Made by a program: the position numbers and the translations under genes. The notes beneath the pieces were generated by a model that ran no database searches, was not told the origin of the DNA, and worked only from the letters and a program-made list of their open reading frames with translations. A stretch of 64,000 nucleotides of DNA from an uncultured Hormoscilla sp. (GTDB lineage: Bacteria; Cyanobacteriota; Cyanobacteriia; Cyanobacteriales; Desertifilaceae), in assembly GCA_963921275.4 (NCBI GenBank), contig OZ001293.3:192001-256000 (forward strand). Reading direction: 5' to 3'. Shown one piece after another: positions 1 through 64,000 of the stretch. Within the stretch, counting starts at the first letter, position 1; every line of letters starts with the position of its first letter.

Positions 1-189
1 GCGCGAGCGCTTCTTCTGCGGTTTGGTGCGGTAAACCTGACGCCATTTCATATTCTTCATAACCCGCCGGTAGGTGGTAGCCGTTCGTAGTAAGGACTTT
101 AGTCCTTATCAGCCGGTAGAAAGAATTCAGCACCGTACTGTTAACTGTGCTATAGTAGATGAGAACAGTAATTACCCCAAGGCTGGAAA

Positions 190-770
190 ATGAACCCGAC
201 CGCATCAAGCAGATTACAATTGACTTCTGACTTAAACATATGCCGGATATTGAATGGCATGTGGCAAGTATCTGGTGCCCACGGAAAAATCTACCCCAAA
301 AAGGCGATCCAGAGTATGTTTGACTATATGGATGCAGGCTTCACGACCTGGGACTTGGCAGATCATTACGGTCCTGCGGAAGATTTTATTGGCGAGTTCC
401 GACGTCAACTGGTGGCCAAACGGGGTGAAGAGGCTTTATCCAACCTGCAAGCTTTTACGCAGTGGGTGCCCAGACCTGGTAAAATGACTAAGCAGCTGGT
501 GGAGAAGAATATTGATATCGGGCGCCAACGCATGGGAGTGGAGGCGATCGATCTAATGCAGTTCCACTGGTGGGAATATCGGGATGAAAATTACCTGGAC
601 GCCCTCAAGTATATGGCGGAACTGCAAAGTGAGGGGAAAATTAAGCATCTGGCCTTGACTAACTTTGATACGGAACACCTGCAAATTATTACCGATGCTG
701 GCATCAAAATTGTATCCAATCAGGTGCAGTTTTCTTTGGTTGATCGGCGTCCGTTAGTGAAGATGGTCCT
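190..770 (+). pseudogene. Aldo/keto reductase, N-terminal part (truncated)
   Basis: AKR motifs (RILNGMWQ, DLADHYG, IDLMQFHWW, GKIKHLALTNF, SNQVQFSLVDRRP); breaks at ~770 into repeat/IS DNA; C-terminal part lies at 19770-20087 on the minus strand. Confidence 0.85.
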
Positions 771-781
771 TCATTGAAGCG

Positions 782-840
782 GCGATATCTCTTGCGTGCC
801 GAGTCCCCTGGGACAAGAGCACGACAAGAGATATCGAAGG
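782..840. repeat. Short palindromic dispersed repeat (cgatatctcttg...caagagatatcg)
   Basis: Inverted arms; same architecture as the cgatgtctcccg...cgggagacatcg copies elsewhere in the window. Confidence 0.7.
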
Positions 841-844
841 GCGA

Positions 845-1026
845 TAACTCGAATCCATTGCAAGCCGTAGCCAGTGACTTCCGCCACGAAGGAAACTCTT
901 GTTTCCTTTGGCTAACAACCAGACAATCTGCCACTGAGAGCGCTCTACCGGGTCAGCGGCTTCTCGATAACGCTTGGACATCTCTTCTACAGAAATATGC
1001 TCTTTGATGCACAGATGCTTACCCAT
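845..1026 (-). mobile_element. IS630-like transposase N-terminal remnant
   Basis: MGKHLCIKEHISVEEMSKRYREAADPVERSQWQIVWLLAKG resembles the HTH start of cyanobacterial IS630 transposases, then degenerates. Confidence 0.6.
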
Positions 1027-1066
1027 AGTGAACAATAGATTGCAACTTACCTCTAAAAGCATATAT

Positions 1067-1234
1067 TAACTCAAGTTGCTACCTATAAAAATTGCGACCT
1101 CCCAGACAGCCATTTTGGTAAATTTATTCGCCAAAATGCCGTTTTGGGGTAAATCACAAGGTAATTTTGGCTGATTTTGGCTGATTTTGGCACTTTGCAA
1201 GGAGTTGAGGTTCTATAGGTAGCAACTTAGGTTA
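1067..1234. mobile_element. MITE-like element, ~168 bp
   Basis: 21-bp terminal inverted repeats taactcaagttgctacctata / tataggtagcaacttaggtta (2 mismatches), AT-rich flanks, no ORF. Confidence 0.65.
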
Positions 1235-1348
1235 TATTATACAACCGGATTTCCTATCATAAGTAGTGATTTTAATGTCTGAAACCCAGGGCGGACCGTA
1301 GTCGAATCACTACTTCTTGACTACTACCCAACCATCAACCATCAACCA

Positions 1349-1981
1349 TCAACTATACAGCTGGACGTATTCCCGAAATTTAGGGCCAAAATGTTTTAAG
1401 CAACGCTGATAAAAGGAACTTAAAGTCGAAATGCCAATGGAAAAATGAGCAGATATATCTTTCCAAGATTCTCCTTCAGCGCGGCGTTTGGCTATGGCCC
1501 GCAAGTTAGCGTCGGGCCGATCGCATATATACTTGGACTTAAACAATCCATCTGGGTCTTCATCCAGACAATTAATCACCAGAATGATCGGGGACATTTG
1601 CTTACTGTCATCGGCTAGTGTCTCATCTAGATAAGCTAACAGGGAATCATATTTTTTCTGTCCTATTCTATCCCAGTAGGGAGTATCTAAAGAAGTTTCA
1701 TACCAGGGGGTGTTGTAGCTATTAATCACGTCCAGAAACTTCTGGCGCAACAGAAAGTTAACCCAGTTCATGACCTTGCCTTTCCTAGGGTCGTAGTTGT
1801 CAATCTTGCGCCAGATATATAACCAGTTTTCCTGAAGGGCCTCGTCATAATTCTCTCGCCAAAAGTAATATTTATATTTATTGGGAACGTACAGGTCGCC
1901 AGAATTTTCCAGGGCCCGGATCAGGTTGGCAAAAGCCCGATCATGTTCGCGAGTGCCGGGTCGATGCCTTTGAATTTCCAA
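1349..1981 (-). CDS. Sigma-70/ECF-like RNA polymerase sigma factor
   Basis: Region 2-like segment (YDEALQENWLYIWRKIDNYDPRKGKVMNWVNFLLR) and C-terminal HTH (SWKDISAHFSIGISTLSSFYQRCL). Confidence 0.7.
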   Translation of the reverse strand: MEIQRHRPGTREHDRAFANLIRALENSGDLYVPNKYKYYFWRENYDEALQENWLYIWRKIDNYDPRKGKVMNWVNFLLRQKFLDVINSYNTPWYETSLDTPYWDRIGQKKYDSLLAYLDETLADDSKQMSPIILVINCLDEDPDGLFKSKYICDRPDANLRAIAKRRAEGESWKDISAHFSIGISTLSSFYQRCLKHFGPKFREYVQLYS

Positions 1982-2025
1982 TGCCAGGTGAATTAGCTGT
2001 TTTTGAGTAATCTGACCGTACTCTT

Positions 2026-2467
2026 CTACTGGTTCGGACTCTTCTGGCTCGGAAGTGGAAGCTGCTCGTGATGGCGAATTTCTTCAGCGTAGTTGTTACC
2101 TGGGTCGATATCTGCTATTAGCTCAGCTACTTGCTTTCGGAGTTCGGGCTCCTGACTCCAATATAGCAGTTTGGTGAGGGCGGATATCGCCTGTGAGTTG
2201 CCCGTACCAACTTTTTTCCAGCTTGACACCGCCAGGGAGAGAGTCTGACGATCGGGACTTCGATGCAGCAGCTCAGTTAATATCTGGAGAGCATCGGGGT
2301 TGCCTGGCTGGATTTGAGCTAAAGTGGTGGCAACTAAGCAATCAGTATAATCAGCCTGATCGGTTTGCAGCTGTCCGATCAGATATGCCTGAGCCTCCCA
2401 ACTATCACCAGCAATAGACCGCAGCTCGGCCACCGCAGACCAAAACTGATATTTTTGCCGATCGCGG
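2026..2467 (-). pseudogene. HEAT-repeat protein, C-terminal fragment
   Basis: Repeated LAQIQPGNPDAL / KVGTGNSQAI / IADIDPGN HEAT-like units; 5' part replaced by the IS607 end. Confidence 0.6.
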
Positions 2468-2502
2468 CTGAATAAATCAATCATAGCACCAAGCAGATAC
2501 AT

Positions 2503-4194
2503 TTAACCCGAAAAAATCTTGTAATTGCCGGAAATTTCTGAGTATGGCACAATCTGGAATGAAGCTATCAGGCCAGATGCGGAGGTATCTCTCAAAGCCT
2601 TCAACAAAATGTTGAAAGCGCCATTAATATCACGACTAATAGTGTGACCACATGAGGGACAAATAAATCGTTTGTTGCCTCCTAACTTTATGTGAATGTG
2701 CCCACATTTTGAGCAAGTTTTGCTGGTGTACTCTTCCGTCACGTCTACTACAACACAGCCGTATTTAGCTGCTTGATGCTTCAACGTTTGCTTAAAACGG
2801 TAATGAGACCATGTAACCATTTTACGTGCTGTCTTAGTTGACAACCGTCGCTTGCCTCGTTTGACCATATTTTTAACCTCAAATGTAGGCAAAAATATGA
2901 CTTTGTACTTGGTGCATAGATAGTTGGCTGCTTTCTTATGCAGTTCATCAACCAAGTTACGAATCTTAACCCGAATCTTTTGTGCCGCCTTTCGCAGGCA
3001 GTGCCGTAGCCGCTTAAATTGGCGTCCTTTAGATAAGCCGATTCGAGACATTAGCCGATCGAGATGACTGGCTAACCGATAGATACGACCCATATCAGAC
3101 TTGCCAACCTCCCAAATTTCTTGACCGTCAAACCCAGTTAGAAATGTCCTGACACCTGGATCAAGGGCGATGGCTAGCTCACTGTTTAATGGTTCCAGTT
3201 TAGGCACGTCTATGGCATAACAGATAAACCAACGTCCTCTGTCTAGTACCAATGTAGGCTCATGGTGCATTTTGTCTATAATTGGCTCACTTGCTTTGAA
3301 CCTTAATCCTTTGGTCTGTGTTGGATAAAAATTTCCTTTTTTCCAGTTATTTTTCTGAAACCGGATAGACTTAACAGATTCACGTACTGAGCGAAATTTA
3401 GCATCTTCTCCTGATTTTCTTGCTGCTTTGTGTGCCTCATAAGCCTGAAATACCGCCAATTGGCGTGGGCTATATGGGGTTTGACTTACCCAAGATGGAG
3501 CCATATCCATGACCGTTTTGCGTAGGTCATATTTGCCAATCTTCTGATTTTTGAGTATAGCAATGGCTTGATTGAAGCACCATCTGGCTGCTGATATCCA
3601 TTGAAACCAGGTTTTAGCTAATGCCGTTTCTGGGTAAACTCGAATCTTCTTTGATAGCAGATTTGTACTTCCTGAGTCCATAGAGTCTGCAACTGAAGAC
3701 ATGGACGATGGCAAGGATATCCTCAACCATTTCTCGTTCTGGAGATAGGTCACTTCGGTTGAGAACCACGAGTTGGCAATCTTTTTGTTGACAGAGCCAC
3801 TCGATAAGGTCAAGTCCAAACCTGACAAGTCTGTCTTTGTGGCAGACCACAACTTCTTTGACATCTCCTGACATGACTTGTCCCAGAATGGATAAAAACC
3901 CTTTGCGTTTGTAGTTGAGTCCTGATCCGATTTCCTTGACAAGTTTTCCGTCTGTGAACAAGGATTGCAAATAGTCGGCTTGCCGTTCAAGGTCTGACTT
4001 TTGCTTATATGAACTGACTCTGGCGTAGAGGATTCTGATTCTTGGGGAGCCGTCTGGATTAATGACGGAGTCGATGTCGTATCGTCGATGACCAGCGGGA
4101 GTTCTAATTGTCTGTATTTTTCCGTCTCTATCCCAGTTTCGGAGTGTTTTTTCCGAGACCTGAAGGACTTGTGACGCTTCTCTCGGTGTGGCAT
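2503..4194 (-). CDS. tnpB: TnpB RNA-guided nuclease of IS607 (true start uncertain)
   Basis: RuvC-I ALDPGVRTF, RuvC-II/Zn VTEEYTSKTCSKCG...CPSCG, RuvC-III RDINGAFNILLK; the frame stays open through nearly all of tnpA. Confidence 0.9.
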   Translation of the reverse strand: MPHREKRHKSFRSRKKHSETGIETEKYRQLELPLVIDDTTSTPSLIQTAPQESESSTPESVHISKSQTLNGKPTICNPCSQTENLSRKSDQDSTTNAKGFYPFWDKSCQEMSKKLWSATKTDLSGLDLTLSSGSVNKKIANSWFSTEVTYLQNEKWLRISLPSSMSSVADSMDSGSTNLLSKKIRVYPETALAKTWFQWISAARWCFNQAIAILKNQKIGKYDLRKTVMDMAPSWVSQTPYSPRQLAVFQAYEAHKAARKSGEDAKFRSVRESVKSIRFQKNNWKKGNFYPTQTKGLRFKASEPIIDKMHHEPTLVLDRGRWFICYAIDVPKLEPLNSELAIALDPGVRTFLTGFDGQEIWEVGKSDMGRIYRLASHLDRLMSRIGLSKGRQFKRLRHCLRKAAQKIRVKIRNLVDELHKKAANYLCTKYKVIFLPTFEVKNMVKRGKRRLSTKTARKMVTWSHYRFKQTLKHQAAKYGCVVVDVTEEYTSKTCSKCGHIHIKLGGNKRFICPSCGHTISRDINGAFNILLKALRDTSASGLIASFQIVPYSEISGNYKIFSG

Positions 4195-4201
4195 ATCTCA
4201 T
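3614..4201 (-). CDS. tnpA: IS607 serine recombinase transposase
   Basis: N-terminal MerR-like HTH (VSEKTLRNWD...RTPAGHRRY), catalytic YARVSS, EIGSGLN, KDRLVRFG. Confidence 0.95.
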   Translation of the reverse strand: MRYATPREASQVLQVSEKTLRNWDRDGKIQTIRTPAGHRRYDIDSVINPDGSPRIRILYARVSSYKQKSDLERQADYLQSLFTDGKLVKEIGSGLNYKRKGFLSILGQVMSGDVKEVVVCHKDRLVRFGLDLIEWLCQQKDCQLVVLNRSDLSPEREMVEDILAIVHVFSCRLYGLRKYKSAIKEDSSLPRNGIS

Positions 4202-4299
4202 GATGTTTTTGTTTGCACTATCAATATTATACCACGCGCGAGAATATATTTCCGGAAAAATATATAAAATTCCTGAAAATCATACTTTAGTTATCAACA

Positions 4300-4466
4300 C
4301 CCAACGCTGTCAGGAAGATCAGGGTATCTGGAAGCAGTGGCTAGCTGGCTATCGCTGGGTGTATAACTGGACAGTGGCCCAACGGCGGCAGGATGCCAGA
4401 TCCGGAGCCTACAGCCTTCAAACTAAGTGCCGAGTCAGCAATCGCCCTGAGTGGGTGCGGGTGTGG
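4300..4466 (+). pseudogene. Remnant of a second tnpB N-terminus
   Basis: IWKQWLAGYRWVYNWTVA aligns by eye with TWFQWISAARWCFNQAIA of the adjacent TnpB. Confidence 0.5.
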
Positions 4467-4594
4467 CCAAAAGTAGTTGATAGAGTAGAGGAGAAAAGCT
4501 GTCCCCTTGGGTCAATTATGATAATCATTACGCGATGTGCAACTTTCTACGGAAGAATAAAGGCGAGACGCCCGCCCTACACGCTGCGCTTCCT

Positions 4595-4999
4595 CTACAG
4601 ATTGATAGAAATCGCTTGGACGGGACAGGCGGGAATGCATTGCTCGCAGACGATACAGCGCGATCGGGTGAAGGTGAGGCGCCCGCTGTCCGGGTCAAGT
4701 TTGAGGGCCTGGGTGGGACAGACGCCGGTGCAAAGTCCGCAATGGACACAGCTGTCTTCATCAATCAAAATCTCGCTTTTGGCCAGGGAGACGCTGATGT
4801 CCTGGGCGTGCATCCACTCGATCGCCGCTTCCAGTTCGTCGATGTCACCGGAGAGTTCCAAAACCAAGACCCCAATTTGATTGGGTGCTACCTGGGCCCG
4901 GATGATATTTGCTGCCACGTTAAAATCTTTAGCCAGTCGATAGGTAACCGGCATGCGCACAGCACTGCGCGGAAAAGTTAGCCTTACCCGTTTCTTCAT
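4595..4999 (-). CDS. NIL domain + 4Fe-4S ferredoxin protein
   Basis: NIL-like N-terminus (VAANIIRAQV) and two CxxCxxCxxxCP motifs. Confidence 0.9.
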   Translation of the reverse strand: MKKRVRLTFPRSAVRMPVTYRLAKDFNVAANIIRAQVAPNQIGVLVLELSGDIDELEAAIEWMHAQDISVSLAKSEILIDEDSCVHCGLCTGVCPTQALKLDPDSGRLTFTRSRCIVCEQCIPACPVQAISINL

Positions 5000-5055
5000 A
5001 CCTGTTATTATCTAAGAACTGTGCAATTGCCAACAAATATCATAGTTGTGCCCAG

Positions 5056-5646
5056 ATGACTTCAAATAATCCTGAATCTAAAACTACAGAACAATCCCCA
5101 GCTGCCATCCGGGTGAGAAATTTCTTGGTGGCGGTGGCGGCGATCGCCTTAACGGTTGCTATTTTCTTGGGTTTGCAAATCCAGAACCCTTCTACTTCCC
5201 TGACGGAGATAGCGGAAGCATCCACGCCTTACGCAGTCGCCAAAACCAATGGCAAACCAACCCTGCTAGAATTTTATGCCAATTGGTGTACAAGCTGTCA
5301 GGGAATGGTATCGGACATGGCAGCACTGAAACAGCAGTACGATGAACCGCTGAATTTCGTGATGCTGAATGTAGACAATAGCAAATGGTTGCCAGAACTG
5401 GTAGAGTATCGCGTGGATGGGATTCCCCATTTTGTGTTTTTGAACGATCGAGCAGAGGCGATCGCCCAAACCATCGGCGAACAACCCCGCAGCGTCATGG
5501 AAGAGAACATCAAAGCCCTCATTGCTGGTAGATCCCTGCCCTACGCCCAAACTACGGGTCAGTTTTCCAGCTTTTCAGCCCCGGTGGCACCCGCAAAAGC
5601 CAGTGCCACTGACCCCCGCAGTCACGGCGGCCTTCCCCAGGGCTGA
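5056..5646 (+). CDS. txlA: Thioredoxin-like membrane protein TxlA
   Basis: TM helix then FYANWCTSC and VDGIPHFVF. Confidence 0.85.
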   Translation: MTSNNPESKTTEQSPAAIRVRNFLVAVAAIALTVAIFLGLQIQNPSTSLTEIAEASTPYAVAKTNGKPTLLEFYANWCTSCQGMVSDMAALKQQYDEPLNFVMLNVDNSKWLPELVEYRVDGIPHFVFLNDRAEAIAQTIGEQPRSVMEENIKALIAGRSLPYAQTTGQFSSFSAPVAPAKASATDPRSHGGLPQG

Positions 5647-5737
5647 CTTTTTCGGCGTCTTCCGCGTACTCTTGTCCTGAAGGACGCGGTACGCTCCAGA
5701 CACCGCGTTGACATTCGACCAAAACAATGATAGATAG

Positions 5738-7518
5738 ATGTTAGCTAGATTGCCATCGCCCTTCCGGTTATTTAAGTCTCGCTTGTCTCAGGGAATAGTC
5801 GCTTGGGTTTCACCAGCATTCTGACGATCGAGGTGATTATTTTCATCCCTTCCTATCGCCAACGGGAAGCAGATCTGCTATTGCAGCTAGAAGATGTCTC
5901 TTCGGAAGTGATTGCCTCAACTGTAGACATGATAAAAACAGGCAGGGCCTCAGCAGAAATTATAGGGACGATCGCCAATTCGCGGAAGCCAGATTCGATA
6001 ATTTTGGGAGGGGCACTTTACCAGGGTAACAGACAGCAGATCGGGACATTTGGAGAGTTGCCCGAAATTGAGATGGCTCCCATGAAGGGCGATGGGATAT
6101 TGCGTCAGCAAAGTCCGGATGGCGATCGCTACGATGTGGCCTGGTTAATTGGGGCTTCGCCAGGAGAAAAGTACATCCTGGCGATCCGTCACGACTCGTC
6201 GGGGATTAAACCAGAATTGTACGCCTTCACGGGACGTATTGCTGGCCTAGTGCTACTGATATCGGCTTTTGTTACTGTCGTCACGATGGTGGTTTTGGGA
6301 GTAACGGTGATTACTCCCATTCTCGGACTCCGAGATGACCTCATAGCTGCCGATTTAGCCACAAGCAACCAGCAAGTTAATATTGATTTCTACTCGCAAA
6401 AGGTAAAGCGATCGGATGAGTTAGGAGAGGTGATGAAAGCTTTCAATCAGATGTTCCAACATATTCATCAGGAAATAGGCGATCGCATTGGGGCGGAAGC
6501 AGAAGTGCGCAAGCTAAATGCGGAACTGGAACAATGGGTGCAACAACTAGAAACAGAGATTAACGAACGCCAACGGGTAGAGACGGCTCTGCGTCAGTCA
6601 GAAAAGGAATTGCTCCAGCAAACTTAGCGGCTGGAGTTAACTCTAAATCAACTTAAGAATACCCAGGCGCAGTTGGTGCAAACTGAGAAGATGTCTAGTC
6701 TAGGTCAACTGGTAGCGGGGGTAGCTCATGAAATCAACAATCCGATCAATTTTGTTTACGGCAATATTGCCTATGCTAATCAATATACTAAGGATCTGCT
6801 GGATCTGCTGTCTCTCTACCAGGAAAAATTTCCCGCTCCGGGAGAAGAAATTTTGGCGGTTGCAGAGGAGATGGATATAAAATTTCTCAGGGAAGACTTA
6901 GCCAGAATGCTGAATTCGATGCAGGAGGAGTCCGAGCGCGTTCGCGATATTGTGCTCTCCCTGCGGAACTTCTCTCGCCTGGATGAATCAGATTTGAAAC
7001 AAGTTGACATTCACGAGGGGATTGACAGCACGATGTTGATTTTAAAATACCGTTTGCAGTCGGAATTTGCTGAGATTGAGATCGATAAAAAGTATGGAAA
7101 TTTGCCTTTGGTGGAATGCTATCCCGGACAACTGAACCAAGTATTTATGAATATTTTAATTAATTCGATTGAGGCTTTTTCAGCAGAGGAAAAAGAATCT
7201 TCAGAAATTAGTCAGAGGACCAGGAGAATTATCATCCGCACTCGACATAATGAGCAAAAAGCGGTAGTGCGAATCATCGACAATGGACCGGGAATGTCCC
7301 CAGAAGTCAGAAAGAGACTGTTTGACCCTTTTTTCACTACCAAACCAGTGGGGAAGGGAACGGGGTTAGGACTTTCGATCGGCTACCAAATTGTAGTAGA
7401 AAAGCATGGGGGAGTATTGCAATGTTTCTCAGAACCAGGGAAAGGAGCGGAGTTTTGGATTGAAATTCCTCTGAGTCAAAGTCAGAGAAGATCCGGACTT
7501 AACCAGAGACAAGTGTGA
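5738..7518 (+). pseudogene. HAMP + HisKA + HATPase sensor histidine kinase, disrupted
   Basis: HAMP (RSDELGEVMKAFN), H-box VAHEINNP, GTGLGL; apparent frameshift near 5810 and in-frame TAG at 6625-6627. Confidence 0.8.
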
Positions 7519-7641
7519 AAGCATGTCAGAGAATGGAAAATGGAGAATTGAATAGCAATTGAAACGCGATCGAGTCCTAGTGGTAGGATAGGTAAAGGTA
7601 AAAAAAAGAATGTTTGAGTTGGTTAACAATTGATAGCAAGT

Positions 7642-8502
7642 ATGAACAATAATCCTAACCAAGCGCAAGTACCAAGTGCAGATGAACATCAGAAAGCCAA
7701 AGGTCGTTTTCCTCTGGGAATTGCTCTAACATTTACCCTATTGGGGGCCTTGGGAAGCCTGGCAATTTTTTCCCCATTGGTGTTCAAGGGGCGAGAAGTG
7801 CAAACGGCAAATATCGGCGATCGCGCCGTGGTAGACCTCACCCATATCATGCACGATGATATGCCTTTCTGGCCTGGGGGAGTGCCCTTCACTAAAACCG
7901 TGCTAGTGGATTACGATAAAGGCTATCTATTGCATAAATTTGAAATGGGTGAAAACACGGGCACTCATATTGATGCCCCCGCTCACTTTATCAAAGGAAA
8001 TCGGTCGATCGATCGCATCCCCATCTCAGAATTGATTGTTCCCGCCGTGACGATCGACATCCAAGACAAGGTGGCGAATAATCCTGACTATCAGCTATCA
8101 GCTGCCGATGTCATCGCGTGGGAAGCAAAGCACGGTCAAATTCCGGCAGGTTCCCTGATGATTTTGAACACGGGTTGGCACAAACGCTTTGACAATCCCC
8201 AGGCGTATATTAATATGGACAGTAACAAAGTGATGCATTTTCCCGGTTTTGGTGCCGATAGTGCTAAACTGCTAGTAGAGCGAGATGTGGTGGGAATCGG
8301 AATTGATACCCTCAGTCTAGATTATGGTGGCTCGTCGGATTTTGCTACCCACGGGATTATGCTCAAGGAAAACAAATACCAGATTGAAAATATGGCGAAT
8401 TTGGATGCTCTTCTCCCCACAGGCGCAACGGTGATTATTGGCGTCCTCCCAGTTAAGGGGGGTTCCCAGGCACAAGCACGCATTTTTGCTATTCTACCTT
8501 GA
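7642..8502 (+). CDS. Cyclase family (kynurenine formamidase-like) metal hydrolase
   Basis: ENTGTHIDAPAH, HFPGF, GIDTLSLD, IENMANL motifs; N-terminal TM. Confidence 0.85.
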   Translation: MNNNPNQAQVPSADEHQKAKGRFPLGIALTFTLLGALGSLAIFSPLVFKGREVQTANIGDRAVVDLTHIMHDDMPFWPGGVPFTKTVLVDYDKGYLLHKFEMGENTGTHIDAPAHFIKGNRSIDRIPISELIVPAVTIDIQDKVANNPDYQLSAADVIAWEAKHGQIPAGSLMILNTGWHKRFDNPQAYINMDSNKVMHFPGFGADSAKLLVERDVVGIGIDTLSLDYGGSSDFATHGIMLKENKYQIENMANLDALLPTGATVIIGVLPVKGGSQAQARIFAILP

Positions 8503-8541
8503 TGGTCCCAGTCCTATTGAAATGCAAGGAGTCATAGGAAA

Positions 8542-9048
8542 ATGTTTTGGAGACAAAATAGATCGTCTCGGCGGCAGATATTGCCCCTAGGGGCGATCGC
8601 CCTGTTGCTTGCTGTTAGCTGTGGGAGGGGCGATCGCCATCAAAGTAGCATGGTGGCGGAAAAATCGACAGCACCCGTGACGCGGGAGGTTCTGGCCCAG
8701 GGAAAACCGGGGGGCGAACCCTGCCGAGTGCTCGAACTCGTGCGCTATACTATTGCAGCAGGTGTCAAGCTGCCACCTCACACTCATCCGGGAATGCAGA
8801 TAGGAACAGTTAAGTCCGGAGTGCTCACTTACCAGGTGGTGGAAGAAGAATCAAAAATTACTCGGGGGAAAGATGGGTCGGTTGAAACTCTCAGATCTGG
8901 AGCACAAACCAAACTGTATGCAGGAGATTCCCTGGTAGAACCAGAAGCAATGGTGCATTTTGGTCAAAATGATGGGTCTGAACCCTTAGTCATCCTCACG
9001 TCGTCGTTGTTCGCCTGCGATCGACCTCCCAGTCAGATATTGGAGTAA
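8542..9048 (+). CDS. Cupin domain lipoprotein
   Basis: Lipobox-like LAVSC; LPPHTHPG...VHFG cupin motifs. Confidence 0.75.
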   Translation: MFWRQNRSSRRQILPLGAIALLLAVSCGRGDRHQSSMVAEKSTAPVTREVLAQGKPGGEPCRVLELVRYTIAAGVKLPPHTHPGMQIGTVKSGVLTYQVVEEESKITRGKDGSVETLRSGAQTKLYAGDSLVEPEAMVHFGQNDGSEPLVILTSSLFACDRPPSQILE

Positions 9049-9073
9049 AGTCAATCCCTAAGAAGTGAAAGTT

Positions 9074-10049
9074 ATGACAGAACCCCCCAATAATGAATTC
9101 AGAGAATTTGAATATCAGGGCTGGCAAAAATCAGCCCAGCAATATCATGCGTTTTTTGGTTCTTTAACTAATCAAACGATTGAGACTCTGCTGGATGCAG
9201 TAAATGCACGATCGGGTACAAAATTACTTGATATTGCCACTGGTCCTGGCTATGTAGCCGCTTAGGCCCAAGACCGCCAATGTCAGGCGATCGGGTTAGA
9301 TTTTTCGGAAGCGATGCTAGCTAAAACCCGCGAACTGCATCCGGAAATTGAATTCGTGCAAGGGGGCGCGGAATTTTTGCCCTTTGAGGATTCTCAATTT
9401 GATGCAGTGGTGATGAATTTTGGGATCTTGCATCTAGCTGAACCCGATCGGGCGATCGCGGAAGCCTTTCGGGTAATCCGTTCGGGAGGGAAATATGCTT
9501 TCACTGTTTGGAAAGATTTGCAACAATCGATCGGCATAAAGATCGTTCACGAAGCAATTCAAGGCTGTGCTTACTAGAGTTACTGCTGCCAGAGCCCCCC
9601 CTCCCAATGACACCAACAATGCAATAAAGCGCAAGTCGTATCCCTTACGGGACGCGCAGCGCAATCCCTTTCAAAGTATAATCCATTTTAACTCGATCTA
9701 CCTGGACTTCAGGTCGGCCCATGGGAATTTCACGGTAAGTCTTCCGGAAGGACCGCCATTTTTTTATTATAGCGACCCCAACAACTGCATGGAAGCCTTG
9801 CAAAAGGCAGGATTTGTAAATCAGATGGTGCAGGAAATGCAGCTAAGTTGGGAAATAGAGAGTGCAGAGGAATTGTTTGACGCTTTTGCTGAAGGGACAG
9901 GAAGAACGGGTGGTTTTCTGCGCAGACAAACAGAGGAATGTCTGGCAAAAATTCGGGAAGCGGTTCGTCAGGCTGCATCAAAATATATGCAAAATAACCA
10001 CCTGGTTTTACCGATGGCAGCTTTAGTGGCCTCTGCTGAAAAATTGTGA
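9074..10049 (+). pseudogene. Class I SAM methyltransferase, disrupted
   Basis: LLDIATGPG motif I; in-frame TAG at 9263-9265; ~150-bp insertion at ~9563-9714 between EAIQ and AHGNF. Confidence 0.8.
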
Positions 10050-10062
10050 GTCAAAGGTACTC

Positions 10063-10140
10063 GGGTGCATCTCAGTTTTGCAAGCTGGCCCGCGCAGACG
10101 GGCTTTGTTCCTGTAGCCGGACCCTTTAGGGTTCGGCGGG
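10063..10140 (+). repeat. MITE end (GGGTGCATCTCA) followed by a GTAG-type REP
   Basis: Same TIR as 16110 and 54350; gcccgcgcagacgggctttg..GTAG+hairpin like the 50226-50690 REPs. Confidence 0.6.
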
Positions 10141-10210
10141 GGTGGTATTAGACTACAAGTCATTTTCAGTAGCGCGTGCAAAAAATAGCATCATCCTCTG
10201 TGCAACTTTT

Positions 10211-10964
10211 CTACTTTGATTTGACATGAGTTTCTAAATGACCGGCCAGTTGAATAAAGAAACGTTTGGCACTAAGCATATCGCATGGTTGTGTTACAGA
10301 AGGTGGGTTTGCTAATTTTGAAAGTAACAAACAACCAGCATCATAATGTCTTTCTCGGATTAGTTTTGTTAGTAAGATTTCGTAACGTTTAGCGTAGGAG
10401 ACTCCAATCTTGTTTTTGGGAGTGTATGTGCGATCGTGAAATTCGGCAAATGTTTCAAAATGAGGTTCCTTCAGTTTAATAGCACTTGTTGATTTTCGAT
10501 GTTCTTCCAATACAAAGAGATATCCTAACCTTGGTTTGATTCGATCGCCAAAAGCTCCCTCTCGGTAAGCGATCCATAAGTCATTAGCACTACCAATTGC
10601 TTCTTCTGCTCGATTATTAAAATTTTTCCCAAATGACCCTACTTGAGACTTAAATTCCATAGCTGCAACCAGAACTTGCTCATCTATTATGAGAATATCC
10701 CATTTTTTTTCAGGACGAAAGTACCCAGGTAATTCCAGTGCTTTTGAATGAAAGATACAGTCTTCTGATATCCCCTTTTCTAGCGCAATTCTTACCGTAA
10801 TTTCCTCAAAACCAGCCATTTGTTTTACCACCAGTGACAGCTGCTCGACCAAGGGATTGCGCATCTCTTTTACCGGTTGTCTTTTGCTCTTGGTTTCTGC
10901 GCGTATCCCAAAAATATTTTACGGCGTCTTCAATAAGTTTGTCGAGATTGTCTAGTACAGTCAT
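10211..10964 (-). pseudogene. PaeR7I-like type II restriction endonuclease, frameshifted
   Basis: LPGYFRPEKKWD..EFKSQVGSFGKNFNNRAEEAIG; the frame from ATG 10964 reads RAAVTGGK then shifts (extra A near 10825) before QMAGF. Confidence 0.75.
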
Positions 10965-12262
10965 TTTGTTAATAAAACCATATCTTCAAAGTAAATCTTT
11001 CCTTTCTTGTATTGGTTAGATTTGCTATTCACATGTGCCATGTGACCGCGAATAATTTCTCGATTGACAATTTCACTCTTGACTCCTAAATTATTCCCCA
11101 TCTCTACGTAAATATCACCAAGCTTGATTTCATGCTCCTTAAAATAGGAAGATTGAACTACGATAATGGCTCGATCATTATGCTTCAAGACTCTGATAAT
11201 TTCTCTTAGAGATAATTCAATATCCCGAAAATACTGGAGCATATTAGGTAGGTAGTAGGATGTCGCGGCTTTACTCCCATGTTTCTGTACGTTTTCTAGT
11301 AGCTGTAAACAAGTTTTACCCCAGGTAGAATTAATTTTGATAGATTTGTCTACGATCACAGGAGCACCAATAGTGTTTTCCCTGATTGTTCTCAAAGTTT
11401 TCGGGTCGAACATAATCAGAAGTTCCGGTCTCGTTGACATGGCGTAATCAATTCGCGTTAAATATGGAGGAGATGTTATCACTGCATCGATCGCATTGTC
11501 TAGAAGGCAAATATTTCGAGAATCTGCTAAAAGTGGTAAATGCAAGATTTTATCATTTATTGCGATCGAGGATAAATCTAAATCCCGAATCATCGAACCG
11601 ACAACTCTCTTGTATTCCGAGATAATATCTGTTTCGCCTACCTCGGGTTTTTCTGATTGAGTTTTCACCCAAGTTGGGTTAGAGCCACATTTGTATCCAG
11701 CCAAATTCCGGGCTGTTATAAATAATGCTGCTTGGAAAAACGCCTGAAAAGGGTTGAGTTGAATTTTATCCTTGACAATCATTTTTAAGATTGCTCGATC
11801 GAAGTGGGGTTCGGGATACTCTTGTGAATGAACGATTGCATATAAATTCCGAATACCGCAGCAGAGGCTTGCAGATATAAAATCCCCAAGGGGGTCTGGG
11901 GTTGGGATTGAACCATGAAGGCTTTTACAGGTAATCTTTAGGGATAGTTCTGCTAGCAAATGTTTTTGGCCGAGCAAATAACCGCTCTTAGCATAGGAAA
12001 ATACATTCATTACAGGATTTATTTCGCATCCCAGGGTTGCTATTCCCCACCGGGAAGCAACCAGTGCTGTCGTCCCGCTGCCATTCCAAGGATCCAGCAG
12101 TAGAGGAGAGGAAGTAGAGTCAAGCTTTAGGTAGGCGATTGCCGAGGAAACGAAGGCTTCACTATAGCCAGCATAATAGGGATGCTAAGCATGTACCCCA
12201 AGTCGTTCTTTGCGGCTGCGTTTAGCACTAGCCAAGGTGGGAAAAAGAGAAGTTTGCAGCAT
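10961..12262 (-). pseudogene. Amino-DNA methyltransferase (SPPY, probable N4-cytosine) with premature stop
   Basis: Motif I LLDPWNGSGTT upstream of the tracked ORF, motif IV TSPPY; in-frame TAG at 12185-12187 in HA*HPYYAGYS. Confidence 0.75.
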
Positions 12263-12325
12263 TGTCAGCTAGTTGATCGTTCTGGGTTGATGGTATGTGT
12301 GGCGACAATATACCATCAACAATAC

Positions 12326-13381
12326 TTATTTTGACTCTATCATCTGGCGGACCAAGGTGGCAAGACGATCGGCACTGTCGGGAACTGCTAGGGTTAAAGC
12401 ATTTTCCTGCATTTGAGCGAGACGATCGGGCGATCGCAGCAAGTTCAATACGGTCACCTTGAGGAGTTCGGGAGTGAGTTCTGCTTGGGGGAAAACATTG
12501 GCCGCACCCGCTGCGGCAAAGATGGCGGCATTGTAGGTTTGATGGTTGTCGGCAGCGTAGGGATAAGGGATTAAAATTGCAGGCGTCCCGGCGATCGCCA
12601 ATTCGGTCAGGGTACCGGCACCAGCGCGGGAGATGACAAGAGTCGCCGGTTGCAATAATGCTGCGACGTTGTCAGAAAATGGCATCGGAAAATATTGCCC
12701 ATGCTGCAAACTGCCCGCATCGGGGTCGTTGTCCCCAGTTAAATGGGCGATCGCCACACCTGCATCCCACCAAGCAGGGGCACATGCACGCACGAGTTTG
12801 TTAACAGGAACGGCTCCCTGAGAGCCACCGAGGACTACAATTAGGGGCATGTTTTCTTCGATGGGCAGATCTAGGGGTTGAGGGTGGTAAAATTGCGATC
12901 GCACGGGAGTACCGACATAAACAGTCCGAGCGCGACGGAGGTAAGCAGAAGCTGACTTAAACCCCAAGGCAACAGTATGACACCAGGGAGCAAATAAGCG
13001 AGTCACCCTACCGGGAAAGGCATTAGATTCGTGGAGCATAACTGGCAACCCCAAAGAACGAGCTGCTATAATCGCTGGGGCGGAAATATAACCGCCAGTG
13101 GTGAACACCCCTTTAATCTGCTGGTCCTGAAGCAGTTGTCTGCAGGTACGAATGGAACTGACCAGATGCCCCATGATTTTGAAAGTACCCAGACCAAAGC
13201 GCTGTTGAAATCCTTCGACGGCAATGCGGTGCAGGGGGTACTCTTGGGGGACGAGTTTGGTTTCCAGGCGGTTGGGGACTCCTAGCCATTGTATTTTATA
13301 GTCCTGCAGTTGCTCTGCTACTGCTAGGGCTGGAAATAGATGTCCGCCGGTGCCACTGGCGGCTATGAGTAGATTTGACAT
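12326..13381 (-). CDS. murG: MurG glycosyltransferase
   Basis: ASGTGGHLFP, HESN, GGSQGA, SRAGA, HQTYNA motifs. Confidence 0.97.
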   Translation of the reverse strand: MSNLLIAASGTGGHLFPALAVAEQLQDYKIQWLGVPNRLETKLVPQEYPLHRIAVEGFQQRFGLGTFKIMGHLVSSIRTCRQLLQDQQIKGVFTTGGYISAPAIIAARSLGLPVMLHESNAFPGRVTRLFAPWCHTVALGFKSASAYLRRARTVYVGTPVRSQFYHPQPLDLPIEENMPLIVVLGGSQGAVPVNKLVRACAPAWWDAGVAIAHLTGDNDPDAGSLQHGQYFPMPFSDNVAALLQPATLVISRAGAGTLTELAIAGTPAILIPYPYAADNHQTYNAAIFAAAGAANVFPQAELTPELLKVTVLNLLRSPDRLAQMQENALTLAVPDSADRLATLVRQMIESK

Positions 13382-13453
13382 GGAAATAGGTTCGGCTTAA
13401 GGGTTTACGTTAAGTTAGTAGAATCAGTAATCGGCTGTGAGTCAACATTAACT

Positions 13454-14284
13454 ATGCACATTTTGAGTTTATTGTCAAAGAAGTCTTCTGGTCAGGCCAG
13501 ATCGAGGCGAACAGTACGTGCGATCGCGCCCCTGTTAGTGAGTTTATCGGTTTGGCGTGCGGGGATGCTACCAGGGAGTATTGCCAGGGCCGAAACCGCC
13601 CAAACCGCCCCACCAGAGGTAATCGCGCTGCTGGCAGATCTTGATGCAGCGGCAAATAATCGTAGACTTAAGAAGCTGATGCGGTTCTATGACAATAATT
13701 TTACCAATTCTGATGGTTTGAATCGCTCCTCGATGCAACGGGTGTTAAAGCAATTGTGGTCGAGTAGCCCGCAGTTAGAATATAGCACGGAAATTATATC
13801 TTGGGAAGAGAATGATGAAGAGTTGATTCTGGAAACTGTGACGCAAATCACTGGTGTTCGGGAAATGGCTGGCAGACAGATGAATCTTATCTCTACCATC
13901 CGATCGCGCCAGCGCTTTGCCGATCGGAAGCTAGTGCAGCAGGATATTTTAGCCGAACGTACTCTGTTGACTTCTGGTGCTAACCCTCCTACTGTGGAGA
14001 TGAGATTACTGGAGCAGGTAAAAGTCAATCAGCGGTATAATCTGGATGTGATTGTCCAAGAACCCCTGGGGGATGATTTGCTGATGGGTTCTCTGATCGA
14101 GGAACCTATCAGGGCCGACAATCATTTTAAGCCAGCAACTGCGGATTTGGAGTTAATTTCTGCGGGTGGGATATTTAAGCAAGGTGTAGCACCCGGTTTG
14201 TCTGATAACCGCTGGGTTTCCGCTGTCTTTGTACGGGGGGGCGGCATTACTATGATCACTCAGCGCTTGCGCATTGTCCCGTAA
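13454..14284 (+). CDS. Conserved cyanobacterial NTF2-like secreted protein
   Basis: Signal-like N-terminus; LDAAAN...FTNSDGL NTF2-like segment; divergent from murG. Confidence 0.7.
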   Translation: MHILSLLSKKSSGQARSRRTVRAIAPLLVSLSVWRAGMLPGSIARAETAQTAPPEVIALLADLDAAANNRRLKKLMRFYDNNFTNSDGLNRSSMQRVLKQLWSSSPQLEYSTEIISWEENDEELILETVTQITGVREMAGRQMNLISTIRSRQRFADRKLVQQDILAERTLLTSGANPPTVEMRLLEQVKVNQRYNLDVIVQEPLGDDLLMGSLIEEPIRADNHFKPATADLELISAGGIFKQGVAPGLSDNRWVSAVFVRGGGITMITQRLRIVP

Positions 14285-14315
14285 TCGCCCTCGCCCGCCC
14301 ATTTTTTCGGTATTA

Positions 14316-14744
14316 TTACGCCTCAGATGCGCCCAAAAGCCGCACGGGAAAGCCTCGTCCCACTGCATTACGATAGAGGGGACCATCGAGAGTCCAGAGT
14401 TCAGCGTTCAAGGTTTCTGCTAATGCCAAGTAAGCAGCATCGTAGGCACTGCGGCGGCCCAAGGATAAGGCTATTTCCACGACTCTCGTTCCTCCTGAGA
14501 AAAGATGATAGATAATGGAAAGCTTGTTGATATAATTCCATGCTTCTGGCAATTTTTCCTGTGGGAATATTCCTGCCGCAATTAACCGTGTTAGGGAATT
14601 AGCAATTTCATAATATGCTAAGACCGGAACATGAATTTCTATCCCTTGCTCTTCCCATTCGTCGAACTGCCTCTGAACTATCGGACGGCGAGGATCTCCA
14701 TTGGCTAAAACTACTATCAGATTTGAATCGACTACAACTGCCAT
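14316..14744 (-). CDS. vapC: VapC-family PIN toxin
   Basis: VVVDSN, YEIANSL, SAYDAAYLALAE, LWTLD acidic PIN motifs. Confidence 0.9.
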   Translation of the reverse strand: MAVVVDSNLIVVLANGDPRRPIVQRQFDEWEEQGIEIHVPVLAYYEIANSLTRLIAAGIFPQEKLPEAWNYINKLSIIYHLFSGGTRVVEIALSLGRRSAYDAAYLALAETLNAELWTLDGPLYRNAVGRGFPVRLLGASEA

Positions 14745-14747
14745 CAG

Positions 14748-15017
14748 CTAAAATATCCCCCGCTGTTCTAACTGTTCCCGACTTTCTCGTACTAATTTCA
14801 CCGTATCTACTGGAGGCAGGTCTTTAGTTAGTTGACGCAGTGATTCTAGAGCCTCTTTCGGGGTCATGTGCTTCCCTTCTGGACGCGGCAGATAGAGGTT
14901 AATCATTTTCGCTGCCATCCCTTCTGGTGTCGTCTTGAATTTTTCCGCTTCCCATTCCAGATACTTCCAGTCTTCTGCTGGTATTTCTATGGTAATCTTT
15001 TTTACTTCTTTGCTCAT
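14748..15017 (-). CDS. Putative antitoxin, copy 1 (toxin-proximal)
   Basis: 89 aa, 3 bp upstream of vapC; RHH-like N-terminus (ITIEIPAEDWKYLEWEA), VapB-like C-terminus (DTVKLVRESRE). Confidence 0.75.
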   Translation of the reverse strand: MSKEVKKITIEIPAEDWKYLEWEAEKFKTTPEGMAAKMINLYLPRPEGKHMTPKEALESLRQLTKDLPPVDTVKLVRESREQLEQRGIF

Positions 15018-15046
15018 TTTTCTTTCCTCAATATACTCCTCTCGTC

Positions 15047-15075
15047 ATTCTAACCACATTGCACCTTGTTGTCAA
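15047..15075 (-). promoter_or_regulatory. Sigma70-type promoter of copy 1
   Basis: TTGACA-17 bp-TAGAAT. Confidence 0.7.
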
Positions 15076-15085
15076 GGTCTTTCGG

Positions 15086-15370
15086 CTAAAATATCCCCCG
15101 CTGTTCTAACTGTTCCCGGCTCTCTCCTACTAATTTTACCGCATCGATCGTCGGCAGGTCTTTGCCAGGCATGTCTTTGCGTAGTTGACGCAGTGACTCT
15201 AAAGCCTCCTTAAAAGTCCCGGGCTTCTCTTCTGGACGCGGCAGGTAGAGGTTAATCATTTTCGCTGCGATCGCTTCTGGTGTCGTCTTGAATTTTTTCG
15301 CTTCCCATTCTAGATACTTCCAATCTTCTGCTGGTATTTCGATGGTAATCGTTTTTACTTCTTTGCTCAT
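15086..15370 (-). CDS. Putative antitoxin, copy 2
   Basis: Paralog of copy 1 with variant segment EEKPGTFKEAL...KDMPGKDLPTIDA. Confidence 0.75.
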   Translation of the reverse strand: MSKEVKTITIEIPAEDWKYLEWEAKKFKTTPEAIAAKMINLYLPRPEEKPGTFKEALESLRQLRKDMPGKDLPTIDAVKLVGESREQLEQRGIF

Positions 15371-15394
15371 CTTTCTTTCCTCAATCTACTCCTC

Positions 15395-15423
15395 ATTATA
15401 ACCGCATCTCACCTTGTTTTCAA
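15395..15423 (-). promoter_or_regulatory. Sigma70-type promoter of copy 2
   Basis: TTGAAA-17 bp-TATAAT. Confidence 0.7.
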
Positions 15424-15433
15424 GGTCTTTCGG

Positions 15434-15700
15434 CTAAAATATCCCCCGCTGTTCTAACTCTTCCCGACTCTCTCGTACTAATTTTACCGTATCTACTGCT
15501 GGAATGTCCTTGCCTAGTTCATAGAGCCGCAATAGCGCTTCATCGGGATCCATTCGCACCTCAGTCCGAGGCAGGTATATCCTCATCATTTTCGCTGCGA
15601 TCGCTTCTGGTGTCGTCTTGAATTTTTCCGCTTCCCATTCCAGATACTTCCAGTCTTCTGCTGGTATTTCGATGGTAATTGTTTTTACTTCTTTGCTCAT
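15434..15700 (-). CDS. Putative antitoxin, copy 3
   Basis: Paralog with the most divergent segment MRIYLPRTEVRMDPDEALLRLYELGKDIPAV. Confidence 0.75.
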   Translation of the reverse strand: MSKEVKTITIEIPAEDWKYLEWEAEKFKTTPEAIAAKMMRIYLPRTEVRMDPDEALLRLYELGKDIPAVDTVKLVRESREELEQRGIF

Positions 15701-15729
15701 CTTCCTTTCTTCGATATACTCTTCTCATC

Positions 15730-15758
15730 ATTATAACCGCATCTCACCTTGTTTTCAA
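15730..15758 (-). promoter_or_regulatory. Sigma70-type promoter of copy 3
   Basis: TTGAAA-17 bp-TATAAT. Confidence 0.7.
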
Positions 15759-15768
15759 GGTCTTTCGG

Positions 15769-16038
15769 CTAAAATATCCCCTGCTGTTCTAACTGTTCCC
15801 GACTCTCTCGTACTAATTTCACCGTATCTACCGGAGGCAGGTCTTCAGTTAGTTGACGCAGTGACTCTAGAGCCTCCTTAAAAGTCATGTGCTTCCCTTC
15901 TGGACGCGGCAGGTAGAGGTTAATCATTTTCGCTGCCATTGTTTCTGGTGTCGTCTTGAATTTTTCTGCTTCCCATTCCAGATACTTCCAGTCTTCTGCT
16001 GGTATTTCGATGGTAATTGTTTTTACTTCTTTGCTCAT
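15769..16038 (-). CDS. Putative antitoxin, copy 4
   Basis: Paralog closest to copy 1. Confidence 0.75.
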   Translation of the reverse strand: MSKEVKTITIEIPAEDWKYLEWEAEKFKTTPETMAAKMINLYLPRPEGKHMTFKEALESLRQLTEDLPPVDTVKLVRESREQLEQQGIF

Positions 16039-16055
16039 CTTTCTCTCCCAATTAT

Positions 16056-16084
16056 ATGATAACTACATCTCACCTTGTTGTCAA
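16056..16084 (-). promoter_or_regulatory. Sigma70-type promoter of copy 4
   Basis: TTGACA-17 bp-TATCAT. Confidence 0.65.
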
Positions 16085-16109
16085 GGACTTGCTGAATGTA
16101 CAGGCGATC

Positions 16110-16260
16110 GGGTGCATCTCACTTTTGCCTCGCCACCACCGCCGGAACCCTGAAGGGTCCGGCTACAGGAACAAAGCCGCCTGCTTCGATGTCTCGGAAG
16201 AGCGCTATTCGCACTACTCCCGAGACATCGAGGGCTAGATTACAAAATAGAGATGCTCCC
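16110..16260. mobile_element. MITE with 9-bp target-site duplication
   Basis: Ends gggtgcatctc / gagatgctccc; caggcgatc duplicated at 16101-16109 and 16261-16269; contains a REP and a palindromic repeat. Confidence 0.75.
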
Positions 16261-16278
16261 CAGGCGATCGCCTCAATT

Positions 16279-16683
16279 TTATGTTCTGAGCCAGTTTTCT
16301 ACAGTCAGTCCCTGAACCCTCAACATATCTGAATCATCGGAAACCAGAATTAAGTTGTGTGCTATTGCTGTCGCCGCTATCAAGATATCTGCATCTTGGA
16401 TCGGTCTTCCTTTTCGTTTCAAGTCGGCATAAATTTCGGACGCTCTCGCGATTATTTCTAGATCGTCCAATAATAAAACTTGCGCTTCTTGGCAGAGAAC
16501 AAGAAAATCGGATATTTTCCTGGTAGCATTGACAGCCAGCAGCCCTCTTTTCACCTCATAGTAGGTGATGCAACTCATATACAATCCTTGTCTTTGGTTC
16601 CGCAGTTCCTGAATCTTTTGTTCGATCCTTTGATTATTCTTCAAAATCGCCGTGACGATATTCGTATCCAGCAGATAACTCAC
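16279..16683 (-). CDS. vapC: VapC-family PIN toxin (second)
   Basis: YLLDTNI, ITYYEVKRG, DADILIAATA, LVSDD motifs. Confidence 0.9.
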   Translation of the reverse strand: MSYLLDTNIVTAILKNNQRIEQKIQELRNQRQGLYMSCITYYEVKRGLLAVNATRKISDFLVLCQEAQVLLLDDLEIIARASEIYADLKRKGRPIQDADILIAATAIAHNLILVSDDSDMLRVQGLTVENWLRT

Positions 16684-16688
16684 TTTCT

Positions 16689-16985
16689 CTATCTCCCAGC
16701 AACTGCGGCATCAAAAATTTCCATCTCTTCCGGAGTCAAATCAGCTAACAACCCAGACATCGCCTTAAATACCATGATATCCTTCATGATGCTGGTCAGC
16801 TCATCATCGGGAATTTCCATCACTTGTTCGGGGGTCCATGTCTCTAACATCCCGTCTGATAACATTTTACTCATTTCCGCTGGGTCGAATTTCTGGAATA
16901 TGCTTTTGCTTTGAATCAAGTTCGAGACTATCTCTGAGATGCGGGTTCTTACTTCACCGGTCATGTCTACAGCAGTTTTGTTCAT
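16689..16985 (-). CDS. Putative antitoxin
   Basis: 98-aa acidic protein 5 bp upstream of vapC; ends GLLADLTPEEMEIFDAAV. Confidence 0.65.
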   Translation of the reverse strand: MNKTAVDMTGEVRTRISEIVSNLIQSKSIFQKFDPAEMSKMLSDGMLETWTPEQVMEIPDDELTSIMKDIMVFKAMSGLLADLTPEEMEIFDAAVAGR

Positions 16986-17102
16986 AAGTCCTCCTAGTTG
17001 ACGATCGCGAAACGGACTCTCGCATCGAGTGCTTCTTTGATTATAGCTTACTTTTGCTCTTGCATCCTAATGTCAGTTATTTTCCCACCAGGTTTCGTTC
17101 CT

Positions 17103-17202
17103 GATGCTGTTGGCGAATTGGGAGAAAGCCAAATTTATCGTTGATGCTGTCTACCGTAGAAAAGGGGTTTCAGAGAATTAAACTGATTTCGCCAACAGCA
17201 TC
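17103..17202. mobile_element. 100-bp MITE-like insertion
   Basis: Perfect 15-bp inverted ends gatgctgttggcgaa / ttcgccaacagcatc. Confidence 0.55.
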
Positions 17203-17275
17203 CATGCCTCAACCCAACCTACGGGCGATGAAATTTTTATTATGGGCATTTAATCGGACATGATATAACCTCACA

Positions 17276-17611
17276 TTAGACAGAGCCATATTCAGTGTAC
17301 TGTCGCTTGTAGGGAGGCTGCAACCCGAGGACGATATCCTCTTTAGGGACTCCCATTGCAACTAATTCTTCTGCTGGATTTCGATCGGTTAAATTCTGTT
17401 GAAGCCAGATTTTACCATCTTTAATATCAAAGTGTATCACACATCGATAGACGCGATTAAGATGCTGCCACCCCACATTCATCCATTGATAATGATCTCG
17501 AACTGTGTCCAAGATCAGTTGAACCTCCACTTGGTCATCCGAGATATCGTTACTAGCGTAACGAGTCAACAGATTCTGAATATACTCCCGATATTTTGTT
17601 ATCTTCTCCAT
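17276..17611 (-). CDS. xisI: XisI protein
   Basis: DTVRDHYQWMNVGW, HFDIKDGKIWLQQN, GVPKEDIVLG. Confidence 0.92.
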   Translation of the reverse strand: MEKITKYREYIQNLLTRYASNDISDDQVEVQLILDTVRDHYQWMNVGWQHLNRVYRCVIHFDIKDGKIWLQQNLTDRNPAEELVAMGVPKEDIVLGLQPPYKRQYTEYGSV

Positions 17612-18012
17612 TGCACAATCACCTCATTAACTGGATCGTATACAATTAGCCAAATCTGATATAATTGTATTGCCGCTTGGGTAAACTCCAATTGAAAAAA
17701 TGTTTCATATGCATCCAATGGAACCGCCAAGTAGAGCGCCCTTTCAGGTTCAGTGTCTGACAATCCCAGGCGGTAACTAAGGAACTGACCCAAAGCGGGG
17801 TAGAAGTCTGTAATTGCAGAGGGATTGAGAAAGCTCTTGATCTCAACTGCTATTTTTTCACCCTCTCTCTCTGCTGCTACTATTCTTTCTAAGGCCAGAT
17901 CGACCTGAAAATTGACGTTACCATATTGAAACCTCAGTGGATCGTCTGTGATTGTCCACCGTTCTTTTTGAAGAGCTTGTTTTACTGCTTCGTGGAACTT
18001 ATCCTTAAACAT
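17599..18012 (-). CDS. xisH: XisH protein
   Basis: KDKFHEAVKQALQKERWTITDDPL, IAVEIKSF, ALGQFLSYR; overlaps xisI. Confidence 0.9.
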   Translation of the reverse strand: MFKDKFHEAVKQALQKERWTITDDPLRFQYGNVNFQVDLALERIVAAEREGEKIAVEIKSFLNPSAITDFYPALGQFLSYRLGLSDTEPERALYLAVPLDAYETFFQLEFTQAAIQLYQIWLIVYDPVNEVIVQWRR

Positions 18013-18204
18013 ATTGATGAGATCGAGCCTTTTGATTATTTTACCCGATATCTTGCACTATCAATAGTTTGTAATACTTCGTAGGTTTTGCATGGCGGCA
18101 GGTACATTTGTCATTGCGAGGGTCGTGTCCAGAGATACCACCCATGTCACGCGCGAAAGCGTGACAGGGTGGTACTCTCGGACACGAGGGGGTACTCCGC
18201 AGCT

Positions 18205-18284
18205 TGCGAGCAATAGGGTTACACCGTGCGAGCAATAGGGTTACACCGGTGCGAGCAGTAAGGTTACACCGGTGCGAGCAATAA
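18205..18284. repeat. Tandem 22-23 bp repeat (tgcgagcaatagggttacaccg), ~3.5 copies
   Basis: Directly visible. Confidence 0.85.
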
Positions 18285-18424
18285 CCTCATAGCGGGTGTG
18301 GTCTTGCACTAGTTGGTATGGCATCAAGGGTACTGTGACCGAGATTGCGCTCTCAAGAGAACTGCCCATCTTGAATCTACAGAAGTTTTTCTTGTCATTA
18401 GCTATTTCAACAGCACAACGCAGC

Positions 18425-18453
18425 TTGACAATAAGCCATTGTTGGCTTACAAT
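18425..18453 (+). promoter_or_regulatory. Sigma70-type promoter at the head of the 21-bp array
   Basis: TTGACA-17 bp-TACAAT. Confidence 0.6.
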
Positions 18454-18685
18454 AAACTATTGCTGGCTTACAATAAACTATTGCTGGCTTACAGCGAATC
18501 ATTCACTGGCTTACAATAAGCTATTGCTGGCTTACAATAAGCTATTGTTGACTTATAATAAGCTATTGCTGGCTTACAATAAGCTATTGTTGGCTTACAA
18601 TAAGCTATTGTTGGCTTACAATAAGCTATTGTTGGCTTACTGTTGGCTTACAATAAGCTATTGTAAACCTATTGTAAACCTATTG
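18431..18685. repeat. 21-bp tandem array (ataagctattgYtggcttaca), ~10-11 copies
   Basis: Directly visible; no unique spacers. Confidence 0.95.
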
Positions 18686-18789
18686 GGTGTTACAATTTTC
18701 TGACACTCGGCGCCAGCAGCCGCTCCCAAAATCGCCGTGCCGGGCACGGCGACACCGTAATTCAAATAGAGATAAACAAAGAGGAAAAA

Positions 18790-19401
18790 ATGGCTAAATT
18801 TCCAAGAACTGAACCAGAAGTTATTGCTCTCGCTCAAGCTGTAATCGCCGGATTAACGGCTAACACCACTGTCTATCCCTCACCACCACTGACAATAGAA
18901 GAGTTGACAATTAACCTTAACAAGGTTATCGCCTCCCAAAACGCGACGATCGCTGCTACCGCCGCCGCCAAAGAGGCAACAATCGCTAAAAACAAAGCTT
19001 TGGAAATGCTGACAGATAGCCTCAAAAGGGTATTGCGCTATGCCGAGAACACCGTAAATTATAGCGATGAAAAGCTGGAAGTATTGGGCTGGAGAGGGCG
19101 ATCGCGTCCCAGTTCCCAAGGCGCTCCCGGGCAAGTACGCTCTCTGAAAATCGTCAGTCAAGGACCGGCCTGGATAGCTTTAGCTTGGAAAGCCCCGACA
19201 GAAGGAGGTCTCGTAAAAGCATATAAAGTGCAACGTCGCATTACCGCTGAGGAAAACGAGCCTATGGATGTGGGCACTGCTCTAGAGTCAGAAATCGCTC
19301 TAGTCAATCAACCCCGGGGGAAAGAGTTAATTTACCAAGTGATCGCCATTAATAAAGCAGGAGAAGGAACCCCAAGCAATATAGTCACGGTAATTCTGTG
19401 A
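18790..19401 (+). CDS. Helical N-domain + fibronectin type III domain protein
   Basis: C-terminal PGQV..L...IALAWKAP...YKVQR...YQVIAINKAGEGTPS FN3 pattern; RBS gagg; no obvious signal peptide. Confidence 0.8.
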   Translation: MAKFPRTEPEVIALAQAVIAGLTANTTVYPSPPLTIEELTINLNKVIASQNATIAATAAAKEATIAKNKALEMLTDSLKRVLRYAENTVNYSDEKLEVLGWRGRSRPSSQGAPGQVRSLKIVSQGPAWIALAWKAPTEGGLVKAYKVQRRITAEENEPMDVGTALESEIALVNQPRGKELIYQVIAINKAGEGTPSNIVTVIL

Positions 19402-19769
19402 TAATGGGCGATCGCTAATCGGCTCGAAAGGCGTTTGTCAATAGTTAGATTTTAGAAGCGATCGCCAGTGGTCTTGCGCCCGTTGGTAAGAGGATCCCCC
19501 TAACCCATCTTCTGGGGTGCTTTAACGCTGGGAAAGCGATTGCGCTTGACAGCAAATTTTACCTTTTCGATGCAACCTGCGATCGGGACGTTATAGTTCA
19601 TCTAGAGCAAAGCTACTATCGATCGTAGTACAGTAGAATATCCGCCCCAAAGCAAGTTTGTGTCACAATGAGCGTCATAACTCATACAATTCATCCCTTG
19701 AGGCAGAGCCTCTAGATGCGCGTTCCCTGCCAGAGTCAGGGAACGAGAAGAATTACTCTGAAGCATTCT

Positions 19770-20087
19770 TCATCGCCGATATTCATCTCCGCAGTCACCG
19801 ATCGACTGATACAAGTCCCGTGACTTGCCAACAACAGCCGATATCTGCTCATAATCAGAACTATCCAGCTGCAGATCGAATACCTTGGCATTCTCCTGAA
19901 TATGTGCTGATATTCCTAACCGCGCACCCACGATCGCCCCTGCCACCGCCGGTTGTTTCAAGACATAGCGCACTGCCACATTAGAGATACTAACTCCATG
20001 TTTGCTAGCAATTTGCCCAAGAGTAGCAAGCAGTTCCTGAAACAGGTTCCAGTCACCCCAAACATCAACTATGATCTTATATTTCCG
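19770..20087 (-). pseudogene. Aldo/keto reductase, C-terminal part
   Basis: RKYKIIVDVWGDWNLFQELL...VAVRYVLKQPAVAGAIVGARLG...GDCGDEYRR. Confidence 0.8.
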
Positions 20088-20088
20088 C

Positions 20089-20246
20089 GGCCCTGGTAAA
20101 TGAACCTTTTTGTGCGATCGGAGGTAGCTAAACAGCTTGCAGAGATTAAACTAGATCAAGCCTTTGATAGTTTAATGCCAGGGTTGCAAGATGGGGATGC
20201 CCGGGTGCGGCGGGCCGTGGTAGAAGCTTTGGCGAAAATCAATAGT
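20089..20246 (+). pseudogene. HEAT/PBS-lyase-like repeat fragment
   Basis: VRSEVAKQLAEIKLDQAFDSLMPGLQDGDARVRRAVVEALAKI. Confidence 0.5.
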
Positions 20247-20379
20247 TACGCAGGGTAATTGCGTTTTGATTGTGTGTTGTAATAATTGTCTTGTGGCTAA
20301 AAATTGAAATATAAGTCTTAACTTTATGCCGAGCCAATTTTGAGGTAAATGAAACTGTTTCTCAATGCTCGACAAGTGA

Positions 20380-20880
20380 GGAAATAATTTGGAACATGTC
20401 CCATGTCAGAAAAATTACCGAGGATTCAAAGCTAAAGAACCTTGGGACATTTTAACAAATTTACCTAGGGATGGCAAGCTTATCAAAAACGGTTTGAGCT
20501 TGAGGAAATGTTTCGAGATTTCCAATCAGGTGGCTAGAATCTTGAAGGGTCAAGACTGGGAGCATGCATAGCTTATCTTACTGATGATTATTGTGGCTAT
20601 TGCCTAGGGTAACTCGACAAGGGCAAAAAATAAAGCGAATGGGGATTCAAAAATAGCGGTAGCGTGTTGCCCGTCCTGAGATTAAAGGGAAATCTCAAGG
20701 CAGACATAGCTCTTTTTATGTTGGTCAGCATCTGCAGGCTAAAACGGAGAGCAATTGTGCTCAAAAACTGTGAAGGAACTTTGGCAAATTAACCGCCGTT
20801 TCATCAAGGATTATAAAAAAGGACAGCGTGCCATAGAGCTTGCCCTATCTACGTTCTAACCCGCCTTGTCCCCCTATCAG
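20380..20880 (+). mobile_element. IS4-family transposase C-terminal remnant
   Basis: EPWDILTNL and a degenerate EEMFRD..SGG.NLEG segment with frameshifts/stops; ends cccctatcag, truncating the neighbouring kinase. Confidence 0.6.
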
Positions 20881-21263
20881 GCGACTAGCACCATTTCGTC
20901 GATGAACTGGAGCAGCTTTTGGGTGCGGTGGTGAGCTTCTTGGAGAAATTCCCGCTCTTCTTCCTTTGAGTCGCATAAACCTTCTCTAATCATCTGGTGT
21001 ATGCCGATGATCCCATTAATGGGCGATCGCAGTTCGTGGGACACCCGGGCCAAAAACCCTTCCTTAAACTTGCTCATCTCTGACGCCATCTGGTAAGCTA
21101 ACTGCATCTGCTGGAGTTTCTCTTGACAAGCTTTGATCTCCGACCCGTCTCCTTCTGAAGCTTTTGAGTTCTCCAACCGGCTGCTGAAGGTCTGCCATAG
21201 ACTCCTACTTGCTACGCCGATGCCCAGTCCCGCCAGTAAATAAACCAAGTTGCTCGGGCCCAT
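20877..21263 (-). pseudogene. Histidine kinase (HisKA), truncated by IS
   Basis: FLARVSHELRSPINGIIG; ORF ends at the IS end. Confidence 0.75.
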
Positions 21264-21305
21264 AAGAGTTTTTCTTTGCTAATTGCTTATTGCTCATTGT
21301 AGGGA

Positions 21306-21896
21306 TTAGCTTTGAAATTTAACCGCTCCCTGTCGCAGGATTTCCCACTCCTTAGAAGTCCATTTTGCCACAGTGGTGGGGACTCCGCTTGCTGGTGGCA
21401 CAGTTTGCCGATCGCAAGGGGATAGAGTCAGCACTTCGGGAAACTCTGCTGCTATTTCCGCCATTGACAGCAGAGGCGGTCTTCCCGACCGGTTAGCACT
21501 GGTAGTTGCCAGAGGGCCTGTTTGGGCCAGGATTTGCCGGGCGATCAGATGGTTGGGGATCCTCAGTCCGATGGTAGTCGGGTCTTGCGGGTTCATGGCC
21601 CTGGGTACCCGATCGGACGCTGGTAACACCAATGTTAAAGCACCGGGCCAGTATTTGTCAGCCACTTGCTGCCAAAGGGCCATCTCTTCTGGCGTTCCTT
21701 GACAGAATGAAAGTAACGTGTTAATAGTATCTCCCATAAGAATCAGGGGTTTATCTTGAGGACGCTGCTTGGCGATGAAGATTAATTCACTCCGGTCGGG
21801 TCTGGTTGCTAGTGCTGGGACAGTATCCGTAGGGAAGCTAACTATCGAACCAGATATTGCTCCGGCTACGAGGGCCTCTAGAGAAACTTGAGTCAT
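21306..21896 (-). CDS. tsaC: Threonylcarbamoyl-AMP synthase (Sua5/YrdC)
   Basis: FPTDTVPAL, KQRPQDKPLI, WPGALTLVL, TTSANRSG. Confidence 0.9.
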   Translation of the reverse strand: MTQVSLEALVAGAISGSIVSFPTDTVPALATRPDRSELIFIAKQRPQDKPLILMGDTINTLLSFCQGTPEEMALWQQVADKYWPGALTLVLPASDRVPRAMNPQDPTTIGLRIPNHLIARQILAQTGPLATTSANRSGRPPLLSMAEIAAEFPEVLTLSPCDRQTVPPASGVPTTVAKWTSKEWEILRQGAVKFQS

Positions 21897-22181
21897 GGAA
21901 AGCTAATGGCTAATCGCTAATTGCTAATTGTATGGTATATACAACTACTGGAGCGTAACCCGCAAACCTTCTCGGTAGATGCAGCTATTAAGCGCGATCG
22001 TCCCGTAAGGAAATATTCACCACATACATGTGAGGGGGTTATTGATGACGAAAGGAAGCATAGGGGGGAGATCGCCTTGAGCTTGGAGGCGATGTTACAA
22101 AATCTGTAATGTATTCTCCAAACCTTCGTAGATATCCACCTGCTTCAATTTCGGGCGCTGCACTCCGGAGTGCAAAGCCCG

Positions 22182-25100
22182 CTAATTATTCTGTTCAAGG
22201 CAGACTTTGAGTTTTTCTGCTATAATCTGAACGTGGGGGAGAGCATTCATGGTAATGTGGTTGCCACTGACTGGGTGGATCTCTATCCCGGAAGCAGCTA
22301 GCTCCATCCAGGCGTATTCTGGATGTACAGGGTCGTATTTTTCACGCCTGTCTTGGGCGCGAAAAAAGATAATTTTTCCAGGATATATACGTGGCGTGTA
22401 GTTCCACATCGCCTCCATATTTGCCTTGAAGACTCGAATTATTTGGCGAGTTGTCGGGATCTGGAAATCATTGGGCACCAGGTTGGCAATCTTTGCTTGC
22501 TCCAAAGCATATATTACTTGTTCTTCAGCATTGCCCTGCTGTCGGATGGAGTTGAGGGAAAGAAATTTTTTGTCTAACTCGAATAGGCTATCAAGAATAT
22601 AAGTGGCGATCGCTGTTTCATCTTCTAATTTCACGCCCATTTGACCGGAACCGGGGGTATCGATCATGGCAAGCACTGCTACCTTTTCACCTTCTGCGTG
22701 GAGTTGCTGTGCCATCTCGAAAGCGATCGTACCTCCAAAGGAAGCACTTCCGATAAAATATGCACCATTCGACTGAATGACGCGCATCGCTTTGATATAT
22801 TTAGCCGCCATCTCTTCAACCTTGGTAAGCAATTCGGTTTTTTCATCTAAATCTAGTGATTGGAATCCGTAAACTGGTCGCTCTGATTCTAAACAACTAA
22901 CTAAATCCCGATAGAAGTACACTTGTCCGCCAACGGGGTGGACTAAGAAAAGAGGCTGTTTGTTATTGCTTCCTACCTGAATTTTCACCAGAGAGGAGGG
23001 AAACTCCGTCGGCGGTTTGTCAGAAGCAGAGGATGAAGATGTCGGTGCAATCAATTCAACTAAACCGGCGATGGTGGGGTTATCTAGCAGGCTATTAACA
23101 GATAACCCCATTTGAAGATTTTCCTTTAAACCAGCAATTAGCTGAACTGCTAGTAGGGAGTCTCCCCCCAAATCAAATAAATCATCGTAAATGCCTACAT
23201 GCTCGATTACTAGTAATTTTTCCCAGCTCTCGGCAATCTGCCTTTCCAGCTCATTGCGGGGAGCTACATAAGCGTTACTCAGTTGCGGTCGTGGATGTAC
23301 TTGTTTCGGTAGATGTTCCTGTTCTGTTTCTTTCAAAGAACTCAGAAATGTGCTCATATTGTCCTGTTCTAGGCGAGACAGTAAATCTCGCGTCGATACA
23401 AGAACTTGAGGTAGTCCACTCCCGAGAATGCGGTCGAACACCTCTATGCCTTCTGTGGGTAATAATCCGAGATTATGGTCATGGGTAATACTCATAGTCT
23501 CTGCTCTTTGCTTGGCTGCTTCTGCTGCCATCCCAACTTTTTGCCAACCATCCCAGTTTATCGCTACAGTAAGCGTGCCATCTTTTGCGCTTTTATACTG
23601 AGCGAAAGCGTCCATAAAGGCATTGGCCTCGCAGTAGTCTATCTGCCCAAATACACCCATCATCGAATTGATTGACGAACAGAGAACAAAGAAATCCAGT
23701 CGAACATCTTTGAAAATAGCGTCCAGAACCACTGTCCCCTTTACTTTAGGTTCTAGAATGCTTTCCGCTCTTTCCCGTGTTTTTCGAGCGAGCGCGCCTC
23801 CACCAGGAACCCCAGCGGCATGGATTACACCATTAATTGAGCCAAATCGCTCCCTTGACTGAGTTATAGCAGCTTGCATTTGTTCTGGGTTGATAACATC
23901 GGCACTGACAACTAAAACCTCGGCACCAAGAGCCTCTATATCCAGTAATTTCCGAATTTTTATACTGGTGGCATCCCTTTCACCGCGAGTAGCCAGCCAT
24001 TTTTCCCACTCGTCTCGTGGGGGAAATTGAGATCGCCCTGTGAGGAGCAGTTTGGCTTGTACGGCCTTTGCCAAATGTTCAGCTAGAGTAAGACCAATGC
24101 CTCCGAGTCCACCTGTAATTAGATAAACTCCCTGTGGTTTTAATCGTGTGGAGTTCCAGGGTCCGGAAGCACCACGTCAATACTCCTACAGATTATGTTA
24201 GGGTATTCTTGTCCAATGACTCTAATTGGTCCTGTCACGGTTGCTTGCTCTGGGTGTAACAAGGCTTCCTCGCCTATTTTCTGCATATTGTTGGTTACTA
24301 CCCCGAGCAGCAATTCATTGGTAAGAAGTTGTTTTCCCAGTGCCTTTGCTAGGAATAACAGGCTGTAGAAACCCAGATTTTGTGACTTTTCCACCCACTC
24401 AATTTCTAATTTTGCCTTACTGTTGGCCGCTACACTCCATAAATGAAGGATGGTTTTTGGGAGCTGGTTGCGATCGCGCAGTTCTTGGTATAAGGCGTGA
24501 TAGTCATCCTCTTGTTGGGGATTAAGGTTATAGAGGCGATCGCTTATTTTATTAAACTCCGTTCCTACTTTCACTGTAATAACATTTTGACCATCCCTTT
24601 CCAGTCTTTTTACTATTTTTTCACCCAAACCACACTCATCAGCAAACAGGAGATGGGTGGTAGATATGAGAGGTAAAGTCTCATTAATGTTAGAGCGTTT
24701 CCAGGATGGAATATAAAACCAGTCTGCCAGCTCTGGCTTTTTATTAAGTATGGATGGCTTGGGTTGAACGTTACCCTTTAGCACTCCCCCAGTAGTCGCA
24801 TTTCGATCTAAAATGCGACTGCTAACTTCCCCCGACCGCAACTGTTTGGTAATCCAGTAACTCTGGCGTTCAAAGGGATAAGTAGGTAAGGGAATGCGGT
24901 AACATTGTTGATGGCTGTAAAATCCAGACCAATCTACCCGTACCCCAGCTAACCAAAGTTGACCCAATGTATTGAGTACGAAATCCATATCCGATCTCTT
25001 TTCTTAGGGATGGCGTATCGAAGTTAGTACAATTTGCTCGTCGGCAAGGCCGGGATTCCGTTTAGCTAAAGTCCTCAATGTCCGTCCCGGTTCCACCTCC

Positions 25101-27585
25101 AACAAGATTTGCGAGCGATCGCGCCCAAAATGCTGTAGACCTTCAGCAAAGCGTACTGGTTGACGCAAATGCTTTGCCCAATAGTCAGGATCCGTTGCTT
25201 GCTCTACGGTAATCCAAGTGCCTGTAACATTGGAGATGTAGGGGATTTCTGGAGGGTTGAGGCTGACTTGTTTTACCGCGAGCGCGAAAGGCTCTATAAT
25301 AGGTGACATCATCTGAGAATGGAAGGCATGGGAAGTATGCAGGCGACGGCATTCTATGCTTTTTTGGGCTAGTTGCTTCTGTAATGCTTCTATATCTGCC
25401 GTGGGTCCGGAAACGACGTAATTAGAGGGTCCGTTGATCGCAGCTATTTCCAGAGAGGTTCCCAGTTGGGGTTGCATTTGAGCTTCCGGAAGGGGAACAG
25501 CAAGCATTGACCCAGTCGCCATTTGTTGCATCAATTTACCCCGCGCAGCTACTAGGGTTAAGGCATCTTCTAAGGAGAATACCCCTGCAACTGTTGCAGC
25601 AACGTACTCGCCGATGCTGTGACCGATCGCCCCGGACGGACGCACTCCCCAAGACATCCATAATTGCGCTAATGCGTACTCGATGACAAACAACGCTGGT
25701 TGGGCGATCGCCGTTTCTTGTATGGAAGCAGTTCCGACGGATGTCGTAATCTGGTAAGGACTAAAGTCCTTACTACGAACCTCTTTCCGGGGATAGAGTA
25801 TATTCCGCAGATCTAGCCCCAGGTGGGGTTGCAAAAGTTCGCAGCAGAGGTCAACCCAAGAGCGAAATGTCTCCGACATCTCGTAGAGTTCCCGCCCCAT
25901 ATTAACATACTGAGAGCCTTGCCCGGAGAACATAAAAACTACTGGTCTAGTTTTTGCCTCTGAGTAGTTGCTAAAAACCCGTGTCGGCTCTACATTGCTT
26001 AAAGGATTTACAGCATCCTCTATATCCGAACAAACCAGCATTCTACGATAATTGAAAGCCCTACGACCAATGCTTAGAGTATAAGTCACATCAGCGAGGT
26101 GTAGTTCGGGATGCTGTTTTAGGTGTTCCGCTAGATTTTCTGTCGCTTTTTCTAAAGCCGAAGGTGTTTTAGCAGAAAGTAGCAACAGTTCATTAGGCGG
26201 GTTTATTCCCTCTTCCCCTACTCTTTCCTCTGAAGTTAGGGCTACTCTTCCCCTATTAGCAAAGAGGGGTTGAGGGAAGGTTACTCCCTCCCACTCTTCC
26301 AAAACCACATGAGCATTTGTTCCCCCAATCCCAAAGGAACTAACCCCTGCTCGTCTGGGAGTGCCGTTAGTTTTCCATTCAGCCAGTTTAGTATTAACAT
26401 AAAAAGGACTGTTAGTCAAATCTATCTGGGGATTGGGTTTTTCAAAGTTGAGACTGGAGAGAATTAATTTATGCTTTAAAGCTAAAACTGTTTTGATTAA
26501 GCCTGCTACTCCGGCTGCTACATCCAAATGTCCCATATTTGTTTTTAAGGAACCGATGGCACAGAAGCCTTTTTTCTTGGTGGCAAATGCTTCTTTTAAA
26601 GCCGCAATTTCAATAGGGTCTCCCATAACTGTTCCCGTGCCGTGAGTTTCTACATAGGTGATGGTTTCCGGTTCGATTTCAGCTATTCCCTGAGCTTGTT
26701 TAATTACTGCTGCTTGACCCTCAACACTGGGGGCCGTGTAACCAACTTTGACAGCACCGTCATTATTAATGGCTGACCCTCTAATGATAGCAATGATGTT
26801 GTCTCCATCTGCGATCGCCTCCTCTAACCCCTTTAGCACAACAATTCCTACCCCGTTACCTCCCACAGTTCCCTTGGCGTTTGCATCAAAGGCGCGGCAG
26901 TGTCCATCGGGGGACATTATCATGCCTTCTTGATACAAATAGCCTACTTTTTAGGGAACTCTAATGGATACTCCTCCTACTAAAGCCATGTTGCATTCAC
27001 CATTAATTAAGCTTTGACAGGCTAAATGTACTGCTACTAATGAAGTAGAGCAGGCGGTTTGTACGTTTACACTCGGTCCTGTTAGGTTTAGTTTATAGGA
27101 AATCCGTGTAGACAAAAAATCCTTATCATTGCCGATCATCACCTGATAAGATGATCCTGAGTCTATTGGATAAAGATTGTTTAGCAGGTAAGTATTTATG
27201 CCTACGTAAACTCCAATGGAACCGGGGTACGTTTCCGGGTCATAACCTGCGTTTTCCAGTGCCAACCAAGCACATTCCAAAAAGAGGCGATGTTGCGGAT
27301 CTGTAAGCTCAGCTTCTTTGGGACTAAAGTCGAAGAAATTGGCATCAAATAGTTCTATATCTGAGAGGATAGCATTGGCTTTTACATAGTTCCGTTTACT
27401 CAATACTGCCGGCTCTATACCTTCTGAAAGCAGTTCTTCATCATCAAACCGTGCAATTTCTTCTCTCCCATCTCGGATATTTTGCCATAATTTATCGATA
27501 TTTTTCGCCCCGGGAAAACGACCGGACATTCCGATTATTGCTATAGCTGATCATCTATTGCCAATTCTTGTTCTGATTTGTTCAT
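22182..27585 (-). pseudogene. Type I PKS module KS-AT-KR-ACP-TE, multiply disrupted
   Basis: KS TACSTS/HGTGT, AT GHSIG/HAFH, KR GGLGGIG, ACP GGDSL, TE; frameshift ~27550, TAA at 26951 and 25004, break at ~24140. Confidence 0.9.
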
Positions 27586-27592
27586 TGCGCTT

Positions 27593-28238
27593 TCATTCTC
27601 GTTTTTTGCTTAGCAGAGCGGAGCCTGGCTTAGCTCTTGCACAGAACCCCACCCGACTGTTTAAATATACTCTTTTCGCCGTTGTTTTTCCCATTACGGA
27701 AGCTTGGCGTTCCTTGCGAATCCGAATAATGTCATTAGTTTTTTCTGATTGCGAACTTACTTTCTGGCGCTCCTGTTGTAAATGTTCTGCTAAAGCCTGT
27801 ATGGTTGGATATTTAAACATTTCCACCATTGACAACTCTTGCTGTAAAATGCTTTGTAATTTTTCCCTTACTTGAACTATAAGTAATGAATGACCTCCCA
27901 AATCGAAGAAGTTGTCTTTTCTGCCCACATTGTCTAATTTTAACACATCCTGCCAAACCGCAGCAATAAGTTTCTCAGATTCTATCTGAGGCATTACATA
28001 AGTCCCTGCCAATTCTGGGCGCAGACTTGCTGGTGCTGGCAAGGCCCGGCGATCGATCTTGCCGTTGGGCGTCAGGGGCATTGCTCCTAATGAGACAAAG
28101 GCTGCTGGCACCATGTACTCTGGTAGCTTGGCTTTCAGGAAGTCCCGCAACTCACTCACCGTGGGTGGTTCTCTGTTGGCAACTACATAGGCTACCAGGC
28201 GCTTGTCACCTGGCAGATCTTCTCGGGCGATGACTACT
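27593..28238 (-). pseudogene. NRPS adenylation C-terminal subdomain + PCP (fragment)
   Basis: VVIAREDLPGDKRLVAYVV, LPEYMVP, TPNGKIDR, FFDLGGHSL. Confidence 0.9.
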
Positions 28239-28924
28239 ATTAGGGATCGAGCTGGGAATCACTTCCCAACCCTCCCGTTCGGAACCGGACTTGCGACTTT
28301 CACCGCATCCGGCTACTGGGTAGTAGGCCCAAGTCAATGGTAGAATTACTAGGGATTACTCCCGTTGTCCCTTGTCTTATGAGATTTCGCACCTTTTTGG
28401 TTAGTCTGTGGACTAAATAATCCCTAACGCCGGAAGCTTCGTGGAGGGTAACAGGACAGAAACCTTTGATCCACTCTTTTCTAACGGTTGCCCGTATCTC
28501 TGGGGCTTCCTGTTTTTACCGGTTAGGCGTTTATTCTACATTACTCCCTAGTTCTTACGAACCGGTTTAGCACGTATACAGTACTACTCTCTCCCAAGAC
28601 TTCCTACTATCACCCACCCTCACCGCACGTCCGCGTATCCTGGGTATTACCCCAGGCATTTGCCTCTTGGGGGCAGGCTTGGGCTCCCACTCGCGGCTTG
28701 CGCTTCACATCTGACTGGTCCTGACGGACAGCTCGCGAGGGGTTACTTCGTTCCCTGGTATCATTTCACGATTTCGATGTCTTCCGGACGCACGGCGAAA
28801 ACCCGGGAGACATCGCCTTTAGGTTCCTACTATACCCCGGTAGTTGTTTTGAGTACGATGTTAGCCAAAAAGCACAACTAACACTAACCACAGAGACTTT
28901 TGTCTCCGGCGCATAAAGCCTTAT
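28239..28924 (-). ncRNA. Group II intron, ORF-less, 5'-truncated
   Basis: Canonical D5 agccggatgcggtgaaagtcgcaagtccggtt, D6, 3' end ...ccctaat; interior similar to 59323-60190; no GTGCG start. Confidence 0.85.
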
Positions 28925-29733
28925 GCAGTTCTGAGCAGCAACACCGCATATACTTGTAATTCGTACTCTGACCAAACAGCTTCCCGAATACTTTCGACCA
29001 CTGCCGAGACATCCAGACCTTTGAGCGCCTGACGTTCTACCTCCGCCGCTACTACTACCCTTTCTTTGCCATCCACATCCACGGAGAAGGCCGTGCTACA
29101 AGTAGGTCTGAGGGATGGATGACTCTGTTCTACTGTCTGTTCTATATCCTGGGGATAATAATTCCGTCCTCGGATGACAATCAAATCCTTGAGCCGTCCG
29201 GTGACAAACAACTCCCCATCCTGCATAAATCCCAAATCCCCCGCAAAAACGGCCCTTCTCCTGTGTCTGCTAGGTATGCCTTGAATGTTTCTTCTGTCCC
29301 TTCCGGTTTCCTCCAGTATCCCATAGCTACACTAGAACCAGATACCCAAATCTCTCCTACTTGGCTAGAAGAACATTTTGTTAAAGATTCTGGCTCGACA
29401 ATTATGATTTTCCCATCTAACCAGGCCCGACCACAGCTAACAATTTCTCTGTTGTCCCTTTTTTCCCCATTGCTTGTGACTACCCGGTTTTGCTCTAGGG
29501 CCTCCCCGGAAACCTGTAAAATAACGGGAGGTTCGCTCTTTACTGCTCCTGATACGAACAAAGTCGCCTCCGCCATCCCGTAGCAGGGATAAAATGCCTC
29601 CTTCCGAAAGCCACAGTCGGCAAAAGCACTACTAAACCGCTCCAGGGTGGAACTCCGGACTGGTTCAGCCCCATTGAAAGCTACCTCCCAACTGCTCAAG
29701 TCCAGAGTTGCTTTTTCTTCAGGAATTATCTTG
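28925..29733 (-). pseudogene. Fatty acyl-AMP ligase, C-terminal portion
   Basis: NGAEPV, CYGMAEATL, GEIWVSG, FVTGRLKDLIVIRGRNYYPQDIE; frameshift ~29240; stops at LLLRTA. Confidence 0.85.
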
Positions 29734-30667
29734 GTCGGGGTCGAGCTGGGAATCACTCCCCAACCCTCCAAGAGGGGAACCGGACTTGCGACTTTCACCG
29801 CTGGGGCTTGTCCTTAGGCATATCATCATCAATAATTAGGTTACCCCGTATTCCCCTTACCCTCTGTAATTTTACCCCTTATGGTCAATCCTATTGGACC
29901 GTTAATGATTTCAGCTCCGGAAGGTATGCGCTGCGCGCACGCTGCGCGATCGCGGAGGGTAGTTCAGCAAACCATTCTAGCCGCTCTTCTCTAACATTTC
30001 CCCATTCTGGCAATTTATCGGGGCTCTGAACTTTACCCGGCTGAGACTCTAGTCCATATTCATACTTTTGGATTTCTCCTAAGTTTTGCGACGTGTTAGG
30101 GCTACTTTCACCAAAGGCTTCTTACCATATCCGTCCTACGTCTGCATATCCCAGGCATTACCCCAGGCGTTGGCTTCTTAGAACATCCTTCCTCTTCGCG
30201 GCTTGCGCTTTACATCTAACTGGTCCAAATGGGGACAGCTCACGTGAGGTTACTTCGTTCCCTGGTATCATTTCTCGATGCTTTTAGGTTCCTGCTATAC
30301 CCCGGGAGTTCTTCGAGTGCGATGCTGGTAAGCAAATACTACCAACACTAACTGCCATTTCCCTTTTGGGCCAGCGTATAAGCCTTATTCCGCTGGTTCT
30401 TATTAACGAGGCTTTCACAGGTTCGCTTGTTCTAACCATGAGCATCTAACAAGCGCGGTGTCACTAGCTTAGGCTGCTAGCTATCCTACATTTAAGTCCT
30501 AGCGGAGCACCACGGCGATGTGACTCCGCAGCACTAAGGACCGGTAGTACCCTCGACCCCCCACACCTGGGGAGAGGGAATTTAACCCCCATGATAACCA
30601 GAGTTATCCGGCAAATGAAACCAGACCAGACTTCACCGTCGCCAGTTTACGCCTGAACGAATCGCAC
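29734..30667 (-). ncRNA. Group II intron, ORF-less, inserted in FAAL
   Basis: 5' GTGCGattcg at 30667; D5-like gcggtgaaagtcgcaagtccggtt with altered 5' arm; D6 ending ccccgac; flanked by YDLCVN / KIIPEEKATLDLS. Confidence 0.85.
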
Positions 30668-31431
30668 ATTTACACATAAGTCATAGGCGAAAGAAGGTCC
30701 GTCCCCCGCTGGTTGTCCCTTGGTAGCGAGCAATTGCCTGTAACCAGCGTATGGGCTTCTGGAGAAATGCCACTGGCAACATGAGAATGCAGGGAATCCC
30801 TAAATACAAGGGCTGTAACACATTTCCTATCAGTCCCATATCATGGAACAAGGGCAACCAACCGACACCAACCGTCTTGTCGCTATGTCCAAAGGCTAGC
30901 TTGAGCATTTCCAAATTATGCAGCAAATTCCCATGACTTACCATCACTCCTTTTGGCTTCCCTCACCACCTGGCAGTCCGAAGCTAAGTGGCTGCCGAGA
31001 ATATCTGTGGCGATAACTTTCAACCGGGCTAATTCGGGATTTTCCCCCAAGCGACTCTCGATGAGGCTCAACTGTGAAGATGTGGTCAGCGTCACTGTCG
31101 CTCCCGCATCCGATCCTATTGCCTGCAGTCTGGACGTTTTCTGATTCCGCTTGGGCGGATAAGCCGGAACTGCCACTACCCCTGCATACAAGCATCCGAA
31201 AAACCCCGCTATGAACTTCAGTCCCGACGGATACAGCAGTAACGCCCTGTCCCCAGGTTTACAGATTGACTGGAGGTAGGATGCAATGGTCCTGGCCCTA
31301 GAGTCCAATTCAAGATAACTCAATTTGTCGCTTTCTTTTTCCCCGTCCTGCAGCCATATATAAGCTGTGCTTTCTGGCTTTATGAGCGCTCTTCTAACCA
31401 GCAGTTCTACTAAATTCTCTTGCTTGCCCAT
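30668..31431 (-). pseudogene. Fatty acyl-AMP ligase, N-terminal portion
   Basis: LSYLELDSRAR, FFGCLYAGVVAVPAYPP, WLPLFHDMGLIG; the YTSGSTG P-loop is missing near 30960; frameshifts. Confidence 0.85.
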
Positions 31432-31980
31432 TCCTCTATACCCTCCAGCGAGCGCTATCTTTCAACTCTATCGGAGACTTTTTCTATTACTAATTCCTAC
31501 ACTTAAACAAGGCAGCATTCCAGTGAGATAAAGAAAATTGTTGCAGCCCTGCTTAGAGTATAGGTGGCCACTGCTGGCATCCTTTCGATGTCTCTGCTCG
31601 AACTACCCCAGAGACGAGTCAATGGCATCTAGGCACGTACTTGAGAGCGATCGCCCGTTTTAGCTAGCAACTGGCACACAGGCTGCCAGTGGTAGTTGCC
31701 GTGCCTTCGCCTCGGGCGATATCGCCCCTCTGCCAGAAACCCGGTGGGGAGCGCTAAAAAGACCTTCCACGCGCGAGCGGGCAGGGGTTTAGATGATCGC
31801 CAGTTTATGTGGGGTGGCCAGTGCGATCGCCCCATCCTCCGAAACAATTTGCGGTATCTGCAAACCCGGTTTCTCTGAGAGACCGGGTTTGTTACCACTG
31901 GCTATATGCTGCACAAATCAAATCAGCTAACGGATGTCAGGCCATAATAGTGGAACGAGTGCTGGGGGAGTGGAACGAGT

Positions 31981-32145
31981 GCGGGTTGGATAGTGACTGT
32001 CGCGGGTTGGATAGTGACTGTCGCGGGTTGAGCAGTGACCTGTGCGGGTTAGGTAGTGGACTGTGCGGGTTGGATAGTGACTGTCGCGGGTTGGATAGTG
32101 GACTGTGCGGGTTGGATAGTGGACTGTGCGGGTTGAGTAACGACC
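31981..32145. repeat. 21-bp tandem array (gcgggttggatagtg(a/g)..ctgt), 8 copies
   Basis: gcgggtt recurs exactly every 21 bp from 31981 to 32128. Confidence 0.95.
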
Positions 32146-32259
32146 GGAGTTCGGAAAGTAGCACAACTGGCCCGGATTACTCGACTTTTCCTCAGTCGCG
32201 CAATTTTGATTCCCGATTGGAGGTCGTGCCGATAGAATAACAGATAAGGTAAGATAATC

Positions 32260-32711
32260 ATGACGGACTTTATTCCACGCTCTGACGCAGAGTTCTAAAG
32301 CTGGGAAGCCAACTTCGTCAACTACCTGACTGCTAATCTGAGCGAGTTAGGATTGACCCCAAATGACTTGACCATGCTAACCAACAAGCAAGGTAAGTGG
32401 CAAAATACCTATAGCGATCATATTGCCGTGCAAGCTGCTGCTGAGAGTGTCCGCCAGAATAAAATTGATTCTCGCAAGGATTATGAGTCACTTCTGCGCA
32501 GTCTCACCAAGCAATTGCAGGCCAACCCCAAGGTAACCGATGGGGCAGGCGCGGGGCAGCCTTGAAAATACGGGTGCCCCAGACAGTTCGCACCCGAACT
32601 GCTGTGCCGACAACTCGACCTATGGGATGGGTGGATGCGAAAGATCGCCTGCGCCACTCGATTCGTTTTGTGGATAAGCAAACCCCCAACCGTCGGGCAA
32701 AACCATCTGGG
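32260..32711 (+). pseudogene. Helical + Ig/FN3-like protein, disrupted and truncated
   Basis: MTDFIPRSDAEF*SWEANFVNYL...; stop at 32296-32298, frameshift ~32545, ends at TPNRRAKPSG; paralog of 53966-54322. Confidence 0.65.
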
Positions 32712-32779
32712 AAGTTAGCCAATTTACAGGGCTAACTCTACCTGCTCGCCCTTTTGGACCCAGCGTGTCAGCCGGATTA

Positions 32780-33018
32780 CGCTGGTTAATAATTACGAGG
32801 CTGACAACAGTAGCTACCACGCTCGACACTCCATAATCATAAAAATTAAGCCAATTCCCCGACCAGGCCCAATCCCAATAATTTGTCCCACACTCTTTGC
32901 TAATAAACCACCGGTGGCCCTTAAGGGTTCTCAGACTCGATCCGCTAAAGGTCCAGCAATCAGATATCCCAGTGGCAAGGATGAACTAGCAATCATCCGT
33001 CTGGTTGCAAAGACGGAT
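32780..33018 (-). pseudogene. MFS transporter C-terminal fragment
   Basis: VFATRRMIASSSLPLGYLIAGPLADRV*...IGIGPGRGIGLIF. Confidence 0.6.
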
Positions 33019-33047
33019 CAAGGCACTCTAAATAGCTGGTCAACTGG

Positions 33048-33506
33048 TCAACTGGTCACTAGCTGAAGAATTGCCACATCAAACTCACCGACAGGTGTGA
33101 GAGATATTTGGCGACGGTCTCCAGATGCATGGGCCAGACAGATGCCCAGATAGCTGGATGGCTTATAGGGTAGTCTGTCAGCCCACTCAATGGCCGCAAT
33201 GCCCAAGGGAAACTCTACACCCTCCCAGTAGGCTTCTGGGTGCAAGGCGGCTACTTCTGCTGGTTGTAACCGGTACAAATCCAGGTGGTACAGGGGCAGG
33301 CGTCCCTCTAGATACTCATTAATCAGGGTGAAGGTCGGACTATCAATATTTTCAGTAATGCCCAGTCCAGCACCTATAGCCTGAACCAGAGTAGTTTTGC
33401 CAGACCCGAAGTCTCCTTCTAGGAGAATTACGCTACCAGCAGGCAGACTGCGCCCCAGGGCTATACCGAGGCTGTGCGTCGCTTCTGAATCGAAAACTGT
33501 AATCAT
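33048..33506 (-). CDS. tsaE: tRNA threonylcarbamoyladenosine biosynthesis ATPase
   Basis: LEGDFGSGKTT, DSPTFTLINEY, YHLDLYRL, IEWAD; start set at ATG 33506 (the upstream part of the tracked ORF is intron D6). Confidence 0.95.
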   Translation of the reverse strand: MITVFDSEATHSLGIALGRSLPAGSVILLEGDFGSGKTTLVQAIGAGLGITENIDSPTFTLINEYLEGRLPLYHLDLYRLQPAEVAALHPEAYWEGVEFPLGIAAIEWADRLPYKPSSYLGICLAHASGDRRQISLTPVGEFDVAILQLVTS

Positions 33507-33520
33507 TGATATTACATGCT

Positions 33521-33738
33521 GTTCGGGGTCCGGTTGGGAATCGCTTCCCAACCGGACCTTTCGGAACCATGCGTGCGACTTTCACCGCACCAGGCTACTT
33601 GTGGGTAGTAGGGCCCTGTCATTGGTAGGTAACTTTTGGATTACTCCCGTTGTCCCTTGCCTCATGGGATTTGGTCCCTGTTCCCATTTCTGGGCTAGCG
33701 TTCCGTGTTTGACTACGTTAGGCTATAACATGTCGCAC
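33521..33738 (-). ncRNA. Internally deleted mini group II intron (218 nt)
   Basis: GTGCG 5' end similar to 59323, joined to D5 agcctggtgcggtgaaagtcgcacgcatggtt and D6 ending ccccgaac. Confidence 0.8.
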
Positions 33739-33742
33739 ATAA

Positions 33743-35095
33743 TTATTTATCTTGTTCGTACCACCTCATTAGCACCTGGGCCAGTCGGTGGGGGTTGTGA
33801 CGGATAAAGCCAGTGTGCTCGTCCTCATCCATCACATTACTCTGGATAATCCAGCGTCCTAAGTCCCGTACTGCCTCTCGGTCTAAGAACACGGGATGAG
33901 AATTTTCTCTGGCATAGCGAACCAGGGCTTGGCCAGACGGGCTATCCTTTTGCACCAGTACGGCGCTGAATAAGGGCTTACCTACAGCGCGATCGATCGC
34001 CCGGATATGGTCGGAAACAGTATATCCGGTGGTCTCCCCCGCTTGGGTCATGATATTGCAGATATAGACGATCGGGACTTGCTGGCAGGCGATCGCCTCT
34101 GCGATTTCGGGCACCAGCAAATTAGGAATCACGCTAGTATAGAGGCTACCAGGACCGATGATCATATAATCGGCTTCTTTAATGGCCTCGATCGCCGCTG
34201 GCAAAGCCGGGGGTTCCGCAGGGGTACAGCCAATTTTGACAATTTTTCCCCCAGCGTCGGTAATGCGAGATTCTCCCTCTATCCGCCGCCCGTCTGCTAA
34301 CTCCGCCCAGAGGTTAACATCAGTCAGGGTAGCTGGGAGAACCTGACCCCGCACGGCCAAGACTTGGGAACTAGCGGCGCAAGCCTGTTCCAAATCTCCA
34401 GTAATCTCACTCATGGCCGTCAGGAACAGATTGCCAAAACTGTGGCCCACCAGCCCATCACCAGCCTGAAAGCGGTATTGAAACAACTCAGTTAATAACT
34501 TTTCCTCATCGGCCAAAGCTGCCAAGCAATTGCGAATATCCCCTGGGGGCTGCACCCCAACCTCCCGCCGCAGTCTCCCAGAAGACCCGCCATCATCCGC
34601 TACCGTGACGATCGCTGTTATATTAGCACTGTAGAACTTCAGACCTCTGAGTAAAGTAGACAGACCAGTGCCACCACCAATTGCCACTATCTTCGGGCCT
34701 CGGTTTAACCGGCGATGGTTGAGCAGCACATCCACAAGTTCTTCATCTCCTGGTGGCATTAACACCTGGGTGATGGAAGTCAGGGTGCGATTTTGCCCCC
34801 AGAAAATCAACAGGAGGCCGCAGATGAGGGCGATCGGTCCGCTGATATAGTTTGGTACGATCTTAGCAATCTGCCCCAGTACGTTCTCAATCAGTTGCAG
34901 CAGGTAAAAAATCGGGGTCTGCTTCGTCCAAATGGCTAAACCAAGACTCGTCAGCAAGACACCGCCAGCACTTAACAGCAACCAGCGCTTTACCAGTAAG
35001 CCTGGGGACAACCACTTAAACCACTGGTTCAGGCGATGGGCGGAACTACTTCCTTTGAGGGGGTTTCTAGCTTGTTTGAGTAAACGAAATGGCAT
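33743..35095 (-). CDS. yvcK: YvcK/GlmR family protein
   Basis: [39 protein letters not shown]. Confidence 0.93.
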
Positions 35096-35266
35096 TTGAC
35101 GCTTGTTGGCAGGGGATATATTCTCGGTAGCTGCATTCTAGATCCTAGAGGTTAGTGGTCAGTGGTCAGTTGTTAGTTGTTAATTGAATGGGAACTGAGA
35201 ACTGGTAACTGGGAACCGGTAACTGGTAGTCGCGCTGATGTCAGGATAGGTTAGGTGGTATTATCT

Positions 35267-36049
35267 ATGGCTGAACCTTTGATTGAACTGCGGGGAATTT
35301 CTCAGACTTTTGGTGAAAATAAGGTATTGGATAACTTAGATCTAACCATTTATCGGGAAGAAGCCTTGGCAATCATTGGTCCGTCGGGGACGGGAAAATC
35401 GACGATTTTGCGGATTATTGCTGGGTTGCATGTTCCTGATAGTGGCGAAATCTATGTAGATGGCAAGCAACGCCTGGGGTTAGTCGGTGATGTAGAAGAC
35501 CCGATTACTATTGGCATGGTGTTTCAACAAGCGGCTTTATTTGACTCTTTAACTGTTGAGGAAAATGTGGGCTTTCTCCTTTACCAAAATTCTCAATTGC
35601 CCCGTCGGAAAATAAGGGAGTTGGTCAATGAAAAGCTGGAAATGGTCGGGTTGCCCGGAATAGGCGATCGCTTCCCGGCCCAGCTATCGGGGGGGATGCG
35701 CAAGCGGGTGAGTTTTGCCCGCGCGATCATGACTAACCCGACTCATCCCAAAGATTCCCCAGAAGTGATATTATATGATGAGCCAACAGCCGGTCTAGAC
35801 CCGATCGCCTCAACGGTGATCGAGGATTTAATCCGCCAGTTGCAGTCAGCAGAGGGGGGCTGTAGCTCTTACGTCATGGTTACCCACCAAGATAGCACTA
35901 TCCGTCGCACAGCCGATCGAATTGTCTTCATGCACCAAGGGAAAGCGAAGTGGGAAGGGACAGTTGATGAGATTGATACCACCGACAATCCCTGGGTGCG
36001 ACAATTTGCGAGTGGCAGTGTGGATGGTCCGATCAAGGTAGCCCGCTAA
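35267..36049 (+). CDS. MlaF/TGD3-like ABC ATPase
   Basis: GPSGTGKS, LSGGMRKRV, YDEPTAGLDP; upstream of an MCE gene. Confidence 0.9.
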   Translation: MAEPLIELRGISQTFGENKVLDNLDLTIYREEALAIIGPSGTGKSTILRIIAGLHVPDSGEIYVDGKQRLGLVGDVEDPITIGMVFQQAALFDSLTVEENVGFLLYQNSQLPRRKIRELVNEKLEMVGLPGIGDRFPAQLSGGMRKRVSFARAIMTNPTHPKDSPEVILYDEPTAGLDPIASTVIEDLIRQLQSAEGGCSSYVMVTHQDSTIRRTADRIVFMHQGKAKWEGTVDEIDTTDNPWVRQFASGSVDGPIKVAR

Positions 36050-36070
36050 AATGAGACTGGAAAATTACCC

Positions 36071-36245
36071 GTGGCGGTGTCTCCTGAGAGCTCGATGTTT
36101 CCTGGGAACTCGATGTCTCATTGGTTTACAGACGCTCTCTGTGGAACTCGTCCTGAACGAAGAAGTCACCGCCCGATTCAGTCCGCGGTGTCTGGAGCAT
36201 GCCGAGTCCTGAAGGACTCGGCATGCTCCAGACACCGAGATGCTG
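36071..36245. repeat. Cluster of nested palindromic dispersed repeats
   Basis: Several cgatgtct/cggtgtct arms; perfect hairpin cggtgtctggagcatgccgagtcc..ggactcggcatgctccagacaccg. Confidence 0.7.
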
Positions 36246-36297
36246 TCACCTGCCCAAAATGACAGATGCGTGTTTCAAGTCACTGGAAATTAATTTG

Positions 36298-36590
36298 ATG
36301 ATCCAAGCCACCTATCAGACACGGCTACCCGACGAACTCGTTCCCTTTGCGGAACGGATGAGTTTGTTAATGTCCGACGTAGAACGTCATCTCTATCAGG
36401 ACTTGAAGGCTGGTCGGGCATTGAAAGACTTGAAGCGTGAGGATCAGCTACGATTCGGCATCAATGCTCGTCAGTTCAACTCAGTGCATTCTGTTCTCAA
36501 AGGGAAGATTCGCAGCCGCAAGGAGTGTCACAAGCTACAAATCAAAGAGCTGAAGTCACGCCTCAGTGACTTAAAAAAGCGGATAAAACT
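36298..36590 (+). mobile_element. IS200/IS605 accessory (TnpB-related) N-terminal remnant
   Basis: ATYQTRL...VERHLYQDL...LKREDQLRFGINARQFNS; truncated. Confidence 0.55.
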
Positions 36591-36653
36591 GTTCGATCCA
36601 CGTCCTATAACTTTCTATAGGTTTTTAGGAACGGTGCTGATAGCGAGTGAGGC

Positions 36654-37973
36654 AATGATATGCGCAAGCAAATGGTTCGAGAAGGCACAACAGGTCTGAT
36701 GATCCTGGCAGGAATCGGTGTTTTTGGGATCCTGTTTCTGTGGTTGCGGGGCTTTGGTTTTGGTCAAGGCAGCTATGAAACGGTGGTTGAGTTTGAGGAC
36801 GTTGGCAGGATGCGAGTGGGGGCGATAGTCAGGTATCGCGGCGTACAAGTGGGCAGAATCATCAAAATCGCTCCTAAACCCAATAGTGTGGATGTAACTC
36901 TGGAAATTAGTCCGGCAGAGATAATCATCCCCAGTGATGTTTTGATAGAAGCAAATCAGTCGGGGATAGTCGGAGAAACTTCTGTAGACATCATACCTCG
37001 GAAAGCTTTACCAACGAGTGCCCAAATCACTAGCCCTCTCGACCTTAACTGCGATCGCAGTGTCATTATCTGTGACGGCGCGCGTCTGCAAGGTGAAACG
37101 GGAATCAGTTATCATGAACTGCTGCGCTCTACCATAAAAGCGAGCGATATGCTTGCCAACCCAGAGTTCTTTACTAAACTAGACAGGGCGGTTGAACAGA
37201 TAGGAAATGCTGCTGATGGTGTTAATCAGCTGACTGGCGATATTTCCAAATTGACTATATCTGTGGATAAACAACTGAATACTTTCTCGGAAACGGCTCA
37301 AACTATGGGGAAAGCCGCCGATCGAATTAGCGTCTCAGCAGCTGAACTGACAGATAAACTTACTATCTCAACCGCTCAGCTCACCGATAGACTTAACACT
37401 ACTACGGCTCAAGCAAATAAACTATTAGCTAACATGAACGATCTGGTTTCGAGTAATCGTTCTAGTCTAGTAAATACTCTCAATAATATCCAACAAACTA
37501 GCGAGGAACTCCGGGTTGCGGTTAACAGCTTGACGCCGATTATTAACAAGGTTGAACAGGGTGATTTGGTGGCTAACCTAGAGGTTCTATCTAGTAATGC
37601 CGCTGAGGCGTCAGTCAATTTTCGGGATATCTCTAAGGAAATAAATAATCCGACGAATGTGCTGATGATGCAACAAACTCTGGATTCAGCTCGTGCTACT
37701 TTTCAGAATTTCCAGAAAATTACCTCGGATATGGAAGAACTAACAGGAGATCCGGTTTTCCGCAATAACCTCCGCAATCTTGTTAATGGACTGAGTGGTC
37801 TGGTTTCTCAAACGAAACAATTACAACAGCAAGCTGAGGTTATCCAAAGGCCCGATCGCCTAAATCAGGAGAGCAAAAGTACCGTTGCTGCTGAAATAGG
37901 AGAACAGGAGATGATAGAACCAGAAATTGTGAATGGCGTTCCCAGGCGGGAGCCAGGGAATGAGGTGAATTGA
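36654..37973 (+). CDS. MlaD/MCE domain protein
   Basis: TM, then VRYRGVQVGRI...NQSGIVGETSVDI, long helical tail. Confidence 0.9.
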   Translation, partial: NDMRKQMVREGTTGLMILAGIGVFGILFLWLRGFGFGQGSYETVVEFEDVGRMRVGAIVRYRGVQVGRIIKIAPKPNSVDVTLEISPAEIIIPSDVLIEANQSGIVGETSVDIIPRKALPTSAQITSPLDLNCDRSVIICDGARLQGETGISYHELLRSTIKASDMLANPEFFTKLDRAVEQIGNAADGVNQLTGDISKLTISVDKQLNTFSETAQTMGKAADRISVSAAELTDKLTISTAQLTDRLNTTTAQANKLLANMNDLVSSNRSSLVNTLNNIQQTSEELRVAVNSLTPIINKVEQGDLVANLEVLSSNAAEASVNFRDISKEINNPTNVLMMQQTLDSARATFQNFQKITSDMEELTGDPVFRNNLRNLVNGLSGLVSQTKQLQQQAEVIQRPDRLNQESKSTVAAEIGEQEMIEPEIVNGVPRREPGNEVN

Positions 37974-38087
37974 AAATTGTTGAAGAGAAAATTGAAGATT
38001 ATTGATGATGTCGATTCGCAATTCGCAATCCTACTGAGGTTTGTAGTGAGGACTTCCGTCCTCACTACAAACCTCAGAAAAATCGGG

Positions 38088-38387
38088 CTAACTCAAATCC
38101 TCTTGCTGTGTTTCTCCCTTTTTGTAAACAGTACCTTTGGCATGCAGAAGGCGCGTGCGATCAAACAGCTGATCTTCTGTCAAATTCCACTGCTGGAGAA
38201 CTCGATCTAAGTCTGTTTGAATTTCTCTGGCTCCGGGAAAACCATGATAGCGAATTCTCAGGCGGGCTAGCTCGGCTAAATTGTAATCTATTGGTTCTTT
38301 TGCTTCCAGTAACTGATTCAGGATCTGGCGATCGTTTTTTTCTTGAGGATGCTGTTGATCGCGATCGGCTGATGAGGAGTTAGTCAT
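38088..38387 (-). CDS. Conserved cyanobacterial protein (DUF3288-like)
   Basis: DQQHPQ..DR, YNLAELARLRIRYHGFPGA. Confidence 0.75.
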   Translation of the reverse strand: MTNSSSADRDQQHPQEKNDRQILNQLLEAKEPIDYNLAELARLRIRYHGFPGAREIQTDLDRVLQQWNLTEDQLFDRTRLLHAKGTVYKKGETQQEDLS

Positions 38388-38620
38388 GTTAATTAGCAGT
38401 AAGTAAGAATAATTGCGAATTGTGCAGGTAAACTTGTTAATTGTTCCCGATCGCATGGCAATTAGCAATTAGCTGGCGCGTCCATGATGGGCAACCAGTA
38501 TCACTTGCCGATGTCTCCCGAGTTTTCGCCGTGCGTCCAGGAGACATCGGAATGAGTGATAATATTTTAGATCGCCCATGTCAAGTGATACTGCCGAGAG
38601 AATATGATAAGATCTGGGCT

Positions 38621-39190
38621 GTGCGAATCGTTTTGGCGTAAGTCTGAAATATGGCGATCGCCGGGCTAGTTAATACCAGCAACTCTGGTCATCATGGGGG
38701 TTCAATTCCCCTTCCCCCAGGTACGGGGGTGACCGCGTGAGGTGCTGCGGAGTAACATTACCGTGGTGCCTCCCGAGGACAAATGTAGGATAAGGTCTCA
38801 GCCCAGAGACCGACGCCGCATGGCTGCGCCACGCTGCGCGATCGGAAAGAGGCTCATGGTTAGAGCAAGCGAATCCCTGTAAGCATCGTCATCTTAAACA
38901 AGCGAAAAGAGGCTGACACGCTTGGTGCAAAATGCGCACGCAGTCCGCGTATCAGTGGTTGCACGTCACTGATATCGTACCCGAAATGACTGCCGGTGTA
39001 TAGGGGAGACCTAAAAGCCTCGTGAAATGATACCAGGGAACGTTCCGGACAAGAGCGGTGCTGTCCAGATGGACAAGTCAGATGTGCGTCCGCGTAGCGT
39101 GCGCGCAGCGCCTAGCGCATGCCCGCGTGGGGAGGGAGGTCCTAAGAAGCTAATGCCCGGGGTAATGCCTGTGGATATGCAGACGTAGGG
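38621..39190 (+). ncRNA. Group II intron, 5' half only
   Basis: GTGCGaatcg start; D1 motifs (cccccaggtacggggg, aaatgtaggata, gacctaaa, agggaacg) shared with the other introns; no D5/D6. Confidence 0.75.
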
Positions 39191-39274
39191 TTTCTACCTC
39201 ATACTCGATGTTCTAGGCGGAAAGTATGTAAAATTGCTAAACGCGAAAAACAAACTACAAGTTAGCCAATAATC

Positions 39275-39919
39275 ATGGTTGCTCTGAAATCAACAATATC
39301 TACCCCGCGACGGGGTGGTGCCCGCAAACCGCTTCGATGTCTCCCGAACGCACGGCGAAAACCCGGGAGAGTTCGCCTTGCGGTTGTCCGGTCAGAAAAA
39401 TATGTAAAACCGGTGCGGGATGACCTCAGCCTGGACAGGGCCAGGGTACGGTTCCCGAAAAATCGGACAGTCACCTCTAACCTTCGGCGTCTTCCGCACG
39501 CTCTTGTCCTGAAGGACGCGGCGTGCTACAGACGCCGATCGCTAATCACCAGTCACCAGCAAACACCAAACTGGTTGCGCATGCTGATCGGACTAGAACG
39601 TTGTGTCTCGGTGGTGACGATCGCCCTAGGGGCAGCTACAGTCACAGTTTATGGCTTGACGGTCTCTTCTGGACAACAGTGGAGCCGAGACTATAATAGC
39701 CTGCAAAGTCTACAACGCTACGAGCGGCAGCTGAGAGTGGCGAATGAATTGCTGAAAAATCAAATGGCTGAGCAAGCGGAAAATCCCGATACGGGTCTGG
39801 TGCCTCAAAATCCTACTAATACCATTTTTATCCCCCCAGCATCAGAGCGCCTTTCATCCGCAATCAGTCCAGTTCCTTCTACTACGGCTAGCAAACTCAC
39901 TATGCCTCTGGGATACTAA
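39275..39919 (+). CDS. FtsL-like cell division protein with in-frame repeat insertions
   Basis: TM + coiled coil + C-terminal PLGY, upstream of a PBP. Confidence 0.65.
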   Translation: MVALKSTISTPRRGGARKPLRCLPNARRKPGRVRLAVVRSEKYVKPVRDDLSLDRARVRFPKNRTVTSNLRRLPHALVLKDAACYRRRSLITSHQQTPNWLRMLIGLERCVSVVTIALGAATVTVYGLTVSSGQQWSRDYNSLQSLQRYERQLRVANELLKNQMAEQAENPDTGLVPQNPTNTIFIPPASERLSSAISPVPSTTASKLTMPLGY

Positions 39920-40111
39920 GATGAAGATGGTTAGTTGTGGGTGGTCAGTTGTCAGTTGTTTCTTCCGTGGAGCATGTTAGTTGTTAGCACCATACTAACA
40001 TGCTCCCTCAAGTTAAGCGTAAGGTGGGCGATCGCCCACCTACTCAGGGTAAGCGCAAGAATCAATAAGTGGCATACTACTGGATAAAAATTAACAATTA
40101 GTATTAGTAAG

Positions 40112-41917
40112 ATGACTAGCAAAAATTACGATCGCCCACTGCGGCGGACCAGAAAAGAACGGCAGCCAGAACGGAGATACCAGTTATCATCCCGTTGGAG
40201 ATTGTTTCTGGTTTGGCTGATATTAATGGGGGCAATTTCGAGTCTGATGGCGAACTTGTTCCGCTTGCAAGTAATTCAAAGCCCGGTGCTGCGAGCTAAA
40301 GCGATCGCGCAACGGACCTCAGAGGACGGTCCCGTGCCTCGACGCCCGATAGTTGACCGCAATGGCGTGGTTTTGGCGATCGATCAGCCCGCCTATACTC
40401 TGTACGCTCATCCTAAGTTGTTTAAGCAAAAGCTAGAGACGATCGCCCATAGGGTGGCCCCGATCGTCAAGCGCCCTGCTGCCAAGTTGTTCGCACAATT
40501 GGGTACAGCCCCGAGTGGTATTATGATCGAATATGCTTTAACTGAGGATCTCGCTCATCGGATTACAAGCTTGCAAATTGATGGACTAGAGCTAGTTTCA
40601 CATCAGCAGCGCCTTTACCCACAAGGGGATCTGTTTGCTGAGGTGGTCGGTTATGTGGATGTGGATCTTCAAGGTCGAGCAGGTGTAGAAGCTGTTCATC
40701 AGAATTTATTGGAACGCTCTATTAAACCAATATGGCTGAACCGTGCTGGTGATGGTTCGATTTTACCAGATCAATTGCCTGCGGGATTTTTGGATACAGA
40801 TGAATTACAACTGGCGCTGACTCTCGATAGTCGCTTGCAACGGATCACCCGATCGACCCTGAAGCGACAGATGGAGAAATTCAAAGCTAAGCGAGGCACT
40901 GTTATTGTTATGGATGCCACTGATGGTGCTTTGCTGTCTTTGGTGGTTGAGCCTAATTATGATTCTAATCTTTACTATAAATCCCCAATTGAGTTGTTGA
41001 AGAATTGGGCCATCAGCGATCTATATGAACCTGGTTCTACTTTTAAACCTGTCAATGTGGCGATCGCCCTGGAGTCAAAGGCGATCGCACCTGGTAGCAC
41101 CTTCTATGATGAAGGTCAACTGCACATTGATAACTGGCCGATTCAAAACCATGATTTCACCTCTGGGGTGAGTAGAAGAAAGTTGAATGTTATTCAAATT
41201 ATGCAATATTCCAGCAATGTGGGCATGGTTCATATCATGGAAAAGTTGCCTTCAGCAGTTTATTATAATTGGCTAAAACGACTGGGACTGGGGGAAAACA
41301 TTGGCATTGACTTGCCCGGTGAAATGTCAGGTCAGATTAAGACTAAAGCTCAGTTTACTGGTTCACCTGTTGAACCAGCTACTACTGCTTTTGGTCAGGG
41401 ATTTTCTTTGACTCCCCTTCAGCTGGCACAAATTCAAGCTATCCTAGCTAATGGTGGCTACTTGGTGACACCTCATGTGGTACGGGGACTATTCGATAGC
41501 AAGGGACAAGCCCATTGGCAGACTCAGCTACCGCCACCAAAGCAAATCTTCTCTTTCCAAACGACTCAAACTGTCCTGGAAATGATGGAAAATGTTGTCA
41601 GTCAGGGAACTGGTAAGGCGGCCCAAATTCCTAACTATCGCATTGCTGGTAAAACGGGTACGGCTCAGAAAGCTCATCCCCAGGGTGGCTATTACGATCG
41701 CGCTAAAATCACTAGCTTTGTGGGTATTTTGCCTGTCAACCTTCCCCCAGATCCGGGTGATGGCGATCGGGCTTCTCGGCCAGCCCGCCGCTATGTGGTT
41801 TTGGCTGTGATTGATGAACCGATCGGGGATGATGCTTATGGCAGTACTGTCGCTGCCCCGATCGTCAAGTCCGTCATGGAATCTTTGATTACTATTGCAC
41901 AGATTTCACCCCGATAG
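40112..41917 (+). CDS. ftsI: Class B penicillin-binding protein
   Basis: RRPIVDRNG, YEPGSTFK (SxxK), SSN, KTGT. Confidence 0.88.
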   Translation: MTSKNYDRPLRRTRKERQPERRYQLSSRWRLFLVWLILMGAISSLMANLFRLQVIQSPVLRAKAIAQRTSEDGPVPRRPIVDRNGVVLAIDQPAYTLYAHPKLFKQKLETIAHRVAPIVKRPAAKLFAQLGTAPSGIMIEYALTEDLAHRITSLQIDGLELVSHQQRLYPQGDLFAEVVGYVDVDLQGRAGVEAVHQNLLERSIKPIWLNRAGDGSILPDQLPAGFLDTDELQLALTLDSRLQRITRSTLKRQMEKFKAKRGTVIVMDATDGALLSLVVEPNYDSNLYYKSPIELLKNWAISDLYEPGSTFKPVNVAIALESKAIAPGSTFYDEGQLHIDNWPIQNHDFTSGVSRRKLNVIQIMQYSSNVGMVHIMEKLPSAVYYNWLKRLGLGENIGIDLPGEMSGQIKTKAQFTGSPVEPATTAFGQGFSLTPLQLAQIQAILANGGYLVTPHVVRGLFDSKGQAHWQTQLPPPKQIFSFQTTQTVLEMMENVVSQGTGKAAQIPNYRIAGKTGTAQKAHPQGGYYDRAKITSFVGILPVNLPPDPGDGDRASRPARRYVVLAVIDEPIGDDAYGSTVAAPIVKSVMESLITIAQISPR

Positions 41918-41950
41918 AAGAATGCAACTCCAAAGAAAATAGAATACAAT

Positions 41951-42120
41951 ACCTCGTTCCCTGCCTTCGTCAGGGAACGTCTTCCGGAGGCTCCCGCCTC
42001 CTGTGCTGACGCGAGGCAGAGCCTCTGGAAAACGTTGCTAGCTAGAAACTAGCAACGAGGAAAGTTCGTTGTTGCGCTTTAGCGCAACCCACGTCGCGCT
42101 AAAGCGCAACAACGAACTTT
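41951..42120. repeat. REP-like element plus 25-bp-stem palindrome between convergent genes
   Basis: aaagttcgttgttgcgctttagcgc-10 nt-gcgctaaagcgcaacaacgaacttt at 42061-42120; the gaggcagagcctc / cgttccctg element also occurs at ~19700-19747. Confidence 0.7.
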
Positions 42121-44231
42121 TATGGGTTACTGACCGATCTGATCTGACTCTTTTCAAGTTGATCGATCAGCATTTCCTGGCTGCGGGCGGGTGCTTTGCA
42201 TTTTAGTCCCTGACACACTAATCCTACTACATCACCTGGTAGTTCTGTTGCCAGATTAAACTCGGCTGTGGGTAAGTATTGGTTGCTGAGAATTTCTATC
42301 TGGTCTTTTTTCGTTCTCACCAGGGTTTGATTGTGATACCAGTCCAGGGCTGCAAATAGGCTGGGACAGGCTTGCGGTGCTTGGTTCATAATCACGCTGA
42401 AGGCTTTTAATCCCTCTTCTGCCCGATCGAGATATTCCAGATTTTCTGTCAGTAGGGTCAGGCGGACTAAGTTGCTGATCGCCACTCCATTTGCTGCTGG
42501 CGTGGCATTGTCTCCATAGCTCCTTTCCCGCACTATTAGATCGTCACTGGCATCATTTGCCGTGTTATAATATCCTCCTAGCTCCAAACTCCAGAGGAAG
42601 TCATCAAACTCTGATTGCACTGCGATCGCATGAATTAACCAAGATCCATTTGCCAGATCGCATGCATGTAAATCCAGCAAAGCTTTGATCCACAGGGCAT
42701 AATCTTCTGATTGCGCCATGACTGCCAGTTCACCTTCATAATTTACCCTGTATAAGCGCCCATCCACCCATTGATTTTCCAGAATAAAATTCGCAGCGCC
42801 TGTTGCCAATTCCAGGTATTCTGTGCGCCCGAATACCCTGGCAGCTTTGGCCAGACCGGAAATCATCAAGCTATTCCAGGCTACTATCATTTTCGGATCC
42901 GTTACTGCCGGAATTCGCCCTGGCCAGTTGCCAGTTTTGGCTTCTTCGTTGTTGCGGGCTGGGGGAAAGGTTTTGATCTTCTCTGGGGTGGCACCGTAAC
43001 GGACGGCAAACAATTTTCCTAATGCTGTTTCCAGGCTATCTGATAATTTTCCTAGCTGAGTCCGCTGCAAGACATTTTTGCCTTCAAAATTTCCCCCGGA
43101 CGTGACGGTAAATTGCTGCTGCATTTCTGCCAACTCTTCTGGGGTCAGTATTTCTGACAGTTCGCCATAGGTCCAGACGTAAAATGAGCCCTCTTCTGGT
43201 TCTTGTGCTGCTGGGGAGGTGAAACTGTCAGCATCTTGGGCGGCGTAGAAGTAACCTTGGGGGGATGTCATTTCTCGCTGCAGCCATGCTACAGTACCTT
43301 CGATCGCTCTTTGGAAGGCTGGCTCTTTTATCCCGGCAGTCCATAAGTCCGCCAGATACTCGATAATTTGTCCATTATCGTAGAGCATCTTTTCAAAGTG
43401 AGGCACTGTCCAAGTCGGATCGACGGTGTAGCGATGAAACCCTCCCGCCACATGGTCGTAAATGCCTCCCAAGGCCAGGTCATATCCCCGTTGCCTACAG
43501 GCATTTTTAGCGCAGCGTGTCCCATCCTTCGATGTCTCCCGGACGCACGGCGAAAACCCGGGAGACATCGATGTCACATTCAACCGACTGCCCCGCAATG
43601 CCATTTCTGCATAGGGGATCATTGGGAAACTCGGACCACCCATGCTTTTCGATAAGAGGATCCTGGCGCACGTTTGAGCCCCTTTGAGTAGTAAATCATC
43701 TTCTAACTCGTCAGTTCCTGGCAGGATAGCTGCTTGCTGAAGAGTCCCCAGGATCTCTTCTTTGAATGATGCTAGCTTTTCTTTTTCCGTGTCGTAGAAG
43801 CGGCGAATTGATTGTAGCACTTCCAAAAATCCCGGACGCCCATAGCGCGGTTCCACTGGGAAGTAGGTGCCACCGTAAAATGGGATGCGATCGCCTGGCG
43901 TCAGAAAGATGTTCAAGGGCCAACCTCCTTGTCCTGTCATCATCTGTAACGCCTGCATGTATATGCTATCTATGTCTGGTCTCTCTTCTCGGTCTACCTT
44001 GATCGGCAGGAATTTGGCATTCATGTAGTCGGCGATCGCCCGATCGGAAAATGCCTCTCCTTCCATTACCGTACACCAATGGCAGCTGGAATAGCCGATC
44101 GAGAGAAATATTGGTTTATTCTCCTGCTGGGCCTTTTCTAGGGCTTCCTCACACCAGTCCCACCAGTCGATCGGGTTTTCCGCGTGCTTGCGCAGGTAGA
44201 GGCTTTGGGCTTTTGCCAGGCGGTTAGTCAT
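42120..44231 (-). CDS. Thioredoxin + six-hairpin protein (YyaL/DUF255 family)
   Basis: [42 protein letters not shown]. Confidence 0.92.
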
Positions 44232-44790
44232 CTGTATTATCAGTCTATTGGAGTAACTTTACCTTATTTTGCACCCAAATCTGATAGCGCTGCGCTTTCA
44301 GCGCAGCCATGCTTTGGGCACCGTCTCAAGAAACTCATTCCCAGGCCATCGCTTGGGAATGAGCGGAGGTGCAGGTTATCATTCTAACTCGGGCCTGCTG
44401 TCAAATTGCCCGAGCGCTCTCTTTTCTCTGGCCCTCCCCCTGCTTCTTCTACAAACATTGCTATAATTTATCATTATCATTGACAGCATATCCGAGCGTT
44501 ACATAATTAAGAAATCTGGTCTTGGCTTCTGGGCTACTAAGGTTCTATGGGGAAATTACCTGCTAGAATTATTAAGACATTTGTAATTCATAGAGGGGTC
44601 TGTTTATGGTCACCCCCCTCAGTATAACTGTGAACCTACCCGCTGACCTCAGTCCGGTGTCTCCTAAGTAGTGCGATTACGATCTTTCCTGCCTACCTTC
44701 AGTATATTTCATCGGTTGTTACTTGCTAATCGTTAATTGTTACTTGCTAATTGTTAATAATCTGAAACCTATCTCATTGACAATCAACTC

Positions 44791-46245
44791 TCAATAATTA
44801 GCAAGTCTTAGTAGGCATTGCCACCGTGGCCTCGACACGGGATGCGGTGGCAGCCAGAGGTTTTTATTGGCGCGATCGCGCCGACCTTTCATTACCATCT
44901 TCACACCCCCAGCAGGGGCGAGAGCACCGCCTCGAAGCCACTGCGGCTTAACGGGTCGCTTATCAGCCAGTTCTAGTTGATAGTTTGACAGGATCGTTGC
45001 CAAGACCAACTTCATTTCATACATGGCCAACCCTGAGCCAATACAGCGACGCACGCCGCCGCCAAAGGGGAGAAACTCATAGGGAGAGTATTGACGTGAT
45101 AAAAAGCGCTCTGGCTTAAACTGCTTCGGTTCTGGATAGATATCCTCGCGCTGATGAGTCAGATAAATACAGCCAATCACCCCTGTACCAGGGGGCAATG
45201 AGTAGCCCAATAGTTCAACTGATTCTTGCACCACCCGTAGAAAAGTTACTGGTAAAACTGGATAAATGCGCAGGGTTTCATTGCATACAGCAGTCAGATA
45301 AGGCAATTGGAAAATACTCGTGGGGTCTGGGTTGGGATTGCGCTGCGCGCACGCTACGCGAACGAGAGTAGCCAATTCGGCCAGCAACTTGGCGCCAACT
45401 TCTCTCAGGTGATGAACCCAGTACAATGCCCAAGCCATTGCCGTTGCCGTGGTCTCCTGACCAGCTATCAGCAAGGCGAGCAACTGATCGTGTAATTCTA
45501 CATCAGTCATGGGCTCACCTGCTTCATCCTGGGCTGCTATCAATAGGGAGAGGATATCCGTGCCGCTGGGGTCGGGTTGCTGGCGGCGTGAAAATATTTC
45601 GGCGTAGATCAGTTCGTCAACAAGCTGCCGTTGGCGAATAAACTTGCCCGAAAGACTCCACGGACCCAAATCCCGTCGCAGCCCTGGAAAATAGAAGAAA
45701 CTGGCAGTTAAAGGAGACTGAAAAATATCCAGCATGGAACTAAGACTTTGCTTGAGGAGTTCTTGTCCCTTGCCCTCACTCACGCCAAACACTGCTTGTA
45801 AAATGACTTGCATTGAGATCTCTTCCATAGCGCTACGAGCAGAAAAGGGTTTACCCGGAGGCAATTTGCTCATCACTTGGGAGGCAATCTTACAGATGAG
45901 TTTACCGTAGGAGAGCAGGCGATCGCCATGAAAGCCAGACATCAACAGCTGGCGCTGGCATTGGTGGCTTGTGCCCGACAGCATAAACAATGAATATTCC
46001 CCTGCCAAGGGTTGGAAATGAATGTTCAGCTCGCCAGGAGCTGTAAACTGCTTAGTATCATTGGTAAAAATCTGCTGCAACGCCTGGGGGTTGCTGACGA
46101 ACACTCGGGGTTTGCCCAATACCAAAGTATTGAAGATGTCACCTCCGTCTCGAAGAGCGGCTGCTTCCATGTAGCCCACCGGATCGGTAACCCACTGGAC
46201 GATATGCAAAATTTTGGGAGTTGACGGACCTTCAGGATATTTCAT
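44791..46245 (-). CDS. Cytochrome P450
   Basis: AGQETT, ETLR, PERF, FGGGVRRCIG. Confidence 0.92.
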   Translation of the reverse strand: MKYPEGPSTPKILHIVQWVTDPVGYMEAAALRDGGDIFNTLVLGKPRVFVSNPQALQQIFTNDTKQFTAPGELNIHFQPLAGEYSLFMLSGTSHQCQRQLLMSGFHGDRLLSYGKLICKIASQVMSKLPPGKPFSARSAMEEISMQVILQAVFGVSEGKGQELLKQSLSSMLDIFQSPLTASFFYFPGLRRDLGPWSLSGKFIRQRQLVDELIYAEIFSRRQQPDPSGTDILSLLIAAQDEAGEPMTDVELHDQLLALLIAGQETTATAMAWALYWVHHLREVGAKLLAELATLVRVACAQRNPNPDPTSIFQLPYLTAVCNETLRIYPVLPVTFLRVVQESVELLGYSLPPGTGVIGCIYLTHQREDIYPEPKQFKPERFLSRQYSPYEFLPFGGGVRRCIGSGLAMYEMKLVLATILSNYQLELADKRPVKPQWLRGGALAPAGGVKMVMKGRRDRANKNLWLPPHPVSRPRWQCLLRLANY

Positions 46246-46363
46246 CGGTTGTTACTTGCTAATCATTAATTGTTATTTGTTAATTGTTAATAATCTGAAA
46301 TCTATCTCATTGAAAATCAACTCTCAACAATTAGCAATTATTAGTAGGCACTGCCACCGTAGT

Positions 46364-47123
46364 CTAGGTGGCAGCCAGAGGTTTTGCTTGGCGCGATCGC
46401 CTTCGATGTCTCCCGGGAGCTCTACTCGCACTACCCGGGAGACATCGACCCAACATTACCATCTTCACATCTCCAGCAGGGGCGAGAGCAAGACCTTGGC
46501 GCTGAGGTTTTACCGGTCGCCGCTCGACAAGTTCCAGTTGATAGTTTAACAGAATAGTTGCCAAGACTAACTTCATTTCATACATGGCCAAAGCCGCACC
46601 AATACGCTCCGGGCCCCCGACGCTGCGAGACTGGCCCCAGCGCCAAAAGGCATAAACTCATAGGGAGAGTATTGACGTGCTAAAAAGCGATCGGGCTTAA
46701 ACTGCTTCGGTTCGGGATAGATATCCTCGCGCTGATGAAACAGATAAATACAGCCATTCACCACCGTACCAGGGGACAATGAGTAGCCTAGCAGTTCAAC
46801 ATCTTCTTGCACGCTCCGGGCCCCCTACGCTATCCGGTCGTAAGGTGAACATCGCCACTGGATAAATGCGCAGGGTTTCATTGCAGACAGCAGTCAGTTT
46901 GACAATGCTTGTCGGTGAGGAATTCTCATCAATAGTATCGAGTTCAGCCAGCAGCCGTTCGCCAACTTGGGACAAGTGATGAGACCAGTATAATGCCCAA
47001 GCCATTGCCGATGCCGTGGTTTCATGACCAGCAAACAGCAGCGTCATTAACTCGTCGCGCAATTCTTGTGAGGTCATTGGTTCCCCTGCTTCGTCGCGGG
47101 CATCCATCAGCAGGGAGAGGATA
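46364..47123 (-). pseudogene. Cytochrome P450 paralog, C-terminal half
   Basis: AGHETT, ETLR, PDRF; heme motif broken by insertion at ~46604-46640; further insertions at ~46400 and ~46810. Confidence 0.85.
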
Positions 47124-47326
47124 GATGGAGTTGCCGCAAAAATGTGGGAGTTTTGGGACCGTCAGGCAGTTTTTTCATCGTTTGGCTTCCTCGACAAGAC
47201 TTCTTTCAATTATGACAATAACATATTTCTTTGCTTTTCATCTGGCTATCTGGCAATACACTGCTCCTGCTCTACCCCACCAAGCTGTAAGATTTATTGA
47301 ATACTCTTGCAAACATATCTCAGAAG

Positions 47327-49525
47327 ATGACTGAATTTACAACAATTCCCAGTTTTTGTCAAGGAATTCAATATTTTGGCGAGGCACTGCCCGGATGGTC
47401 AGAGTATGGAAAGGAACCGGCGATCGCCCAGGGCAAGCAGGCGATCGCCTCCCCATCGGACAAGAGTGCTGTCTTTCAAACCCTGTTGGCAGGGGACGCC
47501 CTGCGCTATCTGACCCTACAAGTCACGGCGAGTAAAGCTTCCGGACACCCAGGGGGTTTTGCGAGCATTGCTGAGGCGATCGCGGCCCTGGTGATGCTGG
47601 GTTACAAGCACATCATCACGGAAGTGGGACATCATGCCCCGGGATTCTACAGCAATATGTTCCTCGATCGCTCCCTGGAGGATATGGGGATTGAAACGGT
47701 ACAGCAAATGCGCGATCGGTTCCGGGAAATGCACGGACTGCTGGGACATCTTTCCGGACAAATTCCCGGACTCCTGAACCCTGCTGGCCCCCTGGGACAA
47801 GGACAGCACTTCGCCATGGCAGGGGCCAAACTGCATCCGGACGTACTGTTTCCCGTAACCATTGGGGATGGCGGCATTGGCGAACCCTACATCATGAGTA
47901 GCTTCAGTCACTTCCACACCGCCTATCCCCAAATTACCAACTTCCTGCCCATCTTAGTCTGGAACGGCTACAGCCAGGAACACCACAGCATGGTCTCTAC
48001 CAAATCCAATGCCGAGATGATAGCATACTGGGAGGGTAACGGATTTGCAGAAATCATCCTTGTCAATGCCAAAGACTACGATGACGCCAACCAACCAAGC
48101 GAATATGTCGATAGCACCAATTTCTCCTGGCAAAAGCGCCTAGAATTCACCCAAGCAGTGCTAGAAGCAACGGACAAAGCCGCGAAATCTGCCATGTCGG
48201 GCAAGTTGACGGTGCTGATAGTCAAGCAGTTGAAAGGTGCAGGGGTCCACAAACGGGGGGCAAAATCCCACAACCTCTATCCTGGAGACACTGTAGAAAA
48301 AGATTACATCGTTAGTGCCCTGAAAGCCCGGGCCTTAACCCCCGAAGCTTGGGATTTAGTGCGGACTAACTTTGAACGGGCCGCAGGCGGACCAGCATCC
48401 CGTCAAGTAGTGACCGAGAAGGAATTGCCATTACCCGAGTTGGGAATATTGCCTTTAGAGGAATTTCCCCTTGAGGGCGACAAGAAGGTCGCGACGACGG
48501 CAATGGGTGGTTTAATTGCCCATGTAGGCAAAAGCGACCCTAATTTCATCCTTTCTAATGCTGATGGAAATGCCGCATCGGGGATTAATAATGTCAACGT
48601 CGCCTTGAAAATCGTTCATCCCACTATTGACGAAACCTATTTCCAAGGGCCCCAAGGTCAAGTTTACGAACCCTTGAGTGAAGACGCTTGTGCGGGGTTA
48701 GCTGCCAGTTTGGCCTTGTTTGGCGCCCGGACCTTGTGGAGTTCCTACGAATCTTTTGCCATCAACGGTTTGCCTATTTGGCAAACCGTGACTCAAGCAA
48801 TGGCAGAATTGCGCCGTCCTACTCCGGCGACGATTACCTTATTTACAGCGGGGGCCTTAGAACAAGGACGCAATGGTTGGACCCATCAACGGCCTGAAAT
48901 TGAAAATTACTTTGCGGCCATGATGCGGAATGGAAATGTTTTTCCCCTATTCCCCTGCGATGCTAATAGTATCCAAGCCTGTTACGAGTGGGCCCTAGGC
49001 ATGAAGAATAAGGGGATTACTATTACTGCGAGTAAGTCTCCCTTACCCGTGCGATCGACCTTCGATCAAACCCGCAAGGCGTTGCAGGATGGCGGGGTAA
49101 TATTGCAGGAAACGGAAGGGAAAAAGAAAGTCGTGTTTGCGGTAATTGGGGACATGACCTTAATTCCCGTATTTGATGCAGCTGCATCTTTAGCAAATGT
49201 CGGAATTGGCGTGCGGATAGTCTCAGTTATCAGTCCGCGCCGCTTGTATCGTCCCGAGGATACCGCTTGGCAAACTTGTACGGAAGCTGACGGACATTTC
49301 TTAGATGATGCCGGGTTTGAGAAGTTGTTTGGCGGTGATGGGTTAATTGGCGTGACCGGGGGGACTAGCGCCATGCTGGAACCAATCATGTTGCGGAGTA
49401 ACGTCAAGCGGGATACCTTTGCCTGGAAGCGAGGGGAGACAGCGTCGAGTGCTGGGACAATCATGGCCTATAATGGTTTGACTGCTGAGGCTTTGGCGAA
49501 ACGCGCTGAAGAGTTGGTAAGGTAA
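47327..49525 (+). CDS. Phosphoketolase/transketolase-family TPP enzyme
   Basis: SGHPGG, GPLGQG, GDGG...N TPP motif, LSEDAC, RNGWTHQRP. Confidence 0.88.
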   Translation: MTEFTTIPSFCQGIQYFGEALPGWSEYGKEPAIAQGKQAIASPSDKSAVFQTLLAGDALRYLTLQVTASKASGHPGGFASIAEAIAALVMLGYKHIITEVGHHAPGFYSNMFLDRSLEDMGIETVQQMRDRFREMHGLLGHLSGQIPGLLNPAGPLGQGQHFAMAGAKLHPDVLFPVTIGDGGIGEPYIMSSFSHFHTAYPQITNFLPILVWNGYSQEHHSMVSTKSNAEMIAYWEGNGFAEIILVNAKDYDDANQPSEYVDSTNFSWQKRLEFTQAVLEATDKAAKSAMSGKLTVLIVKQLKGAGVHKRGAKSHNLYPGDTVEKDYIVSALKARALTPEAWDLVRTNFERAAGGPASRQVVTEKELPLPELGILPLEEFPLEGDKKVATTAMGGLIAHVGKSDPNFILSNADGNAASGINNVNVALKIVHPTIDETYFQGPQGQVYEPLSEDACAGLAASLALFGARTLWSSYESFAINGLPIWQTVTQAMAELRRPTPATITLFTAGALEQGRNGWTHQRPEIENYFAAMMRNGNVFPLFPCDANSIQACYEWALGMKNKGITITASKSPLPVRSTFDQTRKALQDGGVILQETEGKKKVVFAVIGDMTLIPVFDAAASLANVGIGVRIVSVISPRRLYRPEDTAWQTCTEADGHFLDDAGFEKLFGGDGLIGVTGGTSAMLEPIMLRSNVKRDTFAWKRGETASSAGTIMAYNGLTAEALAKRAEELVR

Positions 49526-49562
49526 TACCCTCAAGCTATGCCTCAGACAGACACCCGGCCAC

Positions 49563-49755
49563 CGATACCATCAATGGTATCGCTACTGGTACAAAGCCCG
49601 CCTGCGCGGGCTACAATTTCCCTCAGACCGATACCTAGCCACCGATACCCGACCGCCGATACGATAAATGGTATCGCTACAGGTACAAAGCCCGCCTGCG
49701 CGGGCTACCATTGAGGGAAGTTTTCCCCCATCCGGCCACCGATACCATAAATGAT
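49563..49755 (-). repeat. GTAG-type REPs upstream of the HUH transposase (2 full + 1 partial)
   Basis: Minus strand agcccgcgcaggcgggctttg...GTAG-cgataccattgatggtatcg. Confidence 0.8.
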
Positions 49756-49782
49756 GACGGATATATTTGGAGAATTAAACTG

Positions 49783-50259
49783 ATGTCGAGAAATTTCTCA
49801 CAATTATACGTCCATTGCGTTTGGGCAACTTGGGGGCGGTTGCCAATAGTAACACCGGATATAACAGATATTGTTTATGCTGCGATCGCCCGTCAACGTC
49901 AGCTATTAAATTGTACAGTAATTGTGATCGGCGGAGTAGCAGACCAAGATCACTTATTGATTAGCTTTCCACCTAAGTTAACTATATCAGATATAGTCGG
50001 TCAAGCGAAAGGCAGTGCCTCTCATCTCATTATTCATAAAATTAAGCCTAATGAATTTTTCAAATGGCAGGGTGGCTATGGAGTATTTACTGTCAGCAAG
50101 GGTAATTTAGACCGAGTTGCAGAATACATCAGGAACCAAGTTATTCATCATCAACATAAAAAATTCATCCCAGACTGGGAAATCCCGGACGAGGTGAACC
50201 CAATGCCAAAGGGTTCCGGGGTGGGTGCGACGCTCAGCTTGCGCAGGCGGGCTTTGTGA
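49783..50259 (+). CDS. tnpA: REP-associated Y1 HUH transposase (IS200-like), HUH motif degenerate
   Basis: LYVHCVWAT, WQGGYGVFTVS, YIRNQ; DQDHLL in place of DHxHLL. Confidence 0.85.
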   Translation: MSRNFSQLYVHCVWATWGRLPIVTPDITDIVYAAIARQRQLLNCTVIVIGGVADQDHLLISFPPKLTISDIVGQAKGSASHLIIHKIKPNEFFKWQGGYGVFTVSKGNLDRVAEYIRNQVIHHQHKKFIPDWEIPDEVNPMPKGSGVGATLSLRRRAL

Positions 50260-50693
50260 GAGTAGCCCTACCCTTTAGGGTTGGGGCGATCGGGTAAGGG
50301 CGATCTGGTGCGACCTCTGCCCGCGCAGGCGGGCTTTGGATTTGTAGCCCTACTCTTTAGGGTTGGGGCGAGGGGATGGGGGCGATCAGGTGCGACCTCA
50401 GCCTGCGCGGGCTTTGGAGTTGTAGCCCTACTCTTTAGGGTTGGGGCGAGGGGGTAAGGGCGATCGGGTGCGACCTCAGCCCGCGCAGGCTTTGGAATTG
50501 TAGCCCTACCCTTTAGGGTTGGGGCGAAGGGATGGGGGCGATCGGGTGCGACCTCTGCCCGCGCGGGCTTTGGAATTGTAGCCCTACTCTTTAGAGTTGG
50601 GGCGATCGGGTAAGGGCGATCGGGTGCGACGTTCAGCCCGCGCGGGCTTTGGAATTGTAGCCCTACCCTTTAGGGTTGGGGCGAGGGGATGGG
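50226..50693 (+). repeat. Tandem array of 6 GTAG-REP units (~78-83 bp)
   Basis: tgcgac..gcccgcgc(aggc)gggctttg..GTAG-ccctaccctttagggttgggg repeated six times. Confidence 0.92.
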
Positions 50694-50787
50694 ACGAGAG
50701 TGGGTTTCGGAGAGCGGGTGGGGCCGATATTGATATGACAACTGACCGCTAACAACTGACTAATGACAACTATTTTCCCATCAGAAA

Positions 50788-51693
50788 TTATGTCTTGAGA
50801 TTATGTTCCTTAGCGATTTCCAAATACCGATGCAAATACTCGGAAACAATCCCGTGAATGAATAAATCTCGCGCGGCATTAAAAGGACTATTGGGCGCGA
50901 GAGGATGGCGATTGGTAATTACATGATTCCATCGATAATCCCCAGTCAAAGCAGTCAGATAAAAGCCAAAATTTTCGTCAAACTGCAAAGACATCACCGC
51001 CCTGGCAAATTCATCGCTCGTCAGAAAGAGAGAATAAAATACCTTAAACAATTCGATGGCTGATTCTAAATCTATAAATTTCAGCCAGTGGTGTTTCCTC
51101 ACATCTACATCCACTTCTGGAGTCTGTATGCTATCGTAATTAATTCCTCGCTGCTTGACCTCCTCTAACCAATTGGGATTGGCTTTTTTGGCTTCGTTAT
51201 AATCGAACACGAAATTATAGAGAATTAGATCGTGTTCTAAAAAAGCATTATCGGCTAAATCAGCAATTTTACACGGGTACAGTTCAGACCTCGGCATTGT
51301 CTGATCGGATCCGTTATCAATCATAAAATTGATAAGATTAGAACCGATACACAGATGTCTGACAATCAGATAACAAGCTTCTGGCGAGACAAAATGTTCC
51401 AGGAAAAAAGCTGCCGATCGGTGCATAAAACTGTAATTGCTGAATTGAAAAGGTAGCAACCGTTTGACAGTCATAATAATTGCCAGCAGCACATTTGCCG
51501 TCAATTTGATCGGAATTAACAAATAGTTGCGAGTCCAACTTTGCAAATCCCGAATCATGTAAGTTTTCGCCAGCAAATCCACGGGGATCGCCTCATCTAA
51601 ATAGATAGCATCCCAGACCCTGGGGTTTCGGCGATCGCGCGGTTGCGGTTGGTGCAATTCTGCCATTACTTGCTGTGTTTCCTCTCGATACAT
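50788..51693 (-). CDS. Uncharacterised protein (DUF6999-like)
   Basis: ATG overlaps the upstream stop (TAATG); DRRNPRVWDAIYLD, FVSPEACYLIVRH, HDLILYNF. Confidence 0.7.
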   Translation of the reverse strand: MYREETQQVMAELHQPQPRDRRNPRVWDAIYLDEAIPVDLLAKTYMIRDLQSWTRNYLLIPIKLTANVLLAIIMTVKRLLPFQFSNYSFMHRSAAFFLEHFVSPEACYLIVRHLCIGSNLINFMIDNGSDQTMPRSELYPCKIADLADNAFLEHDLILYNFVFDYNEAKKANPNWLEEVKQRGINYDSIQTPEVDVDVRKHHWLKFIDLESAIELFKVFYSLFLTSDEFARAVMSLQFDENFGFYLTALTGDYRWNHVITNRHPLAPNSPFNAARDLFIHGIVSEYLHRYLEIAKEHNLKT

Positions 51694-52394
51694 TATTGTA
51701 TTTCCTCCAGTTGTAAAAGATACAAACGAGCCGTCACCCGAGCAGTTTTGACAATCCGTTTCGCAATTTCTGGGGTCATCCATTCGGCATTCAGAATGGC
51801 ATCTAATTTGCCGATGTGAGCGTCGTCATTAGCGCCATGATAGCCCAAGAAAGATACCTGCTCGTCTTGCAATTTTAAGGTTTGTTTGATTTGTTTTGCC
51901 CACTTGCCGGCCCATTTTTGACCCAAACTTTCAATGATGAAGATACTGCCAACTAAATCTACCGGATTTTCTTGGGATGCTTGATGGAAAATAAACGCTG
52001 ATAATGCATCGCTACCAATGTTTTTTTCCGCTTGGACGATATCTTCTAAAGCGCCACCTGTGGCAACATAATTGCGCTCCAACATTTGATAATCTCGATG
52101 TTCGTCTTGGGCGTGTCCGATGAAAGTGAAACGCATGGAAAAATCGATCATGTTAGAAGCGGCCCGAGCAATCCACCGCGCCCCTTCTATCACTTGGGGA
52201 CGCAAATTTTTTAATAACGCTTGATAATCTGCTAAGGTAAATTCTCCCCGATTTAATTTGCGAATAATCGGTACGGTTTGCAATTGCCGCTCGAATTCTA
52301 ACCAAACTAACATGAGTTGGCGCAATAATTCTGCCGATACTGACGATTGCGCGGATATTGCTGGTGCATCAATTTGTGAGCTAGTCATGTTCAT
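51693..52394 (-). CDS. Heme-oxygenase-like iron-containing redox enzyme
   Basis: QVIEGARW, HAQDEHRD, IIESLG, YHGANDDAH metal-ligand pattern. Confidence 0.75.
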   Translation of the reverse strand: MNMTSSQIDAPAISAQSSVSAELLRQLMLVWLEFERQLQTVPIIRKLNRGEFTLADYQALLKNLRPQVIEGARWIARAASNMIDFSMRFTFIGHAQDEHRDYQMLERNYVATGGALEDIVQAEKNIGSDALSAFIFHQASQENPVDLVGSIFIIESLGQKWAGKWAKQIKQTLKLQDEQVSFLGYHGANDDAHIGKLDAILNAEWMTPEIAKRIVKTARVTARLYLLQLEEIQ

Positions 52395-52422
52395 TCTCCA
52401 ATCAATTTATAGGTTACGATCG

Positions 52423-53547
52423 TTAGACAACGGTCATGAGCAGGTAAGCTGTAGTAAATCTGCCGCTTTCGGGCACAAAGCAAAATATTTTTTGTCCCGG
52501 TAGCAGTTTGCCAGAGTTAAACAATTCCTCTAGCATTAGGTAAATGGAGGCGCAACCTGTATTCCCTTTAGTATAGAGGTTGGTAAACCACTTTTCTTCG
52601 GGAATCATGCAATCTGCTTTTTCTAGCAATTCGACTATTTTACTCTTGAAAAAATGAGATGAGTAGTGGCAAAGCAACCAATCTATTTCTCCTGGGGAAA
52701 CTCGACCTGCTTCTATCAATTTTAACCATCCTTCTATGCCCCATTTGATTACCTCATCTAGCAGGCGAATATTTTGACGCAAATTTATCGCTCCGCTGGC
52801 GGCAGCTTCTGCGTAGGATGTATAATCTAACCAGCTTTTGGACGTACTCGGATCTTCGATTCCTGCATACATGCAAACTGGATAATCGCTGGCGTAGGAG
52901 GTTAATTCTATCCATTCTACCTTCAGACTTATGCCGGTGCTATTGGGCCGATCGCGCACTAGTAAAGCACCGGCTCCATCCGATAGCATCCAGCGCAGAA
53001 ATTCCACCTCAAATGGCAATTTTTGGCCGGCTTTGATGCGGGTTTCTGCTTCAAAATTGGTGTGCTTGAACAGGCGGGAGGCTAATTCCGAGGCTACGGC
53101 GATCGCTGTCTTTTTTTTTCCTAACTGAACTTGGGATACGACATAATTTAACGCTGCTACGCCAGCGCAGCAGACTCCTTGAGTTGAAACAATTTCTAAA
53201 GAAGACAATTCTGTCAACTCCCCATGTACCATACTCGCATATCCCGGCAATAATAAATCCGGCCAGCTAGTCGCGCAAGCTAATAAATCGATCGCCGATG
53301 GTTCTAAATCTATTTGCGCTAAAGCATTTCGCACCGCCAGCGCTGCCATTTGGCTATTTGAATAAGTAGTTTTTTGCTCCCTGTCTATGGCATAATAACG
53401 CTGTTGAATGCCGTTACTTTTTAATATCTTTTTTTTCGCTTTCGACGGGCGATCGCCAACTTTACCCAAGTAGTTTTCTATTTCGTCATTACTAATTGGT
53501 TTCCCTGGCATAAATTTCCCTATGTTGGTAATATAAGCGTCGTACAT
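52423..53547 (-). CDS. KAS III-like ketosynthase (StlD/DarB-like)
   Basis: GVCCAG, FLRWMLSDGAGA, CHYSS, KGNTG, VPESGRF. Confidence 0.85.
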   Translation of the reverse strand: MYDAYITNIGKFMPGKPISNDEIENYLGKVGDRPSKAKKKILKSNGIQQRYYAIDREQKTTYSNSQMAALAVRNALAQIDLEPSAIDLLACATSWPDLLLPGYASMVHGELTELSSLEIVSTQGVCCAGVAALNYVVSQVQLGKKKTAIAVASELASRLFKHTNFEAETRIKAGQKLPFEVEFLRWMLSDGAGALLVRDRPNSTGISLKVEWIELTSYASDYPVCMYAGIEDPSTSKSWLDYTSYAEAAASGAINLRQNIRLLDEVIKWGIEGWLKLIEAGRVSPGEIDWLLCHYSSHFFKSKIVELLEKADCMIPEEKWFTNLYTKGNTGCASIYLMLEELFNSGKLLPGQKIFCFVPESGRFTTAYLLMTVV

Positions 53548-53564
53548 ATCAATAATTATTTTAG

Positions 53565-53966
53565 TTAATTAACAACCAGACCAAAGTCGTTGTATACCAC
53601 TGCTGATGGACTAGAGGTTATCCCCGTGTTGGGTACCTCTTGGTCTCCCGCCCATTCCAAACCGTCAAACACATTGTACCAGAGCCATCCACTATCTCCC
53701 CGGCCCTGATGGAACACGTAGATTTGGTCGTTGTATACCACTGCTGATGGACCAGCGGTTATCCCTGTCTTGCGTACCTCTGTGTCTTCGACCCACTCTG
53801 AACCATCAAACACATTGCACCACAGCCACCCACTATCTCCTCTTCCCTGGTGGAACACGTATATTTGGTCGTTGTATACCACTGCTGATGGATCTCCGGT
53901 TATCCCTGTCTTGCGTACCTCTGAGTCCCCGGTCCACTCCGAACCATCAAACACATTGCACCACAA
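53565..53966 (-). pseudogene. Beta-propeller/lectin-like repeat protein, C-terminal fragment
   Basis: Three 46-aa (138-bp) repeats PSAVVYNDQIYVFHQGRGDSGWLW.NVFDG; no convincing start. Confidence 0.65.
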
Positions 53967-54322
53967 CCATCCCCGAGAGCAACCGCACTTTCATTAGCGT
54001 CCCCACAACGCGCCCCATCGTGATTATCGCCCTCAGCAAACCCTTGAGTCACACGCTGCGTTTCTTCGACGAAACCACTCCTAACCGTCGGGCTAAACCT
54101 GCTGGTGTCATGGGGGCAGAAGTTTGGGTGAAGATCGGGGACGCACCGCCGACGAATACAGATGAGTTGAGATTTTTCGGCCTCAATACCCGCACTCCCT
54201 ATATATCAAAATTTGATAGCGAAGATGCGGGCAAAACTGTCTACTATCGGTTGCGCTGGGTCAATCCGAAAGGAAAGCCAGGGCCCTGGAGCGATATTGT
54301 GAGTGGCCCAATTATGCCATAG
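53966..54322 (+). pseudogene. Ig/FN3-like C-terminal fragment, paralog of 32260-32711
   Basis: PTTRP...HTLRFFDETTPNRRAKPAG...YYRLRWVNPKGKPGPWS. Confidence 0.65.
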
Positions 54323-54349
54323 AAAGGCGACGGATCACCAGGACTAAAG

Positions 54350-54483
54350 GGGTGCATCTCATATTTGCAATTATATCTGTAGGGGCGTTTAGCGCAGCTG
54401 CTAGCATTTCTGCGACAATTGATGTCATAAATTTACAAATTTACTATCGAAATGCTTCGCCCGTGCGAAAGTGAGATGCACCC
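54350..54483. mobile_element. MITE with 12-bp TIRs and 9-bp TSD
   Basis: gggtgcatctca / tgagatgcaccc; ggactaaag duplicated at 54341-54349 and 54484-54492. Confidence 0.85.
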
Positions 54484-54589
54484 GGACTAAAGTCCGTACT
54501 ACGAACCGGGGCGGTAAGGACTAAAGTCTGTACTACGAACCGGGGCGATCGCCTATAATTAGAGGAGAGTGGGACAGTACATTGGTCGC

Positions 54590-54722
54590 CTTTGGAGGAT
54601 AACCCTTTGATTACATCCGAAACTATTAAAGACATAGCGAATCAAATTGTAGCCCATTTCGACCCCAGTCAGATTTTACTGTTTGGCAGCTATGCTAGAG
54701 GTAAGGCTACAGAAAATATCGA
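54590..54722 (+). pseudogene. Minimal nucleotidyltransferase (MNT) fragment
   Basis: IKDIANQIVAHFDPSQILLFGSYARGKA then breaks. Confidence 0.6.
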
Positions 54723-54760
54723 TGGTGAATGGAGAATGGAAAGTAAACAATTAGCAATTC

Positions 54761-55411
54761 TCAATTAGCAGAGGGACATAAATCCGATAGCACGCAAGCA
54801 TGACATGCAGGTTTCTTGGCCTGGCAGACTGCTCGACCGTGGTAAATTAGCCGAATAGACCAATTTTGCCAATCAGACTGGGGCAATAATCTGATTAAAT
54901 CTCGCTCAATGGGCACGGGATCCTTTTGTTCCGTTAACCCTAAACGCTGAGACAGACGCTTGACATGGGTATCCACTGTCACCCCTTGATTGATGCCAAA
55001 AGCATTCGCTAACACTACATTAGCAGTCTTGCGGGCGACTCCTGGCAATTGCACGAGTTGTTCCATCTGTTGGGGCACTTCTCCCCGAAATTCTGTGACA
55101 ATCATCTGACAAGTAGCTTGGATATTCTTGGCCTTATTGCGATAAAATCCAGTGGGACGCACTAGGTTCTCTAATTCACTAATTTGAGCGCTGGCGATCG
55201 CCCGGGCATCAGGAAACTGTCGAAACAACTCTGGAGTTACCTGATTTACCCTTTCGTCGGTACATTGAGCAGCAAGAATCGTAGCTACTAGCAGTTGTAA
55301 AGGTGTTTGATAATCGAGAGTACAGCGGGCGTCAGGATAAAGTCGCTGCAAGCGAATCAAAATTTCTAATGCCCGCTGTTCTTTAGCTGACCATTTACGG
55401 GTAATACTCAT
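54761..55411 (-). CDS. nth: Endonuclease III
   Basis: AQCTDERVN, LPGVARKTANVV, VDTHV, C-terminal 4Fe-4S Cys motif. Confidence 0.96.
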   Translation of the reverse strand: MSITRKWSAKEQRALEILIRLQRLYPDARCTLDYQTPLQLLVATILAAQCTDERVNQVTPELFRQFPDARAIASAQISELENLVRPTGFYRNKAKNIQATCQMIVTEFRGEVPQQMEQLVQLPGVARKTANVVLANAFGINQGVTVDTHVKRLSQRLGLTEQKDPVPIERDLIRLLPQSDWQNWSIRLIYHGRAVCQAKKPACHACVLSDLCPSAN

Positions 55412-55501
55412 AGTAGGTAATCGTTGATTGTTACTAGTTCCTCTTTTCTCTCAAACGGGGAAGCACACTCCTTTTCCAAGTATAGTTGTTACCGATGAAA
55501 C

Positions 55502-56290
55502 TTAAAATTCAACAATTACGGGGGCGTGGTCGCTAGGTTTGGGTAGCCTCCTGGGGGTAACATCGATCGTGCAGCTAGTTGCTTGTTGGTAAAGGGTGGG
55601 CGAAAGATAGAAATGATCGATCCGCCATCCCCACTTCCTTTTAAACGCCTGATGCCGATAGTCCCACCAGCTGTAATGTCCTTCTTCTGAGGTGAATTTT
55701 CTAAATGCGTCCCCTAATCCTAATTCTACAATCTCTTGCAAAGCTTGGCGCTCTGGTTCTGTCGTGCCTGTGATTTCATCTGATGGTAAAACTTTCTTAT
55801 GTATATCTCTCGCATCTGGGACAATATTGAAGTCTCCGCCTATGCATACTTTCTCATGTTTGTCAAGCATGTTTTGCAGGTATTCATGTAGGAGTTTCAG
55901 CCAACTGAGTTTATAATAGTATTTATCGCTGAAAGCCGTTGCACCATTGGGAACGTAGACGGAGATCGTGCGACTATCCTCTATCATACCAGTAATTAAT
56001 CGCTTTTGATCGTCAAACTCTCCTACTTTTTCTGGCCCCAGCACCGGCGCCAACCCGACGCTCACATCTGACATGGATTGGCGAGAGATCAGGGCGACGC
56101 CGTTGTAGGATTTTTGGCCCGATATGTAGACGTGATATCCTAGTTCTTCTAGGGGCGATCGAGGAAAGTCGGCGTCTGGGACTTTCGTTTCTTGCAAGCA
56201 TAGCACATCCATGGGATTTTCGCCCAGCCAATCGATCACCTGTGCTAAGCGGGTGCGAATTGAGTTAACATTCCAAGTAGCAATCTTCAT
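55502..56290 (-). CDS. xth: Exodeoxyribonuclease III
   Basis: TWNVNSI, LQETK, GDFN, WWDYR, RIDH, SDHAP. Confidence 0.96.
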   Translation of the reverse strand: MKIATWNVNSIRTRLAQVIDWLGENPMDVLCLQETKVPDADFPRSPLEELGYHVYISGQKSYNGVALISRQSMSDVSVGLAPVLGPEKVGEFDDQKRLITGMIEDSRTISVYVPNGATAFSDKYYYKLSWLKLLHEYLQNMLDKHEKVCIGGDFNIVPDARDIHKKVLPSDEITGTTEPERQALQEIVELGLGDAFRKFTSEEGHYSWWDYRHQAFKRKWGWRIDHFYLSPTLYQQATSCTIDVTPRRLPKPSDHAPVIVEF

Positions 56291-56522
56291 CTGCTTGACC
56301 TCCTATGACTGTGACAACAATACCACAAAAGACTAAATTTATCGTCTCACCGACTTCTCGGGAGTAGGTATATCAGGCCCTGGCTAACCTGGATATTATT
56401 TTATTGGACATGGCTTCCGGATATAGATTTGGACCAGGGAGCAGGAAATAATCTCACAGCGCACAGTAAATTATAGCATCAAAGACTATAATGCCTCAGT
56501 AACCGTGAGGAACCGTGAACAA

Positions 56523-57110
56523 GTGATTGCCATCTATCCAGGAAGCTTCGACCCCATAACCCTAGGTCATCTGGACATCATCGAGCGAGGTGGTCTGCTG
56601 TTCGAGCAGATCGTAGTAGTAGTGCTGATAAATCCCAATAAAACCCCCCTATTCTCGGTATCACAGCGCCTGGAGCAGATCCGCCTAGCGACCCAACATG
56701 TGCCGAACATCACCGTTGACAGCTATAACGGACTGACAGTAGACTATGCGAGAATTCAGCAAGCCCAAGTCCTGCTGCGGGGTTTGCGGGTACTGTCAGA
56801 CTTTGAAGGCGAACTCCAGATGGCCCACACGAATAAAACCCTCTCAACTCAAATCGAGACTGTTTTTCTAGCAACCTCTAACGAGTATAGCTTTTTAAGT
56901 AGTAGCTTAGTCAAAGAGATTGCCGAATTTGGCGGTCCCATAGATCATCTAGTTCCCCAGCATGTTGCAATAGATATTTACCAATGTTACGCCAACAAAA
57001 CCCATCTCAGATCGAGCCCGAACAATCAGCACTCTCCCCTACCCTCCCAGGAGAGTCACCAGAAACTAGACTGGACTCCTACTCAGAAACAGCGCGAACC
57101 GGAGAGATAG
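56523..57110 (+). CDS. coaD: Phosphopantetheine adenylyltransferase
   Basis: [27 protein letters not shown]. Confidence 0.96.
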
Positions 57111-57667
57111 ATGTTCAGACAGAACTAGAAAAATTGAAGGAACTGATTCTCGACGGTTTCCACATTCCCTTTACCCGATATACGGTGGTAGATGAAGACC
57201 AATTGTTAGATTATATCGATCTAGTGCAGTATAATCTGCCGAAAGCATTTGAGCTAGCAGCGAAAATCATCGAGCGTCGGGAGAAGATAATCGAAGAAGC
57301 CAAAGAATATGCCCAAGAATTGATTTTAGCCGCCGAACAAAAAGCGGCGGAGATGTTGGAGCGACATGAGTTAGTGCAGCAGGCGCAAATGCAGGCCATG
57401 AGGATTAGGCAACAGGTGCAACAGGAATGCGATCTTGCCAAGGATCAGACGATCACGGAGATAGACAGAATAGAAAACCTAGCGCAGCAGGAACTAGAGG
57501 AAATGCGACGCAAGACAATATTGGAATGTGAAGCCATTCAGAGGGGAGCAGATGAGTACGCGGATAGAGTGTTGCTGGATATGGAGCAGCGGTTGAGCGA
57601 GATGTTGCGAGTGCTTCGCAATGGCAGGCAGCAGTTGCATGTCGATCGCCCTTCCGAGGAAATATAA
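56984..57667 (+). CDS. Coiled-coil DivIVA-like protein downstream of coaD
   Basis: [25 protein letters not shown]...NGRQQL; overlaps the 3' end of coaD. Confidence 0.75.
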
Positions 57668-57930
57668 TCAATTCAAAATTATCTCATTCAAAATTCTTGC
57701 ACAGAACCAGAGAGGGTTCTAAATGGGAACTACACGGACATCGTTATTGAACAGAGACACCCAACTCCGACGGTATAGTAGCAAAAAATGGATGATAATT
57801 TTCGTCAAATATGTTTTAATGACTGTAGTTAAAGCAGGAAATGCTACTATAGATAGCTAAAAGCTAGCTTCCCTCAAGGTCGCCAGTGACCAACTCCTAG
57901 AAAAGTTCATCTCTTACATTAGAAGATATT

Positions 57931-59052
57931 ATGGCTGTATTTGACAACGTCGCACACCAGCAGAACTATCCCAAGCCATTACCGATTCCAGTAATAACGG
58001 TCAGGCAGATACCATTAACATCACGGGAGATATTACCCTGACGGGGTTGCTACCCCTTATTGAAGAAGACGTCCAGCTCACGATAAATGGGAACAACAAC
58101 ACCATTAATGGCAACGACCAATACTGGCTGTTCTTTGTCAGAAGCGGTGTGGTCAATTTCAATGACCTGACCTTTAGCAACGGCCGGGCCCAGGGAGGCA
58201 ATCGCGGCGGCGGCGGGGCAGGCATGGGCGGTGCCCTGTTTGTCCTTGACGGGACGGTCACGGTGACCGATAGCCTTTTCCAGAATAATAGCGCCATTGG
58301 TGGCAATGGCGGCAACAGTGGAACGGGTGGTAATGCTAATTTTACTCCTTTTCCTCGTAATAACGGCAGCGACGGCAGCGACGGCAGCGGCGGCGGCGCC
58401 GGCGGCGGCGGCGCGGGCATGGGCTCCGCCATATTCGTCCTCTCGGGCGAGTTCAGCGTTTCGGACAGCAGCTTTAACAACAATAACGCTCAAGGTGGCA
58501 CTGGCGCGAACCCCGGCTCAGGTCTGGGGGACGCCATTTTCGCCCTGCACCAGGGCATGCCCAGCACCCTGCCGACCGTGACCCTCACACAGAACCTTCT
58601 CGGGCAATATGGCCGCTGACGATTCAGGAGGCCCCACTCCACCGTCCATCTCCTCGGACACCATGCTGAACAATGACGACCTGTTCGGCAACCAAATCAC
58701 CCGCAACTCCCGTCCTACAAACCTTGAACTCGACAACAGCAGCATTGGTGAAAACTCCCCAGTTAATAGCGTTGTAGGGACTTTCTCCACTACCGACCCT
58801 GACTCTGGAGATAGCTTTAGCTACCCAGTTAGACCCCGGCATGGGTAGCGATGATAACGCCGCCTTCCCATAGAAGGGAACTCACTGCGAACTAACAGTT
58901 CCTTGGACTTTGAGACCCAGTTGAGTTATAGCATCCGCGTCCAAACTACCGACTCTGCTGGAGCCAGTTACTCGGAGGCCTTAACCATTAACGTCAACGA
59001 TGTTGCCGAACCTCCTACAGGCATCAACCTCAGCAACAGTAGCATCGCCTGA
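57931..59052 (+). pseudogene. Gly-rich / cadherin-domain surface protein, degraded
   Basis: GGGAGMGGALFV repeats; cadherin ENSPVNSVVGTFSTTDPD...LDFETQ.SYSIRVQTTD; frameshifts and stops. Confidence 0.7.
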
Positions 59053-59322
59053 CGGCACGCACGCCCGGCCTCCAGGGGACGCCCAACGGGGAACGGCAGA
59101 CAGGTCTAGGAGGGAAAGACTCGCTATCGCTTTTTGGGAAAGAGGGGGACGACCAAGATGGGGTGCTCGAAGGTGCAGAAACCAGCATGTTTAATCTCCT
59201 GCCAGGGGACGGCTACATTGTAGATCGAGGCAATGATAGCTTTAGTCTGATGATTACTGATGGATCCATGCCCATTACTTCCCTGAGCGAAACACAAGGA
59301 CTACTTAATCTTAATGAGGACT

Positions 59323-60190
59323 GTGCGATTCGTTCTAGCCTAACGTGGTCAAACACGGAACGCTAGCCCGGTTTCATTAGCCGGGAACTCTGACCGCATG
59401 GGGGTTAAATTCCCCTCCCCCCAGGTACGGGGGTGACACCGGTCCTCGGTGCTACGAAGCGACATCATCGTGGTGCTAAGCGAGGACTCAAATGTAGGAT
59501 AACTGGCAGCCTAAGCCGGTGACGCCGCTAGGAAAGATATCCAAGGTTAGAGCAGGCAAACATGTGCAAGCCTCGTTATAAGGAACCAGCGAAATAAGGC
59601 TATATGCGCTGGCCTAAAAAGGAAATGGTAGCTAGTATTAGTTTTAGACTCTGGCTAATATAGTACTCAAATAGCTCCCGGGGTATAGTGTGGACCTAAA
59701 GGTATCGCGAAATGTTGTTAGGGAACGAAGTAACCTCTCGTGTGCTGTCCATCAGGACAAGTTAGATGTTAAGCGCAAGCCACGGGGGGAGGGATGGCCC
59801 AAGAAGCGAATGCCCGGGGTAATTCCTGGGATAACATCTACAGTAATGTAGATGATGCTGGGTAGCCAGCGCTGACGTGGGTCGGTGATACTAGGAAGCT
59901 GCTGGAATGAGTAATCCTAAAAAGCCACGGAACTAATCCGAAACGCAAGTGGAGGATAAGGTATGGATAACTGGTAAAACTGACTTGAAAATGGTGATAC
60001 TAACGGTTATCAGAACAACCACTCGCTAAACCAGGAAAGGGAAGAAAAGACAGGCGGCAAGGGCTAACGGAAGTAATTCCTATTAAGTCTACCTATGAAA
60101 AGGGCCTAGTACCCAGTAGCCGATGCGGTGAAAATCGCAAGTCCGGTTCCTCAAGGGAGGGTCGGGAAGCGATTCCCGGCTCGACCCCAT
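59323..60190 (+). ncRNA. Group II intron, ORF-less, both ends present (~868 nt)
   Basis: GTGCGattcg start, D5 agccgatgcggtgaaaatcgcaagtccggtt (1 nt shorter than the 28239 copy), D6 ending gaccccat. Confidence 0.88.
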
Positions 60191-60335
60191 CCTGAATCCC
60201 AGTTTTGATAACCTTAATTTCGATCGGAGTATGGTCTTCCGACCTGCTGAACCAATGACGATCTAAACTGTCAGGAGAGCGGCAGTAGGGTGAGCAGTGC
60301 CCATCCTACTTGGTTAATGGTGGGCGGTGCCCACC

Positions 60336-61649
60336 CTATTTGCTGTTCTTAAATCTTTTTTTTGTGGCCTGAAATGCTTCGGCCATTACTGCCTGTATTC
60401 TCTCCGGATCCGGTCTCTTTCCTCCCATTATGTCCCCAAAGTATACGCAGGCCCCCTCCCCTAATGCACCGGTGTACGCTGCTGCCCAACTGGCCGCGAT
60501 CGCACTCCCGAATCCTGGCACAAATTTGATTAATTCTCTCCCAATCGCCTGGGCTACAAATCCTCCCGCGATCGCACTTACTATTCCTCCTGCTTGCGAT
60601 CGAGTCAGGGTCTGGCCGTACAATTTCCCTAGCAGTCCTACCATTGATACTTGTAATGCCGTTAGGACCGGCATCGTCGCCAAGGGTAATGGCACTGCTG
60701 CTAGGGTGGCCGCGATCACGCAAAAGGCCAGTATGTAACGCCTCGCTACATCCCGGTACATATTGTCAATCTCGGCGATTGCTTCTCCATCTAATATTTG
60801 ATGTATTGCTTGCGCTTCCGCTTCCGGCAGCAGCTCGGCTATGCTATCTCTCAAGGCTTCTAATCCATAAAATACCGGATTGTATCCGTCCTCTTCTAAG
60901 GTGAAGTCCATTAATATTGCCCGATCGCACAGTTGCCCAAATTCCTCTACTATGGCCCCATAGGCCCGCTGGACTTCCTCGTACTCGGGGGGATATTCTG
61001 GATGAGCCTCCCGTGTCCCCTCTTTTGTGCGAGTAGCGCTCCCAGGAGACACAGAGATCCCGGCAGGATAGACTTCATGCAGGCAGGTTACTGCTAGCAG
61101 ACAGGGGATATGGGGATGTTTCTCTCGCAACTGCGTCCCTATTTGCCGCAAGCTCTCCGTGGCAAAATCGTTGATTTTTACTGTTAATATGAGAATCTTG
61201 GCCCGGCCACTCGCCTCTGATAGGTCCCCTAGCAGTTCCAAGACGATCGCCTCTGTCTCCTGGCCCACATCCCCCAGTCCCACTGTATCGGTAAAGATCA
61301 GCAGGGGCAACTCACTGGCAGGATAGGCATAGCGTTCTGTATGCTGGGTGTGGGGCCGAAACCCCTGGCCCACGATCTCCGCTGATACCCCCGTCAGGCC
61401 CCGGACGATGGAACTCTTCCCGGCCTGGGGTTTGCCGATCAAAATGGCCTCTGTGGTCGGTAGGGACCGCTCGACTCTCTCTAATATCTCTGCTACCCGA
61501 TCTTCCCTGACGCTAAACCACTCTACCATCCTCTGGGCTAGGCGATCGACTGGTAAGATTTTCCTCAAGCGTTCTGTAGTATGCTGCCAAACCCCACGCT
61601 TCTGACTCTCCTGCTTGGCATCAGGGTTTGCTTCCGGTTGCTCTGTCAT
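60336..61649 (-). CDS. GTPase with DUF697 domain
   Basis: GKPQAGKS, DTVG; C-terminal PLPLATMPVLTALQ...ELIKFVPGFGS. Confidence 0.85.
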   Translation of the reverse strand: MTEQPEANPDAKQESQKRGVWQHTTERLRKILPVDRLAQRMVEWFSVREDRVAEILERVERSLPTTEAILIGKPQAGKSSIVRGLTGVSAEIVGQGFRPHTQHTERYAYPASELPLLIFTDTVGLGDVGQETEAIVLELLGDLSEASGRAKILILTVKINDFATESLRQIGTQLREKHPHIPCLLAVTCLHEVYPAGISVSPGSATRTKEGTREAHPEYPPEYEEVQRAYGAIVEEFGQLCDRAILMDFTLEEDGYNPVFYGLEALRDSIAELLPEAEAQAIHQILDGEAIAEIDNMYRDVARRYILAFCVIAATLAAVPLPLATMPVLTALQVSMVGLLGKLYGQTLTRSQAGGIVSAIAGGFVAQAIGRELIKFVPGFGSAIAASWAAAYTGALGEGACVYFGDIMGGKRPDPERIQAVMAEAFQATKKRFKNSK

Positions 61650-61769
61650 CGGAATTCATGCCCCATCTCTTTATTCCTGATCCTGTATCTTATCCCATTA
61701 CATCAGCCCGATCGGATGATGGCCTATCCTCCCTGCTCCCTGCTGCCCGATACTGGCGTTACTTCTAAT

Positions 61770-62130
61770 GGCTCGCTTCGCTTTGCCCTTTTCTAGCAGG
61801 CGATCGCAAAATGCCTTAATCACAGGGTTAAAACGCCGAGCTGACATGGCTGGCATATACAATGCCTTGCGAAGCTTAGCATTACCGGTTTTACACAGAC
61901 GTGTTTTGCCTCTAACCGTTGAGCCAGAAACCTGCTGCCTTGGTGTGACCCCAGCATGAGCAGACACGAGACTCGCACTATCGTAAGTGCCAATCTCTAC
62001 TGAGGTTTGTAGTTTAGCTGCTGTCAGCTCACCTACACCGGGAATCGATAGGAGCAACTTCTGCTGGTGCTTCAGATTCTCATGAGTATCTATTAGCTCA
62101 GTAATGAGCTGTTTGATTTGCTCAATCTGT
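61770..62130 (-). mobile_element. IS110-family transposase fragment
   Basis: SIPGVGELTAA, AGVTP..SGSTVRG...KTGNAKLRKALY; no N-terminal RuvC domain. Confidence 0.85.
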
Positions 62131-62192
62131 CCATAGTTTAATGCCTTGTTGCTGTTAGTCATAGAGGATCTCCTGTTAAGTGATTAGTTTTA

Positions 62193-62861
62193 TTATTTTT
62201 GTATATTGCACAACTGCTCTGCCCATTCAAGGTTTTTAACATGAGCAAAGTATGTTTTATCTGTTACAGCACCTATATCGCGCTTGCTCCAGATATTCAC
62301 TGCATAATCATCCAGCCAAAATTCTTCTCGCTCCAACACATCCGCCGGCAACACTTCTGCCCAAAGTAGCTCATCGTTGGGAGTATCTACTTTGACCTTA
62401 AAGCTGCTCTCCATCGCGCTTATCCACTCATGGCAAGCATAATATACGCCGCAATTCACAGTAGCCCAATAATTAGGTATTCGGATAAATTTTGGTGTCC
62501 TGTTTTTGCGGCACATATCTGTAAATGCCTTATCAGGAAATTGAAGCATTACAGTATCCCAATCTACCCACAAAAACTCTCCAAATTCTTTCAACGCCCA
62601 AAGACACATCCAATGCTTCATCATATGTGCCATATTCTGTTGCACATATTCTGGTGCATCGTCAAAAATACGGTATACGTTAAGGTTAAACCCGGCAAGC
62701 TGCGCTGCTGACTCTTGGTTACCGGCGAGGACATAAAGAGCCTTTTTGTATAGCGGGTTAATTTCAATACTCTGAGGAATCTCTTTCAAAGTAACGTCCG
62801 CCGTACTGGCGACTCCGCCGCGCACATACGGATACAGCCCTGCAATCATCGGAATCGACAT
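62193..62861 (-). CDS. Hypothetical protein, GT-A/DxD glycosyltransferase-like
   Basis: K....WAL...FLWVDWD, VNCGVYY, NDE, HVK pattern. Confidence 0.5.
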   Translation of the reverse strand: MSIPMIAGLYPYVRGGVASTADVTLKEIPQSIEINPLYKKALYVLAGNQESAAQLAGFNLNVYRIFDDAPEYVQQNMAHMMKHWMCLWALKEFGEFLWVDWDTVMLQFPDKAFTDMCRKNRTPKFIRIPNYWATVNCGVYYACHEWISAMESSFKVKVDTPNDELLWAEVLPADVLEREEFWLDDYAVNIWSKRDIGAVTDKTYFAHVKNLEWAEQLCNIQK

Positions 62862-63496
62862 GCAATCTCCTCAGCCTCCTCAGCGACTCCATAATCTTCA
62901 ATAACAACATTTTTGTGTCGTGCAATCATCTCAAGACGCATTTCATAGCTTTGCGACTTAAATATCTGCCAAATTTCGGCTTCTTCTTCTGGCGGACTGG
63001 AAAATCCAAGCTCATTGGCATAGCGTCGCATGCGCGACAAGGTGGCTAAGGCATATTGCCAATTAACTAGTGGTTTGAGCAGAAGTATTTTTCGCTGACG
63101 CACAGATTTTTTAGCAAGCGAATGAATAAATCCTCGTAAATCCCCGCCCGGAATATGTTCAACGCCAATAGCCGACAGCGCCACATCAAATTTATTGACA
63201 CGTTCTTCTAATGAAGGATACCTAGTTTTATGCGCAATTTCAACTACGCGCCCGTTAATTTTATAAACATTTGAAAAGGCTTTCTGTTCCAATGCCACTG
63301 CATTTCGCTGCTTCAGAGAGAAAACAAGTTCTTCTTTATCTGCGGCCCAGATGTCAATATCTCTTGGGGGCTTGCCGGTTAAAAGTGATTTATACGCTCC
63401 GCCCGCAATAAAAAACCTGACATTAACTGCCCCTTTGCCTAAAATAGCGGCTATTTCTTTTTCTGCATAACGCATAATCTCAAACTCCCTTAGCAT
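62846..63496 (-). CDS. Pol-beta-superfamily nucleotidyltransferase (poly(A)-polymerase-head-like)
   Basis: FIAGGAYKSLL..PPRDIDIW and KFDVALSAI. Confidence 0.65.
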   Translation of the reverse strand: MLREFEIMRYAEKEIAAILGKGAVNVRFFIAGGAYKSLLTGKPPRDIDIWAADKEELVFSLKQRNAVALEQKAFSNVYKINGRVVEIAHKTRYPSLEERVNKFDVALSAIGVEHIPGGDLRGFIHSLAKKSVRQRKILLLKPLVNWQYALATLSRMRRYANELGFSSPPEEEAEIWQIFKSQSYEMRLEMIARHKNVVIEDYGVAEEAEEIACRFR

Positions 63497-63819
63497 TTTA
63501 ACTCTCCTTTGTATCAGCAGAAACTTTTAGGGCAGGTAGATTCATATGGCCTCTTTTCCTTGACTGGCGATTTGATCTGAGTTGACTGGTGATGTTATCA
63601 GTTGAGACCGGTACAGGGTAGAGATGTTTTACCAGTAACCATCCTTGTAAATACGAGTTCATCTGTGTTACAGAGACTCCCGATCCCATTCGGTTGTCTA
63701 GCAAAAACAGTAAGCAGTCTGGGTCTCGATCTGCGCGACAGGTTCAATTGACCTCTGGCGGGCTACGGACTTATCGATAGCTTTCTACCCTGATGTCTGT
63801 TCTCTATTCCAACATACAA

Positions 63820-63863
63820 GGCGGACTTTGTTTGTGTAGCCCTACCCTTTAGGGTAGGGGCGT
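63820..63863 (+). repeat. Solo GTAG-REP
   Basis: ggcggactttg..GTAG-ccctaccctttagggtagggg, same as the 50226 array unit. Confidence 0.75.
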
Positions 63864-64000
63864 GGGCGTGGGGGCGCGAATTTTACTCCTACAAGTCCCA
63901 AGTTCAAAAATAAAAATAGATATAGGGTAAACCGCCTTGGGGGGCAAGATGCCAAACAGTATAGAGACAAATGGGGACCAATAGCAGCTTGAGAGGCCAG

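Follow-up and report, generated by a model that had tools for sequence, protein, structure and literature searches.

A copy-number-variable tandem array of antitoxin genes at a vapBC-type locus of a sponge-associated cyanobacterium

Four antitoxin genes upstream of a single toxin gene

A sponge-associated cyanobacterium carries a row of antitoxin genes with a single toxin gene downstream, and the sequence points to a vapBC-type type II toxin–antitoxin (TA) locus whose antitoxin gene became a tandem array of variable copy number. As to its origin, we see about an even chance that the site retains orphan antitoxins with other specificities as the result of allele turnover combined with unequal crossing-over. 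The known kinds with which the locus can be compared are orphan antitoxins and immunity arrays; our literature search found no described tandem or duplicated antitoxin array.

The window, i.e. the whole 64-kb stretch of DNA analysed here, carries on its minus strand four tandem units of 330–353 bp, each with an intact antitoxin-like ORF of 88–94 amino acids. Copy 1 (15769–16038; 89 amino acids) and the toxin-proximal copy 4 (14748–15017; 89 amino acids), the presumed cognate VapB, both carry a middle segment of type a, and their proteins are 94% identical. Copy 2 (15434–15700; 88 amino acids) has a middle segment of type b, and at the protein level it is the same as the antitoxin next to the PIN gene in a congener (G004); copy 3 (15086–15370; 94 amino acids) is of type c, with a five-residue insertion following helix 3. 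All four lie on the minus strand. Successive units are spaced by 353, 330 and 338 bp, the mean DNA column identity across the four is 86%, and copies 2 and 3 share 76% and 85% protein identity with copy 1. Only two positions vary among the copies in residues 1–32, and the last 19 residues are near-invariant. An earlier note on this DNA had described four intact ORFs, each with a promoter-like site, followed by one VapC toxin gene, and all of these are present in the sequence; the variable segments that it quoted between near-invariant ends were also correct.

The 7.03-Mb genome (G000) holds no antitoxin copies other than these four. In a sequencing run that contains the stretch and may come from its source sample, unique pieces of all four copies are covered at a depth of 59–64, compared to 54.5 for the flank, and this even depth disfavours an assembly artefact; together with the presence of arrays in three independent assemblies, it led us to reject that explanation. 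Rfam gave no matches in the region 13000–18500, and PADLOC assigned none of its families to the seven proteins analysed. In runs X5, X6 and X8, parts of the array were without read cover.

The toxin is a PIN-domain protein of the VapC type

The toxin gene (14316–14744, minus strand) is intact and encodes 142 amino acids of the allele that we call A; its start codon lies 4 nt past the stop codon of copy 4, in the same orientation. The assignment to PIN/VapC draws on Pfam (PIN, E = 8e-8, 33.4 bits against a cutoff of 23.6), on a family alignment and on a structure model. The alignment of 64 homologues has the acidic residues D6, E46 and D102 fully conserved and D120 almost so. The model (pLDDT 93.9) has 18 PIN/VapC fold matches at E ≤ 1e-3, the nearest being PAE0151 and VapC chains from solved VapBC complexes; those of M. 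tuberculosis VapBC26 (5x3t) and VapBC15 (4chg) and of N. gonorrhoeae FitAB (2bsq) are among the matches. By sequence, the best match among solved structures is PAE0151 alone. Both the gene order and a PIN toxin with its acidic residues are those of a type II VapBC system. On plasmids, the PIN protein matched only two Rhodothermus plasmids, with 36% identity, and the antitoxin had no match at all.

The locus resembles RHH-type VapBC/FitAB systems in its small antitoxin, with a putative RHH-like N-terminus and a helical C-terminus, in the PIN gene directly after it and in a palindrome in the promoter region. It differs in having four antitoxin genes with their own promoter-like sites instead of one, in an antitoxin that falls below the Pfam and NCBIfam thresholds, and in having no close solved complex.

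The earlier note had proposed that the array protects against several VapC variants, and this finds no support within the genome, where the toxin of the array is the clade's sole intact PIN. We discarded the possibility that the extra copies serve other PIN paralogues: just one paralogue is notable (38% identity), and in G000 it lacks its N-terminus as well as the unrelated antitoxin of its own, whereas the congener G002 has both intact. A search of the genome for the B or C toxin alleles described below found neither.

The antitoxins belong to a rare family

By sequence comparison, the array ORFs belong to a rare antitoxin family that has no name and combines an RHH-like N-terminus with a two-helix C-terminal module. 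A search of 1.84 billion representatives recovered 73 family clusters at E ≤ 1e-3; a metagenome scan with the antitoxin alignment gave 280 pattern matches with no relative among them. None of the Pfam and NCBIfam models matched the antitoxin above its cutoff, and the four copies in the window had no RHH match in Pfam even at E ≤ 1. Among the aligned family members, 15 of 43 match NikA-like and nine match RHH_1 (best E = 5.5e-6), and the family profile weakly matches the CopG and PutA RHH chains (E 0.01–0.02). Foldseek returned nothing at E ≤ 1e-3 for the antitoxin model; its weak fold matches are mostly RHH antitoxins, and RHH domains align with it at 1.3–2.8 Å over 38–45 columns.

The best scores against NCBIfam VapB models such as NF050799 (TA_anti_VapB_Sulfo), 13.5–15.8 bits, stay below the cutoff of 60 and cover only the C-terminal 28 residues. 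It is this C-terminal module that is conserved family-wide. At nine of 14 distant loci of the family, a PIN of the same clade lies directly downstream, and at four of these nine the module is the same while the N-terminus differs and is weakly DUF2281/Unstab_antitox-like. This recurrence on other N-termini upstream of the same PIN clade bears out the view that the C-terminal part is the toxin-associated one.

Each unit carries a promoter-like site with a shared palindrome

All four units have, at an equal offset, a promoter-like site that agrees with the consensus at 11 of 12 positions and has a 17-nt spacer. These sites lie on the minus strand at 16056–16084 (P1; TTGACA, TATCAT), 15730–15758 (P2; TTGAAA, TATAAT), 15395–15423 (P3; TTGAAA, TATAAT) and 15047–15075 (P4; TTGACA, TAGAAT). 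A promoter scan of the region gave eight sites, as compared to 4.1 ± 1.4 in shuffled sequences, and the four array sites were the top four. The palindrome CCTTG-N4-CAAGG encloses every -35 hexamer of the array and is a putative operator; at P1 it lies at 16073–16086, reads CCTTGACAACAAGG and overlaps the -35 hexamer, and its counterparts at P2, P3 and P4 lie at 15747–15760, 15412–15425 and 15064–15077. The four matches to this motif in the window, where 0.09 would be expected, are all within the array. In the two RNA runs listed, at most 0.07 of the sampled words were present.

The middle segments are old types that recombine as cassettes

Divergence among the copies is concentrated in the middle segment. 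Between type b and the others, pS is 0.67–0.75 and pN 0.33–0.41 in this segment, compared to pS of 0.08–0.33 and pN of 0–0.07 in its flanks. The sharp differences between copies had been attributed to diversification, but per-segment analysis gave no signal of positive selection in the copy 2 middle segment: pN/pS of about 0.5 at saturated pS led us to reject diversifying selection in place as the source of type b, and points to an allele that either is old or was imported.

The type b genes of G000 and G004 agree at every nucleotide of the middle and C-terminal segments (57 codons, 171 nt), and have four synonymous and no nonsynonymous differences in the N segment; the baseline from a flanking gene is pS 0.090 and pN 0.043. 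The lack of differences in the type b cassette may reflect recent exchange or strong constraint, both of which fit the data. Copy 3 and G004 copy 1, both non-proximal and of uncertain orthology, differ by about 15 synonymous and 10 nonsynonymous changes (pN/pS about 0.2).

In the four-gamete test, 234 of 1378 informative site pairs were incompatible, with a clustering that was reached in none of 2000 permutations, and 164 of 435 pairs remained incompatible when type b was left out. Together with the pS contrast, these mosaic sub-segments between homogenised flanks agree with the proposal that conserved flanks allow swapping. The divergent segments can, for their part, escape gene conversion mechanically, selection not being needed.

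Antitoxin types correspond to toxin alleles in congeners

The toxin gene has a divergent segment of its own. Codons 13–33 of the PIN gene (14646–14708, minus strand), which span the end of helix 1, a loop and helix 2, form an allelic cassette that diverged anciently in G004: pS between G004 and the others is 0.88–0.96 over these codons and 0.03–0.28 over the remaining gene. Close homologues fall into three patch types at this site, and intact B-like and C-type alleles occur naturally, for instance in the protein clusters P0085 and P0083. Next to the toxin, G000 and G002 pair type a with allele A, G003 pairs an a-type loop with A', and G004 pairs b with B; the association is drawn from about five related lineages that are not independent. 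For type c, a metagenome contig links a c-type ORF to a PIN through 76 unlike letters, and these correspond exactly to the gap and PIN codons 1–24; among the matches listed, the type c and PIN-C proteins occur on equal numbers of contigs, with equally long longest contigs. Approximate charges, counted by hand, are -3 for the b middle and +3 for the B patch, 0 for a and -2 for A, and 0 for c and -3 for C.

The expectation that follows from an analogy with orphan immunity, that divergent middle types should correspond to PIN allele types in congeners, is thus borne out. The extra copies 2 and 3 match presumed cognate antitoxins of other strains, and the toxin alleles differ at the matching segment, PIN codons 13–33.

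A model of allele turnover

The sequence comparisons show that a unit consisting of promoter, palindrome and antitoxin ORF was duplicated once in an ancestor, and that copy number later changed by unequal crossing-over. Near-identity at the RHH-like N-terminus, in the promoter and along the last helix is maintained by gene conversion, and the stretch of linker, helix 3 and following loop comes in at least three allelic types of old origin (a, b and c) that recombine as sub-cassettes. VapC, too, has an old allelic cassette, located in the helix 1–helix 2 patch, and in congeners the type of the proximal antitoxin tracks that of VapC. In the model that we favour, copy 4 would be the cognate neutraliser of the resident allele A, and copies 2 and 3 would be antitoxins of allele types B and C, retained or acquired as strains exchanged toxin alleles by homologous recombination. 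Survivors of such an exchange would keep the old antitoxin because a recombinant that lost it would be poisoned by the persisting old toxin. All copies probably bind the shared putative operator and add to antitoxin dosage, and the extra types may, by analogy with anti-addiction, pre-empt circulating toxin alleles. Every copy has the same last helix, which is likely a main contact with the toxin; the four may therefore neutralise any allele, in which case specificity would be moot. Counting against this model are the frameshifted upstream copy of G003, the altered one of G004, the loss of every extra copy in G002, and searches for a B or C toxin allele or a plasmid or phage counterpart, which found none. 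Copy 1 repeats type a, and sequential displacement offers no explanation for it.

A more demanding form of the model, which we consider rather doubtful, is an "addiction ratchet" in which antitoxins pile up upstream of the current toxin, recording past turnovers and giving standing immunity to alleles that still circulate among strains. Replacement of a toxin–antitoxin allele would be survivable only with the old antitoxin gene kept, because the old toxin protein outlives loss of that gene, and antitoxin genes would therefore accumulate. Specificity would be encoded by a small helix-3 cassette of the antitoxin and a matching helix-2 cassette of VapC, both staying distinct while gene conversion homogenises their surroundings. 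If true, such a pile would be to intracellular TA systems what orphan-immunity arrays are to T6SS and CDI.

Copy number, decay and alternative explanations

Among the genomes searched, the array is specific to the genus. At the syntenic site there are four copies in G000, one in G002 and two each in G003 and G004, and a search of G001 gave none. One duplication junction, just past the stop codon, recurs at all internal junctions of three species. The single copy of G002 has an internal-type leader joined to flank sequence and hence arose by deletion. The earlier note had suggested comparing copy number across strains: the number varies from 0 to 4 among five species. Upstream copies are damaged in G003 and G004, so that protection is not obligatory.

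The main rival to the favoured model, possible but on balance unlikely, is dosage or redundancy, in which each of the four copies is equally able to neutralise the resident VapC and selection favoured the array for raising the antitoxin:toxin ratio; with read-through, the upstream promoters would give several antitoxin cistrons per toxin cistron. We found no terminator-like site between the copies on the minus strand, and the invariance of the RHH part and the last helix in every copy also speaks for such redundancy. The outcome would be the silencing of a toxin that is a burden to a host-restricted symbiont, and a step towards loss of the system. In keeping with this, G004 has a frameshift in the PIN gene at the position of the fourth acidic residue, and P0103, a protein of another strain, is a truncated PIN; at a neighbouring TA the antitoxin is likewise duplicated in G002 and G004, and probably in G003, and the first two of these genomes also have a frameshifted PIN there; and a flanking gene (pS 0.090, pN 0.043) is under relaxed selection, with pN/pS of about 0.4–0.5. 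On the other hand, the toxin is intact in G000, a stronger promoter would be a simpler route to the same result, and dosage leaves unexplained the upkeep of old, distinct middle types, the identity of type b across species and the matching old cassette in VapC.

It is improbable that the extra copies are neutral by-products, i.e. functionless passengers of unequal crossing-over or allele recombination drifting to decay. The spread of copy number among the five species, the 4-nt insertion that frameshifts G003 copy 1, the lost stop codon of G004 copy 1 and the pervasive incompatibility of site pairs even without type b would all fit drift. Neutrality is at odds with the four intact copies of G000 and their near-consensus promoter-like sites, with pN/pS of about 0.1–0.2 in the N segment as compared to the flanking gene, with the absence of nonsynonymous changes between the type b genes of G000 and G004, and with the low pN/pS between copy 3 and G004 copy 1, given their uncertain orthology. 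A regulatory array, in which the copies act chiefly as RHH repressors whose heterodimers tune this operon or other genes, is very improbable: the identical RHH-like N-termini and the palindrome at all four promoter-like sites would suit it, but the palindrome is absent elsewhere in the window and the family-wide conserved C-terminal module stays linked to PIN even when carried by other N-terminal domains.

Relation to known systems

To our knowledge, the antitoxins that serve a single toxSAS are not paralogues. These alarmone synthetase toxins, described with several antitoxins per toxin in a review (PMC7354431), resemble the present locus in having more than one antitoxin gene per toxin and differ in toxin family. 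The same review describes orphan antitoxins, or anti-addiction modules, as lacking a cognate toxin in the genome and as proposed to neutralise related incoming toxins. Like them, the array includes antitoxin genes whose presumed cognate toxins the genome lacks; those treated there are scattered solitary genes or remnants, in contrast to tandem paralogues in an active-looking operon.

In V. cholerae T6SS clusters, orphan immunity gene arrays are reported to form via sequential effector displacement (PMC5361080). They share with our locus immunity-type genes lined up next to a single toxin gene, extra genes resembling those that are cognate to the toxin alleles of other strains, a mosaic produced by homologous recombination, and a length that varies among relatives. 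The present toxin differs in being an intracellular TA toxin and not a secreted effector; the extra copies lie upstream with their own promoter-like sites, and segments differ instead of whole genes; and the selective logic would here be survival of allele replacement under addiction.

If the favoured model is right, the locus would be a compact natural system for how TA specificity is encoded and exchanged, and its antitoxin cassettes and VapC patches, three types of each on otherwise near-identical backbones, lend themselves to swaps. It would also add to the evidence on the persistence of chromosomal TA loci and orphan antitoxins, which selection during allele turnover and anti-addiction protection would then explain, a role treated in reviews as plausible and rarely demonstrated (PMC7354431). 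Even under the dosage alternative, the array would show how a host-restricted symbiont can disarm its TA toxins, with the antitoxin amplified and the toxin then eroding, a pattern that is seen at two adjacent loci.

The array and its promoter-like sites

Four tandem units on the minus strand (14316-16090; start-to-start spacing 353, 330 and 338 bp) hold the intact ORFs of antitoxin copies 1 (15769-16038, 89 aa), 2 (15434-15700, 88 aa), 3 (15086-15370, 94 aa) and 4 (14748-15017, 89 aa), and a single PIN/VapC toxin ORF (14316-14744, 142 aa) lies downstream of copy 4. ORF calls and coordinates thus agree with the layout put forward in an earlier note on this DNA, which had also quoted near-invariant ends and a differing middle. 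Protein comparison confirmed this: copies 2, 3 and 4 are 76, 85 and 94% identical to copy 1, with near-invariant ends (residues 1-32 and the 19 C-terminal residues) and a variable stretch between them. No further copies were found elsewhere in the 7.03-Mb genome, whose total is these four. In one sequencing run, which contained 0.91 of the sampled words and may represent the source sample, pieces unique to each copy had a contig depth of 59-64 versus 54.5 for the flank, which rules out an assembly artefact as the origin of the array.

Each unit carries a sigma-70-like site (11 of 12 positions matched, 17-nt spacer), so that the individual -35/17-bp/-10 promoters claimed earlier are upheld as sequence predictions. 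The palindrome CCTTG-N4-CAAGG encloses every -35 hexamer of the array; its four occurrences in the window, versus 0.09 expected, all lie there. No terminator-like sites were detected between the antitoxin copies on the minus strand.

Toxin and antitoxin proteins

The downstream ORF encodes a PIN/VapC protein (Pfam PIN, E=8e-8) in which, across 64 homologues, D6, E46 and D102 do not vary and D120 is close to invariant. Its predicted structure (pLDDT 93.9) is closest to PAE0151, PAE2754 and the VapC chains from solved VapBC and FitAB complexes. This PIN clade is common (581 matches at E<=1e-5), and no second intact member was found in the genome holding the window (G000). In a paralogue of 38% identity (G000:C1:3954552-3954914; L006 1462-1944), the N-terminal part with the first acidic residue has been lost, and so has its own upstream 98-aa antitoxin, which was unrelated to the array family. 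The orthologous pair is intact in the congeneric genome G002 (L021 1193-1914), and the losses in G000 illustrate TA decay.

No Pfam, NCBIfam or PADLOC model matched the repeated ORFs at threshold. The antitoxin family is rare: a word-based search found 7 close relatives among 5.8 billion proteins, and an exhaustive profile search found 73 clusters at E<=1e-3 among 1.84 billion representatives. At the family level the N-terminus matched NikA-like models in 15 of 43 members and RHH_1 in 9 of 43, and RHH chains of CopG and PutA matched at E about 0.01-0.02. The antitoxin model (pLDDT 84.7; helices 14-26, 31-42, 53-64 and 72-86) retrieved mostly RHH proteins, all weakly and none at E<=1e-3. These weak lines consistently point to an RHH-like N-terminus, and, judged by its genes, the locus would function as VapBC or FitAB modules of the RHH type do.

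The PIN clade of the array toxin lies immediately downstream in 9 of 14 distant loci with a family member, and in 4 of those 9 the same C-terminal module sits on another, weakly DUF2281/Unstab_antitox-like N-terminus. The toxin-linked module is thus the C-terminal two helices, and the different N-terminal domains joined to it represent domain shuffling of the DNA-binding part. Loci of other cyanobacteria with a swapped N-terminal domain are L013 (1471-1743), L014, L027 (1474-1722) and L029 (1495-1755). At locus L012 (1498-2067, minus strand), an 87-aa family member without a PIN gene downstream directly follows a 98-aa ORF that is Phd/YefM-type-like by eye; the two may be an orphan antitoxin pair.

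Copy number and history in the genus

Close homologues bear source names that assign the locus to Hormoscilla. Compared across species, copy number is 4 in G000 and, at the syntenic site of the congeneric genomes, 1 in G002, 2 in G003 and 2 in G004; no array gene was found in G001 (93% complete). A 4-nt insertion in the first G003 copy shifts the frame of its C-terminal part, the first G004 copy has no stop codon, and in the G004 PIN gene a frameshift falls at the fourth acidic residue. The internal junctions, with the breakpoint just past the stop codon, are identical across G000, G003 and G004, and the sole G002 copy has an internal-type leader joined to flank sequence. The array therefore derives from one ancestral duplication older than these species, and the later changes were expansions and deletions. 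Of 400 other genomes sampled from the class, 9 have the family, none in tandem; of 60 relatives, 7 have it, with tandem copies confined to the genus.

Mosaic structure of the antitoxins

Nei-Gojobori counts were made per segment, with codons 39-70 as the middle, of which three types are distinguished: a (copies 1 and 4), b (copy 2) and c (copy 3). The type b middle differs from all others at pS 0.67-0.75 and pN 0.33-0.41, versus pS 0.05-0.33 in the N segment, 0.08-0.23 in the C segment of the G000 copies, and pN 0-0.07 in both flanks. The diversification proposed earlier must therefore be recast: type b is an old allele or import within homogenised flanks, and the counts rule out recent diversifying selection as its source. 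The copy 2 protein is identical to the proximal antitoxin of G004, with 0 differences over 57 codons (middle and C) and 4 synonymous ones in the N segment, beside a flanking-gene divergence of pS 0.090 and pN 0.043. N-segment pN/pS is about 0.1-0.2 versus 0.4-0.5 in the flanking gene, a sequence signature of purifying selection on the antitoxin copies.

Copy 2 of G003 joins a c-type start of the middle to an a-type loop, and copy 1 of G003 and of G004 shows the converse combination, indicating that the middle sub-segments assort independently. In the four-gamete test, 234 of 1378 informative site pairs failed, and the observed spatial clustering was reached in 0 of 2000 permutations; without type b, 164 of 435 pairs failed and the clustering was not significant (reached in 697 of 2000). 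The homogenised flanks, independent sub-segments and four-gamete failures bear out the suggested recombinational swapping between conserved flanks.

A matching cassette in the toxin

Old cassettes are present in both genes. PIN codons 13-33, which in the model form the end of helix 1, a loop and helix 2, differ between G004 and the other three genomes at pS 0.88-0.96 and pN 0.36-0.41; outside them pS is 0.03-0.28. Among close PIN homologues this patch comes in three types, named A, B and C. In the proximal pair, G000 and G002 combine type a with type A and G004 combines b with B; G003 has an a-type loop beside A'. In a metagenome contig, a c-type ORF is connected to PIN via 76 unlike letters, corresponding to the gap and PIN codons 1-24, and type c and PIN-C proteins are recorded with equal numbers of contigs and an equal length of the longest contig. 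By hand count on the sequences, charge is about -3 for b and +3 for B, about 0 for a and -2 for A, and about 0 for c and -3 for C. The b-B pair looks ancestral-like and a-A derived, since outgroup sequences resemble b and B. Drawn from the genomes of five species and a small number of metagenome fragments, the association of antitoxin and PIN types is suggestive rather than a statistical result, because the lineages are few and related.

Possible role of the array

We give roughly even odds to a reading based on allele turnover, in which copy 4 would be the cognate VapB partner of VapC-A, the resident toxin, and copies 2 and 3 would belong to allele types B and C, having been retained or acquired as recombination exchanged toxin alleles. 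Selection would favour retention, since loss of the old antitoxin would be lethal for as long as the old toxin was still present. All copies would share a common operator, heterodimers could form through the identical RHH parts, and the array would raise antitoxin dosage and may neutralise toxin alleles circulating among strains. It resembles the orphan immunity arrays of the V. cholerae T6SS, which, according to PMC5361080, arise by sequential effector displacement, and the orphan-antitoxin/anti-addiction idea as outlined in PMC7354431. Searches of openly available full texts turned up no account of paralogous antitoxin genes arrayed in tandem, and 0 papers that treat Hormoscilla together with toxin-antitoxin systems.

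Dosage or redundancy is the main rival and a distinctly less probable one; it accords with the invariant last antitoxin helix, with toxin erosion in G004 and in the protein of one other strain, and with the neighbouring TA, for which G002, G004 and probably G003 have a duplicated 98-aa antitoxin, and G002 and G004 a frameshifted PIN. A neutral by-product would suit the damaged upstream copies of G003 and G004, but is improbable given that the G000 copies are intact and under constraint.

Neighbourhood of the array

In the window, the neighbouring TA (16279-16985, minus strand; 98-aa antitoxin and 134-aa PIN, Pfam PIN 3.9e-16) comprises one antitoxin gene; G002 and G004 have two tandem copies, and G003 has a partial second copy at the locus edge (loci compared: L008 260-1399, L010 249-1371, L009 2-927). 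The G004 copies differ mainly in the middle segment (about aa 30-50), so that the pattern of the main array recurs. Between the array and this TA lies a short, hairpin-rich multi-copy element (16100-16260), which resembles a MITE or a REP-type repeat; it has at least 45 genome matches at E<=1e-3, with 40 of 346 first-look candidates scored, and a contig depth of 197-1519 versus 12-54 in the flanks (four runs). An overlapping XisI (1.6e-45) and XisH (2.1e-53) pair (17276-18012, minus strand) is found just upstream of both TA loci. The translation of an ORF at 18296-18703 (plus strand) contains heptad-like repeated units (LAYNKLL and similar), which implies an underlying tandem DNA repeat of about 21 nt.
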